Source: Anaerolineae bacterium
GTDB taxonomy: Bacteria > Chloroflexota > Anaerolineae > UBA1429
Assembly: GCA_021162655.1 (NCBI GenBank)
Contig: JAGGYI010000118.1
Span: forward strand, 1-49,322
Direction of reading: 5' to 3'
DNA: 49,322 bases
The notes under the pieces were generated by a model. The model made no database searches. It had not been told where the DNA came from and was given only the letters and a program-made list of their open reading frames with translations. A program made the position numbers and the translations under genes. How positions within the stretch are numbered: position 1 is the first letter of the stretch; each line of letters starts with the position of its first letter. Below are positions 1 to 49,322 of this stretch, in pieces.

Positions 1-723
1 ATCGTCAATGTCTCGCGAAGCATCATCTACGCCTCGGACCCTCGAAATGCTGCCCAGAAGCTTGTGGCTGAGATGAATCGCATCCGCAGATATTCTCGGG
101 GAAAAAGGGGTGCGCGCTATCTGCAAGCGCGCCGTTTAGCCCTCGCCCTTTGGGAAGCAGGGTGTGTGCAGTTTGGAGATTTCGTCTTGCACTCTGGTGC
201 TCATTCTCCCGTTTATATTGATCTGAGAAAGCTAGTTTCTCATCCGGGATTACTGGGCCGGGTGGCACGGGCGTATGCACGGTTTTTACAGGGGCTTTCT
301 TTTGACCGGCTGGCGGCCATTCCCTATGCAGCTTTGCCCATTGGTACCGCGGTCGCGTTGCAGTTGGGCGCTCCTTTGATCTATCCTCGCAAAGAAGTCA
401 AAAGCTATGGCACCAGGAGGAAGATAGAGGGAGAATATCAACAAGGAGAGCGGGTAGTCATTCTCGATGACTTGATTACAAGCGGGGCGAGCAAGTTGGA
501 AGCTATAGCTCCTCTAGAAAAGGAAGGGCTGGTGGTGGAGGATATTGTAGTCCTCATTGACCGGGAGCAAGGGGGAAGCAGGGAACTGGCGCAAAGGGGA
601 TATAACCTTCATTCTGTACTAACGTTGCGAGAGTTGGTTGGTCTTTTGGAGGAAGAGGGGGTTCTCTCATCTTCCAAGGCTCGCCAAGTGTACGAGTACT
701 TGCAAGAGAGGGCAGGCAAGTAA
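1..723 (+). CDS. pyrE: Orotate phosphoribosyltransferase domain, in frame with an upstream OMP-decarboxylase-like C-terminus (probable PyrF-PyrE fusion; 5' end outside the window)
   Basis: Frame 1 is open from nt 1 with no stop before 721-723. Nt 1-75 translate to IVNVSRSIIYASDPRNAAQKLVAEM, which looks like a PyrF C-terminus. Downstream FGDFVLHSGAHSPVYIDLR and the PRPP loop VVILDDLITSGAS are PyrE hallmarks. pyrD and pyrK follow. Confidence 0.8.
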   Translation: MVNVSRSIIYASDPRNAAQKLVAEMNRIRRYSRGKRGARYLQARRLALALWEAGCVQFGDFVLHSGAHSPVYIDLRKLVSHPGLLGRVARAYARFLQGLSFDRLAAIPYAALPIGTAVALQLGAPLIYPRKEVKSYGTRRKIEGEYQQGERVVILDDLITSGASKLEAIAPLEKEGLVVEDIVVLIDREQGGSRELAQRGYNLHSVLTLRELVGLLEEEGVLSSSKARQVYEYLQERAGK

Positions 724-1652
724 TGGCACTTGACGTGAGCGTAGATCTCTGTGGAATTTCTTTACGTAATCCTCTAGTTCTCGCCTCAGGAATTTGGGGG
801 AGCTGCGCGGAAACGCTCGTTAGGGTAGGGCGCGCGGGGGCAGGAGCTGTGACAGCCAAGTCCTGCAGCTTGGAGCCTCGTCAGGGGCATCCTAATCCTA
901 CTGTTCTTGATTGGGGGCATGGGTTGATTAATGCCATTGGGCTGAGTAATCCAGGTGCCTGGGAGGAGAAGCGTATCCTTCAGAGGGCCGCTGTAGGTCT
1001 TAAAGAAATGGGTGTGCCTTTAATTGCAAGTGTCTTTGCAGAAACTATTGTTTCCTTTCAGCGTACGGTGGAAATTATCGCCCAGGCCGAGCCCGATTTA
1101 ATAGAGTTGAACATCTCTTGCCCTAATGTAGAGGATGAGTTTGGCAGGCCATTCGCTTTGGATCCGATCATGGCTGCCAAAGTTACAGCTGCTGTACGAG
1201 AGGTATACAAGGGGATTTTGTCGGTCAAGCTCTCCCCCAATGTGCCAGATATCGTTCAGGTGGCACGTGCTGTGGAGAAAGCAGGGGCAGACCTTCTGAC
1301 GGCGGTAAATACGTTGGGTCCAGGGATGGTTATCGATGTACATGCTGGGCGCCCTGTGCTATCTAACAAAGTCGGAGGAATCTCGGGGGCTGCCCTACGT
1401 CCCATTGCTGTGCGTTGTGTCTATGAGATCACTCAAGCTGTTTCCATTCCTGTTATTGGGATGGGAGGGGTGCTGACCGGCGAGGATGCCATGCAAATGC
1501 TTATGGCAGGAGCCACAGCGGTGGGGATAGGTTCTGCATTGTACTATTATGGCGAAGCGGCCTTTATGCGCATTTTGGGGGAATTGGAGGAATTGATGGT
1601 CCAAGAAGGCTATTCCAGCATCAAGGAATTCAGAGGGTGTGCCCATGGCTGA
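723..1652 (+). CDS. pyrD: Dihydroorotate dehydrogenase, class 1B catalytic subunit
   Basis: 309 aa. N-terminus ...LRNPLVLASGIWG, NAIGLSNPG, and FMN-binding IGMGGV...GATAVGIGSAL are typical of PyrD 1B. The ATG overlaps the pyrE stop (TAATG). The PyrK partner gene follows. Confidence 0.9.
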   Translation: MALDVSVDLCGISLRNPLVLASGIWGSCAETLVRVGRAGAGAVTAKSCSLEPRQGHPNPTVLDWGHGLINAIGLSNPGAWEEKRILQRAAVGLKEMGVPLIASVFAETIVSFQRTVEIIAQAEPDLIELNISCPNVEDEFGRPFALDPIMAAKVTAAVREVYKGILSVKLSPNVPDIVQVARAVEKAGADLLTAVNTLGPGMVIDVHAGRPVLSNKVGGISGAALRPIAVRCVYEITQAVSIPVIGMGGVLTGEDAMQMLMAGATAVGIGSALYYYGEAAFMRILGELEELMVQEGYSSIKEFRGCAHG

Positions 1653-2436
1653 TGGTTTGCACCGAGTTTTCCCCCTAATGCGCAGAGTAGAGGAAGGAAA
1701 AGTTGGAGCCACCCTCATTTTTGATGGGGAGCTAAAAGCCCAACCGGGGCAGTTTGTGATGGTGTGGCTTCCTGGTGTGGGGGAACGCCCTTTTAGCGTG
1801 GTAGACGATGCTCCGTTAACCCTCACAGTGGCTCGGGTGGGGCCTTTTACCCGAGCTTTAACGGCTCTCCAGGAAGGAGAGCGCGTTTGGATTCGTGGTC
1901 CTTTTGGCCGGCCTTTTCCTTTGCGTCAAGGATCTGCGATTCTAGTTGCAGGGGGGAGCGGGGTCGCTTCTTTGGCTTTTTTAGCCAAGCGTCTATGTGA
2001 AAAGCGAACCGAACCCCTTGTTATCCTAGGGGCGAGGACGGAAGCAAATTTTATGCTCACTTGGTTCTTTGAAAGAATGGGGCTTTGCCCTCTTTTGGCC
2101 ACTGATGATGGCTCGAAGGGTTGGCAGGGCACGGCGGTTGAGAGGTTAGAGGCTCTTTCCCAGCCGTGGAGGGAGCTTATTTATGGCTGTGGGCCTGAGA
2201 GGATGCTCAGGGCTTTGGCAAGCTCTGCTGTGCGCCACGGTGCGTTGTGTTGGCTTAGCTTGGAAAGAGTGATGAAGTGTGGTATTGGGGTGTGTGGGCA
2301 TTGCCATTGTGGAGATCAGCTTGTTTGCCGTGATGGCCCTGTTTTTTCTGCAGAAGAGGCTTTGCGCCTTTGGCGCCTAGAAGCCCGGGATAATCCCCAG
2401 ATAGCGGATAGAGAGGATAGCGAGCGCTATCCCTAG
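1639..2436 (+). CDS. pyrK: Dihydroorotate dehydrogenase electron-transfer subunit (FAD/2Fe-2S)
   Basis: Ferredoxin-reductase-like domain (GERPFSV, VAGGSGVA) with a C-terminal 2Fe-2S motif CGIGVCGHCHCG..LVC. It overlaps the pyrD stop. The start may be ATG 1645 rather than GTG 1639. Confidence 0.85.
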   Translation: MPMADGLHRVFPLMRRVEEGKVGATLIFDGELKAQPGQFVMVWLPGVGERPFSVVDDAPLTLTVARVGPFTRALTALQEGERVWIRGPFGRPFPLRQGSAILVAGGSGVASLAFLAKRLCEKRTEPLVILGARTEANFMLTWFFERMGLCPLLATDDGSKGWQGTAVERLEALSQPWRELIYGCGPERMLRALASSAVRHGALCWLSLERVMKCGIGVCGHCHCGDQLVCRDGPVFSAEEALRLWRLEARDNPQIADREDSERYP

Positions 2437-3144
2437 AACGATGCGCACGACTTTTTCCCCTTTGGCTGCTGCTAGCCGGCTGGCGATCCATCCCCCTGTT
2501 CCGTTCCCCACAGCAAGAACGAGTCCCAGGAGCCAGTTTACCTGGCCTCGCAAGGCAAACATGGCGAGAGCAAAAAGAGTGTATGTACCGATGATAAAGA
2601 CCTTGTGGCTGTTTGTACGGACGAGGTCTAACCCAGCTACAAGGACGAGAGAGGCGATGAGGAGAAAACCTACTCCAGCTTGAATCGCGCCGCCATAAAG
2701 CCCCACGAGGAAAAAGACCAGGTACCCTAGTAGACGCCGGCGGGAGGTGAGTTCCACTTTTCTATTTTGGAGCCATTTTTTCGGGTTCAGGACAAGGATT
2801 GCTAACATCATCAGCATGGCCACTGCGAGGATGCGATGGAAGATCGCCGTTGGGAGATCGATGACGGTATAGGCTCCTATAATGGCTCCAATGAGGGTGG
2901 GAATAGCGAGTTGGATACTTAATTTAAAGTTTGAGATGCCTTTGCTTCGGAAGCCGAGTACAGCCATGATGGTTTGTACTGCGATGGCTACTCGGTTGGT
3001 GCCGTTTGCCATAGCACTGGGCAGGCCAGCGAACTCGAGTGCGGCTAGGGTAAGAAAGGAACCTCCCCCTGCCATGGTGTTCATAAAGCCAGCGATCAGG
3101 CCGGCTCCGAGGATGATAATGATCTGAAGCGGAGAGGTATTCAT
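2377..3144 (-). CDS. TauE/SafE family sulfite/anion exporter (membrane protein)
   Basis: 255 aa and very hydrophobic, with multiple TM segments and duplicated G-rich helices (GFMNTMAGGGSF; VGLYGGAIQAGVGF) typical of the TauE/SafE family. Confidence 0.8.
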   Translation of the reverse strand: MNTSPLQIIIILGAGLIAGFMNTMAGGGSFLTLAALEFAGLPSAMANGTNRVAIAVQTIMAVLGFRSKGISNFKLSIQLAIPTLIGAIIGAYTVIDLPTAIFHRILAVAMLMMLAILVLNPKKWLQNRKVELTSRRRLLGYLVFFLVGLYGGAIQAGVGFLLIASLVLVAGLDLVRTNSHKVFIIGTYTLFALAMFALRGQVNWLLGLVLAVGNGTGGWIASRLAAAKGEKVVRIVLGIALAILSIRYLGIIPGF

Positions 3145-3217
3145 GGTTTTGGCCCTCCTAAATTATAGGCATGGCGCGATTATACTGGGAAGCCATTTGG
3201 GGTCAAGTGGTGGGAGT

Positions 3218-3246
3218 TTGTCTTTCGAACAAATGTTCTCTATAAT
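3218..3246 (+). promoter_or_regulatory. Putative sigma-70 promoter for the helicase-nuclease operon
   Basis: TTGTCT (3218-3223), a 17-nt spacer, then a perfect TATAAT (3241-3246), about 19 nt upstream of the ATG at 3265. Confidence 0.35.
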
Positions 3247-3264
3247 GTTTTTCGGATAACCAAG

Positions 3265-5442
3265 ATGAGAGGCCAAGAGTTGCTTTCTTTGCCATTGAAA
3301 CTCACGCGCGAGCAGCAAAAGGTTGTGGAATGGCCTAGGGAAGGGGGGCAAAGTCTCTTTCTTTCTGGCTTGCCTGGCACGGGCAAGAGCACAGCCCTCA
3401 TGGCTAGGCTAGCTGCTCTTTTGCGAGTAGGATATCGCCCTTACGAGATACTCGTTTTTCTTCCGCAGAGGGCCCAGGTTGTACGATATGAACAGGTGCT
3501 CGCAAGCTTGGACGCGCCGATACGAGGAGGGGTCGATTGCCTCACTTTTTATTCCTTTGCAAAAAGATCTGTCGCTCTTTTTTGGCCTCGGATAGCTTCT
3601 GTGCTGGGCTTTGCTCATCCTGAGCGAGAGCCCACCTTTTTGACTTTGGAAACAGCCCAATATTACATGTGGCGGATCGTTGAACCACTCATTCGCGCTG
3701 AGGGGTATTTTTCTTCATTAAAGATTCGACGTGAGAGACTTCTCTCTCAACTGATTGATAATCTGAACAAGGCCGCTTTGGTTGGATTTGACTATAAAGA
3801 GGTCTATTCAAGGCTCAAGGGAGCGTGGACGGGCTCGCTAGAGCGGCTGCATAGCTATTGGCAGGCCCAAGACTGTATAACACGTTTCCGAGAGTATTGT
3901 TTAGCTCATAACTTGGTGGATTTTTCTTTAAGCGTCGAGGCTTTCCAGTATCTGTGGAAGCGGGAGGATTATCAGCAGTACTTTCGAACTCGGTATCATC
4001 ATCTTTTGGTAGATAATCTAGAAGAGAATGTCCCTGTAGCTCTTGACTTCATTCGCTGGGCATTGGAGCAGATAGATGGCTCTTCCATTTTGGCCTATGA
4101 TCTCGCGGGGGGACATCGGATCTTTTTGGGAGCAGATGCGCGATATGCCGCAGAATTTGCTAATTACTGCGACTGTGCCCTGGAATGCCGCGATTTGGTG
4201 CGGCCTGCCGGAGCGCCGTTGGCTTTTGCAGGAGCTGTAAGGCGTGCTCTGGGGCTTTCACCTCTGGTGGGCGAGACCGCTTTTCAGGAAGCAGTGAGAG
4301 CTCAGTACAGGGGCAAGTACTGGGTGAACATGCTAGACTGGGTTGTAGAGAGAATTTCTCAGCTCGTTCATGAAGAGGGAGTATCTCCCCGGGAGATCGC
4401 CGTGATAGCTCCCTATGTGAGTGAGGTCCTACGTTTTGCATTGGAAGATGGTCTTGCACGGAAGGGTATCTCTATGCACCTTTTGCGTCCCTCGAGACCT
4501 TTGCGCGATGATCCTATCGTGCGGGCTTTGTTGACGTGGGTGATTTTGGGGCATCCTGCTTGGAGGGAAGCGCTGGAGAAGGGGGAATACCTTCTTCCAG
4601 TGGAGGATGTGGCTTTAGCGTTGCAGGTTGCCCTAGCAGATTTGGATCCCATCCGAGCTCGCCGCCTGGCGCGGGCTGCTTTTCCGCGCGAGATGAGACG
4701 CTTGATTGACCTCGACGGTCAGGAGTCTTTGCTCACGCCAGAAGAAAGGGGGCATCTTTGGGAAGAAGTGGGCTACCAGATCCGCCGGCGGTACAAGGCT
4801 TTGCTGCTTTGGTTAGAAGATGCCCAGCAACGTGATTCGGAGGGAGTGGATATCTTTTTGAGTAGGTTCTTTGGCTCCCTTCTTTCTACACCGGGATTTG
4901 GTTTCTATGATCAACCGGAGCGTGCTCGGGTTTATGGCCGCCTGGTGGAATCTGCGGCCAAGTTCCGGGAAGCTGTGCGTATCTCTTCTGAACTCGATCA
5001 GGATACTTTGGTGCGCGAATATGTGCGTTTGGTTCTTGATGGAATTGCTAGTGGGGAATATGTTGTTGATTGGCCTACTTTTTTTGCCACCGATGCTGTA
5101 TTGCTCAGCCCGGCCTATGCTTACCTTACCCGGGATCTTGCTTCTCACTATCAATTCTGGGTAGATCTGGGTTCTGATGGTTGGTGGAATCGCCCCAATC
5201 AACCGCTCACTCATCCTTATGTGCTTTCGAGGCATTGGCCCGTCGGTCGGCCTTGGCGGGACATTGAGGAAGAACGTTCACGGAAGGAAGCGTTGGGCAA
5301 CGTGGTTTTGGGGCTGGCAGCACGCTGCACGGGGGGGATTTTTCTTGTGTCTAGCGAGCTCGGCGTGGACGGAACAGAGCAGGATGGCCGTTTTCAGCGA
5401 GCCATTGTGCGGGCTATGAGGATGGCTTCCAATGAGCAGTGA
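3265..5442 (+). CDS. UvrD-like helicase-related protein with a degenerate motif II (AddB/AdnA-like non-motor subunit, no nuclease domain)
   Basis: 725 aa. Walker A is GLPGTGKST. The position of the UvrD motif II DExQD reads LLVDNLEEN (D-N at 4012-4017). No PD-(D/E)XK motif was seen. Its stop overlaps the next gene by 11 nt. Confidence 0.6.
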   Translation: MRGQELLSLPLKLTREQQKVVEWPREGGQSLFLSGLPGTGKSTALMARLAALLRVGYRPYEILVFLPQRAQVVRYEQVLASLDAPIRGGVDCLTFYSFAKRSVALFWPRIASVLGFAHPEREPTFLTLETAQYYMWRIVEPLIRAEGYFSSLKIRRERLLSQLIDNLNKAALVGFDYKEVYSRLKGAWTGSLERLHSYWQAQDCITRFREYCLAHNLVDFSLSVEAFQYLWKREDYQQYFRTRYHHLLVDNLEENVPVALDFIRWALEQIDGSSILAYDLAGGHRIFLGADARYAAEFANYCDCALECRDLVRPAGAPLAFAGAVRRALGLSPLVGETAFQEAVRAQYRGKYWVNMLDWVVERISQLVHEEGVSPREIAVIAPYVSEVLRFALEDGLARKGISMHLLRPSRPLRDDPIVRALLTWVILGHPAWREALEKGEYLLPVEDVALALQVALADLDPIRARRLARAAFPREMRRLIDLDGQESLLTPEERGHLWEEVGYQIRRRYKALLLWLEDAQQRDSEGVDIFLSRFFGSLLSTPGFGFYDQPERARVYGRLVESAAKFREAVRISSELDQDTLVREYVRLVLDGIASGEYVVDWPTFFATDAVLLSPAYAYLTRDLASHYQFWVDLGSDGWWNRPNQPLTHPYVLSRHWPVGRPWRDIEEERSRKEALGNVVLGLAARCTGGIFLVSSELGVDGTEQDGRFQRAIVRAMRMASNEQ

Positions 5443-7702
5443 AACAACTTTATGGGGATACCGGCTGCGTCCTCAGCAGCGAGAAGTGCTACAGTATACT
5501 GGCGGTCGAATGGCCGTTTCTGCCGTGCCTGGGAGCGGCAAAACATTGACTTTGGCTCTTCTTGCTGCCAAGCTCATCGTAGAGGGGCGGATAGATGAGG
5601 ATGCCGAGGTCCTTGTGGTAACGGTACAGAATTCGGCGGTTGATAATATTGCCCAACGCATTCGTGATATTCTCGATCGCCAAAGAATACCGCCGCTGGG
5701 TTTTCGCGTTTGTACATTGCACAAGCTGGCTAGTGACATTTTGCGAGCTCGTTACGATTTAGCAGGGGTTGAGGAGCAGTTTGTGATTATTGATGACAAT
5801 GAAACTCGGCGCCTGATGCAGAGTGCTGTGGATGTGTGGGTTGCCGAGCATATTGGGTGGTGGCAGAGTTTTATCCCGGAGACCGACGTAACGCGACAGC
5901 AAAGGATGAAAGAAGCGTGGAGGAGAGAGACGCAGAGGGTAGGGCTGGAAATAACCAAGCTTTGTAAGCATCTGCGGTTATCTCCAAAAGAAGCGAGGGA
6001 TCTCCTTGACAGGGCAAATCGTCCTTTCGAGTTTCTTCGGATGGGGATAGAGTTATATGCTCAATATGATCGCTATCTGCAAGCTCAAAGTGGGCTTGAT
6101 TTCGATGACCTCATCTGGCGGGCTCTTGAGGCTCTGGACCAAGACGAGACTTTTTTGCTGAACCTAAGACGTCGCTGGCCTTATGTTCTTGAAGATGAGG
6201 CTCAAGATAGTTCTCCTTTGCAAGAGATGATCTTGGAACGATTGGTTGGGCCTGAAGGAAACTGGGTGCGCGTGGGGGATCCCAATCAGTCGATCAACAG
6301 TACCTTCACGGCTGCTGATCCCCGTTACTTTCGCCGCTTTTTGCGCCAGCAAGGAGTGAAGCCTCTTTCTCTGTTGATATCCGGCCGGTGTGCTCGCCCC
6401 ATCATGTTCTTGGCAAACCGGTTGGTCCGTTGGACATGTTTGCACCATCCTGAGCCGGCAGTCCGCGAGATGGCTTTTCAGCTCCAGGAGATGTTCCCTA
6501 CAGAAGAGGGGGACGCGCAGCCCAATCCTCCTGATACTCAGAGCCACATTTACTTCCATACGGAACCTTTCCCCGATATAAAAGAGGAGGCTCGGCAGGT
6601 TGCTCATTGGGCTGTCTCTCACCTCAAACGCTATCCCGATTATAGTGTGGCTATACTTTGCCCTACGAACCAACAGGGGAGCGAGGTGGTGAGTGCACTT
6701 CAAAACCTTGGCGCTTCGTATGATGATCTCTTGCGTTCGACGCCGCGGGTACGTGAGGTGGCCCGCGTTTTGTCGGCTACGTTTGGATATCTGGGGGATG
6801 TCCTTTCAACCACCAAGTTGGGGAGCCTTTATCAGCTTTTGGCAACGGCAGGGTTCCTTCAGAAATCCCGTGGGATGGAGCGGCTTCGCCACAGGGTTGC
6901 ACTCATCAGGAGCCTATCTACCCATGATTTCCTCTTCCCTCAAACCGGCAATAGTTTGCGTGAGGCCCTCGCCATGGCCCCCCGTGTGGAGGAAGAGGAT
7001 CTCCGATGTTTAGCAGAGTTCTCTTCTCTAGTGAGCAAATGGGTAAGGGCTTCCTTTTTACCGGTGGACCAGCTGCTTCTTACCGTTGCCCAGGATCTTT
7101 TTACAGATAGCGTGGACCTTGCGCTTTGTCATACCATGGCGGTTAGTTTGCGAGCTGTCTCCCAGATGCATCCATCGTGGAGACTGCCTGATTTTGCTGC
7201 CGAGTTGGAAGCTGTCGCTCGAAATCGGCGTGCATTGATCGGTATGTCTTTGGCGGACGCTGGTTATACCCCCCAGCCAGGGAAGATCGCTGTCACGACG
7301 ATGCACAAGGCCAAGGGTCTTGAATGGGATACGGTCTTTTTGCTCTCTGTAGACAATCTCGAATTCCCTTCAAGCCTCGATGATACCTTTCGCGGCGAGC
7401 TATACTTTCTTTCTGGCCGTGCGCCAGCTGTTGAGGCGAGAAAGGAGCTGGAGCGACTGAGTGGAGGGATTGTGCCAGGCTTTTTGGAGGAGGAAGTTTC
7501 CGATCCTATTGCTCAAGCCCGTTTAGAGTTTGTTGCTGAGCGACTGAGATTGCTTTATGTAGGCATTACTAGAGCTCGCCGGAATCTATCCTTCACCTGG
7601 AGCGAGGTGAACAGTCGTCGCCGGGTGGAGCCCGCAAGAGCGCTCCGCGTTCTCCGTGAGGCATACCAGGATTACTTGGAGAGCAGTGGGCGTGTTAATT
7701 GA
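5432..7702 (+). CDS. UvrD/Rep/AddA-family ATP-dependent DNA helicase (no nuclease domain)
   Basis: 756 aa. Motif I AVPGSGKTLTL, intact motif II VLEDEAQDSSPLQ, motif VI LLYVGITRARRNL, and TMHKAKGLEWD. Confidence 0.8.
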   Translation: MSSETTLWGYRLRPQQREVLQYTGGRMAVSAVPGSGKTLTLALLAAKLIVEGRIDEDAEVLVVTVQNSAVDNIAQRIRDILDRQRIPPLGFRVCTLHKLASDILRARYDLAGVEEQFVIIDDNETRRLMQSAVDVWVAEHIGWWQSFIPETDVTRQQRMKEAWRRETQRVGLEITKLCKHLRLSPKEARDLLDRANRPFEFLRMGIELYAQYDRYLQAQSGLDFDDLIWRALEALDQDETFLLNLRRRWPYVLEDEAQDSSPLQEMILERLVGPEGNWVRVGDPNQSINSTFTAADPRYFRRFLRQQGVKPLSLLISGRCARPIMFLANRLVRWTCLHHPEPAVREMAFQLQEMFPTEEGDAQPNPPDTQSHIYFHTEPFPDIKEEARQVAHWAVSHLKRYPDYSVAILCPTNQQGSEVVSALQNLGASYDDLLRSTPRVREVARVLSATFGYLGDVLSTTKLGSLYQLLATAGFLQKSRGMERLRHRVALIRSLSTHDFLFPQTGNSLREALAMAPRVEEEDLRCLAEFSSLVSKWVRASFLPVDQLLLTVAQDLFTDSVDLALCHTMAVSLRAVSQMHPSWRLPDFAAELEAVARNRRALIGMSLADAGYTPQPGKIAVTTMHKAKGLEWDTVFLLSVDNLEFPSSLDDTFRGELYFLSGRAPAVEARKELERLSGGIVPGFLEEEVSDPIAQARLEFVAERLRLLYVGITRARRNLSFTWSEVNSRRRVEPARALRVLREAYQDYLESSGRVN

Positions 7703-8516
7703 GCCAGGATATCTTTTCAGCCAACATAGTTTAAACACTTATGTGCGCTGTCAGCGAAGGTTTCTGCTTCGTTATATCGAGCATCAACCGTGGCCTATGC
7801 CCGAGGATGAGGATCCGCTGGACTATCAGAGACACCTGGCAAGAGGCCGAATGTTTCATCAATGGTTGGTTCGCCGGCATTGGGGAATAGAGATGAGCGA
7901 AATCGTCGAGGCTTGCGAGGATTCGCTCTTGAGGCAATGGTGGCGGGCAGTAGAAACGCTCTTCCCCTGGGATGCGTTGCCAGATGGGATTAGAGAAGCG
8001 GAACTGCCAGTGGTGGTCTCTTTGGGAGAGTATCGCTTGTATGCCCGATATGATTATTTAGCTTTGGATCCTCAGAACAAAGTAGCGGTCATAGTAGATT
8101 GGAAAACTCTGGCTTCGGTGCCGAGTTATCAAGTTCTGCGTGAGCGTATCCAGACCCGGGTTTATCTTTATACGCTCATCGCTGCTAGCCATGTGTTGAC
8201 AGGAGGGAAATCTCTTGCTCCAGATCAGGTGAAAATGCTCTATTGGTTTGCCAATTATCCCGATGATGTCATCGAGATCCCCTATTCAGAGGCGGCTTTT
8301 CAGCAAGATGCGCACTATCTGCAGAGCCTTGTTCGTGAGATTGGGCGGCGTCCTCGAGAAGCTTTTGCACCTACCGAGGATTCGCGGCTCTGCGCTCATT
8401 GTCAATATCGCACTTTGTGTCATCGAGAGGTCATTACTTCAGCCGAAGAGGATTGGCTGGATGAGGAGATAGATTTTGCCCTCGATCTTCAAGATATCCC
8501 CGAGCTAGAGTATTGA
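7656..8516 (+). CDS. Stand-alone PD-(D/E)XK nuclease with a 4-Cys (Fe-S) cluster signature (Cas4 / AddB-nuclease-like)
   Basis: N-terminal Cys in YVRCQRRF (7749-7751), a D-x-K core in VIVDWKT (8097-8105), and C-terminal CAHCQYRTLC (8391-8420). This is the C...CxxC...C layout of Cas4/AddB nuclease domains. The start is uncertain: GTG 7656, or GTG 7692 preceded by GGAGAG. Confidence 0.75.
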   Translation: MRHTRITWRAVGVLIEPGYLFSQHSLNTYVRCQRRFLLRYIEHQPWPMPEDEDPLDYQRHLARGRMFHQWLVRRHWGIEMSEIVEACEDSLLRQWWRAVETLFPWDALPDGIREAELPVVVSLGEYRLYARYDYLALDPQNKVAVIVDWKTLASVPSYQVLRERIQTRVYLYTLIAASHVLTGGKSLAPDQVKMLYWFANYPDDVIEIPYSEAAFQQDAHYLQSLVREIGRRPREAFAPTEDSRLCAHCQYRTLCHREVITSAEEDWLDEEIDFALDLQDIPELEY

Positions 8517-8520
8517 TAGA

Positions 8521-8544
8521 GGCTGGCTCCCTTGGGAGCCAGCC
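8521..8544. terminator. Hairpin between convergent genes (possible bidirectional terminator)
   Basis: GGCTGGCTCC-cttg-GGAGCCAGCC, a perfect 10-bp stem between the stop at 8516 (+) and the stop at 8550 (-). The U-tract is weak. Confidence 0.4.
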
Positions 8545-8549
8545 TTAGG

Positions 8550-9326
8550 TTAAATTAGAAGGTCCTCGAGACGATCGGCCTCCTTGATGAATGTGCGTGC
8601 ATCGATCTGCTGGAAGCCCCGCAAGAGATAGTCGACAGGATCTGTTCGAGCCCAGATTTTGATCTCCTGCTTGTAGGGAGGACCGGGAATGACGAAAGGC
8701 TCGATTTCGTGGATGTGAGCGGTAGCTTCTGCTGCGACTTGGCGAATGAGGTCCCGAGCATCCTCTGGGGCGAGATGTAGAGCGACCTGAGGACCGAGGC
8801 CAATCTTCACCTGGGCTCCATAGATGTTGGGGACAAGCTCGCGGGCTTCGGCAATCGCTTTGTCGTCTCCACTGATAAAGACAGTTGGTACGCCATAACT
8901 GCCAGCCAGAGCTGCACGGCAGCCAAACTCCCCGAGTTCCAGCCCGTTGATTTTGATGTATTCAATGTTCCTCGAAGAGTAACTGTGTGCAAGATTGCCA
9001 TTGAGCGTCCCGGCTTTGGCATGTTGCCCCAGGAAAAAGAGGGCATCGAAAGAAGAATCGAGAAAAGACGGCGGCTTGAGGCGCATGTTGTTGATCAATT
9101 TTGCTCCTCGCGGAAAGCGTTCAAAGTCGATCGAGCCACACCCGTGAGCATCCCAGACCCAGATTTCCGCTTGGGGGTCTGTCTGCTGAATTCCTTCGAT
9201 GCAAGCGCGTAGTTCTTCTGTCATGAGTCGTACTGCTTGGGGGTAGCCAGGGGTGTCAGCTCCTGTCTGATCCCAACGAGCTACGCCCGAAACTCCTTCC
9301 AAGTCGGTAAGAATATAGATTTTCAT
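8550..9326 (-). CDS. Peptidase M55 (DppA-type D-aminopeptidase)
   Basis: The N-terminus MKIYILTDLEGVSGV and overall length (258 aa) are characteristic of the M55/DppA family. Confidence 0.8.
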   Translation of the reverse strand: MKIYILTDLEGVSGVARWDQTGADTPGYPQAVRLMTEELRACIEGIQQTDPQAEIWVWDAHGCGSIDFERFPRGAKLINNMRLKPPSFLDSSFDALFFLGQHAKAGTLNGNLAHSYSSRNIEYIKINGLELGEFGCRAALAGSYGVPTVFISGDDKAIAEARELVPNIYGAQVKIGLGPQVALHLAPEDARDLIRQVAAEATAHIHEIEPFVIPGPPYKQEIKIWARTDPVDYLLRGFQQIDARTFIKEADRLEDLLI

Positions 9327-9336
9327 AGGTTGCTCC

Positions 9337-10368
9337 TTATATCTTGATGTGATACTTTTGAGCGATTTGCTCTAATTGCTCCCAGGTTACTTCTGGGAGT
9401 TCGATCCCTTGGCGTAAGCGTTCCTCTCGAGTGAACCACTCTGGTTCTCCGGGGACAAGAATTTCTTTGACCCCGGGGGCCTTGCGAGCGGCTTTGACAG
9501 CTGCGATCAACTCATCAACTGTCTGACAAAATTGTTCCAGCGGCTGGAAAGCCGCTATATGAATAGCTGTCATCACGAGAACGAAATCTCGCTGGTATTT
9601 TGGAGAGGCCGCGATTCCCACTCCAGAAAGGCCTCCTGCCAGAGCCTCAATGAGAAAGGAGAAGCAATACCCTTTATGCTTGTCAAATGGAAGAAGGACC
9701 CCACCTCGTTGGTGGGCAGTGGGATCTGTGGTGGGGTTGCCGTCAGCATCAAGGAGCCAGCCCTCGGGGATAGGAATACCTTTATCAATGGCGAGCTGAA
9801 TTTTACCCCAAGCGCAGGCTGAGGTGGCAAAGTCTAAAAATACAGGGGGATGCTGAGCTGCTGGGATTCCCCAGGCGATGGGATTCGTGTTAAAAACAGG
9901 GCTTGTCCCCAGATAGGGAGCTACGCTCCCCCCTGGGCGTGAGCCGCTGCCAAAAACCATGCCGATGAATCCCTTTTCTGCTGCTTGGACGACATACTCT
10001 CCCAGACGCCCGGTGTGGCCGCAATTGCGGATAACTACCATCCCGATGTCGTGCTGTTTAGCTTTTTGCATCGCATAGTCCATCGCTTTTCGGGCGACGA
10101 CCTGCCCAAAATTGCGACCTCCGTCGATGAGAGCAGTGGTAGCGCTCTCGTGAAGGATGGAGAATTCCCCATGAGGATTTACTCTACCCTCTCGGAGCAT
10201 TTCCAGGTAAAAGCTGACGCGTAATACGCCATGAGAGTCGTGGCCTACCAGGTTGCTTTCGACAAGGGAGAAGGCAACCTGCTGAGCCGTTTGTGTGGGC
10301 ACTCCTGCTCTCTCAAAGATCTGTTGAACAAGGGAGCGTAGTTGATCCGCTTTGACTATAACAGACAT
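9337..10368 (-). CDS. Ldh_2 family (malate/L-lactate/ureidoglycolate-type) NAD(P)H oxidoreductase
   Basis: 343 aa. LVGHDSHGVLRV and NCGHTGRLGEY motifs are typical of the Ldh_2 family. Confidence 0.8.
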   Translation of the reverse strand: MSVIVKADQLRSLVQQIFERAGVPTQTAQQVAFSLVESNLVGHDSHGVLRVSFYLEMLREGRVNPHGEFSILHESATTALIDGGRNFGQVVARKAMDYAMQKAKQHDIGMVVIRNCGHTGRLGEYVVQAAEKGFIGMVFGSGSRPGGSVAPYLGTSPVFNTNPIAWGIPAAQHPPVFLDFATSACAWGKIQLAIDKGIPIPEGWLLDADGNPTTDPTAHQRGGVLLPFDKHKGYCFSFLIEALAGGLSGVGIAASPKYQRDFVLVMTAIHIAAFQPLEQFCQTVDELIAAVKAARKAPGVKEILVPGEPEWFTREERLRQGIELPEVTWEQLEQIAQKYHIKI

Positions 10369-10567
10369 AGCTCCTCCGTGAAAGCTTGGTTATCTCATTT
10401 TGATGTAATTCGGCACAATTACATCCTAGCATATTCTGGAAGGTGTGTCATCCGTGTTTTCGGGAGAGATTTGTTTTCTGGATGGGGGCGCATTAAACTG
10501 CCCTTTTGAAAGGAGGTGTTTCTTGAGCAGCCAAATTACTCCGCGACGTTCTTTGGAAGGGCTAAAA

Positions 10568-11830
10568 ATGTTTCTTGTGCGGCAAAGATGGGAGCAGCCA
10601 GATGTTTCCCTGGAGAACATCTCGGGCTATATACAGGGGGCATTGGAGCGCAAGGGGATTCTAAAGCTTATCCGGCCTGGCGATAGTATTGCCATTACCG
10701 CGGGTAGCCGGGGAATAGGGACGATTCCTCATGTATTAAGGGCGATCGTCGATGCTGTGCGGGCGCGTGGAGGGAAGCCTTTTCTCTTTCCTGCGATGGG
10801 GAGCCACGGAGGAGGTACCGCAGAGGGTCAAAAGGAGCTTCTGGCTGGCCTAGGCATCACAGAGGAGGCGATGGGGGCGCCTATCTTGGCGACGATGGAA
10901 GTTGTCCAGATAGGAGAAACAGAGGAAGGGGTGCCAGTGTACCTCGACGCGTTTGCGGCGCGGGCTGATGGGATCATCGTTGTTAATCGAGTGAAAAAAC
11001 ACACAAATTTTGACGCCCCCATAGAAAGTGGGCTCTGTAAGATGGCCGTTATAGGGATGGGGAAGCATGCACAAGCTGTGGTGGTGCATCAATTAGGCAA
11101 TGCGGCCTTTCGTGAGCATATCCCCAAGATTGCCAGGATCGTTTTCTCGCGGGCGCCAGTGCTTGGCGGGCTTGCTTTACTCGAGAATGCTTGGGGAGGC
11201 CTGGCAGAGGCTGTGCCACTCCTCCCGGAGGAGATCATTGAGCAGGAACCCTCTCTTCTGCAGCGAGCCAAATCGTACAGTGCCAAGATACCTTTCCCGG
11301 AAATAGACATCCTCCTTGTAGAGCGAATGGGCAAGGACATTTCAGGGACGGGGATGGATTGCTACGTCATTGGGCGGAAACGCATCATTGGAGAGCCAGA
11401 ATGGTCAGAGGCTCCTCAGATCCATTCCCTTGTGCTTTTAGACTTGACCGATGCAAGCCATGGAAATGCAGTAGGAGTAGGCTTGGCCGATTTCACCACT
11501 CGTCGGCTCGTTTCTAAAATCGATTGGAAGGCAACATATGTGAACGTGTTGACCTCAGGCAATTTAGAAAGGGGCAAGCTTCCTCTCGTTTTCGAGACAG
11601 ATCGAGAAGCATTGGAGGCGGCTGCCTTCCGAGAAAGAAAAGTCCCGCTTCAAGAGTTGCGCCTTTTGTGTATCCCCGATACTCTCCATTTGCGCTATCT
11701 TTTTGTTTCCGAGGCCTTGGCGGAGCAGGCGAAAGGCCAAGGAAAGCTCGAAATCCTCAGCGGTCCTCATAGGTTACCTTTTGACAAAGGGGGGAATTGG
11801 ATCTCTCCCTTTGAGGAGAAAGGCCCTTAA
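10568..11830 (+). CDS. LarA-like / DUF2088-type domain protein (function unknown)
   Basis: AMGSHGGGTAEGQKELLAGLGITEE and NRVKKHTNF..ESGLCKM..IGMGKH resemble lactate-racemase-domain family proteins, recognised from memory only. The start was chosen at ATG 10568 (GGAAGGG upstream) rather than the ORF-track 10445. Confidence 0.5.
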   Translation: MFLVRQRWEQPDVSLENISGYIQGALERKGILKLIRPGDSIAITAGSRGIGTIPHVLRAIVDAVRARGGKPFLFPAMGSHGGGTAEGQKELLAGLGITEEAMGAPILATMEVVQIGETEEGVPVYLDAFAARADGIIVVNRVKKHTNFDAPIESGLCKMAVIGMGKHAQAVVVHQLGNAAFREHIPKIARIVFSRAPVLGGLALLENAWGGLAEAVPLLPEEIIEQEPSLLQRAKSYSAKIPFPEIDILLVERMGKDISGTGMDCYVIGRKRIIGEPEWSEAPQIHSLVLLDLTDASHGNAVGVGLADFTTRRLVSKIDWKATYVNVLTSGNLERGKLPLVFETDREALEAAAFRERKVPLQELRLLCIPDTLHLRYLFVSEALAEQAKGQGKLEILSGPHRLPFDKGGNWISPFEEKGP

Positions 11831-12114
11831 TAGCGGGCGAAGGAATCCACATTCAACACAAAGATCGTTGCCCGATGGGGAGGATGGGAGCTAGGAGCTG
11901 ATTCGGGTTCTACCTCTGGCCCTGCATGGGCATTGATGATCTCCAGCGCCTCGCTTGCCTTATCATCATCTACGCCCACTAGGAGGGTGACGTTACCTCG
12001 GCGCCAAAAGCCCCCTGTGGAGCTGATCCGAGTAACGCTGAAACCTTTGGCATTTAAGGCTAGGGTTACGTCTGCCGCAAAGTCGTCCCTGACGATAGCT
12101 AGCAGGAGCTTCAT
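11827..12114 (-). CDS. darA: PII-like cyclic-di-AMP receptor (DarA/PstA, YaaQ/DUF970 family)
   Basis: The 95-aa product MKLLLAIVRDD...VTRISSTGGFWRRGNVTLLVGVDD...ATIFVLNVDSFARY aligns by eye along its length with B. subtilis YaaQ/DarA. It lies 44 nt downstream of the kinase-like gene on the same strand. Confidence 0.8.
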   Translation of the reverse strand: MKLLLAIVRDDFAADVTLALNAKGFSVTRISSTGGFWRRGNVTLLVGVDDDKASEALEIINAHAGPEVEPESAPSSHPPHRATIFVLNVDSFARY

Positions 12115-12158
12115 TCAAGACCTCCTATGAATGCACAATTGAGAGACCAATTAGTTAC

Positions 12159-15100
12159 TTAGAAAGGTTCTGGGCGAACAGGTAAGCGGAACGATCTTTC
12201 GCCCATAAGGATCTCGAGATAGAGTTGATCTTGCTCTATGTTGGAATCATCTCCTATTTGAAGGCGTACAGTGAGTCGAGCACTTTTCTGTGGTTTGATG
12301 TCGCAGACGTTTCGAGAAAGCATGAGTTGAGGGACTGAGGGGGTGATTTCCACATGAGCGGGAGCTAGCCCAGTGTTGTAAAGGAGTAGGCGCCCTTGTA
12401 GGACGTCTGCTTTTGGTTTCAGGACCAGTTCTTGGGGAAGTTTTAGCTCTGGCTCAAGCTGGAGAGCCAGACTTACTTTAACATCTACCTCGCCGCCGTT
12501 ACTTGTTATGTGAATCGACCCTCTCCCTTCACTTGTTCCTTGAGGGAACTCTTCCATGTCTGTGCTCACATGAACCTGGACGGAACGCCCCATTGGGCAT
12601 GCAAAGGATACTTTATCTACCGTTAGCCAGGTTTGGTCTGTGGTGATATTTCCCCGGAGCATGCCTAGGCCATGGTTGAAAATACGCAAGACGCTAGAAA
12701 CATTCTCCCGATTGACGCTCGTTCCCAAGTCGAGAAAGAGGGTATCGGTGGCGAGTAGAGGAGAAGCCAAGGCGATGCGGAGAGGGATTTTCGCTCGTCC
12801 TCCGTCGCTATTGACTATGAGAGTGGCTGTGGCGGATTCGCTCTCAAGGGCGAGCCCATATGCAGTGAGTTGCACCAGACAGCTTTGACCTGCTTGGCAG
12901 TTTCCCGAGAGGGGGGAGATCTCTAGCCAAAGAGCATCGGTTTGGATATGCCACTCGAGGTTGCCTGTGCCCTGGTTAGAAATGGTCAAGTTACGACTTT
13001 CCGGTCGAGTGCGGTCAACATAGCCGAAATCCATCTCTAAAGGGGCGACGGCGAGGGCAGGTTGAATGATGGTAATGTGAGCAGGAATATCGTAAATCTC
13101 TGCTCCTGCGACGAGACGTATAGCTGCTTGAGAAGAGATTTCCTCGCCATGGTCAAAAACTTTGCTAGAAGCAAGCAGAGGTATCTGTTTCCTCTCTCCT
13201 GGGGCACATTGGATGTGTTCTGTAGGAACGATGAGCCACTGGACGAGAGATCGTAATTGCGCTTTCAAAGGAGCAGAGCCCTCATTGCGCAGGCTGAGAG
13301 CTATTTCTTTTTCTTCTCCCAAGGAGAGGGTGCCACACTCCAAAAAGGAAGATTCAAGGACAAGCTTGGGGGCACTGATCTGAGCGCGGAGCGACAATGT
13401 TTTGCTTCCCCCATTCGTTTGAAGGCGCAAGGCCTGGGGTATCTCTAGAGGGCCATCGGCCAGTCCGGTCCAATCGGCGCTCAGCACCAACTGGGCAAGT
13501 TCCCCAGGGGCGCAAGAAAACCTTTGGGGGTGCACTTGAAGCCAGGGAAGCAGACTCCGGGCAGCTCCGTGGAGAGGAGCGTTCCCAGTGTTGCCAATGT
13601 ACAAATAGCGTTCGCTCACTTGACCGGCGAGCACGGTGCCAAAGTCGATCGTCAGAGTGCCTACATCTAACTCGGGGATGCGGCGTTGAGCCCGAATCTC
13701 TATACGCTTCTGGCCTCCATCGCTGTCAATAAGAAGCCCTTGTGGTTCAGCGAATGTTCCCCTAGGCATCTTGGTGGGGATGGCTGTAACTGGCAGAATC
13801 GTCGTTTGCCCTGCAGCGCATTGAAACTGTTGTTTGCCAAGCCTGATCCAGGGGAGTGAGCTGGTTACTTGTCCCGAGAGGGATTGTCTCCCCAAGTTGG
13901 AGACCTTGAGCTGCAAGGTCCGCTCTGTGTTTGCTTCTACGGAACCAAAGTCAAGCAGGGTTGGCTCCACGTGAAGGAGGGGCGTTGTCGGGATGTCTAC
14001 AGTCACTCCTACCCACTGGCGCCCTGCGTCTGTGTCTATTGAGATTGCTTGGGGCTCTATGATATGGCCAGCGGGTAGTTCATTAAGCTTGATTGAGAGC
14101 AGTGCTTTGGCTTGTTTCCCCGGAGGGAGACGGAAGGCTTTTTGAGGTGTTGTTATCCAGCTCGTGTGGCTGATGATGCGGCCTGTGAGTTCTCCTTGAC
14201 CCGCATTGTATAACCGAAGCGCAAAGCGCTTTTTCCCTGTGGGAGGAACATCTACTAGGCGGATTTGGCGTGGATAGACCGAAAGTTTCCCCTTTGGTTT
14301 CAGAGAGGGGACAGCTGCCTCAGCAGTAGGAGTAGGCCCGAAACGGGGATCACGTCGAAACCCAAAAGCTGCCATCGGTTCGGGTGGCAGCGTTTCTTTC
14401 TCTAAGGGGTGCTTTTCTGCTGCTCTCTGGAGGGTCACGAGCCAATTGGAGGTAGAACGAGCAGCATACTTGGAGAGCACTTGGAGGAATTCCTCAACAG
14501 AGGCGAAACGCCGAGCGACATCTTTGTGGGCTGCTTTGGCGATGGCTTTCACAAGTTCTTTGGCGATGCCTGGCACCGCCTGCTGGAGAGGGAGTTTGTG
14601 AGGAAGCCCTTTTTCTAGCAATTTGTCGATGAGCAGTGCATAGAGCAGCCGGCCGAGAGCAAAAAGATCACTTTGAGGGGTAGGTGGTGCTGTTTGGAGT
14701 TCAGGAGCAGAGTACCCTGGAACGCTGCCGTAGGGAAGGTTTGCTGTGGGTTTGAAAGCTTGTCCTAGGTTGAAACCGAGTATTTTGGCACGGCCTTCGA
14801 TGGTGATAAGGACGTGACTTGGTGAGAGGAACGACGCGAAAAGAGGCGGAGACTGCCGATGGAGGTAACAAAGGGCTTCGCCTAGTTGTATTCCCCAGGC
14901 ACAGGCGAGAGAAGGAGGTGTTTTCCAAGAGGGATTGGCAATAATCTTGGCAAGCGTCCATCCTTCGAGAAATTCATAGACGACGTAGTAATTGTTGTGC
15001 TCGTGAAAAGCATCAACGATGCGAACAAAGCCTGGGTGGTTTACCTTCCTCCAAAGAGTTAAAGATCTCTCAAAGGTTGCTACAGCCTCCCGACGTTCCT

Positions 15101-15443
15101 TTGAAGTAATGAGAGCGAGAGGGCTTAATTCCTTGATGGCGTATAGCTTTTCGGAGTGGAGGTCAGCGGCTTTATACACGGTGCTGATGGGCCCTTTGGA
15201 AAGAGTACTCAAGAGGCGATAGCGGTGAGCAAGCTCTTGATGTGGGGTCTCGCGGAAAAGATCAGCGAGCAGAACATCATTTGTGGATTGTCCCTCGCAA
15301 TTTGGGCAGTGCCCCACATACCATGGGCGTGGGGTACCGCAGATAGGGCAAACTTGAATGAGAGGAGCACCGCAACGCACGCACCGGCGAGCGGAAAGAT
15401 CATTCAGTTGATTGCATTTGGGACAGCGCTGTTTTGTTGCCAT
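12159..15443 (-). CDS. Zinc-ribbon + Ser/Thr-kinase-like (predicted pseudokinase) + 7x Ig-like repeat protein
   Basis: The N-terminus has CPKC..CVRCG and CPICG..CPNC. The Hanks-type fold retains YAIKEL (beta3 Lys) and SAPE. The catalytic loop reads HRQSPP...LSPSHVLI instead of HRDxKxxN, and DFG reads GFN. Seven roughly 100-aa repeats follow. No signal peptide or TM segment is visible. Confidence 0.8.
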   Translation of the reverse strand: MATKQRCPKCNQLNDLSARRCVRCGAPLIQVCPICGTPRPWYVGHCPNCEGQSTNDVLLADLFRETPHQELAHRYRLLSTLSKGPISTVYKAADLHSEKLYAIKELSPLALITSKERREAVATFERSLTLWRKVNHPGFVRIVDAFHEHNNYYVVYEFLEGWTLAKIIANPSWKTPPSLACAWGIQLGEALCYLHRQSPPLFASFLSPSHVLITIEGRAKILGFNLGQAFKPTANLPYGSVPGYSAPELQTAPPTPQSDLFALGRLLYALLIDKLLEKGLPHKLPLQQAVPGIAKELVKAIAKAAHKDVARRFASVEEFLQVLSKYAARSTSNWLVTLQRAAEKHPLEKETLPPEPMAAFGFRRDPRFGPTPTAEAAVPSLKPKGKLSVYPRQIRLVDVPPTGKKRFALRLYNAGQGELTGRIISHTSWITTPQKAFRLPPGKQAKALLSIKLNELPAGHIIEPQAISIDTDAGRQWVGVTVDIPTTPLLHVEPTLLDFGSVEANTERTLQLKVSNLGRQSLSGQVTSSLPWIRLGKQQFQCAAGQTTILPVTAIPTKMPRGTFAEPQGLLIDSDGGQKRIEIRAQRRIPELDVGTLTIDFGTVLAGQVSERYLYIGNTGNAPLHGAARSLLPWLQVHPQRFSCAPGELAQLVLSADWTGLADGPLEIPQALRLQTNGGSKTLSLRAQISAPKLVLESSFLECGTLSLGEEKEIALSLRNEGSAPLKAQLRSLVQWLIVPTEHIQCAPGERKQIPLLASSKVFDHGEEISSQAAIRLVAGAEIYDIPAHITIIQPALAVAPLEMDFGYVDRTRPESRNLTISNQGTGNLEWHIQTDALWLEISPLSGNCQAGQSCLVQLTAYGLALESESATATLIVNSDGGRAKIPLRIALASPLLATDTLFLDLGTSVNRENVSSVLRIFNHGLGMLRGNITTDQTWLTVDKVSFACPMGRSVQVHVSTDMEEFPQGTSEGRGSIHITSNGGEVDVKVSLALQLEPELKLPQELVLKPKADVLQGRLLLYNTGLAPAHVEITPSVPQLMLSRNVCDIKPQKSARLTVRLQIGDDSNIEQDQLYLEILMGERSFRLPVRPEPF
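12162..14291 (-). repeat. Seven tandem ~100-aa beta-sandwich (ASH/PapD/BACON-like) coding repeats inside the kinase-like gene
   Basis: There is a recurrent pattern L.FG.v......L.v.N.G...L.G......WL.v....f.C..G....v.l. Examples are LDFGSVEANTERTLQLKVSNLGRQSLSG..LPWIRL..FQCAAGQ and IDFGTVLAGQVSERYLYIGNTGNAPLHG..LPWLQV..FSCAPGE, with further copies beginning LECGTLSLGEEKEIALSLRNEGSAPL, MDFGYVDRTRPESRNLTISNQGTGNL and LDLGTSVNRENVSSVLRIFNHGLGML. Confidence 0.65.
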
Positions 15444-15669
15444 AACGCTTTCTAATTCCGTGCCCTAAGGCACTTGGGGATGCGGGACGCGTATGCCCCT
15501 TTTCCACATCAAGGCAGGTAAAAAAAAGGAGGAGTACGGAAACCTATAAGAGAGGTCCGAATGCAGAAGGGCAAATACAAGATTGCCTAACTTTATTATA
15601 ATGGGAGGGGAGGGGCTGTCAAAATTATATGGTTAATTGATCAGATGGCTTGGGATTTGAAAAACTTCT

Positions 15670-15699
15670 TTGACATCGCTTTTTTAGGGAGGATAGAAT
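15670..15699 (+). promoter_or_regulatory. Putative sigma-70 promoter for the dehydrogenase gene at 15739
   Basis: TTGACA (15670-15675), an 18-nt spacer, then TAGAAT (15694-15699), about 40 nt upstream of the ATG. Confidence 0.35.
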
Positions 15700-15738
15700 G
15701 GAAGACAGCCGTTATATTGTCTGGAGGGGAGATCAGAC

Positions 15739-16638
15739 ATGATAAAGAATGTGGGGTTCGTTGGAGTGGGGACCATGGGAGAGCCTATGGCGCGCAATTT
15801 ACTTAAGGCGGGCTTCGATCTCTATGTAGTGGCGCACCGAAATAGGGCTCCCGTGGAGCGTCTTGTTCGCGAAGGAGCGACAGAGGTTTCTTCTGTTGCT
15901 GATTTGGCTGCGCGAGTGGAGGTGCTGATTTGTTGCGTTTCTAATGATGCCGCTGTAGAAGAAGTAATGCTTGGAAAAGGCGGAGTGTTTGAGGGGGGTA
16001 GGGAGGGATTGATTGTTGTGGATTCGAGTACGATCTCTCCTTTGACTTCCCAGCGTATTGCGGCTCAACTTGCTCAGAAAGGTATCGTTCTGCTCGATGC
16101 CCCAGTGAGTGGTGGCCAAGTAGGAGCTATCGCTGGCACCTTGGCTATCATGGTTGGAGGTCCTCGGGAGGCTTATGAGAAGGTCTTGCCCGTCCTCCAG
16201 GCGATGGGAGAAAAGATCACCTACATAGGGAAAAATGGCTCGGCTTTGGTAGTCAAGCTGGCCAATAACTTGATTGTAGGGGCCATTTTAGTGGCCTCTT
16301 CAGAGGCTCTGACAATGGCGGCCAAGGCGGGAGTGGACCCTGGCCTCGTGCAGCAGGTGCTTTCAGGGGCTACTTCGAGGGGGTGGTTGATTCAGGAAAA
16401 GTTGCCTAAAAGCGTTCTCGCGGGGGACTTTCAGCCGGGGTTCAAGCTCGCCTTGTTGTACAAAGACATGGGCTTGGCCTTGGATTTTGGTAAGGAATTA
16501 ACAGTGCCTATGTTCATCACTGCACTTGTTCATCAGCTCTATGCCCAGGCTGTGGGATTGGGTAAAGGCGAGCTTGATTGCACTGCTGTAGCCCAGCTCT
16601 ATGCTGAAGCGACCAAAGTCGATTTAAGGGCCAAGTGA
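15739..16638 (+). CDS. NAD(P)-dependent beta-hydroxyacid dehydrogenase (3-hydroxyisobutyrate / tartronate-semialdehyde reductase family)
   Basis: Rossmann N-terminus VGFVGVGTMGEPMARNLLKAG, then DAPVSGG and the KLANNL motif of the HIBADH/GarR family. Confidence 0.85.
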   Translation: MIKNVGFVGVGTMGEPMARNLLKAGFDLYVVAHRNRAPVERLVREGATEVSSVADLAARVEVLICCVSNDAAVEEVMLGKGGVFEGGREGLIVVDSSTISPLTSQRIAAQLAQKGIVLLDAPVSGGQVGAIAGTLAIMVGGPREAYEKVLPVLQAMGEKITYIGKNGSALVVKLANNLIVGAILVASSEALTMAAKAGVDPGLVQQVLSGATSRGWLIQEKLPKSVLAGDFQPGFKLALLYKDMGLALDFGKELTVPMFITALVHQLYAQAVGLGKGELDCTAVAQLYAEATKVDLRAK

Positions 16639-16664
16639 GGGGAGGGGAAGAATTCCCCTCCCTT
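16638..16664. terminator. Hairpin between convergent genes (bidirectional terminator candidate)
   Basis: GGGAGGGGAA-gaa-TTCCCCTCCC, a 10-bp stem at 16640-16662, immediately after the stop at 16638. Confidence 0.45.
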
Positions 16665-16683
16665 ATCGTTTGTGGCAAGTTGG

Positions 16684-17202
16684 TTAGAAGGCCTCGCTAG
16701 CGTATGCCCCTAAAATCTCTCCATAGTATAAGCGGTGATAGTCCTTTCCTCCATATGCTGAGGCTTCAATAGAGGGGTCTAGGTTCTCTGGGATGACGTC
16801 ATTTGTGTGTACAACTTGACATTCGTAGACCATGGGACATTCAGCAATTACAATAGATGGCACGTGCTTGGCTTGTTCAGTGGGGACGTTATAGGCCTTG
16901 AACTTGTCAAGCTCACGCCCACTTTGCGTGCCGCAAACCATGACCCAGTCACGCATCTCCATCGTAGGGACATTGACGGTAAAGACCCCCGAATCCTCTA
17001 TGAATTCGTACGTGTAGCGAGAGGGGCGAACCATGACTACAAAGATAGGTTTGCCCCAAATGATACCCACCGTAGCCCAGCCAATAGTCATGACGTTCGA
17101 TTCCCCGCTGCGTTTGCTGGAGACGAGGAGTAACCCGGGATCAGCAAGCAAGGCCAAAGTTCTGGCGAGCTTGTGAGTGTAGGATACTTTTTTACGTGCC
17201 AT
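16684..17202 (-). CDS. Flavin reductase-like (FMN-binding split-barrel) protein
   Basis: 172 aa. NVMTIGWATVG and the overall pattern are typical of flavin reductase domain proteins. Confidence 0.7.
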   Translation of the reverse strand: MARKKVSYTHKLARTLALLADPGLLLVSSKRSGESNVMTIGWATVGIIWGKPIFVVMVRPSRYTYEFIEDSGVFTVNVPTMEMRDWVMVCGTQSGRELDKFKAYNVPTEQAKHVPSIVIAECPMVYECQVVHTNDVIPENLDPSIEASAYGGKDYHRLYYGEILGAYASEAF

Positions 17203-17222
17203 TCTGCTCTCCTTCCCTGCTC

Positions 17223-17978
17223 CTAAGGGCTTGGATCAAGCCCAAAAATGCGTAGAGCGTTTCCCCCCATGATGAGGCGGCGCTCCTCGGGTGTCATGGG
17301 AGTGTGGTCGTAGATCGACTTCATGTAAAGAGGGTCGAAAAGGGTGGCATCTGTGCCGAAAACTATGCGTTTTGCTCCCAGGATTCGAAGTCCTCTGGCG
17401 ATCGATCCTGCATAGGGGGTACTGCAGACAAAGTCAAGATAAAGGTTGGGGCGCTTTTGAGCTATAGCTATAGCATCTCGCCAAGCATCGCCACCTGCAT
17501 GGGCAACAAGGATGGGTAGACTGGGATGACGTTGAGCTAATGTGTCAAGGTGGGATATAGCTGTTTTCCCCCAAGTGTGTAGAAGCAAGGGCTTGCCCCA
17601 TTCCTCTAGGAGTTCTAGCATGAGGTCAAGGCGAGGATCCCCCAATGGGCAGCCGGAGTAATGGGTGTGAATTTTCACTCCTACGAACTTGGGATTGTCT
17701 GCATAACGCTCTAATTCTTTGCGAGAAAGCTCTAGCACAGTAGGATTAACTGTGACATATCCATAAAGCTGTGGGTACCCCTCGAGGGCCTCGGCGAGCC
17801 TGGCATTACCCTCTACCATGTCGTGCACAATGGCTTGTCCAGAAGAAATGATGGCAATGTCGATTCCCCGAAGTTGGTTTAGACGTACATTTAGTTCGAT
17901 GCCTCCCCATCGCCCTGGGAGGGGCCAGGGATCAACATGTTGATGGGTGTCGACGATAGGAAAAGCTTGCTCAGTCAT
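17223..17978 (-). CDS. Amidohydrolase-2 family metal-dependent hydrolase/decarboxylase
   Basis: N-terminal metal ligands in IVDTHQHV, then LVAHAGG and FGTDA motifs of the TIM-barrel amidohydrolase_2 family. Confidence 0.75.
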   Translation of the reverse strand: MTEQAFPIVDTHQHVDPWPLPGRWGGIELNVRLNQLRGIDIAIISSGQAIVHDMVEGNARLAEALEGYPQLYGYVTVNPTVLELSRKELERYADNPKFVGVKIHTHYSGCPLGDPRLDLMLELLEEWGKPLLLHTWGKTAISHLDTLAQRHPSLPILVAHAGGDAWRDAIAIAQKRPNLYLDFVCSTPYAGSIARGLRILGAKRIVFGTDATLFDPLYMKSIYDHTPMTPEERRLIMGGNALRIFGLDPSP

Positions 17979-17980
17979 TT

Positions 17981-18703
17981 TTAATCTCCCAGATGAAAAG
18001 TTTGTTGAGCGTTCTCTCCAAGGAGACGGGCTTTGCTTCCAGGGGAGATATCAGCGTGCTGGATCATTTGCAGAGTGGGGACGATCTCCCACGCTGGAGC
18101 TCCACTACCGAAGAGCAGGCGGCGATCCCCTAGTCGCTCAGCAAGAAGCTCAACGATCCCTGGCGTGACAAGGCGGCAAAGCTCCAGATAGAGGTTGGGA
18201 CAAGTTTCCAAGACGGCAATCGCCTCTCCCATGGTAGCATAGGTGACATTAGCTAGAATCACGGGGATGGCTACTTCACGTGCCAAGAGGCCCACTAGAG
18301 TAGCGTCGCCTGAGGAAGAGACCTCCACTATACAAGGGAGCTTGAAACTGGCAGCCGCCTCGAGAGCACGCTGGAAGGGTTCGCTAGCTAGGGACCAATT
18401 TTGTTGATGGGGAATAAAACGGAGCCCTTTGAAGCCTTGCCGTGCATAGAGGGCGATTTCTTCCGTTACCCCCACGTAGGGAGCCGGGTTAACCACTGCG
18501 ACAGGGTACAAGTGAGGATCTTGAGCGAGCTGGAGCATCTTTGCATTGCCGGCCTGCGAATGGAAACGGATAGCGGCGGAATGGGTACAAAGGGCGTATG
18601 CCACCCCAGCACGAGCCATTTGTTCTTGCAGAGTAGCAAGGTCTAAGGGCCTATCATCCTCGGGGCGGACGCCTATACAGGTATTGATATCGATAATCTC
18701 CAT
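17981..18703 (-). CDS. Amidohydrolase-2-like paralog with a degenerate HxH metal site
   Basis: It has the same fold pattern as its neighbour (..FGSGAP.. near the C-terminus). However, the N-terminal metal motif reads IDINTCIG instead of ID.H.H. It lies 2 nt upstream of the intact paralog. Confidence 0.6.
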   Translation of the reverse strand: MEIIDINTCIGVRPEDDRPLDLATLQEQMARAGVAYALCTHSAAIRFHSQAGNAKMLQLAQDPHLYPVAVVNPAPYVGVTEEIALYARQGFKGLRFIPHQQNWSLASEPFQRALEAAASFKLPCIVEVSSSGDATLVGLLAREVAIPVILANVTYATMGEAIAVLETCPNLYLELCRLVTPGIVELLAERLGDRRLLFGSGAPAWEIVPTLQMIQHADISPGSKARLLGENAQQTFHLGD

Positions 18704-18718
18704 GGTATTACTTCCTCA

Positions 18719-19960
18719 TTACTTTAGGTAGGCTTGTTCAACCTTGTGGAGAGCAGCAGCAATATCATCGATCTCTTTGCTGGTATATCCTTCGTGCCAG
18801 CGAAGCACCATGTGCATGTTAATGCCCTTGCGGGCATTGGGACATGTTCCCTCATAGACAACTTCTTTTCCGTAGTATGGGCATGTCCAGGGGCATCCCG
18901 ATTTGCCGTACGTAGCCCTATTACGGAACCAGGGCGTTTCGTAGATGATCCAGTCATAATGGGGATCAACAGGGATCCCCTCAGCAGCAAGAGCCCGAGC
19001 CACTTGTTCTTTCGGGACCTTGAGGCGCTCTTGTTCCACACGCAACAGGAGTAACCAATAGGAAGGAACGACGTGGGGAATAACTTTGCCCATGTGGATC
19101 GCTTGAAGATCTGCCATGCGCTCGGCAAGCTGGGCGGCTAGGGAGCGACGCTGTTCTAGAACAAGGTCGAGCTTGCGCAGTTGGACGCGACCAATGACTG
19201 CTTCTAGCTCCGTCATGCGATAATTGAGCCCAAGGAAGAGATTCTTTTTCTCCTCACTGTTGAAGGGCTTGCCTCTATCGGCGAAGCGTTTGGCATTCCA
19301 GTAGATTTCCTCGTTGTTTGTGATGACCATGCCTCCTTGACCACCAGCAGTATGGTGCTTTCCTCCCATCAAGCTAAAGACTCCTATATCGCCAATGGTG
19401 CCCACAAGTTTCCCTTTGTAGAGTGCTCCATGAGCTTGGCTGCAATCTTCGATGACGGGGATCTGATGGGCCCTGGCAACCTCCATGATGGGGTCCATGT
19501 CTACAGGCTGGCCAGCCAAATGGGCGACAATGATCGCTTTTGTCCGCTCTGTGATTCGTTCCGCAATCGATTGAGGATCGACGTTCATGGTTTCAGGGTC
19601 TGCATCGGCGAAAATGGGGATGCAGTTATTCCAAAGAATGGGAGCCACTCCACCGGGATCAGTGATAGGCGAAGAGATGACCTCTTGAGCGATGTCGAGC
19701 CGCAGGGCACCCAGGGCTGCATGCACAGCGGCTGTGCCGGAGCTTGTGGCGGTAGCATAAGCTACTCCATGGTACTCGGCGAATTCGCGTTCATAAGCAT
19801 CGACATGCTCGCCACCGTAGCGATCGAGCCCCCCGCCCTGGGTACGCTCTTTTTCCAATAGTTGATGAACGGCCTCGATTTCTTCTTCTCCTATGAGAAT
19901 GCGACGCGGGAAAGGCTCTGTACGAACAGGAGAACCTCCTTCAATGGCTAAGCGCGACAT
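18719..19960 (-). CDS. DegT/DnrJ/EryC1/StrS family PLP-dependent aminotransferase
   Basis: 413 aa. ATSSGTAAVHAAL, IPVIEDCSQAHGA and FSLMGGKHHT (PLP Lys region) are typical of DegT-family sugar aminotransferases. Confidence 0.85.
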   Translation of the reverse strand: MSRLAIEGGSPVRTEPFPRRILIGEEEIEAVHQLLEKERTQGGGLDRYGGEHVDAYEREFAEYHGVAYATATSSGTAAVHAALGALRLDIAQEVISSPITDPGGVAPILWNNCIPIFADADPETMNVDPQSIAERITERTKAIIVAHLAGQPVDMDPIMEVARAHQIPVIEDCSQAHGALYKGKLVGTIGDIGVFSLMGGKHHTAGGQGGMVITNNEEIYWNAKRFADRGKPFNSEEKKNLFLGLNYRMTELEAVIGRVQLRKLDLVLEQRRSLAAQLAERMADLQAIHMGKVIPHVVPSYWLLLLRVEQERLKVPKEQVARALAAEGIPVDPHYDWIIYETPWFRNRATYGKSGCPWTCPYYGKEVVYEGTCPNARKGINMHMVLRWHEGYTSKEIDDIAAALHKVEQAYLK

Positions 19961-19984
19961 CTTACTACTCCTTGTTGAATGTTG

Positions 19985-20894
19985 TTAGACTCCCCAGCTA
20001 AAGAGGGGAGTGAGATCGGCCAGAATATCATCCAGGGCTTGCTGATCCTGCTCGTCCAGCAGCTGGGAGGGCATGTTTCGTGCATAGGCGCAGCGAATGA
20101 CCCCTCGCTTTTTGAGCACTTCTTTGTAGATGATCCCTGGATATTCTACCTCGATGGCGAAAAGGGGAGCCATGCGACCGTAAATTTCCTTGGCTTTGGC
20201 CCAATCCCCAGCCTCCAGTGCGTTCCACAGCTTGACGACAACATCAGTCACATGACATCCTGGCATATTTCCTGCTACTCCGCGAGGGTATTCGAGCAAG
20301 AGGTAACGCCCTCCTGCTCCTCCGAAGACTCCCTTTAGTTGAGCGCCGGCCAGCTCTTGCACCTGGCTTAGTTTATGTGTAGTAGGTAGGGTTTCCTCCT
20401 TGATATATTGTACGTTTTCAATCTCTCGGACAAGGCGAGCGAGGATAGAGGGGGAGAGCTCCGTACCCACAGGAGGAGAATGGTTCTGGATAAAGACGGG
20501 AACTTGGGCAGCCTGGGCGATCCCCTTGATAGTAGAGGAAAAGATCTCTTTCTGCAGAAATTTTGTTGATGTAAGGGGGCATGGCAATCACTGCGTCAAC
20601 CCCGACGCTTTTCGCGTAGCGGCTAAACATCACGGCGTGCTCGCGGCAGACCCCAGCGACTCCAGCAACTACAGGCACTCTGCCTGCCGTCTGTTCTGTC
20701 ACGATGCGAATGACACGAAGGCGTTCTTCATCGGTGAGCCTGGTGAATTCACTGGCATTCACTGGAGAAACAATGCCATGGGCCCCACAGGCAATACAAA
20801 AATCAACGGTCCGGCGTAATCCTTCCTCATCAAGTTGGCCGCGTTCATCAAAGGGGGTGGAGGGAATGGTAAAGATGCCTCTCATCTGTTCCAT
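19985..20894 (-). pseudogene. Dihydrodipicolinate synthase/N-acetylneuraminate lyase (DapA) family lyase, interrupted by a frameshift
   Basis: Two overlapping minus-strand ORFs in different frames. ORF 20418-20894 encodes the N-terminal half (GIFTIPSTPF..., ending AMPPYINK). ORF 19985-20587 encodes the C-terminal half (..FLQKEIFSSTIKGIAQAAQVPVFIQNH, Schiff-base Lys in YIKEE). Removing one nt near the A4 run at 20561-20564 gives a continuous protein of about 303 aa. Confidence 0.75.
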
Positions 20895-21047
20895 AGCTTC
20901 CGCTCCTATCCTATTTCCCTAACTCCAGAGACCCATTATGATAAACATACCACAAATGGACTGCTCTGTCTACTAAAGCATTTGAACGAAGAGGGGTTTC
21001 GTCCTATGATAGACATTAGCAAGTATTTAAGAATAGGAGATGAATCC

Positions 21048-21698
21048 ATGGACAAGCTCGCTTTATTGCAGGGGATGTTGGATACGGGTGTTGTGGCGAT
21101 CGTGCGGTTGAGCTCTTCTGAGAGCTTGATCCGAGTGGCCGAGGCGATTGCGGCTGGGGGAGTGCGCTACATTGAATTTACTATGACGACCCCTGGTGCC
21201 CTCAAGACACTTGAGGAGGTGAGTACCCGGTTTGGCGAAGATGTAGTCTTTGGTGCAGGAACGGTATTGGATGCCGAATCGGCCAGAGCGGCGATCCTAG
21301 CGGGAGCCAAGTTCATCGTTGCTCCGACGTTGGATCCTGAGGTTATCGAGATCTGCAGCCGCTATAGTGTGGTTTCGATGCCAGGAGCTCTTACTCCTAC
21401 CGAGGTGCTCAAAGCATGGGATTTGGGGGCCGATGTAGTCAAAGTCTTCCCGGCTAGTGCGGTTGGTGGGCCTAGTTACATCAAGGCTCTACTGGCACCT
21501 TTGCCTCAGCTCAAGTTAGCCCCGGTGGGTGGGGTGAACCTAGACAATGTCAGTGAGTACATCCGCATGGGTGCAGTATGTGTGGGAGTAGGCTCGGCAC
21601 TGGTGAATAATAAGTTGGTTGCCTCTGGGGATTGGGCTGCTCTAACCGAGCGTGCCAAGGGCTTTATTGAGGGTGTGAAAGCGGGTCGGCAGAAATAG
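21048..21698 (+). CDS. eda: KDPG/KHG aldolase (2-dehydro-3-deoxy-phosphogluconate / 4-hydroxy-2-oxoglutarate aldolase)
   Basis: VVAIVRL, IEFTMTTPGA, GAGTVL and DVVKVFPA (Schiff-base Lys) are classic Eda motifs. The start was chosen at ATG 21048 with AGGAGA upstream, because the ORF-track extension to 20835 has no homology-like content. Confidence 0.85.
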   Translation: MDKLALLQGMLDTGVVAIVRLSSSESLIRVAEAIAAGGVRYIEFTMTTPGALKTLEEVSTRFGEDVVFGAGTVLDAESARAAILAGAKFIVAPTLDPEVIEICSRYSVVSMPGALTPTEVLKAWDLGADVVKVFPASAVGGPSYIKALLAPLPQLKLAPVGGVNLDNVSEYIRMGAVCVGVGSALVNNKLVASGDWAALTERAKGFIEGVKAGRQK

Positions 21699-21726
21699 CA
21701 GGCTTTCTCTGAAGATGCCTGTGGTG

Positions 21727-21760
21727 AAAAAGGAGGGGAGAGAAACTCCCCTCCTTTTTG
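21727..21760. terminator. Bidirectional rho-independent terminator between convergent eda and the ABC permease gene
   Basis: aaaa-AGGAGGGGAG-agaaa-CTCCCCTCCT-tttt, a perfect 10-bp GC-rich stem flanked by an A-tract and a T-tract. Confidence 0.65.
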
Positions 21761-22990
21761 TTATTCGTATCGTAGAGCTTCGATGGGATTTAGAGATGCT
21801 GCTCTGCTGGCGGGGTAGATGCCAAAAAAGAGTCCCACAAAGGTGGAAAAGCCGACCGCGAGAAGGACCGCTTGGGGGGAGACGTAGGTAGTAAAAGTGC
21901 CTAATGAATTGACAATGGCAGAGATTCCCCAGCCCAAAAGTATTCCTAGGATGCCCCCAATAAAGCTGAGGACGATGGATTCAATGAGGAACTGCCAAAG
22001 GATATCTTTGCGCTTTGCTCCTACTGCTTTGCGAATACCAATTTCTCGCGTGCGCTCGGTGACAGAAACGAGCATGATATTCATAATACCGATTCCACCG
22101 ACGAGCAGGGAGATGCCTGCGATAGCGCCCAAAAAGATGGTGAGAATGTCGGTGACTTGATTAAAGGCGCTGAGAATGTCTTTTTGGGAGACGACAGTAA
22201 AGTCATCTTCTTCGTCGTATTTAATGCGGTGGCGCTCTCTCAGCGTCCAAACAATCTCTTCGATGACGTTATCAATGTCTTTTTCGTCTCGTACCGAGAT
22301 GTTGATGAGATCGACGCGCTGTTCCCCAGAAGATGCTCGGCCGCTAAAAAGACGCCGTTGGGCTGTAGAGAGGGGAACAATGACGACATCGTCCAAAGAG
22401 CGTCCCATGGAGCTGCCACCTTTTTCTTCCAAGATTCCGATTACTCGAAAAGGAATGCGATTGATGCGAATGGTTTTCCCCAGGGCAAATTCCGGATCTC
22501 CAAAAAGCTCTCTAACAACGTCCATACCAAGGACGGCCACTCTGGCGGCAGCTGCTTCATCTCCGTCGGAGATGAATTCTCCAAGTTGTGGATGAAAGTT
22601 GCGGACATGCTCAAAAGCAGGCACGGTGCCAATAATAGAGGTGTCAACGCTTGCCCCTTCAAAGGTTACGGTGGCGCCACGGTTGATCTCCGGGGCGATT
22701 GCAGAAAGATATGGTGCAATGAGAGGATTCTTGGCGATTGCCTCGGCATCCTCGTAGGTCAAGGGCTCGATGCGGCCTCCTTGGGCACGAAAATTCGGAA
22801 AGATCATCACCAGATTGGAGCCGATGCTCTGGATTTGTTCGGTGATGGCGATTTGAGCACCTTGCCCCAGAGAGAGGAGAGCAATGACAGCTCCAGTGCC
22901 AATGATGATGCCTAGCATTGTCAAAGCCGAACGCATTTTATTGGCGCCAAGGCTACGGAAAGCCATGCGAATACTTTCTTGGATGTTCAT
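21761..22990 (-). CDS. ABC transporter permease, MacB/FtsX family
   Basis: 409 aa. The N-terminus AFRSLGANKMRSALTMLGIIIGTGAV, a large extracytoplasmic domain and a C-terminal FtsX-type 3-TM bundle (ERTREIGIRKAVGA) match this family. Confidence 0.85.
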   Translation of the reverse strand: MNIQESIRMAFRSLGANKMRSALTMLGIIIGTGAVIALLSLGQGAQIAITEQIQSIGSNLVMIFPNFRAQGGRIEPLTYEDAEAIAKNPLIAPYLSAIAPEINRGATVTFEGASVDTSIIGTVPAFEHVRNFHPQLGEFISDGDEAAAARVAVLGMDVVRELFGDPEFALGKTIRINRIPFRVIGILEEKGGSSMGRSLDDVVIVPLSTAQRRLFSGRASSGEQRVDLINISVRDEKDIDNVIEEIVWTLRERHRIKYDEEDDFTVVSQKDILSAFNQVTDILTIFLGAIAGISLLVGGIGIMNIMLVSVTERTREIGIRKAVGAKRKDILWQFLIESIVLSFIGGILGILLGWGISAIVNSLGTFTTYVSPQAVLLAVGFSTFVGLFFGIYPASRAASLNPIEALRYE

Positions 22991-22992
22991 GG

Positions 22993-23724
22993 TTATTCCC
23001 CCGCTGTTATTGAGGGAAGCTTTTCTTGGGAGACGAGCCGTTGTTGTGTGACCTTTTCGTCTCCGACGATTTTACCATCTCGGATGCGGATGATACGTCG
23101 GGTAAACTGGGCAATCTCGGGATCATGGGTTACATAGACGATGGTAATCCCCCGCTCTGCATTCAATTTTTGAAAGAGCCCCACGATCTCCAAGCCAGTG
23201 CGTGTGTCGAGGTTGCCTGTGGGTTCGTCGGCCAGGATGATGTCGGGCTCATTTGCCAAAGCCCGCGCTATCGCCACACGCTGTTGCTCGCCGCCAGAAA
23301 GCTCATTAGGCTTGTGGTGGATGCGGTCTCCCAAGCCCACTTCTTGCAGAACTCTAAGAGCTCTCTCGCGGCGATTTTTCACCCCTGCATAGATCAGAGG
23401 GAGCTCGACGTTATCCAAGGCGGACATTCGCGGAAGCAAATTATATTGCTGAAATACAAAGCCAATGCGTTGATTGCGAATTTCAGCTAGCTGGTTGTCA
23501 TTCAGGCTCGAAACAGGAATTCCATCTAGAAAGTATTCCCCTGAAGAAGGTTGGTCAAGGCAGCCTATAATATTCATGAGGGTACTTTTGCCTGAGCCCG
23601 AAGGCCCCATGATTGCTGTCAGTTCTCCTTGCTCGATCTGGAGCGTGATGCCTCGTAGGGCGTGGACTTGGACCGTTCCCATTTGGTAAATTTTGTGCAC
23701 TTGGTGGAGCTCGATTAGTTTCAT
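22993..23724 (-). CDS. ABC transporter ATP-binding protein (MacB/LolD-type)
   Basis: Walker [10 protein letters not shown], signature [15 protein letters not shown], Walker [13 protein letters not shown]. Confidence 0.9.
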
Positions 23725-25118
23725 CGGGCTCTACCTCCAAAGGGGGCTTTGGGGATGTTCCCGCTTGTTGGCGTGGATGTCCCACCAATGATGATTTGCT
23801 GGCCTTCTTTGAGCCCGCTGAGAACCTCGGTATATCTGTCGTTGGAAGTGCCTGTGCGGATGTAGACTTGTTTCGTCTGTCCGTTTTCGAGGACCATTAC
23901 GTACTTGCCCTTTTCGTCTCGTCGCAAAGCGCGATTGGGCACTAGGAGAGCATCTGTCTTTACGTTAGTGATGATCTCAGCTTCTCCTGTCATCATGGGG
24001 CGTAGCTCTAGTTCTGTGGGATCGAGGTCGATTCGCACGTCGTACATTATTAACCCCTGTACATTTTTCCCTATGAGGGAGATCTGGCTGACTCGGCCTG
24101 TGACTTTGTCATCGGGGAAAGCATCCAGATAGATGCGAACTGGCTGTCCCACTCGGATCTGCCCTATTTCTGTTTCGTCTACACTTACGTTGAGATGGAA
24201 TTTTGAAGTATCTATAATGGTTCCCACTCGTACTCCCGGAGATACCAGATCTCCTTCGTGAAGTTGCCAACTGCCAAGATACCCCTTGATAGGGGCGGTG
24301 AGTAAAGCATTCTCCAATTTTTTCTGCGCTATCTCTAGGTTTACCTTTGCCTGTTCGAGTTGGGCCTCTGCAAGAGCAACATCCTCAGGGTGGGGCAGAG
24401 TTTGAAGCTTTGCCAGAGTCGCTTTCGCTTGAGCGATTTGGGACTCTGCTGCTTTAAGGGTGGAGGCTTTGGGAGGCTCTAAAAGCTTTTTGTATTCAAG
24501 CTCGGCTATTTTGACCCCCATCTCTGCACTGGCCACCTGGGCTTTGGCTTGGACCTTGGAGCCCTCAGAGGCCATAGGGTTTGCAAGGAGCGCGTCCCGA
24601 TTGCCTTGGGCTCCCCAAAGAGAGTCTTTGGCCTGCTCGATACGTAACTGAGCGATCTGTTTGTCGAGCTCCGAGACCCCTTTGAGGAGATCTTCCAGGT
24701 TTGCTTCCGCGGCCTCTAAAGCTGCCTGAGCAGCATCGAGTTCCTCTGGCAGAGGCCCGCGCCGAACCTTGGCCAACTGGGCTTGGCTGACCTTGAGAGC
24801 AGCTTGCGCTTGTTTGATACCAAGTTCCAGTTCATCGGTGTCCAGTTTGGCGAGGAGTTGGCCTTTTGCTACCTGTTCTCCCTCAGAGACTAGAACCTGG
24901 GCCACTTGGCCGGCGATGCTGAAACTGAGGTTGCGTTCCTCCTCTGCCTGAAGATTTCCTGTAGCGGTGACGAGTGCCTCAATAGGGCCGCGAATCACTT
25001 TTTCTGTTTTGATTCCTTCGGGGGGTAGGGTCTCTTTCCCTTTAGTTGTTTGGGAGTATAGAAACCAGCTGCCACCAATGATTAAGAGAATAGCAACGAC
25101 GTTGAGAAACTTTTTCAT
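23721..25118 (-). CDS. HlyD/MacA-type periplasmic adaptor (membrane fusion protein)
   Basis: 465 aa with an N-terminal TM anchor, a long Ala/Gln/Glu/Leu-rich coiled-coil hairpin and a C-terminal beta-barrel domain. It overlaps the ATPase gene by 4 nt. Confidence 0.8.
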   Translation of the reverse strand: MKKFLNVVAILLIIGGSWFLYSQTTKGKETLPPEGIKTEKVIRGPIEALVTATGNLQAEEERNLSFSIAGQVAQVLVSEGEQVAKGQLLAKLDTDELELGIKQAQAALKVSQAQLAKVRRGPLPEELDAAQAALEAAEANLEDLLKGVSELDKQIAQLRIEQAKDSLWGAQGNRDALLANPMASEGSKVQAKAQVASAEMGVKIAELEYKKLLEPPKASTLKAAESQIAQAKATLAKLQTLPHPEDVALAEAQLEQAKVNLEIAQKKLENALLTAPIKGYLGSWQLHEGDLVSPGVRVGTIIDTSKFHLNVSVDETEIGQIRVGQPVRIYLDAFPDDKVTGRVSQISLIGKNVQGLIMYDVRIDLDPTELELRPMMTGEAEIITNVKTDALLVPNRALRRDEKGKYVMVLENGQTKQVYIRTGTSNDRYTEVLSGLKEGQQIIIGGTSTPTSGNIPKAPFGGRAR

Positions 25119-25141
25119 CTAGTATTCCTCCAAGATGCTTT

Positions 25142-25888
25142 TCATCCTAGTGCTTTGCCGATGAAAGCCGCGCTGATCGCAACAGGGATAAGGCGGAGCC
25201 CAAGTAAAAGGGCCCAGGCCAAGATGGCGAGGAGTAAACCCTTTTTGCGGCTCACCTTTGTGGCTGCTGAGATCCCTATGCTCCAGAGAACAATGTACCA
25301 TAGAGAGAAAAGATCTATGTTGCTTAAAAGAGCGTAGAGGATGTTGCGGCTATCTCTGAGCCAGTTACCACTGCTGACGAGGAAGGAAAACCCTTGATGT
25401 TCGATGAGTTGATGGTTTATGCTAATGTAGAGGGCCTGAGTGAGCTTCTGAACCCCAAACGGAATGCTGCTCCAGACAGTGACAGCGAATGTCTTGGCCC
25501 ATTGGCTTTCTCCTCTAAGGGCGGCGCTAGAAAAATGAATGAGAGCTGCTCGGATGGTCCATCCCAGGAGAGCTAAAACAAACCCGACACCCACGGAGCT
25601 TATCCAATAGCGTTGTATTGTCATAGTTTGGGGTTGCCTTCGCATAGCAGTTCCCAAGCCCCTCATAGGGACTCTCGGGGTAGGTCTGTTAGAGAGATGC
25701 TCGATCATTTGGGTGGCTTGGGCATTTGCCCTCTCTACTGCCAAGGGGGCAGAGGCCCAGGTAAAAATAACTGTGCAAAGAAGGAAAAAGAGGGCAGCGA
25801 TCCACCAGGTGCGATGCCGTTGGGCTGCATGCTTCATAGCTAGCGTTGGCTGGTCAAATATATGCCAGAGAATTTGCCCGGAATGCAT
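25142..25888 (-). CDS. Polytopic membrane protein (possibly Yip1-domain), first gene of the efflux operon
   Basis: 248 aa with about 5 predicted TM helices, 23 nt upstream of the adaptor gene on the same strand. The family assignment is tentative. Confidence 0.4.
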   Translation of the reverse strand: MHSGQILWHIFDQPTLAMKHAAQRHRTWWIAALFFLLCTVIFTWASAPLAVERANAQATQMIEHLSNRPTPRVPMRGLGTAMRRQPQTMTIQRYWISSVGVGFVLALLGWTIRAALIHFSSAALRGESQWAKTFAVTVWSSIPFGVQKLTQALYISINHQLIEHQGFSFLVSSGNWLRDSRNILYALLSNIDLFSLWYIVLWSIGISAATKVSRKKGLLLAILAWALLLGLRLIPVAISAAFIGKALG

Positions 25889-25983
25889 CGTTTCCTCCTT
25901 GTGTCATCATCACTTTATATTACGCAGATGTCGGGAGCTTTATTCGCTTCGAGGAGTTACGGGGTATTTTGGAGGGATGGGAG

Positions 25984-26691
25984 ATGAAAATTTGGAAGAC
26001 GTTAACACTGGTTTCCCTTTCCTTGTTGGGCAGCTTTGCTGTGGGATGCTCCAAGGGACCGCCCCTTTCGCCTAGCGAAAGTACAGGACGAGAAAGAATT
26101 GTATCTCTGCCTCTTCCCAGCAAGTATAGCGAGGTTTCGATAGAGGAGGCCCTCTGGAAGAGGCGATCCATTCGCCGCTATGCGGAGGGTGCTCTTTCTC
26201 TCCAGGAAGTAGGCCAACTTCTTTGGGCTGCCCAGGGTGTTACAAACGAAAGGGGTTTTCGAACCGCACCTTCTGCAGGGGCTCTTTACCCCTTGGAACT
26301 CTACATTGTAGTAGGGAAGGTTGAGGGATTGTCACCCGGAATCTACCATTACCTCCCTCAGGATCATGCTTTAGAATGGGTAAAGGAGGGAGATTTTAGA
26401 GAGCTCCTTGCAAGGGCTGCCCTTGACCAGGCTTGGGTTCAGCAAGCGGCTCTAGATATTGTTTTTGCCGCTATCTACGAGAGAACTACCCGCAGGTATG
26501 GCTTCCGTGGAGTGCGCTATGTGCACATAGAGGTAGGCCATGCAGCAGAGAACGTCTATCTTCAAGCCGTCAGTTTGGAACTGGGCACAGTGGCTGTTGG
26601 CGCTTTTCACGACGAACAGGTACGCCAGGTCCTGGGTCTCTCCGAAAAGGAGGTTCCTCTTTACATCATGCCTGTGGGAAGACTCCGTTAG
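25984..26691 (+). CDS. SagB/ThcOx-type nitroreductase-fold dehydrogenase with a lipoprotein-type signal peptide
   Basis: MKIWKTLTLVSLSLLGSFAVGC (lipobox-like AVGC), followed by RRSIRRY, LLWAAQGVT, RTAPSAGALYPLELYIVV and GIYHY, which are typical of the SagB-type dehydrogenase domain. The start is at ATG 25984 with GGAGGG upstream. Confidence 0.7.
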   Translation: MKIWKTLTLVSLSLLGSFAVGCSKGPPLSPSESTGRERIVSLPLPSKYSEVSIEEALWKRRSIRRYAEGALSLQEVGQLLWAAQGVTNERGFRTAPSAGALYPLELYIVVGKVEGLSPGIYHYLPQDHALEWVKEGDFRELLARAALDQAWVQQAALDIVFAAIYERTTRRYGFRGVRYVHIEVGHAAENVYLQAVSLELGTVAVGAFHDEQVRQVLGLSEKEVPLYIMPVGRLR

Positions 26692-26706
26692 GGATAGTGT
26701 GGAGGG

Positions 26707-27960
26707 CTACCCTTGAATTGCCTCTTTTAACTTTCCCTCCAAAGTTTTGCTAGGGAAATAGGTATAGCCAGCAGCGGAAACTGGTTGCGTTTCTTTTGCC
26801 CAAGGAACTTCCATCTCGGCGAAGAGAGTTCCTTTTGAATAGGCCTCCTGTAGGATCTCCTCCATATTTTGAATACAGATCAGTTCCGTACCATCATCGC
26901 CTCGGCAGGTGTAGAGGAACCGGGAAGGAATTGAGAAACATCCTTGGCTGGATTCAAAAGCAAGGTCAATAGCGAGCACATGGGGTCCTCCTTCGTTCAA
27001 TCCACAGAGAGGTGCGGAATCTTTGCCCATGGCAACTCGGGCCACTTGTTCAAAGGGGCGCTGGTGAATCGTTTCTGGAGAGGGGTCAGCGAATTCCTCC
27101 TTCTTGCCATCTGTGTAATAAATGGTCGCGACATTCCCAGGAGCTTGCCATTCGACGTATCCCTTTTCGCCGATGATTTGCATGATAGGATGAAGGTTCC
27201 TTGAGAGGGAATGGCTGGCATAGTGGAGGATGCGAGTTCCAGAAGCCATCTGAATCTCGATGCACGAAGTATCATAACTGGGGATAGGTTTCGCCCGGTA
27301 CAGCTCTGCTCTAACTCTGGCTATCTCGATTTTACCTCCTTTTTGAGCACCTGCTAGATAGAGCATATTGGTGAGATAATGGGCCGTGGCATTAGTGGCA
27401 GGCCCATCGAGGACCCAACTTTCTCCTAGGCGGAGCTGCCCAGCCCAAGAATTACGCGCGTAGTAGCTGGCTGGGCGTGGCCAGCCGATAAGACTGCGCA
27501 TCTCCTTGATTTGTCCCAGAGCTCCACTTGTGATCTTTTGCCGAAGCCACTGGATAGTGGGAGAATAAATCATTTGGTACCCTATGGCGCACCAGCGTCC
27601 GGCTTTTTGCTCTGCTTCTTGAAGGCGGCGTACTTCTTGAATAGTTGCCGCAACGGGCTTTTCGATAAGCGTATTGTAGCCGGCGCTCAGGGCTTGGTCT
27701 CCCAGAGGAGCGTGGGAAGGAATACCGGTGGGGATGCCAATGATATCCAGGGGTTGTTCTCTTTGTGCCAGCATCTCGGTAAGGGAAGAGTAGATGCGGC
27801 AGTGCTTCTGTTTAAGAAAAGCGATTTTCTCAGAGTACTTGGCAGGGTTGCGCACAACAGCAGCGGCTAGGCGGCCAAGCCCTTTTTCTTCCAGTGCTTG
27901 TAAACATTCAATCCAAGTGGTGGCAAATCCTCCAATGCCCACAATCCCAAAGTGTATCAC
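26707..27960 (-). CDS. Gfo/Idh/MocA family oxidoreductase
   Basis: 417 aa. The N-terminal Rossmann region is HFGIVGIGGFA, with EKP in TLIEKPVA. It has a GTG start with AAGGAGG upstream. Confidence 0.75.
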   Translation of the reverse strand: MIHFGIVGIGGFATTWIECLQALEEKGLGRLAAAVVRNPAKYSEKIAFLKQKHCRIYSSLTEMLAQREQPLDIIGIPTGIPSHAPLGDQALSAGYNTLIEKPVAATIQEVRRLQEAEQKAGRWCAIGYQMIYSPTIQWLRQKITSGALGQIKEMRSLIGWPRPASYYARNSWAGQLRLGESWVLDGPATNATAHYLTNMLYLAGAQKGGKIEIARVRAELYRAKPIPSYDTSCIEIQMASGTRILHYASHSLSRNLHPIMQIIGEKGYVEWQAPGNVATIYYTDGKKEEFADPSPETIHQRPFEQVARVAMGKDSAPLCGLNEGGPHVLAIDLAFESSQGCFSIPSRFLYTCRGDDGTELICIQNMEEILQEAYSKGTLFAEMEVPWAKETQPVSAAGYTYFPSKTLEGKLKEAIQG

Positions 27961-28076
27961 TCAAGGCCTCCTTATCGTTCATTAGCTAGCAGTTTGATTA
28001 TCAAGGATACTACCCTTTCGATTTAGAGAAGTCAAGGGATGAAAGAAACCTTTCCCAAGTGAAAGAAAAGAAAATA

Positions 28077-28105
28077 TTGACATCTTGCTCAAAGTGTGGT
28101 ATTCT
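28077..28105 (+). promoter_or_regulatory. Putative sigma-70 promoter (extended -10) for the intergenic RNA candidate
   Basis: TTGACA (28077-28082), a 17-nt spacer ending in TGg, then TATTCT (28100-28105). The predicted TSS is at about 28112. Confidence 0.4.
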
Positions 28106-28111
28106 TATAAT

Positions 28112-28352
28112 GCAGAGCCTCGAGAGATTGATGAGTCTCGAGCAAAGCGCTGGCAGAAGTGCCAGGGGTGAGGGAGAGACAGCGGAAACGCTGCAGCTTC
28201 TTCATCGCCCGAAGAGGAAGGGCAACCAATCTCAGAGGGAGCTCTTTTCTCTACTTCACGGTGGAGGAAAGGGACTTGGCAAAAAGGAGGAGACACTCCA
28301 TAAAAACGATGCCAGGGCAGCGTGAGAGCTCAGAGGTCACTTGAGGCTCTGC
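28112..28352 (+). ncRNA. Candidate structured small RNA (~240 nt; rod-like base, 6S-like or novel class)
   Basis: It lies in a 447-nt gene-free gap. A perfect long-range helix joins 28112-28121 (GCAGAGCCTC) to 28343-28352 (GAGGCTCTGC), extendable to 13 bp. Two further nested helices are 28132-28139/28324-28332 and 28150-28155/28310-28315. A GNRA-capped hairpin CAGCG-GAAA-CGCTG is at 28180-28193. The composition is purine-rich. No downstream gene lies on this strand. Confidence 0.35.
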
Positions 28353-28407
28353 ATTTGGTTTGTAGGGTAAATTGGGCTGGCCTTCAATTAAGGGCTGGCT
28401 TTTTTAT

Positions 28408-28935
28408 TTACCAGCGCTCATAATGCACGAGTTGCTCAAAGCTTTTGCGGAGCTTTGGCTTGGGGGAGTCAGCTGGATAACCCAGAGGAGTGAAAGCGAT
28501 AGGCTCGACGTTGGCTGGGAGGGAAAGGACTTCTCTAGCTGCTCCGGGATCGAAGGCACCTATCCAGCATGTACCAAGCCCTTCTTCTGTGGCAGCCAAA
28601 ATAAGGTGATCCATAGCAATGGCAGCGTCGACGTCGGCATAGTTTTTTCCATCGCGGCGAGACCAGCATTGCTCAGGAATAGCACAGACACAGAGAACCA
28701 AAGGGGGCTGCTTAGCAAACCAGTCAGCGTGGTAGATGCGTTCTAGTTCTTTCTCTTTTCCCTTGGTGTGAATGACGATAACTCCCAATGCTTGGCGATT
28801 GGCTGCAGTCGGGGCAAGAATAAAGGCTTCCAAGATCCTGCGTAAGCTTTCCTTGGGGATGTCTCGGCTTTGGTAGGCTCTAACTGAATACCGCTTGCGA
28901 ACAAGTTCAGCAAAATCCATGAATCCCTCCTTCAA
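28408..28935 (-). CDS. Nitroreductase family protein (FMN-dependent)
   Basis: 175 aa. RYSVRAY, APTAANRQ and GLGTCWIG are typical small nitroreductase motifs. Confidence 0.8.
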   Translation of the reverse strand: MKEGFMDFAELVRKRYSVRAYQSRDIPKESLRRILEAFILAPTAANRQALGVIVIHTKGKEKELERIYHADWFAKQPPLVLCVCAIPEQCWSRRDGKNYADVDAAIAMDHLILAATEEGLGTCWIGAFDPGAAREVLSLPANVEPIAFTPLGYPADSPKPKLRKSFEQLVHYERW

Positions 28936-29008
28936 TTATTGTAGCAAGTAGTCGAATTATAGAAAATTTTGAGAAGCATGCCAACGACGGACTGAGGAAG
29001 GTTTGAGC

Positions 29009-29037
29009 TTGACGTGAGCTTCACGCGCTGTTATAAT
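29009..29037 (+). promoter_or_regulatory. Sigma-70 promoter driving the cobalamin riboswitch operon
   Basis: TTGACG (29009-29014), a 17-nt spacer, then a perfect TATAAT (29032-29037). The predicted TSS is about 10-15 nt upstream of the riboswitch P1 helix. Confidence 0.55.
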
Positions 29038-29054
29038 AATGTTGGTCTTAAAAA

Positions 29055-29195
29055 GATGGAGGCTGAGGTGCTCCTGCCGCCCGGATGCGAGGAGCATAAG
29101 AGGGGAAGCCCGGTGAAAGTCCGGCACTGTCCCGCAACTGTAACCTCTAGGTTTGGGACCTAGGGGAAGTCAGGTCGCCTGCCTCAGCCTGTCAT
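29055..29195 (+). promoter_or_regulatory. Cobalamin (B12) riboswitch aptamer
   Basis: P1 pairs GGCTGAGG (29061-29068) with CCTCAGCC (29182-29189). The conserved core is AAGAGGGGAAGCCCGGTGAAAGTCCGGCACTGTCCCGCAACTGTAA. A B12-box-like GAAGTCAGGTCGCCTGCC lies immediately 5' of the P1 3' strand. Confidence 0.85.
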
Positions 29196-29244
29196 TCCGG
29201 AGCCTTCGAGGAAAGGTGATGGGATGGGCTGCTGTTCATGCTCT

Positions 29245-29273
29245 TTCCCACATCTTGTGGGAATTTTTCTTTT
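29245..29273 (+). terminator. Riboswitch expression platform: intrinsic terminator hairpin
   Basis: TTCCCACA-tct-TGTGGGAA (8-bp stem) followed by TTTTTCTTTT. It lies about 55 nt after the aptamer and about 120 nt before the ATG at 29394. Confidence 0.55.
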
Positions 29274-29393
29274 AGAGCTGCCCTCACCCTCCTCGGCTTA
29301 TCTCAAGAGGAAGGAGGGGATTGCCATGCAAGTGGCCTCATAAGCCGGCTGTTCCGTCGACTGTTAGAAGTGCAATCCTCATAGGAGGGCAGC

Positions 29394-32120
29394 ATGAATC
29401 GAACAAAAAAGTTATTACTGCTTCTCGTATTTGTTTTCTTTATAAGTAGCGGGACTTTCCTCCCTGCCAGGGCTGCGGCGCCAAGTATACTTCTTGATGT
29501 TCATTCCCAGGGGACCGTTGTTGACCGTGCGTTGCAGTGGGTTCTCGCTCAACAAAACGACGATGGCTCTTTCCCCTCAACTTGGGACGCCGTGGGCATG
29601 AGCCTTGACGCTGTGTTCGCAGGTGCAGCTGCGGGGGTAGATGTCTCTAATTGGCGGACGGATTCCGCTAATCCTTCTGTGCTTGATTTTTTGGCGGCTA
29701 ATGTTGATGCATATGCTACGGACGCTGCCAAAGCTGGTAAATTCCTGGCAGCTATAGTTGCTGCAGGGCAAGATCCCTGGAGCTTTGGGAACAGAGATCT
29801 AGTTGCATTGCTTTTGGGGTATCAGCTTGCGGACGGGACGTTTGGTACTTCAGTAACCGCGAACGCGTGGGCGATCTTGGGGCTTGTTGCTGCGCGGGAA
29901 TCCGTTCCGGAGGCTGCTATTGCCTTTCTGGAGGGGCAGCAAGCTCCCAACGGAGGATGGGATAGTGGTTGGGGCATAGATACTAACACAACTTCCTTGG
30001 TCCTCCAGGCACTCCTCGCTGCAGGAAAGACCTCCTCAGACTCGGTGATCCAGAAGGGGCTAGCCTACCTCGCCACCCAGCAGAGCGAGAGCGGGGGGTT
30101 TGTTTTTTCCACAGACTTTGGAACAGAGGCAGATGCTAATTCGACGGCATACTGTTTGCAGGCCTTGATTGCTGCGGGAGAAAATCCTTTTAGCTCTACC
30201 TGGTGCCGAGGAGGGCATTCCCCCTTCAATGCTTTGCTAGAATTTCAGCTCCCAAGTGGAGCCTTTGTGTGGAAGGAGAGCCAAGGGGAAGAGAACCTCT
30301 CGGCCACATTGCAGGCGATCCCAGCGGTTTTGGGCAAACCGTTTCCTCTCTCTGGAGTAGTTCCTGCTCTTCGCGATGCGGTGGCCTATCTTCGGGGAAT
30401 GCAAGAGGATGATGGGAGTTTCCCCAGCGGGTTCAGCGCCCGCGCTGCAATGTCTTTGGCGGCACTGGGAGAGGATCTCTATCAGTGGAAGGGCGCTGGT
30501 GGTACATCCTTGCTCGAGTATCTTGAGACGGAAGCTGCCCGGGTAAACAATGTGGGGGTGGCTGGGCGTTTGGCAGCTGCGCTGGCCATGGCGAAAGCAA
30601 ATCCTTACCTTGCAGGAGATGTAAATCTCATTGCCTATATCAAACGAGCGTATCAGGCGGATACAGGAGCTTTTGATCGCCAAGGGAATGTCTGGAATCA
30701 TTCCCTCGCTCTGTGGGGGTTGTATGCTAGTGGTGAACCTATTCCTCCTGAGGCAGTAGCTTGGCTCAAGAGTTGCCAAAATGAAGATGGAGGCTGGGGC
30801 TGGGCAGTCGGAGGGGCGAGTGATAGCAATTCCACGGCTTTGGCTATTGAGACCCTCTTGGCTTGTGGTGTGGCGGAAGATGATCCCGTAATTACGCATG
30901 CCCTGGATTACCTTCGGAGCCTTCAGCTGGGCGATGGAGGGTTCCCCTGGGATGCCACTGGGACAGCGTCTGACGCGGATTCGACAGCTCTGGCAATTCA
31001 GGCTATTGTCGCTGCTGGAGAGGATCCTTCGGTGGGTTGGAACTGGGCCCGGACGATCTCTTCCACAGAGGAGATAACGATCACGGTTCGCAAACCTTTG
31101 GATAGACTCCTCGCTTTACAACGTCCTTCTGGAGCGTTCGAGTGGTTGCCTGGCACTGGGGATAATCTTCTCTCAACAATTGAGGCCTTGCCTGCCTTGG
31201 TCGCTCGACCATTCCCTTGGCAGAGCCCAACAATTAAAGCGGCCCAAAAGGCTATCGCCTGGATAAAGGATCAGCAGCAGGAAGATGGTTCTTTCCCAGC
31301 GGCTTTTGGGCATCCTGCTGGCATTACTCTTGATGTGATCATGGCAGGGATAGCGGCAGGTGAGGATGTTTCGGCTTGGCGGCAGGGTGCTGGAGGAGCT
31401 TCCCCGTTGGATTATTTGGCTTCAGTGGTTGATGAATATGCGACAAGTGCCTCGACTACGGGCAAGCTCATCGTTGGGGTTGTGGCTGCCGGAAGAGATC
31501 CGACTGTCTTTGGGCAGTGCAATCTCATTGAACGCTTACTCAGCTACGAGAGTGAAGGTGCATTTGGCACGACAAGTTTGGACCAAGCTTGGGCTCTTCT
31601 TGCTCTAGCTGCGGCAAAGAGAGCCGTTGATCAAAGTGCTATCGATGTTCTGCTCGGCTTGCAACAAGAGGATGGAGGATGGGAAAGTGATCTTGGGCGG
31701 GGCACGGATACCAATACGACAGGCCTTGCTCTTCAGGCTTTGATTGCTGCCGGGGTGGATCCGAGTGCTCCTGCTATCGATCGGGCCTTGTCGTATCTTA
31801 AATCGCAGCAAAGCTCGAGCGGAGGTTTTACCTATTCTACGGCCTGGGGAACCGAAGCCGATGCAAACTCTACAGCCTTGAGTATTCAAGGACTGTTTGC
31901 AGCCGGAGAAAGCCCCTTTGCTCAGCAGTGGCAGAAGGGAGAGCAAGGTCCAGTGGATGCACTGTTGGCATTTCAGCTTGAAAGTGGGGCTTTCGAGTGG
32001 AAGCCTGGTCAAGGGGAGAACCTACTGGCGACAGCACAAGCAGTGCCGGCGATTTTGCTAGAGGTCTATCCTCTAAGGGAAGTTTCTTTCGTGCATGTTT
32101 GGTTACCTTGGCTTCCTTGA
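29394..32120 (+). CDS. Secreted protein with three tandem prenyltransferase/squalene-cyclase-like alpha/alpha-toroid modules (candidate cobalamin-binding alpha-domain protein)
   Basis: Sec signal MNRTKKLLLLLVFVFFISSGTFLPARA/AA. There are 13 Q..(D/S/N)G(G/S/A/T)(F/W)-type repeats (QQNDDGSF, QQAPNGGW, QQSESGGF, QEDDGSF, CQNEDGGW, QLGDGGF, QQEDGGW and others). GGAGGG is upstream. It is the first gene after the B12 riboswitch. Confidence 0.75.
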   Translation: MNRTKKLLLLLVFVFFISSGTFLPARAAAPSILLDVHSQGTVVDRALQWVLAQQNDDGSFPSTWDAVGMSLDAVFAGAAAGVDVSNWRTDSANPSVLDFLAANVDAYATDAAKAGKFLAAIVAAGQDPWSFGNRDLVALLLGYQLADGTFGTSVTANAWAILGLVAARESVPEAAIAFLEGQQAPNGGWDSGWGIDTNTTSLVLQALLAAGKTSSDSVIQKGLAYLATQQSESGGFVFSTDFGTEADANSTAYCLQALIAAGENPFSSTWCRGGHSPFNALLEFQLPSGAFVWKESQGEENLSATLQAIPAVLGKPFPLSGVVPALRDAVAYLRGMQEDDGSFPSGFSARAAMSLAALGEDLYQWKGAGGTSLLEYLETEAARVNNVGVAGRLAAALAMAKANPYLAGDVNLIAYIKRAYQADTGAFDRQGNVWNHSLALWGLYASGEPIPPEAVAWLKSCQNEDGGWGWAVGGASDSNSTALAIETLLACGVAEDDPVITHALDYLRSLQLGDGGFPWDATGTASDADSTALAIQAIVAAGEDPSVGWNWARTISSTEEITITVRKPLDRLLALQRPSGAFEWLPGTGDNLLSTIEALPALVARPFPWQSPTIKAAQKAIAWIKDQQQEDGSFPAAFGHPAGITLDVIMAGIAAGEDVSAWRQGAGGASPLDYLASVVDEYATSASTTGKLIVGVVAAGRDPTVFGQCNLIERLLSYESEGAFGTTSLDQAWALLALAAAKRAVDQSAIDVLLGLQQEDGGWESDLGRGTDTNTTGLALQALIAAGVDPSAPAIDRALSYLKSQQSSSGGFTYSTAWGTEADANSTALSIQGLFAAGESPFAQQWQKGEQGPVDALLAFQLESGAFEWKPGQGENLLATAQAVPAILLEVYPLREVSFVHVWLPWLP
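29517..32075 (+). repeat. Three ~280-aa coding modules (about aa 42-319, 322-609, 612-894) within the toroid protein
   Basis: Each module starts with ..A..W(L/I)...Q..DGSFP and ends with ..(I/L/V)PA(V/L/I)L....(F/Y)P(L/W). Modules 1 and 3 align nearly colinearly (for example GTEADANSTAYCLQALIAAGENPF and GTEADANSTALSIQGLFAAGESPF). Confidence 0.7.
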
Positions 32121-32130
32121 AGCACGAGAT

Positions 32131-32160
32131 TTCTAGGGAGGCCCTAGGGCCTCCCTAGAA
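32131..32160 (+). other. Perfect 30-nt palindrome / strong hairpin in the intercistronic gap
   Basis: TTCTAGGGAGGCC-ctag-GGCCTCCCTAGAA followed by GTTTTCG. It lies between the stop at 32120 and the next ATG at 32181. Confidence 0.5.
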
Positions 32161-32180
32161 GTTTTCGAAGGAACGTCGGG

Positions 32181-32945
32181 ATGAAGTTGAGAAGGCTCTT
32201 GCTCGGCATAAGTTTGCTCTTTCTATGCTCTGGAACTCTACTTTCCTCTCAAGAGAGGGATGAGCAGGTAGCTCTCGTTGTGGGCTTTGGTGATGGTTCG
32301 TATTTGGTCCGTTGCGTGCCCTGGATGGAAGGGATGACAGGGCTGGACCTTTTGTATGCCAGTGGATTGCAAATCTCAGAAGATCGGGGGCTCGTTTGCA
32401 AGATTGGTCCTGAAGGGTGCGATTACCCCAAGGAGCGCTGTATTTGTTCATCTTCTTACTGGAATTATTGGCACTGGCAGGATGGGGCATGGCGGTATTC
32501 TGGGGTAGGAGCTGGTGGGTATCTTTTGCATCCCGGAGATGTAGATGGGTGGGCTTGGGGCGGAGCTGGCACAGTGCCTCCGACTATTGCACCGGATGAA
32601 ATCTTTGCTCCAGAGCGGGTGGCTCCTGGAATACCTCGAGTTGAGGTTGTGAATGGAGATTTGCTAGCTTGTGTAAACTTTAAGGGTGATGTAAACGGGA
32701 ATGCTCGTATTGAAGGGCACTGTGTTCGAGTGGATGAAGCGGGATCCCAGGTCAGTTGCTCTCTTGACCGCCAGGAGAGTCGTTTTTGTGGGACCCTTGT
32801 TCCTGAAATAAATCAGGGGGTATATCGCATCACTTTTTCTATTTTGGATCCGGATGGGGTAAGAGGAAGCTCCGAATGGACTTTGCTTTTTACGATGACC
32901 AGCCCAGTGTATATCTTCTGCCCTTTTATCTCCAACGGTAATTGA
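32181..32945 (+). CDS. Exported Cys-rich protein with a transcobalamin-beta-like (DUF4430-like) domain plus a C-terminal beta-rich domain
   Basis: Signal peptide MKLRRLLLGISLLFLCSGTLLS. The domain at about aa 29-127 ends in YWNYWHWQDGAWRYSGVGAGGYLLHPGDVDGWAWG. This matches the DUF4430 C-terminal signature (W.Y.vNG....G...Y.L..GD.i.W.Y), recognised from memory. Confidence 0.6.
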   Translation: MKLRRLLLGISLLFLCSGTLLSSQERDEQVALVVGFGDGSYLVRCVPWMEGMTGLDLLYASGLQISEDRGLVCKIGPEGCDYPKERCICSSSYWNYWHWQDGAWRYSGVGAGGYLLHPGDVDGWAWGGAGTVPPTIAPDEIFAPERVAPGIPRVEVVNGDLLACVNFKGDVNGNARIEGHCVRVDEAGSQVSCSLDRQESRFCGTLVPEINQGVYRITFSILDPDGVRGSSEWTLLFTMTSPVYIFCPFISNGN

Positions 32946-32959
32946 CTTGGGAGGATCAA

Positions 32960-34198
32960 GTGTGCTGTTTCGTTCAAAGAGCTCTGGTGTTCATCGCGAT
33001 ATTTCTCTTGCTTTGTGGGGGGACAGTCAATGCAGAGGAGCCCATGCATCGTGCTGGGCTTATAGTGGTGTTTGGAGAGGGCCGCGTTTTTCAAGCCTGT
33101 GTAACCTTTTCGGAAGAGGAAATATCGGGAGTTGAGCTTCTCCGCCGGGCTGGATTGCACGTTATTACTGAGGCTTCAGTCATTGGCGAAGCAGTGTGCA
33201 AGATCGAGGATACGGGTTGTGAGTTCCCGGCTGAACAGTGTTTTTGCCAGTGCTTAGGCTCCCCTTGCATTTATTGGAGTTATTGGTATTGGCAAGGGGA
33301 TGGGTGGGTCTATTCGGGTAGAGGGGCTGGTAATAGAGTATTGCATGATGGTGATGTCGACGCCTGGGTGTGGGGAGATGGGCAGACCCCGCCCCCTCTG
33401 TGGACTTTTCAGGGCCTCTGTGGTCCTTCTGCAACGCCTTCACCGATTCCTTCTCGAACTCCCACTTGGACTCGCTCTCCAACCAGCACACCTGTTCCCT
33501 CTTTGACGCCTTCTGCGACTCCTACAAGGACTTTGACCCCTACGCCTCACCCTACGGCGATCCCTTCAAACACTCTTGCGTCTGCTACAGAGCGCGATCG
33601 GCGGGCAACCCCTACTCCGTCCCCGACAGTGACACCTACTTTTACTCCTTCTGCAACTCCGACGTATACCCCACAACCTACGGAAAAACCCTCTATTCTT
33701 CCTACGACACCTCCTCTATTACCGTCACCCTCGCCGCTGCTGGTGGTTAAAACTACTGCTTATCCCTTACCTACCAAGGAGCCATCACCACAGGTTTCTC
33801 CTGTTTTTAAAAAAGAGACGTTCCCCGATGAGCCGACACAGGCTGCGTTTCCCCAAAATGCTGCAACGCCTTTAGTGGTTGCCACCGCTAGCCCTGTTCC
33901 TTCACCAATGGAGCTTTCTCGGGCTGGAAACCCTGGCCAAGTGGGTCGTGGGTATTCTTCAGAGACTTTGGGGCGCGCTTCTCCCACTGTTGACCGGATC
34001 GCCCTGTTGATCGCTACTTCTGCCGCGACTTCTGGCGGTGTGTTTACAGGTCCCTCTTCTGAGAAAAAAGGAGGGGACTATCGATCTTTCTTCTTTATTG
34101 TGGGAGGGCTGGCTTGTTGTATTGTCTACGTCCTTTTGCTGCGCCAGCAACAAAGAAAGCGGCATTTTGCTACTGAGGAGGAGAAAGAGAATCTCTAA
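32960..34198 (+). CDS. Surface-anchored paralog: DUF4430-like domain + ~200-aa Pro/Thr/Ser-rich stalk + C-terminal TM anchor
   Basis: Signal-like ALVFIAIFLLLCGGTVNA. The domain ends YWSYWYWQGDGWVYSGRGAGNRVLHDGDVDAWVWG and is paralogous to the preceding gene. The PT-rich region is nt ~33422-33978. The TM segment FFFIVGGLACCIVYVLLL (34085-34141) is followed by RQQQRKRH. The start is probably GTG 32960 (GGGAGGA upstream); the ORF track starts at TTG 32942. Confidence 0.6.
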   Translation: MCCFVQRALVFIAIFLLLCGGTVNAEEPMHRAGLIVVFGEGRVFQACVTFSEEEISGVELLRRAGLHVITEASVIGEAVCKIEDTGCEFPAEQCFCQCLGSPCIYWSYWYWQGDGWVYSGRGAGNRVLHDGDVDAWVWGDGQTPPPLWTFQGLCGPSATPSPIPSRTPTWTRSPTSTPVPSLTPSATPTRTLTPTPHPTAIPSNTLASATERDRRATPTPSPTVTPTFTPSATPTYTPQPTEKPSILPTTPPLLPSPSPLLVVKTTAYPLPTKEPSPQVSPVFKKETFPDEPTQAAFPQNAATPLVVATASPVPSPMELSRAGNPGQVGRGYSSETLGRASPTVDRIALLIATSAATSGGVFTGPSSEKKGGDYRSFFFIVGGLACCIVYVLLLRQQQRKRHFATEEEKENL

Positions 34199-35016
34199 CT
34201 TTGCCCCAGGTATTGATAAAGTTGTTTACTAAGGGCAAGTGTCTCGCTGACGCAGTCCACATAGCCGCTTGTCATCCAAAGCCCAGGGGTAAATTCAAGG
34301 CAGATCGTTCCTTCATAACCTCTTTCTTGGAGATCGCGAACAATCTTTTGGAAGTCGATCTGGCCTTCGTTGGTGGGGCAGCAGAGATTCCCAGGTTTAG
34401 CTTGGCGGGCATGCCAATGCGTCCCGTACGGATGCATAATGGCTATTTGCTCATAGGGTAGGGCATGAAAGATGAAATGTGAATGGTCGATGGTTAGTGT
34501 TAACCCAGGGACTTCCTGGACCATTTGAACGGCTAGCTGGGGAGTCCAAGTGACACTTTCAACGTGGGGCTCAATACGAATGAGGAGCCCTCTTTTCTTT
34601 CCCTCTTGAACGGCCCACCGCAACTCTTCAGCGGCTCGGGAAAAGTCCTCCTCAGGAGTATGCCCTGGCCAATAGCGCCCTGGGGTTAACGTAACCCCTT
34701 GGAGGCCCACTTTTTCTGCGATGGTGAACCACTTTTCTAGGTGCGCGCGCGAGAGTTTCCGCATCTCTGGATCGGGATGATTTGGAGGGTAGGGGAGCTG
34801 GGGAAAAAGATCGATGAAAGTGATGCCTGTTTGTTCCTTGATTTTCGCCAAGTGAGCCACGGTTTCTCTGGAGTTCTCTGCTCCCTTGACGGGGTCCAAG
34901 TCTGGCGCGTTGCCGATATCCATGCGTTCAAAGCCGAGCGCGCGGATAATTTGAGCTGCTTGGAGTGTCGTGGTGTGTGCAAAAGTCCATTTATGGCACC
35001 CCAAAGTGATGGACAT
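34195..35016 (-). CDS. Sugar phosphate isomerase/epimerase (xylose-isomerase-like TIM barrel)
   Basis: 273 aa. It follows the AP-endonuclease-2/xylose-isomerase-like TIM-barrel pattern (IRIEPH, TIDHSH). It is paired with a Gfo/Idh/MocA gene 20 nt upstream. Confidence 0.8.
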   Translation of the reverse strand: MSITLGCHKWTFAHTTTLQAAQIIRALGFERMDIGNAPDLDPVKGAENSRETVAHLAKIKEQTGITFIDLFPQLPYPPNHPDPEMRKLSRAHLEKWFTIAEKVGLQGVTLTPGRYWPGHTPEEDFSRAAEELRWAVQEGKKRGLLIRIEPHVESVTWTPQLAVQMVQEVPGLTLTIDHSHFIFHALPYEQIAIMHPYGTHWHARQAKPGNLCCPTNEGQIDFQKIVRDLQERGYEGTICLEFTPGLWMTSGYVDCVSETLALSKQLYQYLGQS

Positions 35017-35035
35017 GGTGAAAACCTCCTTTTTA

Positions 35036-36091
35036 TCATTTTATCGCCACTGGATGACCCAACCTTGCAGATTGGTAGGCGGCGTCAAGGATTTTGACTT
35101 CATTCACAGCAATCTGAGCCCCAACGAGGAGCTTTTCTTCACCCAAAATGGCACGGACAAAGTTGCGAGGAACTTGGTCTCTGAGAGGAAAGGGAGGGTT
35201 CTCAGCGAGATTGAACTTGCGAGGCTCTTTTTCCCCTGCCAGTAGCACAAAGGCTGAACGGCCAAGGACGTCGAGATGAAGGAGTCCCCTTTCTCCCTGA
35301 ATGTGGACATGCATTTGAAAAACACCAGCAGGTAGGAGACCATTTGCGGCCATGCTAGCTAGAGCACCTTCTTGGAAGCGGACAGAGAAGGTATCGACGA
35401 CGTCTAATGGAGTGTCGAGGTTATCCATATGAGCAAATACCTCTGCGGGTGTGAGCTGGGTGAGCCAGAGAACGGCACCAACAAGGTGAGATGCTTGCGT
35501 ATGTCCCTCTCCTCCACCAGCGATGGAAGGATCAGAATAGGAAGTGGCGTTTGGGAGAGGTTCTTCTCGGCCGGAGGCTTTGAAAGCATTTTCGACCTGG
35601 CCTTTGTATAGCTCGTAGACGCGCTGTGAGAAAAGAGCCGAGATGAGGAAAAGTTTCCCAAGGGAGCCATCGCGCAAGTATCGCGCAGCCTCTTGTAGGG
35701 CAGGATGGAAAAGAAGGGGATGGCAAACCCCTAGCAGTTTCCCTTTTGCCTTGGCCAGCTCGGCTAGTTCCTCAGCCTGGGAGCTTTGAAGGACGAAAGG
35801 TTTTTCCATGAGGACGTGTAGACCGTGTTCGAGCGCATAGCGAGCTTGTTCATAGTGGACGTTGGGGGTTGTGGCGATGATGACCCCATCTAGATTGCAT
35901 TCGTCAATCAATTGCCGATAGTCAGTGTAGTAACGAGATACATGATATTGTTCGGCTCTCTGCTTTGCTTTGTCCTCTGTGCGGCTATAAACTGCCACAA
36001 TCTCTGCCTTGGGGTCCTTTGAAAGAGGCTCTAAATGTCCCACCGTGCCCCACCAACCTACGCCAATGATTCCTATCCGTGCTTTACGCAT
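35036..36091 (-). CDS. Gfo/Idh/MocA family oxidoreductase
   Basis: RIGIIGVGWWG Rossmann motif and VLMEKPF (EKP motif). Confidence 0.85.
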   Translation of the reverse strand: MRKARIGIIGVGWWGTVGHLEPLSKDPKAEIVAVYSRTEDKAKQRAEQYHVSRYYTDYRQLIDECNLDGVIIATTPNVHYEQARYALEHGLHVLMEKPFVLQSSQAEELAELAKAKGKLLGVCHPLLFHPALQEAARYLRDGSLGKLFLISALFSQRVYELYKGQVENAFKASGREEPLPNATSYSDPSIAGGGEGHTQASHLVGAVLWLTQLTPAEVFAHMDNLDTPLDVVDTFSVRFQEGALASMAANGLLPAGVFQMHVHIQGERGLLHLDVLGRSAFVLLAGEKEPRKFNLAENPPFPLRDQVPRNFVRAILGEEKLLVGAQIAVNEVKILDAAYQSARLGHPVAIK

Positions 36092-36113
36092 TGTTATTCT
36101 CCTCTGAATGGAT

Positions 36114-37502
36114 TCAGTTCCAGATGTTCTTTAGAGCGTCGAGCTTGGCGTCAGAAAGGTATCCATAACGCGTAACCCACATTCCTGGGACGGGGCTATC
36201 GCGAAGGATGGCGACCATGCGTTTCCATTGTTCCAAGGGTCGGTAGGAATGGGCGGAAACGTAGACCCGTTCTGGATTCTCGACTTGGGCGAGGACTTCA
36301 TCTATTTTGATGCGCCAGGTCTCCTCGCGAGCTGGATGCGGCTCGTTGGGAGCGGGGATGTGATAGTGAGCAAAAGAGCGAGAGGGGATGGAATCGGGAA
36401 TGTCCAGACAGGAGACAAGGGTGTCAAGCAGGAATCGTTCAGGCAGTTGGGGGTTCCATTGGAGAAGAACTTGCCCATACCAGCGGGGCAGGACGGACCA
36501 ATGGAAGGTAAAAAGCTTGGGGCGAAGTACATTACAGATTCGACCGAGTGTTCTATAGTCCATTCCTGAAGAGCGGTTGAGGGGAGGGCACCATCCATTG
36601 GCCCCTAATTCCATTGATTTCGCACCTTCTTCATCCATAACCTGTCGGATTTCTTGATAGAGTTGGGATACCGTTTGCGCCTTGAAACGCCAAAAGTCCA
36701 GCCATCCTGGCCAACTTTGGAACAGTTCCAGAAGCTCTGATGGATGTTCTAGGAGGCGCTGAATTCTTGCTAGGTCCTGGCAAGATAGGTGGTGCAGGGC
36801 TTCCCACGTGTGTTGCAGGCTGTGTAGGATTTGGGGCCAGTTGTATCCCCACTCTTGAGCTTGCTTTGCGCAGTGAGAACATGTGCAAGAGAAGTGATCG
36901 CGCAGATCGTATGGGGTGAACTCGACCCAGTCTAGAAAAAGCCCATCTGTCTCCGGGTAATGGCGGACGGTGTCACGTATGAGAGCGAGAATATAGTTTT
37001 TCACGGCAGGGTTGTTCAAGCATCCTTGTCTGGCTACCCTACGATGAGGATCTGGGAGAGAGCCGTCAATGTAATGTACCTGATCTTCTGCCTTGAGGCC
37101 AGGTATGGTAGTAGGGGAGATTTGAATGTAAGCTCGCATTTTGCGTGCATGGGCTTCGGCAAGAACTTTGTGGGGGAGTTCCCGATCTAATTCGGGAGGC
37201 ACTGGAGCGCTGTTGGGGTGGTAGGGGGTGTGGGCGAAAAGTTCAAGATCGGGTTCGTGGGCAAGGTACCCACGAAGCCAAAGTTCCCGTTTGCCCCATA
37301 GAGGGCGGTCGAGCAGCCGCTCGTAGCCATCTATGTCCAATGGTGGCATCCGTCGCCCGTTTCCTTCGGCAACGGGTTGCACTAGGCTTAAGCCTGTACA
37401 GATAGCTCTCCCACCGGCGTTTTGGATGTTATCAAGAACCTGGTGGATCCCTTCATATTGAACGGCTGCCAAAGTAAACTGGATTCCCAGGAATTTAGAC
37501 AT
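36114..37502 (-). CDS. Hypothetical protein (possibly a glycoside-hydrolase-like TIM barrel; contains a CxCxxC motif)
   Basis: 462-aa ORF, tightly packed in the operon (8-nt overlap with the upstream gene). It contains DHFSCTCSHCAKQ. I have no confident family recognition. Confidence 0.4.
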   Translation of the reverse strand: MSKFLGIQFTLAAVQYEGIHQVLDNIQNAGGRAICTGLSLVQPVAEGNGRRMPPLDIDGYERLLDRPLWGKRELWLRGYLAHEPDLELFAHTPYHPNSAPVPPELDRELPHKVLAEAHARKMRAYIQISPTTIPGLKAEDQVHYIDGSLPDPHRRVARQGCLNNPAVKNYILALIRDTVRHYPETDGLFLDWVEFTPYDLRDHFSCTCSHCAKQAQEWGYNWPQILHSLQHTWEALHHLSCQDLARIQRLLEHPSELLELFQSWPGWLDFWRFKAQTVSQLYQEIRQVMDEEGAKSMELGANGWCPPLNRSSGMDYRTLGRICNVLRPKLFTFHWSVLPRWYGQVLLQWNPQLPERFLLDTLVSCLDIPDSIPSRSFAHYHIPAPNEPHPAREETWRIKIDEVLAQVENPERVYVSAHSYRPLEQWKRMVAILRDSPVPGMWVTRYGYLSDAKLDALKNIWN

Positions 37503-38523
37503 GATACCTCTTCTCCGTCCTTTGGGCTTTTTGCAGAGCCTCTTTGTAAAGCTGGATGATATGCTCCATGGTTTGGTTTACTAGAGGATCGATGACCTGG
37601 CGGGAGGGATCCTGATCGTGCCAGGCAATGGAACGGGCGATCCCTTCGGCAAATTTTACCTTTGGACGGAACTCTGGGACAAGGCGTTTGATTTTCGAGT
37701 TGTCAAAAACGACGCTGTAGGCTTTGTCTCCGAGGAGGCTTGCTCCCCATTCGGGATTTACCGCAGCGATGAATTCAGAGGGGATGTGGATGATCTCTGC
37801 TTGGCAGCCAGCTGCTTTGGCGATTGTGCGGTAGATTTGGTCCCAAGTGAGGACTTCGTCACTGGTGATGTGAAAAGCTTCGCCAATGGCCTGATCTTGA
37901 CCAAAAAGGCCGACAAACCCTACGGCAAAGTCAGCGTTGAAGGTCATAACCCAAAGAGATTGCCCGTCGCCGTGAGAAATGATGGGGAGCCCTTGCCGCA
38001 TGCGACCAACGACGGTATAGCCATGGCCACCTACACTACAGGGGATCCATGTGGGGCCGTAGGTGTAGGATGGTCGGACAATGGTGATAGGGAAACCCTT
38101 TTCACGATATGCCTGGACGAGCTTTTCCTCGCAGGCGATCTTGTCGCGCGAGTATTTCCAAAAAGGGTTTCGAAGAGGAGTGGATTCGGTGATAATAAAA
38201 TGATTTGGGGGCTTTTGGTAGACGCTTGCTGAACTGATAAAGAGATATTGCCCGATTTTGCCAGAGAAGGCCATGATGTCTTTGGCGATTTGCTCGGGTG
38301 TGAACCCAACGAAATTCGCCACTACATCATAGTATGTTGATTCCGCAACTTGTTTGAGGAGCTCTGGGTCATTGCGGTCCCCTTTGATTAGGTTGACTTG
38401 GCCCTCAAAGCTCAGGGAGCGCGAGCCCCTGTTTAAAAGACTTGTTTCGTAGCCCTTTTCTAGGGCCAATTGCACGCAGGCGGAGCTGATATTCCCTGTG
38501 CCCCCGATAAAAAGGACCTTCAT
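37495..38523 (-). CDS. NAD-dependent epimerase/dehydratase (extended SDR)
   Basis: MKVLFIGGTGNISS Rossmann motif and a YSRDK (YxxxK) catalytic motif. Confidence 0.8.
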   Translation of the reverse strand: MKVLFIGGTGNISSACVQLALEKGYETSLLNRGSRSLSFEGQVNLIKGDRNDPELLKQVAESTYYDVVANFVGFTPEQIAKDIMAFSGKIGQYLFISSASVYQKPPNHFIITESTPLRNPFWKYSRDKIACEEKLVQAYREKGFPITIVRPSYTYGPTWIPCSVGGHGYTVVGRMRQGLPIISHGDGQSLWVMTFNADFAVGFVGLFGQDQAIGEAFHITSDEVLTWDQIYRTIAKAAGCQAEIIHIPSEFIAAVNPEWGASLLGDKAYSVVFDNSKIKRLVPEFRPKVKFAEGIARSIAWHDQDPSRQVIDPLVNQTMEHIIQLYKEALQKAQRTEKRYHV

Positions 38524-38653
38524 CGTTCATTCCTCCCGGCTTTTGCAGCGATGATACCATAGGTTCAGCGGAGCTTACAATCTGTTCTTTTTCTTGACCC
38601 GCGTAGGGATTGATTCTAGAATGCGCGGTAAGTACTTTGAGAGAGGAGGGGAA

Positions 38654-40018
38654 ATGTCTCGGCAGCGTCTAAATGTCATTTTTATCATTTTGGACTCTTT
38701 TCGCCAGGATCACGTAAGCTTTTACAACTCTCAATCTCCTTGTGAGACTCCCAACATCGATGCTCTTGCAAAAGAAAGTGTTGCCTTTGACAATTGCTAT
38801 CCGGAGGGTCTGCCGACGATTCCTGTGCGCACTGCTTGGTTGACGGGCGACCGTACGTTGGTACATAGGCCTTGGCAGCCTCTAACTCCAGAAGATCGTT
38901 CAGTTGCAGAACTCTTGCGAGAAGAAGGGTACCTGACCGCTTGTTTTACGGATTGTTATCACTACTTTAAGCCTGGAATGAACCTACATCGTGGTTTCCG
39001 TGTTTGGGATTGGATACGAGGCCAGGAATATGATGCGTACCGTTCCGCGCCTTTGCGCCGTTTAAACCTTGATGACTATTGTAAGGATACTTTTTCACCT
39101 CAGTGGCGGCGCACCGTTGAAACGGCTCTCAAGAATGTAGAAGAGTTTGAGACGGCTGAAGATCATTATTGTGCCCGACTGATGAGAAGGGCCAGCGAAT
39201 GGCTGGAGGCGAACATCTCCCAGCAGCCCGTTTTCCTTTGGGTAGACTCTTTTGACCCTCACGAGCCGTGGACGCCTCCCAAAGAGTTTGATAAATATAC
39301 AGACCCCAATTATACGGGAAAGAAATGTATCCTTCCCCCTGGGGGGCCGGCTTCCAAGCATTTTACTGAAGAGGAGATTGCCTACATCCGTGGGCTGTAC
39401 GCTGGTGAGTGCGCGTACGTGGATTACTATGTAGGACAGTTTCTGAATAAAGTAAAAGAGCTTGGCCTGTACGAAAACTCTCTCATCATTCTTGCCGCCG
39501 ACCATGGGCACCCTCTAGCAGATCATGGCAAGTTTCTCAAAGGGGGTGACCGACTGTATAGTGAGCTTCTCAAGGTGCCTTTCCTTATCCGGTTCCCTGG
39601 AGGGCAGTACGGAGGGCAGCGGCTGGATGCGTTGGCCGCCTTCCACGATGTGTTGCCCACCTTGCTTGATGCCATCGGGCTAGGGAATAACTTGGAGGCC
39701 CTCCCCGGCAAAAGTTTGATGCCCCTGATTCGGGGGGAGGTCGAAGAGATCCGCCAAGCGATTATCACAGGGTATTTCGCTGCGCCCGATCGTTGTATTC
39801 GCGACAAGGTATGGAGTTACATTCGTCGGCCTGAAGGACAGCCCGATGAGCTTTACAATCTTATTGAAGATCCAAAAGAGACGGTTAATTTGATCGATGA
39901 ATATCCTGAGGAAGCTCAACGCCTTGCTTCTATGTTTGGGGCGCTTTACAAGATGAGAGGAGCCCCTGTTAAGGGGATCCAGGGCAGGTATGAGATAGCC
40001 CACACCGGGGTAGAGTAA
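38654..40018 (+). CDS. Sulfatase-like alkaline-phosphatase-superfamily enzyme with Thr in place of the formylglycine Cys/Ser
   Basis: NVIFIILDSFRQDH, TPNIDALAKESVAFDNCY and LAADHGHPL are sulfatase-family motifs. The (C/S)xPxR site reads T-I-P-V-R (38816-38830). There is no signal peptide. The start was chosen at ATG 38654 (GAGAGGAGGG upstream). Confidence 0.75.
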   Translation: MSRQRLNVIFIILDSFRQDHVSFYNSQSPCETPNIDALAKESVAFDNCYPEGLPTIPVRTAWLTGDRTLVHRPWQPLTPEDRSVAELLREEGYLTACFTDCYHYFKPGMNLHRGFRVWDWIRGQEYDAYRSAPLRRLNLDDYCKDTFSPQWRRTVETALKNVEEFETAEDHYCARLMRRASEWLEANISQQPVFLWVDSFDPHEPWTPPKEFDKYTDPNYTGKKCILPPGGPASKHFTEEEIAYIRGLYAGECAYVDYYVGQFLNKVKELGLYENSLIILAADHGHPLADHGKFLKGGDRLYSELLKVPFLIRFPGGQYGGQRLDALAAFHDVLPTLLDAIGLGNNLEALPGKSLMPLIRGEVEEIRQAIITGYFAAPDRCIRDKVWSYIRRPEGQPDELYNLIEDPKETVNLIDEYPEEAQRLASMFGALYKMRGAPVKGIQGRYEIAHTGVE

Positions 40019-40025
40019 AAAGGCT

Positions 40026-40057
40026 ATCGGGGGAGAGAAAAGTCCTCTCTCCCCGAT
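40026..40057. terminator. Hairpin between convergent genes (terminator candidate, better U-tract on the minus strand)
   Basis: ATCGGGGGAGAGA-aaagtcc-TCTCTCCCCGAT (12 bp with one bulged G), with an AAAAA tract on the plus-strand 5' side. Confidence 0.5.
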
Positions 40058-40090
40058 GGTATTATATCCTTGTAGTTTCCCAGGCAAAGG

Positions 40091-40849
40091 TCATCCTGCA
40101 AGAGAACGAACGTATGCCAGAGCCGCTCTCGATTCTTGGCTAAGGTCTCTCCAACGACATTCGATAGAGACCATGCCTTGATAGTCGATCTCATGGAGGA
40201 TTTCAAAAAGTTCTTTGAGAGGGTATGTTCCACTTCCTGGGTAGTACCTGCCGCTATCTGCTAGGTGCACATGGGCGAGCCATTCGGGTGCTTGTCGAAT
40301 GTGCTCCAAGGGTTCTTCTTCCATGACAAAGTGATAGATGTCTGCCAAGACTCGAATAGGCTTGCGATTGACCTGCCGGGCCATTTCCACGGCCTCAGCA
40401 TAGGTATTGAGGATGTTTGTCTCCTGTTGATTGAGAGGCTCGATAGCGATAATGATGGCATTTTTCTCCGCATAATTGGCACAGAGGGTCAGAAAGCGCT
40501 TAATTTGATTCCAAGCTTCCTCTTTTGAGAAACCTTCGGGGACCCGCCGTGCTCCTCCACTTCCGAAGACAATGACCTGCCCGCCTACCATTTTGGCTCT
40601 AGAAAGGGCGCGCTGCACGTAAAGTTCCACTTGCTCCCAATGGACATTTGGCCCTACGAGTTTGAGTTCTTTGGGGACGAAAATATTAAAAGCCCTTACG
40701 GGAGGACGCAGAGCTTGTAGAGGTTCTGGGGAAAAGTCTTCTTTTAGAGGTACGAGGTCGGAAGAAACTCCCAATTCCAGATAGTCGTACCCAGGGGCAA
40801 GGTCTGGAACTCGCTTTGGGGAAAGGCAGATTCCAACAGGGATGGACAT
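40091..40849 (-). CDS. Sugar phosphate isomerase/epimerase (xylose-isomerase-like TIM barrel)
   Basis: 252 aa with a TIM-barrel pattern (IIAIEPLN, HVHLAD). It is paired with the Gfo/Idh/MocA gene 15 nt upstream. Confidence 0.8.
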   Translation of the reverse strand: MSIPVGICLSPKRVPDLAPGYDYLELGVSSDLVPLKEDFSPEPLQALRPPVRAFNIFVPKELKLVGPNVHWEQVELYVQRALSRAKMVGGQVIVFGSGGARRVPEGFSKEEAWNQIKRFLTLCANYAEKNAIIIAIEPLNQQETNILNTYAEAVEMARQVNRKPIRVLADIYHFVMEEEPLEHIRQAPEWLAHVHLADSGRYYPGSGTYPLKELFEILHEIDYQGMVSIECRWRDLSQESRAALAYVRSLAG

Positions 40850-40864
40850 GGGTTTTTCCTCCTT

Positions 40865-41932
40865 TTAGTAGGTGGTAATCCACTCGTTCTCTTGGCCCTG
40901 GCAAAGCCGATCATATATTTGCATAATGTGTAGCATATCGACAAGGTTTCCATGTTTGGGAGGCTCACCTGCCAAGATACTCTCGGCAAAATAGCGGATG
41001 CAATTGGCGTACCCTTGGAGGAAAAGTTGTTTGTTATAAAGTTTACCCAGAGAAAACTCGGGCTCCCAAAAGATGGGCGCATGTTGTTCGGGCCCGATGT
41101 AAGAGATCTCTCGGTCTTTACCCCTTGTTCCTCCTGCGCGGTAGTGGATGAAGCGGATCCCGTTCTCTACGACGATGTTCTCTCCGTTGCCGATGACTTC
41201 TAGACGCTCGAGGGGACTGGTGGCGGATTGCCCACCTGTAAGGTGAAGCGTTCCAACGATCCCGGATCGGTAGCGAATATTCATCACCAACCCTCCCGTG
41301 ATCCGGCTACGCATATAAGTAAAGCCTTCACATTCGCCAAAGAGGCGTACGAGTAGCGAATACGGATGAACGAATTGGAGAAAGGCCGCCATTGCCTTGG
41401 GGTCCTTGCGTTCTTCCTCTGGGGGGAGGGAAAGCGGGTAGCGATAGGAGAAGGTTGAAACCTCAAAATCGGCGTTTTCGATGAGCTCTGCAACCTTGAG
41501 ATAAGCGGGCATGAACATCTTTTTGAAACCTGTGGTGAGAAACTTGTTCGACATCAAACAGGCATTGGTAAAGTAAGAAACTTCGTCGCCGCTTGCACAA
41601 GGAGGGGCATCGATCCAAACATGAAATCCAGCTTCGAGTGCTGCGACGGCGATCTCTTTATATTGGGGTTTCCCCTCTTTGTCCGGCCCGACAACGATAA
41701 AGATAGCCTCGAGATCTTTTTCTTTCTTTAAAAGAGCTTTGTAGTTGGGATAAAAGCGTTTGGCGCCGAATTGGCGGGCGACTGCCAACCCTCTGGATTT
41801 GTCTGGATCTGCCAGAGCGATGAGATCAACTGGGGCATATTGAAGGCAAGGTAAAATGTTGCAGTAGGCATGCTCGCCCGCTCCAATAAAACCTATACGA
41901 AGTTTCTTCTGATACTCATAATTGAGAAGCAT
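40865..41932 (-). CDS. Gfo/Idh/MocA family oxidoreductase
   Basis: KLRIGFIGAGEHA Rossmann motif. The start was chosen at ATG 41932 (GGAGG 8 nt upstream). The ORF track extends to 41992. Confidence 0.75.
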   Translation of the reverse strand: MLLNYEYQKKLRIGFIGAGEHAYCNILPCLQYAPVDLIALADPDKSRGLAVARQFGAKRFYPNYKALLKKEKDLEAIFIVVGPDKEGKPQYKEIAVAALEAGFHVWIDAPPCASGDEVSYFTNACLMSNKFLTTGFKKMFMPAYLKVAELIENADFEVSTFSYRYPLSLPPEEERKDPKAMAAFLQFVHPYSLLVRLFGECEGFTYMRSRITGGLVMNIRYRSGIVGTLHLTGGQSATSPLERLEVIGNGENIVVENGIRFIHYRAGGTRGKDREISYIGPEQHAPIFWEPEFSLGKLYNKQLFLQGYANCIRYFAESILAGEPPKHGNLVDMLHIMQIYDRLCQGQENEWITTY

Positions 41933-41988
41933 ACGGTGGCCTCCAAGCGTTGCTATTTCGGATTGTTGAACACAGTATGAATGAAAAC

Positions 41989-42852
41989 TCACTTTGTCAA
42001 GTTGGATTCAGGGGGATTCTCTGTTTCCGGTCGACTGAAGATAAAGGCAAGGACGACTCCTATGAGGAAAGCGATTCCCAGTCCCCAGATGCTTGTGTGA
42101 AGGGGGTTATGGGGCCATAGGCCATAAACAGAGCCAACAATCAAACCGGCAATGCAATAGTAGGAAAGGGCAGGAGCGCGTTTGAGAGCGGTATCAATGA
42201 GCTTGGAAAAAATAATGATCCCTAGCACTGCGCCTATGCCTGTGGAAAGTAATGCGCCCCAGTGGATAATGAGGTTGCTTAGCTCAGCAACGGCTTGAAT
42301 GACGGGTGAATAAGTACCTCCAAGGAGAAGAATATATGAACCATCTAGACCAGGGGTTACACTGGCTCCACCTGCCAAGAAGCTAATTAGGAGGTTATAC
42401 AAGCTTCCCGTCAAGGTGCTAATCTTTTCTAAGGGAAACCCTTCGTTTGCGGGAGTGGCTGTTTTTAAAAGAACAACAAGGAGGAAGCCAAGAAGAAGGG
42501 CCGCTCCTCGAGGAAGGGAGAAACGCATGTCTTTGTGCATGCGAAAGACGGAGGGAAGGGTTCCGATTAGGAGACCCATAAAGAAAAACATTGTCGCTGC
42601 GGGGTAACGCTCAAGGACTATAGTGATGATCTTGGCTAGTATAAGCATGCCCAATACCATCCCCACCCCAAGGGGGAGGAGAAAGGCGAGGTATTCTTTC
42701 CACTTGTCGCGTTTTACGAGAATGTTCCCGAGGGCTTCGACAAAGTCCTGGTAGATTCCTAGCAGAATCAAAATCAGCCCACCGCCCAAGCCAGGAACAA
42801 TGTGGGTGATGCCATAAGCCATGCCCTTTAAAATCAGAACGAAATAGCGCAT
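41989..42852 (-). CDS. DUF368 family membrane protein (PopT-like polyprenyl-phosphate transporter family)
   Basis: 287 aa and polytopic. It has an internally duplicated signature IVPGLGGGLILILLGIY ... VTPGLDGSYILLLGGTY, resembling the DUF368 PG(V/I)SGG...G(I)Y repeat. Confidence 0.65.
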   Translation of the reverse strand: MRYFVLILKGMAYGITHIVPGLGGGLILILLGIYQDFVEALGNILVKRDKWKEYLAFLLPLGVGMVLGMLILAKIITIVLERYPAATMFFFMGLLIGTLPSVFRMHKDMRFSLPRGAALLLGFLLVVLLKTATPANEGFPLEKISTLTGSLYNLLISFLAGGASVTPGLDGSYILLLGGTYSPVIQAVAELSNLIIHWGALLSTGIGAVLGIIIFSKLIDTALKRAPALSYYCIAGLIVGSVYGLWPHNPLHTSIWGLGIAFLIGVVLAFIFSRPETENPPESNLTK

Positions 42853-42986
42853 TCTCTCCTCACTTTCTAAGAGGCTCTTGGGTTGCCCGCATTATAACAC
42901 AAGCAGAGGTTTTCGAGTAATCAGTACTTCGCGCTTTTGCCGGAGGGCTTTATAATAGGAAGCACACTGCTTTCTCTGGAGGTAAG

Positions 42987-43484
42987 GTGATACCAGTTGT
43001 TTCTGTCATCGGTTGGCATAACGTGGGAAAGACGGCTCTTATTGAAGAGCTTGTGCGTATTTTGAGAAGTCGCGGTTTTCGGGTTGCTGTTATAAAACAT
43101 ACTCGGGGAGACTTTCAACTTGATCGCGAAGGGACGGATACTTGGAGGTTTGCCCAGGCTGGGGCAGATGTCGTGGTAATTTCAGGGAAGCAGCAAGTGG
43201 CATTCATCGAGAATCGTGTGCGGGAGGCTAGGCTTGAAGAGATCGTCGAGCGACTTCCTCAATCGATTGATATCGTCATCACAGAGGGGTTCAAGCGCGA
43301 GAGAACCCTTAAAATTGAGGTGTTGCGTTCCTGGGAGGAGCGTATTACCTCGGATAGCGAAGCCCTTGCATTGGTTTGTCCCAATGGAGGAATAAGAGAA
43401 CAGACCATTGTTCCCTGCTTTTCTCCTGAGGAGGTTGCCCAAGTAGCAGAGCTGATAGTTGAGAAGTTTGGGTTGGGGAGATAG
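42987..43484 (+). CDS. mobB: Molybdopterin-guanine dinucleotide biosynthesis adaptor protein MobB
   Basis: VSVIGWHNVGKTALIEELV (P-loop), RVAVIKHT and EGFK motifs. 165 aa. Confidence 0.8.
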   Translation: MIPVVSVIGWHNVGKTALIEELVRILRSRGFRVAVIKHTRGDFQLDREGTDTWRFAQAGADVVVISGKQQVAFIENRVREARLEEIVERLPQSIDIVITEGFKRERTLKIEVLRSWEERITSDSEALALVCPNGGIREQTIVPCFSPEEVAQVAELIVEKFGLGR

Positions 43485-43507
43485 GATTTTCGCATAGATA
43501 TCATCAT

Positions 43508-44548
43508 CTACTGCCCCACATCAGGGTTATTCCCCGTCAAACGAGTAAGAACTGCCAAAGCCAAAAGGAGAAAAGCGCCTACTCCCGCAAGTATAGCTAG
43601 CTTTAGGGCTCGAGAGGGACAAAGAAGAGCAACGGCTCCCAAAAGTGCAGTGATGCTGTAGTAAAAGAGAACTATCCTTTTAGTGGGCCATCCCAAATCT
43701 TGAAGGCGAAAGTGAAGATGTCCTCGGTCTCCCAGGCTGATGGGTTGGCCCCGACGCCAGCGGCAATACACTTGCCAGGCTGCGTCGAGGATAGGCAACC
43801 AAAGTACAAGGAGGGCTGTAGCAACCTTGGCCCCTGCGACAATAGAAAGTGTCGCAACGGCATAGCCAAGCACATAAGCACCACCCCCCAAAAAAATCTT
43901 GGCGGGACTAAAGTTGTATGGGAGAAATCCTATGCACACGCCGAGAAGGGCCAGCGGAAGGAGGGCTACACTCTCTTGTCTTAAACGCAACATGTGAAGA
44001 AAAAGTACCAGGGAAGCGATTGCACTTACTCCTGTGGCCAGGCCGTCCAAACCGTCAAGCACGTTCATCGTTCCGGTCATTCCGACAATCCAAAATAGCG
44101 TCAGGGGAACCATTATGTACCAGTTCACCTTCACTTGTGCGTTGGTGAAGGGGTTATTAAAGAGCTCGATGAAAACTTTGAAGAGGATGGCCACAAAAGC
44201 TGCTAGAACCAGCCCTCCTACTTGAGGCCAGAAGGAGAGATGGCGGAAATCATCAAGGAGCCCTACTGCCCAAACAAGGCCTAGTCCGAGAAGTACCCCG
44301 ACGAGCCGGGTTTTCTCTAGTGGGTCTTGAGTGGGAATATGAAAACTCTGGGCTACCAGTATCGCTCCTAGAAAAGCAGGATAAAGGGCAAGCCCCCCTA
44401 GGCGCACTATTCGTCCTTTGTGTTTGCGCCTTCCTCCGGGGACATCCACTATTTCCCAGCGCTTTCCTACGTGGATTGCTAAGGGGGTGAGTAAGGCCGA
44501 TAATCCACCCGCTGTACCGAAAACAGCCAGAAAGATCCAGACAGACAT
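43508..44548 (-). CDS. Glycosyltransferase family 4 polyprenyl-phosphate sugar-1-phosphate transferase (MraY/WecA/TagO-like)
   Basis: Polytopic. It contains GLLDDF, NVLDGLDGLA and a cytoplasmic HLHFRL loop. The start was chosen at ATG 44548, which removes the overlap with upp. The ORF track extends to 44602. Confidence 0.8.
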   Translation of the reverse strand: MSVWIFLAVFGTAGGLSALLTPLAIHVGKRWEIVDVPGGRRKHKGRIVRLGGLALYPAFLGAILVAQSFHIPTQDPLEKTRLVGVLLGLGLVWAVGLLDDFRHLSFWPQVGGLVLAAFVAILFKVFIELFNNPFTNAQVKVNWYIMVPLTLFWIVGMTGTMNVLDGLDGLATGVSAIASLVLFLHMLRLRQESVALLPLALLGVCIGFLPYNFSPAKIFLGGGAYVLGYAVATLSIVAGAKVATALLVLWLPILDAAWQVYCRWRRGQPISLGDRGHLHFRLQDLGWPTKRIVLFYYSITALLGAVALLCPSRALKLAILAGVGAFLLLALAVLTRLTGNNPDVGQ

Positions 44549-44564
44549 GAGTAGGGTTCCCCTT

Positions 44565-45227
44565 TCACCCTGTGCCAAACTGCCTGTCCCCAGCATCTCC
44601 AAGGCCAGGAACGATGTATCCCTCTGGAGGATCGTCCGGAGAGCTGGGGGGCGGAGTCAAATGGTCGTCAATGGCAGCGATGTGCACATCGACGTCAGGA
44701 TGGGCCTTTGTAAGGGCATGAAGTCCTTCTGGAGCGGCGATGATTCCTACAAATTTGATCCTTTTGGCACCCCACTTTTTGAGTATGTCCACAGTGGCGA
44801 TAGCAGATCCGCCAGTGGCCAGCATAGGATCCAACACAAGGCAGACTTGTACCGTGGGGCTTACGGGCAGCTTGTTGTAATACTGTACAGGCTGAAGGGT
44901 TTTATGATCGCGGTAAAGACCAATATGCCATACTTCCGCCCCAGGCATAAGTTCCCAGATCCCATCAACCATGCCGAGGCCTGCTCGGAGGATAGGAACA
45001 AGCCCGATCTTTTCAGCCAGAGAGTAACCGGTAGTTTCTGCCAAAGGCGTAGTGACCGGAACCTGCTTCAGGGCTAGGTCGCGCGTTGCTTCATACCCTA
45101 GGAGCATAGAGATCTCGCGGACAAGTTCACGGAACTTTTTAGGTTCCGTATTTACGTCGCGGAGAAGCGTGAGTTTGTGCAACACTAAAGGATGTGAGGA
45201 AGGGAAAACCCGAGGGCCGAAATCCAT
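44565..45227 (-). CDS. upp: Uracil phosphoribosyltransferase
   Basis: [36 protein letters not shown] (PRPP loop) and [17 protein letters not shown]. The start is ATG 45227 with GGAGG upstream. Confidence 0.9.
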
Positions 45228-45327
45228 TTTACATAAACCTCCGATTTCCCTATCTAGATAAGAAAGCAAAAGGGAGGGTAGCCCCTAATACTCCGTTGCC
45301 ACCCTCCCTCCTTCCTACGACCTAGAA

Positions 45328-46275
45328 TCACGAATTGGCCTCTTCCTTGAGAAGGCGTTCCCACTCTTCGTCCACTTTGGCTTGAATCTCTTCCAGCAGC
45401 CATGCGTTAGCTGGCTGGAAAAGGTGCCGAAAGCGCCCTTGTGCTTTGAGCCACTCTGCCACTGGGACTTTGTTCCTGGGCTTGTAGTTCACAATAACCT
45501 TACCGTGATCTATCTCGTAAAGCGGCCAATAGCAAGTGTCAGCGGCCAGTTTGGAGATGGCCATGGTTTGATCACTGGGATGACGCCAGCCACGAGGGCA
45601 AGGCGCCAGAATATTCAGAACGGCCGGGCCGTCTACCGAGATTGCCTTTTTCACCTTGCGCATCAAATCTCGATAGTTATGGGGGGCCGCTTGGGCAACG
45701 TAGGGAATGTCATGTGCTGCCATAATGTGCGTGAAAGGTTTGCGCCATTGCACTTTGCCAGGGATAACCTTGCCCGCTGGCGAGGTTGTTGTGCTGGCTC
45801 CTCGGGGGGTGGCGCTGGAGCGCTGGATTCCAGTGTTCATATAGGCCTCGTTATTGAGGCACACATAAACAATTCTATGCCCTCGCTCAAGAGCCCCTGA
45901 AATGAACTGTAGACCAATATCATAGCTAGCGCCATCGCCCCCAAAAGCGATGAGCTTGATCTCTTTATCCTGGGGGATCTTGCCCGTGCGGCGGAGGGCT
46001 TTATAAGCTGCCTCTATGCCAGAGAGTGTTGTGGCGGCGTTCTCAAAAGCGCTGTGGATCCAGGGAACCCGCCAAGAGGTGTAGGGATAAACGGTTGTAG
46101 ATACTTCCAGGCATCCTGTGGCTGTTGAGACAACGACAGGATCGTCGATAGCCAGAAGGATTTGCCGGACGATAACGGGCTCTGCACAACCCGCACAAAG
46201 GCGGTGCCCTGGAGCAAGTCTTTCTTCCTTGTTTATGATGTCACGCAAATTTACGCGGATTCTTTCGGCCATCAT
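45328..46275 (-). CDS. porB: 2-oxoacid (pyruvate):ferredoxin oxidoreductase beta subunit (TPP-binding)
   Basis: CAGCAEP, GGDGASYDIGLQ (TPP motif GDG) and NNEAYMNTG. The start is ATGATG at 46275 with AAGGAGA upstream. Confidence 0.85.
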   Translation of the reverse strand: MMAERIRVNLRDIINKEERLAPGHRLCAGCAEPVIVRQILLAIDDPVVVSTATGCLEVSTTVYPYTSWRVPWIHSAFENAATTLSGIEAAYKALRRTGKIPQDKEIKLIAFGGDGASYDIGLQFISGALERGHRIVYVCLNNEAYMNTGIQRSSATPRGASTTTSPAGKVIPGKVQWRKPFTHIMAAHDIPYVAQAAPHNYRDLMRKVKKAISVDGPAVLNILAPCPRGWRHPSDQTMAISKLAADTCYWPLYEIDHGKVIVNYKPRNKVPVAEWLKAQGRFRHLFQPANAWLLEEIQAKVDEEWERLLKEEANS

Positions 46276-46317
46276 GCTTTCTCCTTTTCGATCTCCCACA
46301 CAGCAACGTGAGGGGCG

Positions 46318-47514
46318 TTACTCACGTAGACCGAGATAGCGCACCAAAGCGCCCCGCTCGCCAGTAGCAGCGATCTCTTGTAGATCTTGGTAGACGGACT
46401 CAATCATAGGCGGCACTGTATCACGACCTCCTAGGCCGTAAATATAGTCGACCACTGGTAGCCCTGTAATTCCTTCGTTGTAGAGGGCAGAAGTGATGTC
46501 TGTGAAGAGGGGCCCTGCACCCAGTGGTGTACCAAAGGAAATTGCCCTATCAAGTACCGCTACAGCTTTGCAGTTCTTGATGGCTTCGATGATCTCTTGA
46601 GCTGGGAAGGGACGGTATACGCGAGGTTTGATCACCCCCACCTTAATGCCTCGTGCGCGCCACTCTCGGGCAACTGTACGAGTCGTCCCTGCCGTAGAGG
46701 CAAGCACGATGATTGCATAGTCGGCGTCGTCCATTCCCCACATATCTACAATGGACTGAGGTCTTCCTGAGAGTTCCTCATACTCTCTAAATATCTGCTT
46801 CACGATGGGGAGGGCATTATTCATTGCCTCGGTTTGCTGTCTCTTGTGCTCGAAATAGTAATCGGTAAAATCCCAAGCTCCCATCGTCACTGGATGGTCA
46901 GTATCAAGCAGAGAATATTTGGGGTGATAAGTTCCAACAAATTCCTGTACCGCTTCATCGGGTAGGATGCCTACGCGCTCCACCCCGTGGCCGGTGATAA
47001 AGCCATCCTGGCAACTCATTACGGGGAGCAAAATGTCTGGATGTTCGGCGATGCGAATAGCCTTAATGGTGTTATCGTAAGCTTCTTGTCCTGTCTCAGC
47101 ATAGAGCTGAAGCCATCCCGAGTCTCGGGCGCCCATGCTGTCAGAATGATCACAGTGAATGTTCAGAGGGCTAGAGAGTGCTCGGTTCACTACTGTAAGG
47201 ACGATGGGCAGCCGCATCCCGGAAGCGATGTAAAGCATTTCCCACATGAGGGCAAGACCATTAGCTGCTGTAGCTGTCATCACCCGGGCACCCGCAGCGG
47301 AAGCGCCTACACAAGCGCTCATTGCGGCATGCTCGCTTTCAACTGGAACAAACTCGGTGTCGACAAGCCCATCAGCAACATACTGAGAAAAGTTCTGCAC
47401 GACCGCTGTCTGGGGTGTGATGGGGTAGGCAGCCACGACGTCTGGATTGATCTGTCTCATTGCTTGCGAGACCGCGTTGGCCCCATCCAGAGGCATATAC
47501 TTGCTTTCTACCAT
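46318..47514 (-). CDS. porA: 2-oxoacid (pyruvate):ferredoxin oxidoreductase alpha subunit
   Basis: 398 aa. AYPITPQT and ESEHAAMSAC motifs, in the standard gamma-delta-alpha-beta gene order. Confidence 0.85.
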   Translation of the reverse strand: MVESKYMPLDGANAVSQAMRQINPDVVAAYPITPQTAVVQNFSQYVADGLVDTEFVPVESEHAAMSACVGASAAGARVMTATAANGLALMWEMLYIASGMRLPIVLTVVNRALSSPLNIHCDHSDSMGARDSGWLQLYAETGQEAYDNTIKAIRIAEHPDILLPVMSCQDGFITGHGVERVGILPDEAVQEFVGTYHPKYSLLDTDHPVTMGAWDFTDYYFEHKRQQTEAMNNALPIVKQIFREYEELSGRPQSIVDMWGMDDADYAIIVLASTAGTTRTVAREWRARGIKVGVIKPRVYRPFPAQEIIEAIKNCKAVAVLDRAISFGTPLGAGPLFTDITSALYNEGITGLPVVDYIYGLGGRDTVPPMIESVYQDLQEIAATGERGALVRYLGLRE

Positions 47515-47549
47515 CTCGTAACTCCTCCTGAGGGATTCTCCATAGAACT

Positions 47550-47900
47550 TTATTTCTGAAAGTCGGCCTCTGGCACCATCTGAATCACTTTGCCCATTTC
47601 GCCTGTGATAGCATGTGGCTTTTTAACATTCACAGGGCATTGTTGAGCACAGATTCCACAGCCTTTGCAGTGATCATAGTCAAACCCGACCACCTTGCCA
47701 TCTTTTACTGTAATAGCTGCGTCGGGGCACACGATCCAGCAAATGAGGCACTGGGTGCACTGTTCTAGATCTCGTACCGGACGTAGGGTTCTCCAGGTGC
47801 CAGTGATATATGTCACCGAGTTTCCTGCATCCAAAACAATTCCACCGGGGTTAGCTTCTTTCCACGGTAGGTCTAGACGTGGAGCTTCTTTAGTTGCCAT
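47550..47900 (-). CDS. porD: 2-oxoacid:ferredoxin oxidoreductase delta subunit (2x[4Fe-4S] ferredoxin)
   Basis: CTQCLICWIVCPD and CKGCGICAQQCP cluster motifs. Confidence 0.85.
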   Translation of the reverse strand: MATKEAPRLDLPWKEANPGGIVLDAGNSVTYITGTWRTLRPVRDLEQCTQCLICWIVCPDAAITVKDGKVVGFDYDHCKGCGICAQQCPVNVKKPHAITGEMGKVIQMVPEADFQK

Positions 47901-47966
47901 CGAACTTTACCTCCATATCCTTGGCGGACTATACTTTTCCGACCAAAAAGAGAAAAGGGGCTTTTC

Positions 47967-48539
47967 CTACCCCTGTACACACTCCTCGTATGCGCGCTTT
48001 AGAGCTCGTACGTTTGCCTCGACGACTTCTGGGCGGAGCTTGCCTCCTAGCCGCTCCTTGGTAAGATGGATGATCGTATCAAGGTCAACGATGCCTGTTG
48101 CCTTGGAGACCACAGCTAGCATCATCGTGCTGGGGATGTCGCGCTTGATCTCCTCCAGGGCGATCTTGGAAGCGTCTACGCACCACACCTGGCCCCCCTT
48201 GAAATCCAGACGCTTGCGAATCTCTTGAGGAGTCTGTGAAGTGTTTATGATAATGATGCCATCCGGTTTAAGCCCTTCGGTGAGATCCACAACCCCGATG
48301 AGATTGGGGTTTACGACGATGACCATATCAGGCTCTAGGATGGGGGAGTGTATCTCGATCGGTTTGTCGCTGATTCGGGTATAGGCCTTAATCGGGGCTC
48401 CCATGCGCTCGGCTCCATATTCAGGGAAAGCTTGAAAATATTTCCCCGTCTCCATGGCAGCTTCGCCCAGGAGCTCTCCAGCTGTGACGACGCCCTGGCC
48501 GGCACGACCATGCCAGCGGATCTCTAACATCTGGTTCAT
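47967..48539 (-). CDS. porG: 2-oxoacid:ferredoxin oxidoreductase gamma subunit
   Basis: 190 aa. IRWHGRAGQGVVTAG is the typical gamma-subunit N-terminus. It is the first gene of the porGDAB-order operon. Confidence 0.85.
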   Translation of the reverse strand: MNQMLEIRWHGRAGQGVVTAGELLGEAAMETGKYFQAFPEYGAERMGAPIKAYTRISDKPIEIHSPILEPDMVIVVNPNLIGVVDLTEGLKPDGIIIINTSQTPQEIRKRLDFKGGQVWCVDASKIALEEIKRDIPSTMMLAVVSKATGIVDLDTIIHLTKERLGGKLRPEVVEANVRALKRAYEECVQG

Positions 48540-48696
48540 CCTTGATACCTCCTAGCGAGTTCTGTGGCCACACATAAAAAACGCACAGCACCCTTTTAGC
48601 ACTGCAGCGCCCAAGGTGATCTAAAAACGATGATCCAAGCTTGAATTATACAACCTCCTGACAAACCTATTGTATGCCAGAGAGAGTGGTGTTGTC

Positions 48697-48732
48697 AAAA
48701 AGAAAAAAAGCCTCCCTTCTATGAAGGGAGGC
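48697..48732 (-). terminator. Rho-independent terminator downstream of the DksA/TraR-like gene
   Basis: On the minus strand it reads GCCTCCCTT-catag-AAGGGAGGC followed by TTTTTTTCTTTTT. Confidence 0.65.
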
Positions 48733-48798
48733 TAAAATTCCGGGAGCTCATAGATCGCCAAGGTCATTCTCATTTTCTTCGAGCTCTTCAGTAAAGAG

Positions 48799-49188
48799 CT
48801 ACTCTGTTGTATCTACACGTAGCTGATGCCGACGAATTCCTTGCTCGAGCTCGCTTGCACAACGAACGCAAAGCGTTGTCTCAGGCATGATTTCTAAACG
48901 TTCTTTCGGGATGACACTTCCACATTTTTCGCAGATCCCGTATTTCCCCTGTTCTGCCAATTCAATTGCTCGCTCGAGGGAGTGAACCTTGGCCTCCAAG
49001 CTCTGGATGAGGGAAACTATTTTGCCACGCTCATAGATGTCAGCGGCGGCCTCTGCCGCCGAGTCGTCATCAGTCGCTGAGGTAGGTTCTACCTCTGCCT
49101 GGAGTTCTTGTTTAAGACGCTCTATTTCCTCTAATGTATGCTGACGTATCGCCTGCAGACGTTCAATCTCTTTTTCTTGCCTTGCCAT
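48799..49188 (-). CDS. DksA/TraR-family C4 zinc-finger protein with an N-terminal coiled coil
   Basis: CEKCGSVIPKERLEIMPETTLCVRCASE (CxxC-17-CxxC) preceded by a Glu/Leu/Gln-rich helix. 129 aa. Confidence 0.75.
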   Translation of the reverse strand: MARQEKEIERLQAIRQHTLEEIERLKQELQAEVEPTSATDDDSAAEAAADIYERGKIVSLIQSLEAKVHSLERAIELAEQGKYGICEKCGSVIPKERLEIMPETTLCVRCASELEQGIRRHQLRVDTTE

Positions 49189-49209
49189 CTTATCACTCCT
49201 TGAGCGGCA

Positions 49210-49322
49210 CTAGAACGTAATCAAGGAGAAAACATCATAGCCCTCTAGCTTACTACGTCCATGGAGGAACTCGAGCTCGATAAGAAATGCTATACCCTCA
49301 ACCTTGCCACCTAATTGCTCAA
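49210..49322 (-). CDS. apt: Adenine phosphoribosyltransferase, C-terminal fragment (5' part outside the window)
   Basis: The minus-strand frame gives ..[36 protein letters not shown], matching the conserved Apt C-terminus (..aF.IEL.fL.Gr.kL.gydv.SL..y). The stop TAG is at 49210-49212. Confidence 0.7.

What the first reader, a model, noticed from the sequence alone, without database searches (positions are those of the whole stretch)
29009..34198. B12-riboswitch operon encoding only exported proteins: a triple alpha/alpha-toroid protein plus two transcobalamin-beta-like proteins (candidate extracellular cobalamin-capture system)
A strong promoter and an unmistakable cobalamin riboswitch with a terminator platform precede exactly three genes.
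- Gene 1 is a 908-aa Sec-secreted protein built from three prenyltransferase/squalene-cyclase-like alpha/alpha-toroid modules.
- Genes 2 and 3 are paralogous exported, Cys-rich proteins. Their core ends in the W.YW.W..G.W.YSG.GAG...L..GDVD.W.WG signature that I recognise as the DUF4430 / transcobalamin C-terminal (beta) domain.
- One paralog sits on a ~200-aa Pro/Thr stalk with a C-terminal TM anchor.

It is established that eukaryotic transcobalamin and intrinsic factor sandwich B12 between an alpha6/alpha6-barrel domain and a small beta domain. Here the two fold types appear to be encoded as separate polypeptides under B12 control. No BtuFCD, ECF-CbrT or TonB transporter and no B12-dependent or B12-biosynthetic enzyme is present in the operon. 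The flanking genes are on the opposite strand.

This suggests a surface-displayed B12-scavenging complex, a kind of split transcobalamin. I am not aware of such a system having been characterised.
Basis: partly seen in the sequence, partly recalled or inferred. Interest (0 to 1): 0.85.

Follow-up and report, generated by a model that had tools for sequence, protein, structure and literature searches.

The report
B12-repressed exported transcobalamin-like corrinoid binders
A vitamin-B12 riboswitch controls three exported proteins whose folds match the two halves of animal transcobalamin; they most likely capture B12-type cofactors outside the cell, as part of a widespread system that was predicted on paper in 2007 but has never been tested for B12 binding.

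Summary
A cobalamin riboswitch (RF00174, 68.5 bits), a near-consensus promoter and a terminator hairpin precede three same-strand genes. These encode a 908-aa secreted protein of three alpha/alpha-toroid modules and two paralogous Cys-rich exported proteins, one on a Pro/Thr stalk with a C-terminal TM anchor.

The "DUF4430 signature" fails by sequence: there is no PF14478 hit, and hhalign against the transcobalamin beta domain gives 0.3%. It holds by fold. For the AlphaFold model of the gene-3 core (pLDDT 93), the top 18 Foldseek PDB hits are all transcobalamin, haptocorrin or intrinsic-factor beta domains, or DUF4430 structure 3u7z. The domain belongs to the SCO2322 family (Pfam PF28005).

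In 59 species-level loci from Chloroflexota and Actinomycetota, the usual operon is riboswitch, toroid, SCO2322, then an ECF transporter (47/59). In 14 loci the beta-like domain and toroids are fused in one ORF. The window's transporter-less operon is therefore a minority variant of an ECF accessory system.

The toroids have lost the DxDD catalytic motif, so they are probably binders rather than cyclases.

The idea is not new. Burroughs et al. 2007 predicted bacterial transcobalamin-like B12 scavengers with CbiO/CbiQ. A 2019 L. sakei preprint describes separate alpha-like and beta-like proteins beside an ECF transporter. Corrinoid binding remains untested. Verdict: new variant of a known, computationally predicted kind; moderate interest.

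The parts
29009..29037 (+). sigma-70-like promoter (TTGACG, 17 nt spacer with TG, TATAAT)
   Evidence: Consensus scan matches 11 of 12 positions. This is a pattern match only.
29049..29200 (+). cobalamin riboswitch aptamer (RF00174)
   Evidence: 68.5 bits against a gathering score of 31.5, full model length. It also scores 116 bits with the custom model R1.
29245..29273 (+). intrinsic-terminator-like hairpin plus T-run (expression platform)
   Evidence: 8-bp stem, 3-nt loop, then TTTTTCTTTT. The hairpin is present in both the MFE and centroid folds. An antiterminator was not demonstrated.
29274..29393 (+). 120-nt leader with the RBS AGGAGGG at 29384-29390
   Evidence: Read directly from the sequence. 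The CCCTCCTC / GAGGAAGGAGGGG segments could form a second, translational layer; this was not tested.
29394..32120 (+). gene 1: secreted protein of three alpha/alpha-toroid modules (29478-30398, 30399-31268, 31269-32108), related to SCO2321. It has no LPXTG motif or TM anchor.
   Evidence: Pfam and NCBIfam hits. The profile's best PDB matches are squalene-hopene cyclases, 2e-37. The cyclase DxDD motif is replaced by DTNT/DSNS. It is 54% identical to the triple-toroid protein of Anaerolineae MAG locus L006.
32181..32945 (+). gene 2: exported SCO2322-family protein. The transcobalamin-beta-like core is at 32256-32618 and a C-terminal beta-sandwich (Ig/FnIII/CopC-like) is at about 32628-32936. It has no anchor.
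   Evidence: AF2 core pLDDT is 91-97. Foldseek hits include 3u7z and 4kki, plus FnIII/CopC for the C-terminal domain. Homologs carry PF28005.
32942..34198 (+). gene 3: SCO2322-family paralog. The core is at 33041-33433, the Pro/Thr/Ser stalk at 33437-34066 and the C-terminal TM anchor at 34079-34150. Its start overlaps the gene 2 stop by 4 nt.
   Evidence: AF2 model pLDDT is 93.4. Foldseek ranks 1-18 are all TC/HC/IF beta domains or 3u7z.

Best explanation
This is a B12-repressed operon for extracellular corrinoid capture.

Regulation. When intracellular coenzyme B12 is high, the riboswitch favours the terminator at 29245-29273 and the genes stay off. When B12 is scarce, three proteins are exported.

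The binders. Genes 2 and 3 carry a transcobalamin-beta-like beta-grasp (SLBB) domain of the SCO2322 family. Gene 1 supplies three non-catalytic alpha/alpha-toroid modules. By analogy with transcobalamin, where an alpha/alpha toroid and a beta domain sandwich one cobalamin, a toroid module and a beta-like domain together bind a corrinoid (cobalamin, another cobamide, or cobinamide).

Location. Gene 3 holds one binder on a roughly 210-residue Pro/Thr stalk anchored in the membrane. Gene 1 and gene 2 have no recognised anchor. They are either released or held by protein-protein contacts or the Ig-like domain of gene 2.

Uptake. In most relatives the captured ligand is passed to a dedicated ECF transporter encoded in the same operon. 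Here the transporter must be encoded elsewhere in the genome.

What is shown and what is inferred:
- Shown: the riboswitch, the export signals, the folds, the conserved gene linkage and the fusions.
- Inferred: corrinoid binding, alpha-beta pairing, hand-off to a transporter, and repression by B12.
For: 1. The riboswitch is strong in the window. It recurs on the correct strand upstream of the same gene pair in 48 of 59 species-level loci by the custom CM: 33 at >=58 bits, 10 at 45-53 bits and 5 weak.

2. The gene-3 core model has pLDDT 93.4.
- Its top 18 Foldseek PDB hits are exclusively TC, haptocorrin or IF beta domains, or DUF4430 structure 3u7z.
- TM normalised to the target is 0.73-0.80.
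- There is a sharp gap after rank 18.
- The gene-2 model independently hits 3u7z and 4kki.
- The model has the beta-hairpin directly after the helix, which defines the transcobalamin-like SLBB clade in Burroughs 2007.

3. Gene linkage across the 59 loci: a toroid gene is adjacent in 50 and an ECF T or S component is present in 47. The ATPase passes the NCBIfam ECF_ATPase_1 cutoff.

4. In 14 loci one ORF fuses the beta-like domain with two toroid modules.

5. Some Chloroflexia loci replace the ECF genes with CobC-CobT-CobS, the nucleotide-loop assembly genes. This ties the pair to corrinoid salvage.

6. The class II cyclase motif DxDD (SDVDDT in 7xq4) aligns to SDSNST in module 2. The corresponding position in modules 1 and 3, found by a pattern match, reads DTNTT. 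This argues for binding rather than catalysis.

7. The isolated human TC beta domain has been crystallised bound to cyanocobalamin (PDB 5np4, listed).
Against: - There is no sequence-level link to DUF4430 or transcobalamin: no Pfam hit at E<=10, hhalign probability 0.3%, and no PDB profile hit.
- Fold identity to the TC beta domain is only 11-14%, and conservation of B12-contact residues was not assessed.
- The toroid profile is closest to terpene cyclases, not to the TC alpha domain. hhalign against TC alpha gives probability 9.6%.
- No transporter lies in this operon or this 49-kb contig.
- Module counts are not 1:1 (three toroids, two beta-like domains).
- Some loci have the beta-like gene without any toroid (L004, L037, L059).
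- The only genetic study of an analogous system (L. sakei) argued for heme, not B12.
- No binding, localisation or expression data exist for this family.
Confidence: 0.68

Rival explanations
1. The proteins capture a different tetrapyrrole or a metal (heme, or cobalt/another metal ion) rather than a corrinoid. The B12 riboswitch would then only reflect a link to cobalt or tetrapyrrole economy.
For: - The L. sakei preprint assigns heme uptake to an ECF operon with TC-alpha-like and TC-beta-like exported proteins.
- The DUF4430 structure 3u7z was deposited as a "putative metal binding protein".
- The T component matches Pfam CbiQ, "cobalt transport protein".
- The family-specific Cys-rich insert (invariant C73, C80 and C87 in gene 2 numbering) could in principle ligate a metal.
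Against: - The linked S component is of the vitamin type (PF12822 ECF_trnsprt), not CbiM/CbiN.
- The closest folds are all B12 carriers.
- Some loci pair these genes with CobC/CobT/CobS, which act on corrinoids.
- The cysteines sit in exported domains and are more simply explained as disulfides (inference).
Confidence: 0.12
2. The operon is a competitive hoarding or sequestration device. Secreted and tethered B12 binders would deplete the environment of corrinoids or store them at the surface, comparable in logic to the Bacteroides surface B12-binding proteins (from my own knowledge). There would be no dedicated hand-off to an ECF transporter in this organism.
For: - This operon and a few relatives lack any transporter gene in cis: the window, L023, and the Chloroflexia CobCTS loci.
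- Gene 1 and gene 2 lack recognisable anchors.
- Gene 1 multiplies the binding modules threefold.
Against: - 47 of 59 relatives are in one operon with an ECF importer, so delivery is the ancestral context.
- The contig is only 49 kb, so an unlinked transporter cannot be excluded.
Confidence: 0.12
3. Gene 1 is an extracellular terpenoid cyclase or prenyl-processing enzyme, or a thioester (TED-like) protein. The operon would then have an envelope or lipid function unrelated to B12 capture.
For: The best sequence matches of the toroid modules are squalene-hopene and class II terpene cyclases. There is also a marginal Pfam TED_complement hit of 26.5 bits.
Against: - The catalytic DxDD motif is absent from all three modules, and there is no DxDD anywhere in gene 1.
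- There is no CGEQ thioester motif.
- Each module is a single toroid of about 290 aa, not the two-domain cyclase.
- Cobalamin riboswitch control and linkage to ECF, CobCTS and the TC-beta-like domain are conserved.
Confidence: 0.04

Closest known systems
Bacterial transcobalamin-like SLBB (DUF4430) plus alpha/alpha-toroid surface proteins linked to CbiO/CbiQ transporters (Burroughs, Balaji, Iyer & Aravind 2007, PMC1796856)
   Same: - The proteins are secreted or surface-located.
- They have a beta-grasp domain of the transcobalamin clade.
- A toroid is either fused or adjacent.
- A second paralogous beta-domain protein sits in the operon.
- Ig-like accessory domains occur.
- They are linked to ECF-type T and A components.
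- Their predicted role is scavenging B12 or its precursors.
   Different: - The domain here is the Cys-rich SCO2322 family, which the DUF4430 HMM does not detect.
- The lineages are Chloroflexota and Actinomycetota, neither of which is mentioned in that paper (0 occurrences of Streptomyces or Chloroflex).
- Explicit cobalamin-riboswitch control is documented here.
- The window's version has a triple toroid and no transporter in cis.
L. sakei Lsa1836-1840 ECF-like system with separate transcobalamin beta-like (Lsa1839) and alpha-like (Lsa1840) exported proteins (bioRxiv 10.1101/864751)
   Same: The alpha-like and beta-like parts are separate exported polypeptides encoded beside ECF S, AA' and T components. 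They are proposed to form an extracellular heterodimer that passes its ligand to the S component.
   Different: That work claims heme as the ligand and rests on HHpred, docking and mutant phenotypes. No riboswitch is reported in the passages I read. The present beta-like domain is a different sequence family, and the operon lacks the ECF genes.
Vertebrate transcobalamin, intrinsic factor and haptocorrin
   Same: The beta-domain fold matches (Foldseek prob 1.00, TM 0.73-0.74 to the isolated TC beta domain). An alpha/alpha toroid is the partner fold.
   Different: - The two parts are separate polypeptides, or are fused in the order beta-alpha-alpha in relatives.
- Identity is 11-14%.
- There is a Cys-rich insert.
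- The toroid is closer to terpene cyclases than to TC alpha.
- The proteins are membrane-anchored or secreted bacterial proteins.
- No receptor-based endocytosis is involved.
SCO2321 / SCO2322 families (NCBIfam NF053823 and NF040672; Pfam PF28005)
   Same: These are the best family-level matches for gene 1 and for genes 2/3. The Actinomycetota loci found here share the layout riboswitch, toroid, SCO2322-like gene, then EcfT-EcfAA-EcfS.
   Different: Scores are below the NCBIfam cutoffs: 216 against 300 for gene 1, and 16-20 against 85 for genes 2/3. The window proteins are therefore distant relatives, not equivalogs. The families carry no functional annotation that I could read, and no paper in the library discusses them.
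ECF-CbrT (the characterised ECF-type B12 importer of Lactobacillus delbrueckii; from my own knowledge)
   Same: It is an ECF-type uptake route for cobalamin, and relatives of this operon carry a dedicated ECF module.
   Different: To my knowledge CbrT works without extracellular binding proteins. The S component in relative locus L001 gives no PDB sequence match at E<=1. No S component is present in the window.

Membership tests
Cobalamin riboswitch (Rfam RF00174) | Covariance-model score at or above the curated gathering threshold over the full aptamer | tested here: met
   68.5 bits against 31.5, model positions 1-189.
Cobalamin riboswitch (Rfam RF00174) | Ligand-dependent control of the downstream genes through an expression platform | tested here: inconclusive
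   A terminator-like hairpin with a T-run lies 45 nt downstream. The alternative antiterminator and the ligand response cannot be tested in silico here.
Pfam DUF4430 (PF14478; transcobalamin C-terminal domain family) | HMM match at or above the gathering score (23.8 bits) | tested here: not met
   The gene 2 and gene 3 cores give no hit at E<=10. The human TC beta domain, used as a positive control, scores 29.1 bits.
Pfam DUF4430 (PF14478; transcobalamin C-terminal domain family) | Detectable profile-level sequence homology to the transcobalamin beta domain | tested here: not met
   hhalign of A2 against TC beta gives probability 0.3%. The A2 profile finds no TC/IF/HC or 3u7z sequence in the PDB at E<=10. 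The template was a single sequence, so sensitivity was limited.
Transcobalamin-like clade of the SLBB beta-grasp superfamily (Burroughs 2007) | Beta-grasp core with a beta-hairpin insert directly after the helix, and closest structural neighbours being TC-type beta domains | tested here: met
   The model has strand-strand-helix (33-39), then a hairpin (44-49 / 52-58), then further strands. Foldseek ranks 1-18 are all TC/HC/IF beta domains or 3u7z, with a sharp drop after that.
Transcobalamin-like clade of the SLBB beta-grasp superfamily (Burroughs 2007) | Binds cobalamin or another corrinoid | not testable with these tools
   This needs UV-vis, ITC or a co-structure. Conservation of contact residues was not assessed.
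SCO2322 family (Pfam PF28005 / NCBIfam NF040672) | HMM match at or above the curated cutoff | tested here: inconclusive
   NCBIfam gives 16.3 and 20.1 bits against a cutoff of 85. PF28005 is absent from the local Pfam copy, but it is precomputed on most homologs, including P0002, which is 42% identical to gene 2.
SCO2321 family (NCBIfam NF053823) | Equivalog cutoff of 300 bits; described as a membrane protein | tested here: not met
   216.5 bits summed over 7 stretches from three modules. Gene 1 has no hydrophobic segment other than the signal peptide.
Class II terpene cyclases / squalene-hopene cyclases | Catalytic DxDD(T) general-acid motif and a two-domain (beta-gamma) toroid architecture | tested here: not met
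   DxDD aligns to DSNS in module 2. The corresponding position in modules 1 and 3, from a pattern match, reads DTNT, and there is no DxDD anywhere in gene 1. The modules are single toroids of about 290 aa.
ECF-transporter-associated B12 uptake operon (toroid + beta-like + EcfT/AA'/S) | ECF T, A and S genes in the same operon | tested here: not met
   There is no EcfT or EcfS match anywhere in the window. The only ABC ATPase is part of a MacB/HlyD efflux set. The ECF genes are present in 47 of 59 relatives.
Thioester-containing (TED / alpha-2-macroglobulin) proteins | CGEQ thioester motif | tested here: not met
   The motif is absent from gene 1. The Pfam TED hit is 26.5 bits over only 36 residues.

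The most novel reading that the evidence does not exclude
The SCO2321-like toroid and the SCO2322 beta-like domain form a true "split transcobalamin" that binds corrinoids outside the cell in Chloroflexota and Actinomycetota. This would be a large family (over 4000 clusters at 50% identity), untested, and distinct from DUF4430. In transporter-less operons such as this one, the triple toroid plus a free and a stalk-tethered beta-like protein would act as a secreted and tethered "corrinophore" relay: one part captures B12 at a distance and passes it to the anchored paralog, and then to an unlinked importer. The family-specific conserved cysteines might contact the cobalt or the upper ligand rather than merely forming disulfides.
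Probability: 0.3. Interest if true: 0.72.

Novelty: new variant of a known kind. Interest (0 to 1): 0.52.

Why it matters
B12 is made by few microbes and needed by many, so the way cells capture it shapes communities.

Gram-negative capture (BtuB, and BtuG/H in Bacteroides) and the ECF-CbrT importer have been studied. In the paper library I searched, I found no biochemical study of extracellular corrinoid binders in Chloroflexota or Actinomycetota.

This locus and its 59 relatives define a riboswitch-controlled pair with the folds of the two transcobalamin halves. The pair is usually wired to an ECF transporter. That is unusual in itself, because ECF transporters are defined by having no extracellular binding protein.

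If binding is confirmed, three things follow:
- There would be experimental support for the 2007 prediction that transcobalamin-type carriers have bacterial counterparts, which bears on the authors' proposal that animals acquired these proteins from bacteria.
- A large uncharacterised family (SCO2322/PF28005) would be added to the B12 field.
- A marker would be available for B12 auxotrophy or salvage in abundant uncultured Chloroflexota.

Tried and rejected
- Pfam scan of genes 2/3 for DUF4430 and Cobalamin_bind: no hit.
- Profile search of the beta-like core against PDB sequences: only noise.
- hhalign of the core against the TC beta domain, and of the toroid profile against TC alpha: not significant.
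A 5-sequence alignment worked.
- Single-linkage BLAST clustering of crude ORF calls merged toroid, SCO2322 and ECF components through fusions and low-complexity linkers, so I abandoned it. I replaced it with seed phmmer/hmmsearch on six-frame ORFs.
- The profile search of the 1.84-billion-protein library showed the family's size, but only the top 150 hits are listed. It could not be used to bridge to DUF4430.
- The divergent upstream gene (28408-28935) was tested as a possible BluB: 56 bits against a cutoff of 150, so it is a generic nitroreductase.
- I searched for ECF or Btu genes and B12 enzymes elsewhere in the window and found none among the ORFs scanned.
- The S component of relative locus L001 against the PDB (looking for CbrT): no match.
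- Literature searches for SCO2321/2322, for DUF4430, and for riboswitch plus prenyltransferase, ECF or squalene found no characterisation.
- Weak custom-model riboswitch hits were re-checked with Rfam. L052 and L041 are borderline, and L028 and L030 are unconfirmed.

Full report
**1. What is in the sequence**

The whole window has one Rfam hit at gathering level: a full-length cobalamin riboswitch aptamer at 29049-29200(+), scoring 68.5 bits against a threshold of 31.5.

- Twelve bases upstream lies a promoter-like site, TTGACG-17-TATAAT with a TG extension, at 29009-29037 (11 of 12 positions).
- Forty-five bases downstream lies a terminator-like hairpin (29245-29263) followed by TTTTTCTTTT. 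The hairpin persists in both the MFE and the centroid fold of the leader.

Three + strand ORFs follow: gene 1 at 29394-32120 (908 aa), gene 2 at 32181-32945 (254 aa) and gene 3 at 32942-34198 (418 aa). Gene 3's start overlaps gene 2's stop by 4 nt. Both neighbours are on the - strand. They are a generic nitroreductase (BluB model 56 bits against a cutoff of 150) and a sugar-phosphate isomerase/epimerase-like gene.

The larger ORFs I scanned elsewhere in the 49-kb window are unrelated to B12. They include UvrD helicases, a Ser/Thr kinase, a MacB/HlyD efflux set, sugar oxidoreductases and PFOR.

**2. The three proteins**

Gene 1:
- Its only hydrophobic segment is an N-terminal signal-like one (residues 4-28...PARA/AAPS).
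- It has three consecutive alpha/alpha-toroid modules. These hit Pfam SQHop_cyclase_C/N and Prenyltrans and, below cutoff, NCBIfam SCO2321_fam (216 against 300 bits).
- A profile of 18 such modules finds squalene-hopene and class II terpene cyclases as the best PDB sequences (2e-37), and no transcobalamin.
- Where a class II cyclase has its general-acid motif (SDVDDT in 7xq4), module 2 has SDSNST. A pattern match at the corresponding position gives DTNTT in modules 1 and 3.
- There is no DxDD and no CGEQ thioester motif anywhere in gene 1. The modules therefore look like binding scaffolds, not enzymes.

Genes 2 and 3:
- They are paralogs: 38% identity, E 8e-31.
- Each has a signal-like N-terminus and a Cys-rich core of about 125 aa.
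- Gene 2 adds a C-terminal beta-sandwich. Its model has pLDDT around 70, and its Foldseek hits are FnIII and CopC-like.
- Gene 3 adds a 210-residue linker (P 20%, T 18%, S 12%) and a C-terminal TM helix followed by a basic tail.

**3. Is the core a transcobalamin beta / DUF4430 domain?**

By sequence, no.
- There is no PF14478 hit even at E<=10, although the human TC beta domain scores 29.1 bits. I verified that control sequence against PDB 5no0.
- hhalign against TC beta gives 0.3% probability.
- A profile search of PDB sequences returns only noise.
- The domain belongs to a separate family. Homologs carry precomputed PF28005, whose name is shown as "SCO2322". NCBIfam SCO2322_fam gives weak hits.

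By fold, yes.
- The gene-3 core model is confident: pLDDT 93.4, pTM 0.87.
- Its Foldseek PDB hits at ranks 1-18 are exclusively transcobalamin, haptocorrin or intrinsic-factor beta domains, or the bacterial DUF4430 structure 3u7z. E-values run from 5e-5 to 3e-2, all at probability 1.00.
- TM normalised to the target is 0.73-0.74 for the isolated TC beta domain and 0.80 for 3u7z.
- Rank 19 drops to E 0.14 and probability 0.35.
- The independent gene-2 model also finds 3u7z and haptocorrin 4kki.
- The predicted topology has the beta-hairpin immediately after the helix. Burroughs et al. give this as the hallmark of the transcobalamin-like SLBB clade, and in transcobalamin that insert contributes B12 contacts.

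**4. Context in other genomes**

The family is large. A profile search gives 4113 clusters (at 50% identity) at E<=1e-3 and 847 at E<=1e-30.

A scan of species-representative genomes returned 59 loci in Chloroflexota (Anaerolineae, Chloroflexia, Dehalococcoidia, Ardenticatenales, Caldilineae, Thermomicrobia) and Actinomycetota. I used a covariance model built from eight Rfam-confirmed riboswitches and seed HMM searches of six-frame ORFs. The results are:

| Feature | Loci out of 59 |
|---|---|
| Cobalamin riboswitch hit upstream | 48 (33 at >=58 bits, 10 borderline, 5 weak) |
| Adjacent toroid gene | 50 |
| ECF T or S component | 47 |

- Most of the 11 loci without a riboswitch hit are truncated upstream.
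- The ECF T/S components are usually arranged as riboswitch, toroid, SCO2322, EcfT, EcfAA', EcfS. The ATPase passes the ECF_ATPase_1 cutoff, and the S component is PF12822.
- Of the 12 loci without ECF genes, six end within 600 nt of the SCO2322 gene. Four carry CobC (with CobT and CobS in L019, as in L002) instead. L023 continues into an unrelated Hen1 gene. L059 has the SCO2322 gene alone.
- In 14 loci a single ORF encodes the beta-like domain followed by two toroid modules, and a second SCO2322 gene and the ECF genes come next.
- The closest relative of gene 1 is a triple-toroid protein (54% identity over its full length) in an Anaerolineae MAG. Its contig ends just after the SCO2322 gene.
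- In several Chloroflexia relatives the toroid protein ends in an LPxTG-like motif, a hydrophobic stretch and a basic tail (sequences printed). Gene 1 lacks this.

**5. Interpretation**

Four observations point the same way:
- conserved riboswitch control;
- export signals;
- the two transcobalamin fold types encoded side by side and repeatedly fused;
- linkage to an ECF importer or to the nucleotide-loop assembly genes.

Together they indicate a B12-repressed surface system that captures corrinoids. The beta-like domain is the probable primary binder, since some loci have it without a toroid and the isolated human beta domain has been crystallised with cyanocobalamin (PDB 5np4). The toroid is its probable partner.

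The window's operon is a variant: three toroid modules in one secreted protein, one free and one stalk-anchored beta-like paralog, and no transporter in cis.

All steps beyond fold, context and regulatory-element identification are inference. No binding, localisation or expression data exist.

Rivals:
- A different ligand (heme or a metal). This is prompted by the L. sakei study and by the deposited name of 3u7z.
- A hoarding role without dedicated import.
- An enzymatic or lipid function. I consider this unlikely because the catalytic motifs are lost.

**6. Relation to what is known**

- Burroughs, Balaji, Iyer and Aravind (2007, PMC1796856) described the following:
  - secreted bacterial transcobalamin-like SLBB proteins, fused N- or C-terminally to alpha/alpha toroids;
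  - Ig-like domains and Gram-positive anchors on these proteins;
  - paralogous second copies in the same operon;
  - CbiO/CbiQ genes in the operon;
  - a predicted role in scavenging B12 or its precursors.
- A 2019 preprint (10.1101/864751) described separate exported TC-beta-like and TC-alpha-like proteins beside ECF S, AA' and T components in L. sakei, and argued for heme uptake.
- NCBIfam and Pfam have uncharacterised family models named after SCO2321 and SCO2322.
- I found no paper on those families, and none showing corrinoid binding by any bacterial DUF4430 or SCO2322 protein.

What this analysis adds:
- fold-level assignment of the SCO2322 family to the transcobalamin-like clade;
- the riboswitch and ECF linkage across Chloroflexota and Actinomycetota;
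- the fusion evidence;
- the transporter-less triple-toroid variant.

**7. Verdict**

- Novelty: a new variant of a known, computationally predicted kind.
- Interest is moderate (0.52). A B12-uptake specialist would not be astonished. The family is nonetheless large, experimentally untouched and directly testable, and an ECF transporter with extracellular binding proteins runs against the textbook definition of ECF systems.

Noticed in passing
window 32100-32120 (gene 1 C-terminus ...VSFVHVWLPWLP); also P0002, P0013, the L010 fused ORF and several toroid modules from other loci: A short hydrophobic motif of the form [VILW][YWH][VL]P[LWF][VIL] recurs at or near the C-termini of these exported Chloroflexota proteins. 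Examples are ...INLPLVLSD...LHLPLVQRG...PLWLPLVMR...TVYVPFA and ...APLYLP. It may be an uncharacterised sorting or retention signal, in place of the LPxTG-like anchors seen on the Chloroflexia toroid proteins.
   Followed up: no
window 29274-29393: The 120-nt leader between the riboswitch terminator and gene 1 contains CCCTCCTC (29286-29293) and GAGGAAGGAGGGG (29307-29319). These could alternately pair with each other or with the RBS AGGAGGG (29384-29390), which would add a translational layer of control. Folding of the leader was not significantly more stable than shuffles (z = -1.24).
   Followed up: partly
L049 1787-1877(-) and L055 4198-4276(-): In two Actinomycetota loci the layout is rearranged. 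EcfT-EcfAA-EcfS run on the minus strand, the riboswitch sits after them and directly upstream of the toroid gene, and the SCO2322 gene is divergent on the plus strand.
   Followed up: no
L002 8497-13513 (same as L019), L011, L014, L015: Chloroflexia and Herpetosiphonaceae loci place the toroid and SCO2322 genes in front of CobC, with CobT, a 78-aa ORF and CobS in L002/L019, instead of an ECF transporter. This suggests coupling of capture to lower-ligand attachment or corrinoid remodelling. The 78-aa ORF gives a sub-threshold beta-roll hit.
   Followed up: partly
L004 / L005 10001-10534; L037 8001-8414; L059: SCO2322 genes also occur without any toroid partner. L004 has one alone next to SecA, and L037 has riboswitch, SCO2322 and ECF. 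The beta-like domain can therefore evidently function without the toroid.
   Followed up: no
window 32758-32790: A terminator-like hairpin (9-bp stem followed by CGTTTTTGTG) lies inside the gene 2 coding region, upstream of gene 3. It may be a chance match, or it may attenuate gene 3 expression.
   Followed up: no
window 25846-26691(+) and 28408-28935(-): Two nitroreductase-superfamily genes lie just upstream of the operon. One is a SagB-type dehydrogenase domain protein with a hydrophobic N-terminus (150 bits against a cutoff of 78). The other is a 175-aa generic nitroreductase whose best model is BluB, but far below cutoff. No link to the operon was established.
   Followed up: partly
window 12159-15443(-): A 1094-aa protein combines a double zinc ribbon, a Ser/Thr kinase domain and BACON/ASH-type Ig-like domains. 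It is unrelated to the finding.
   Followed up: no
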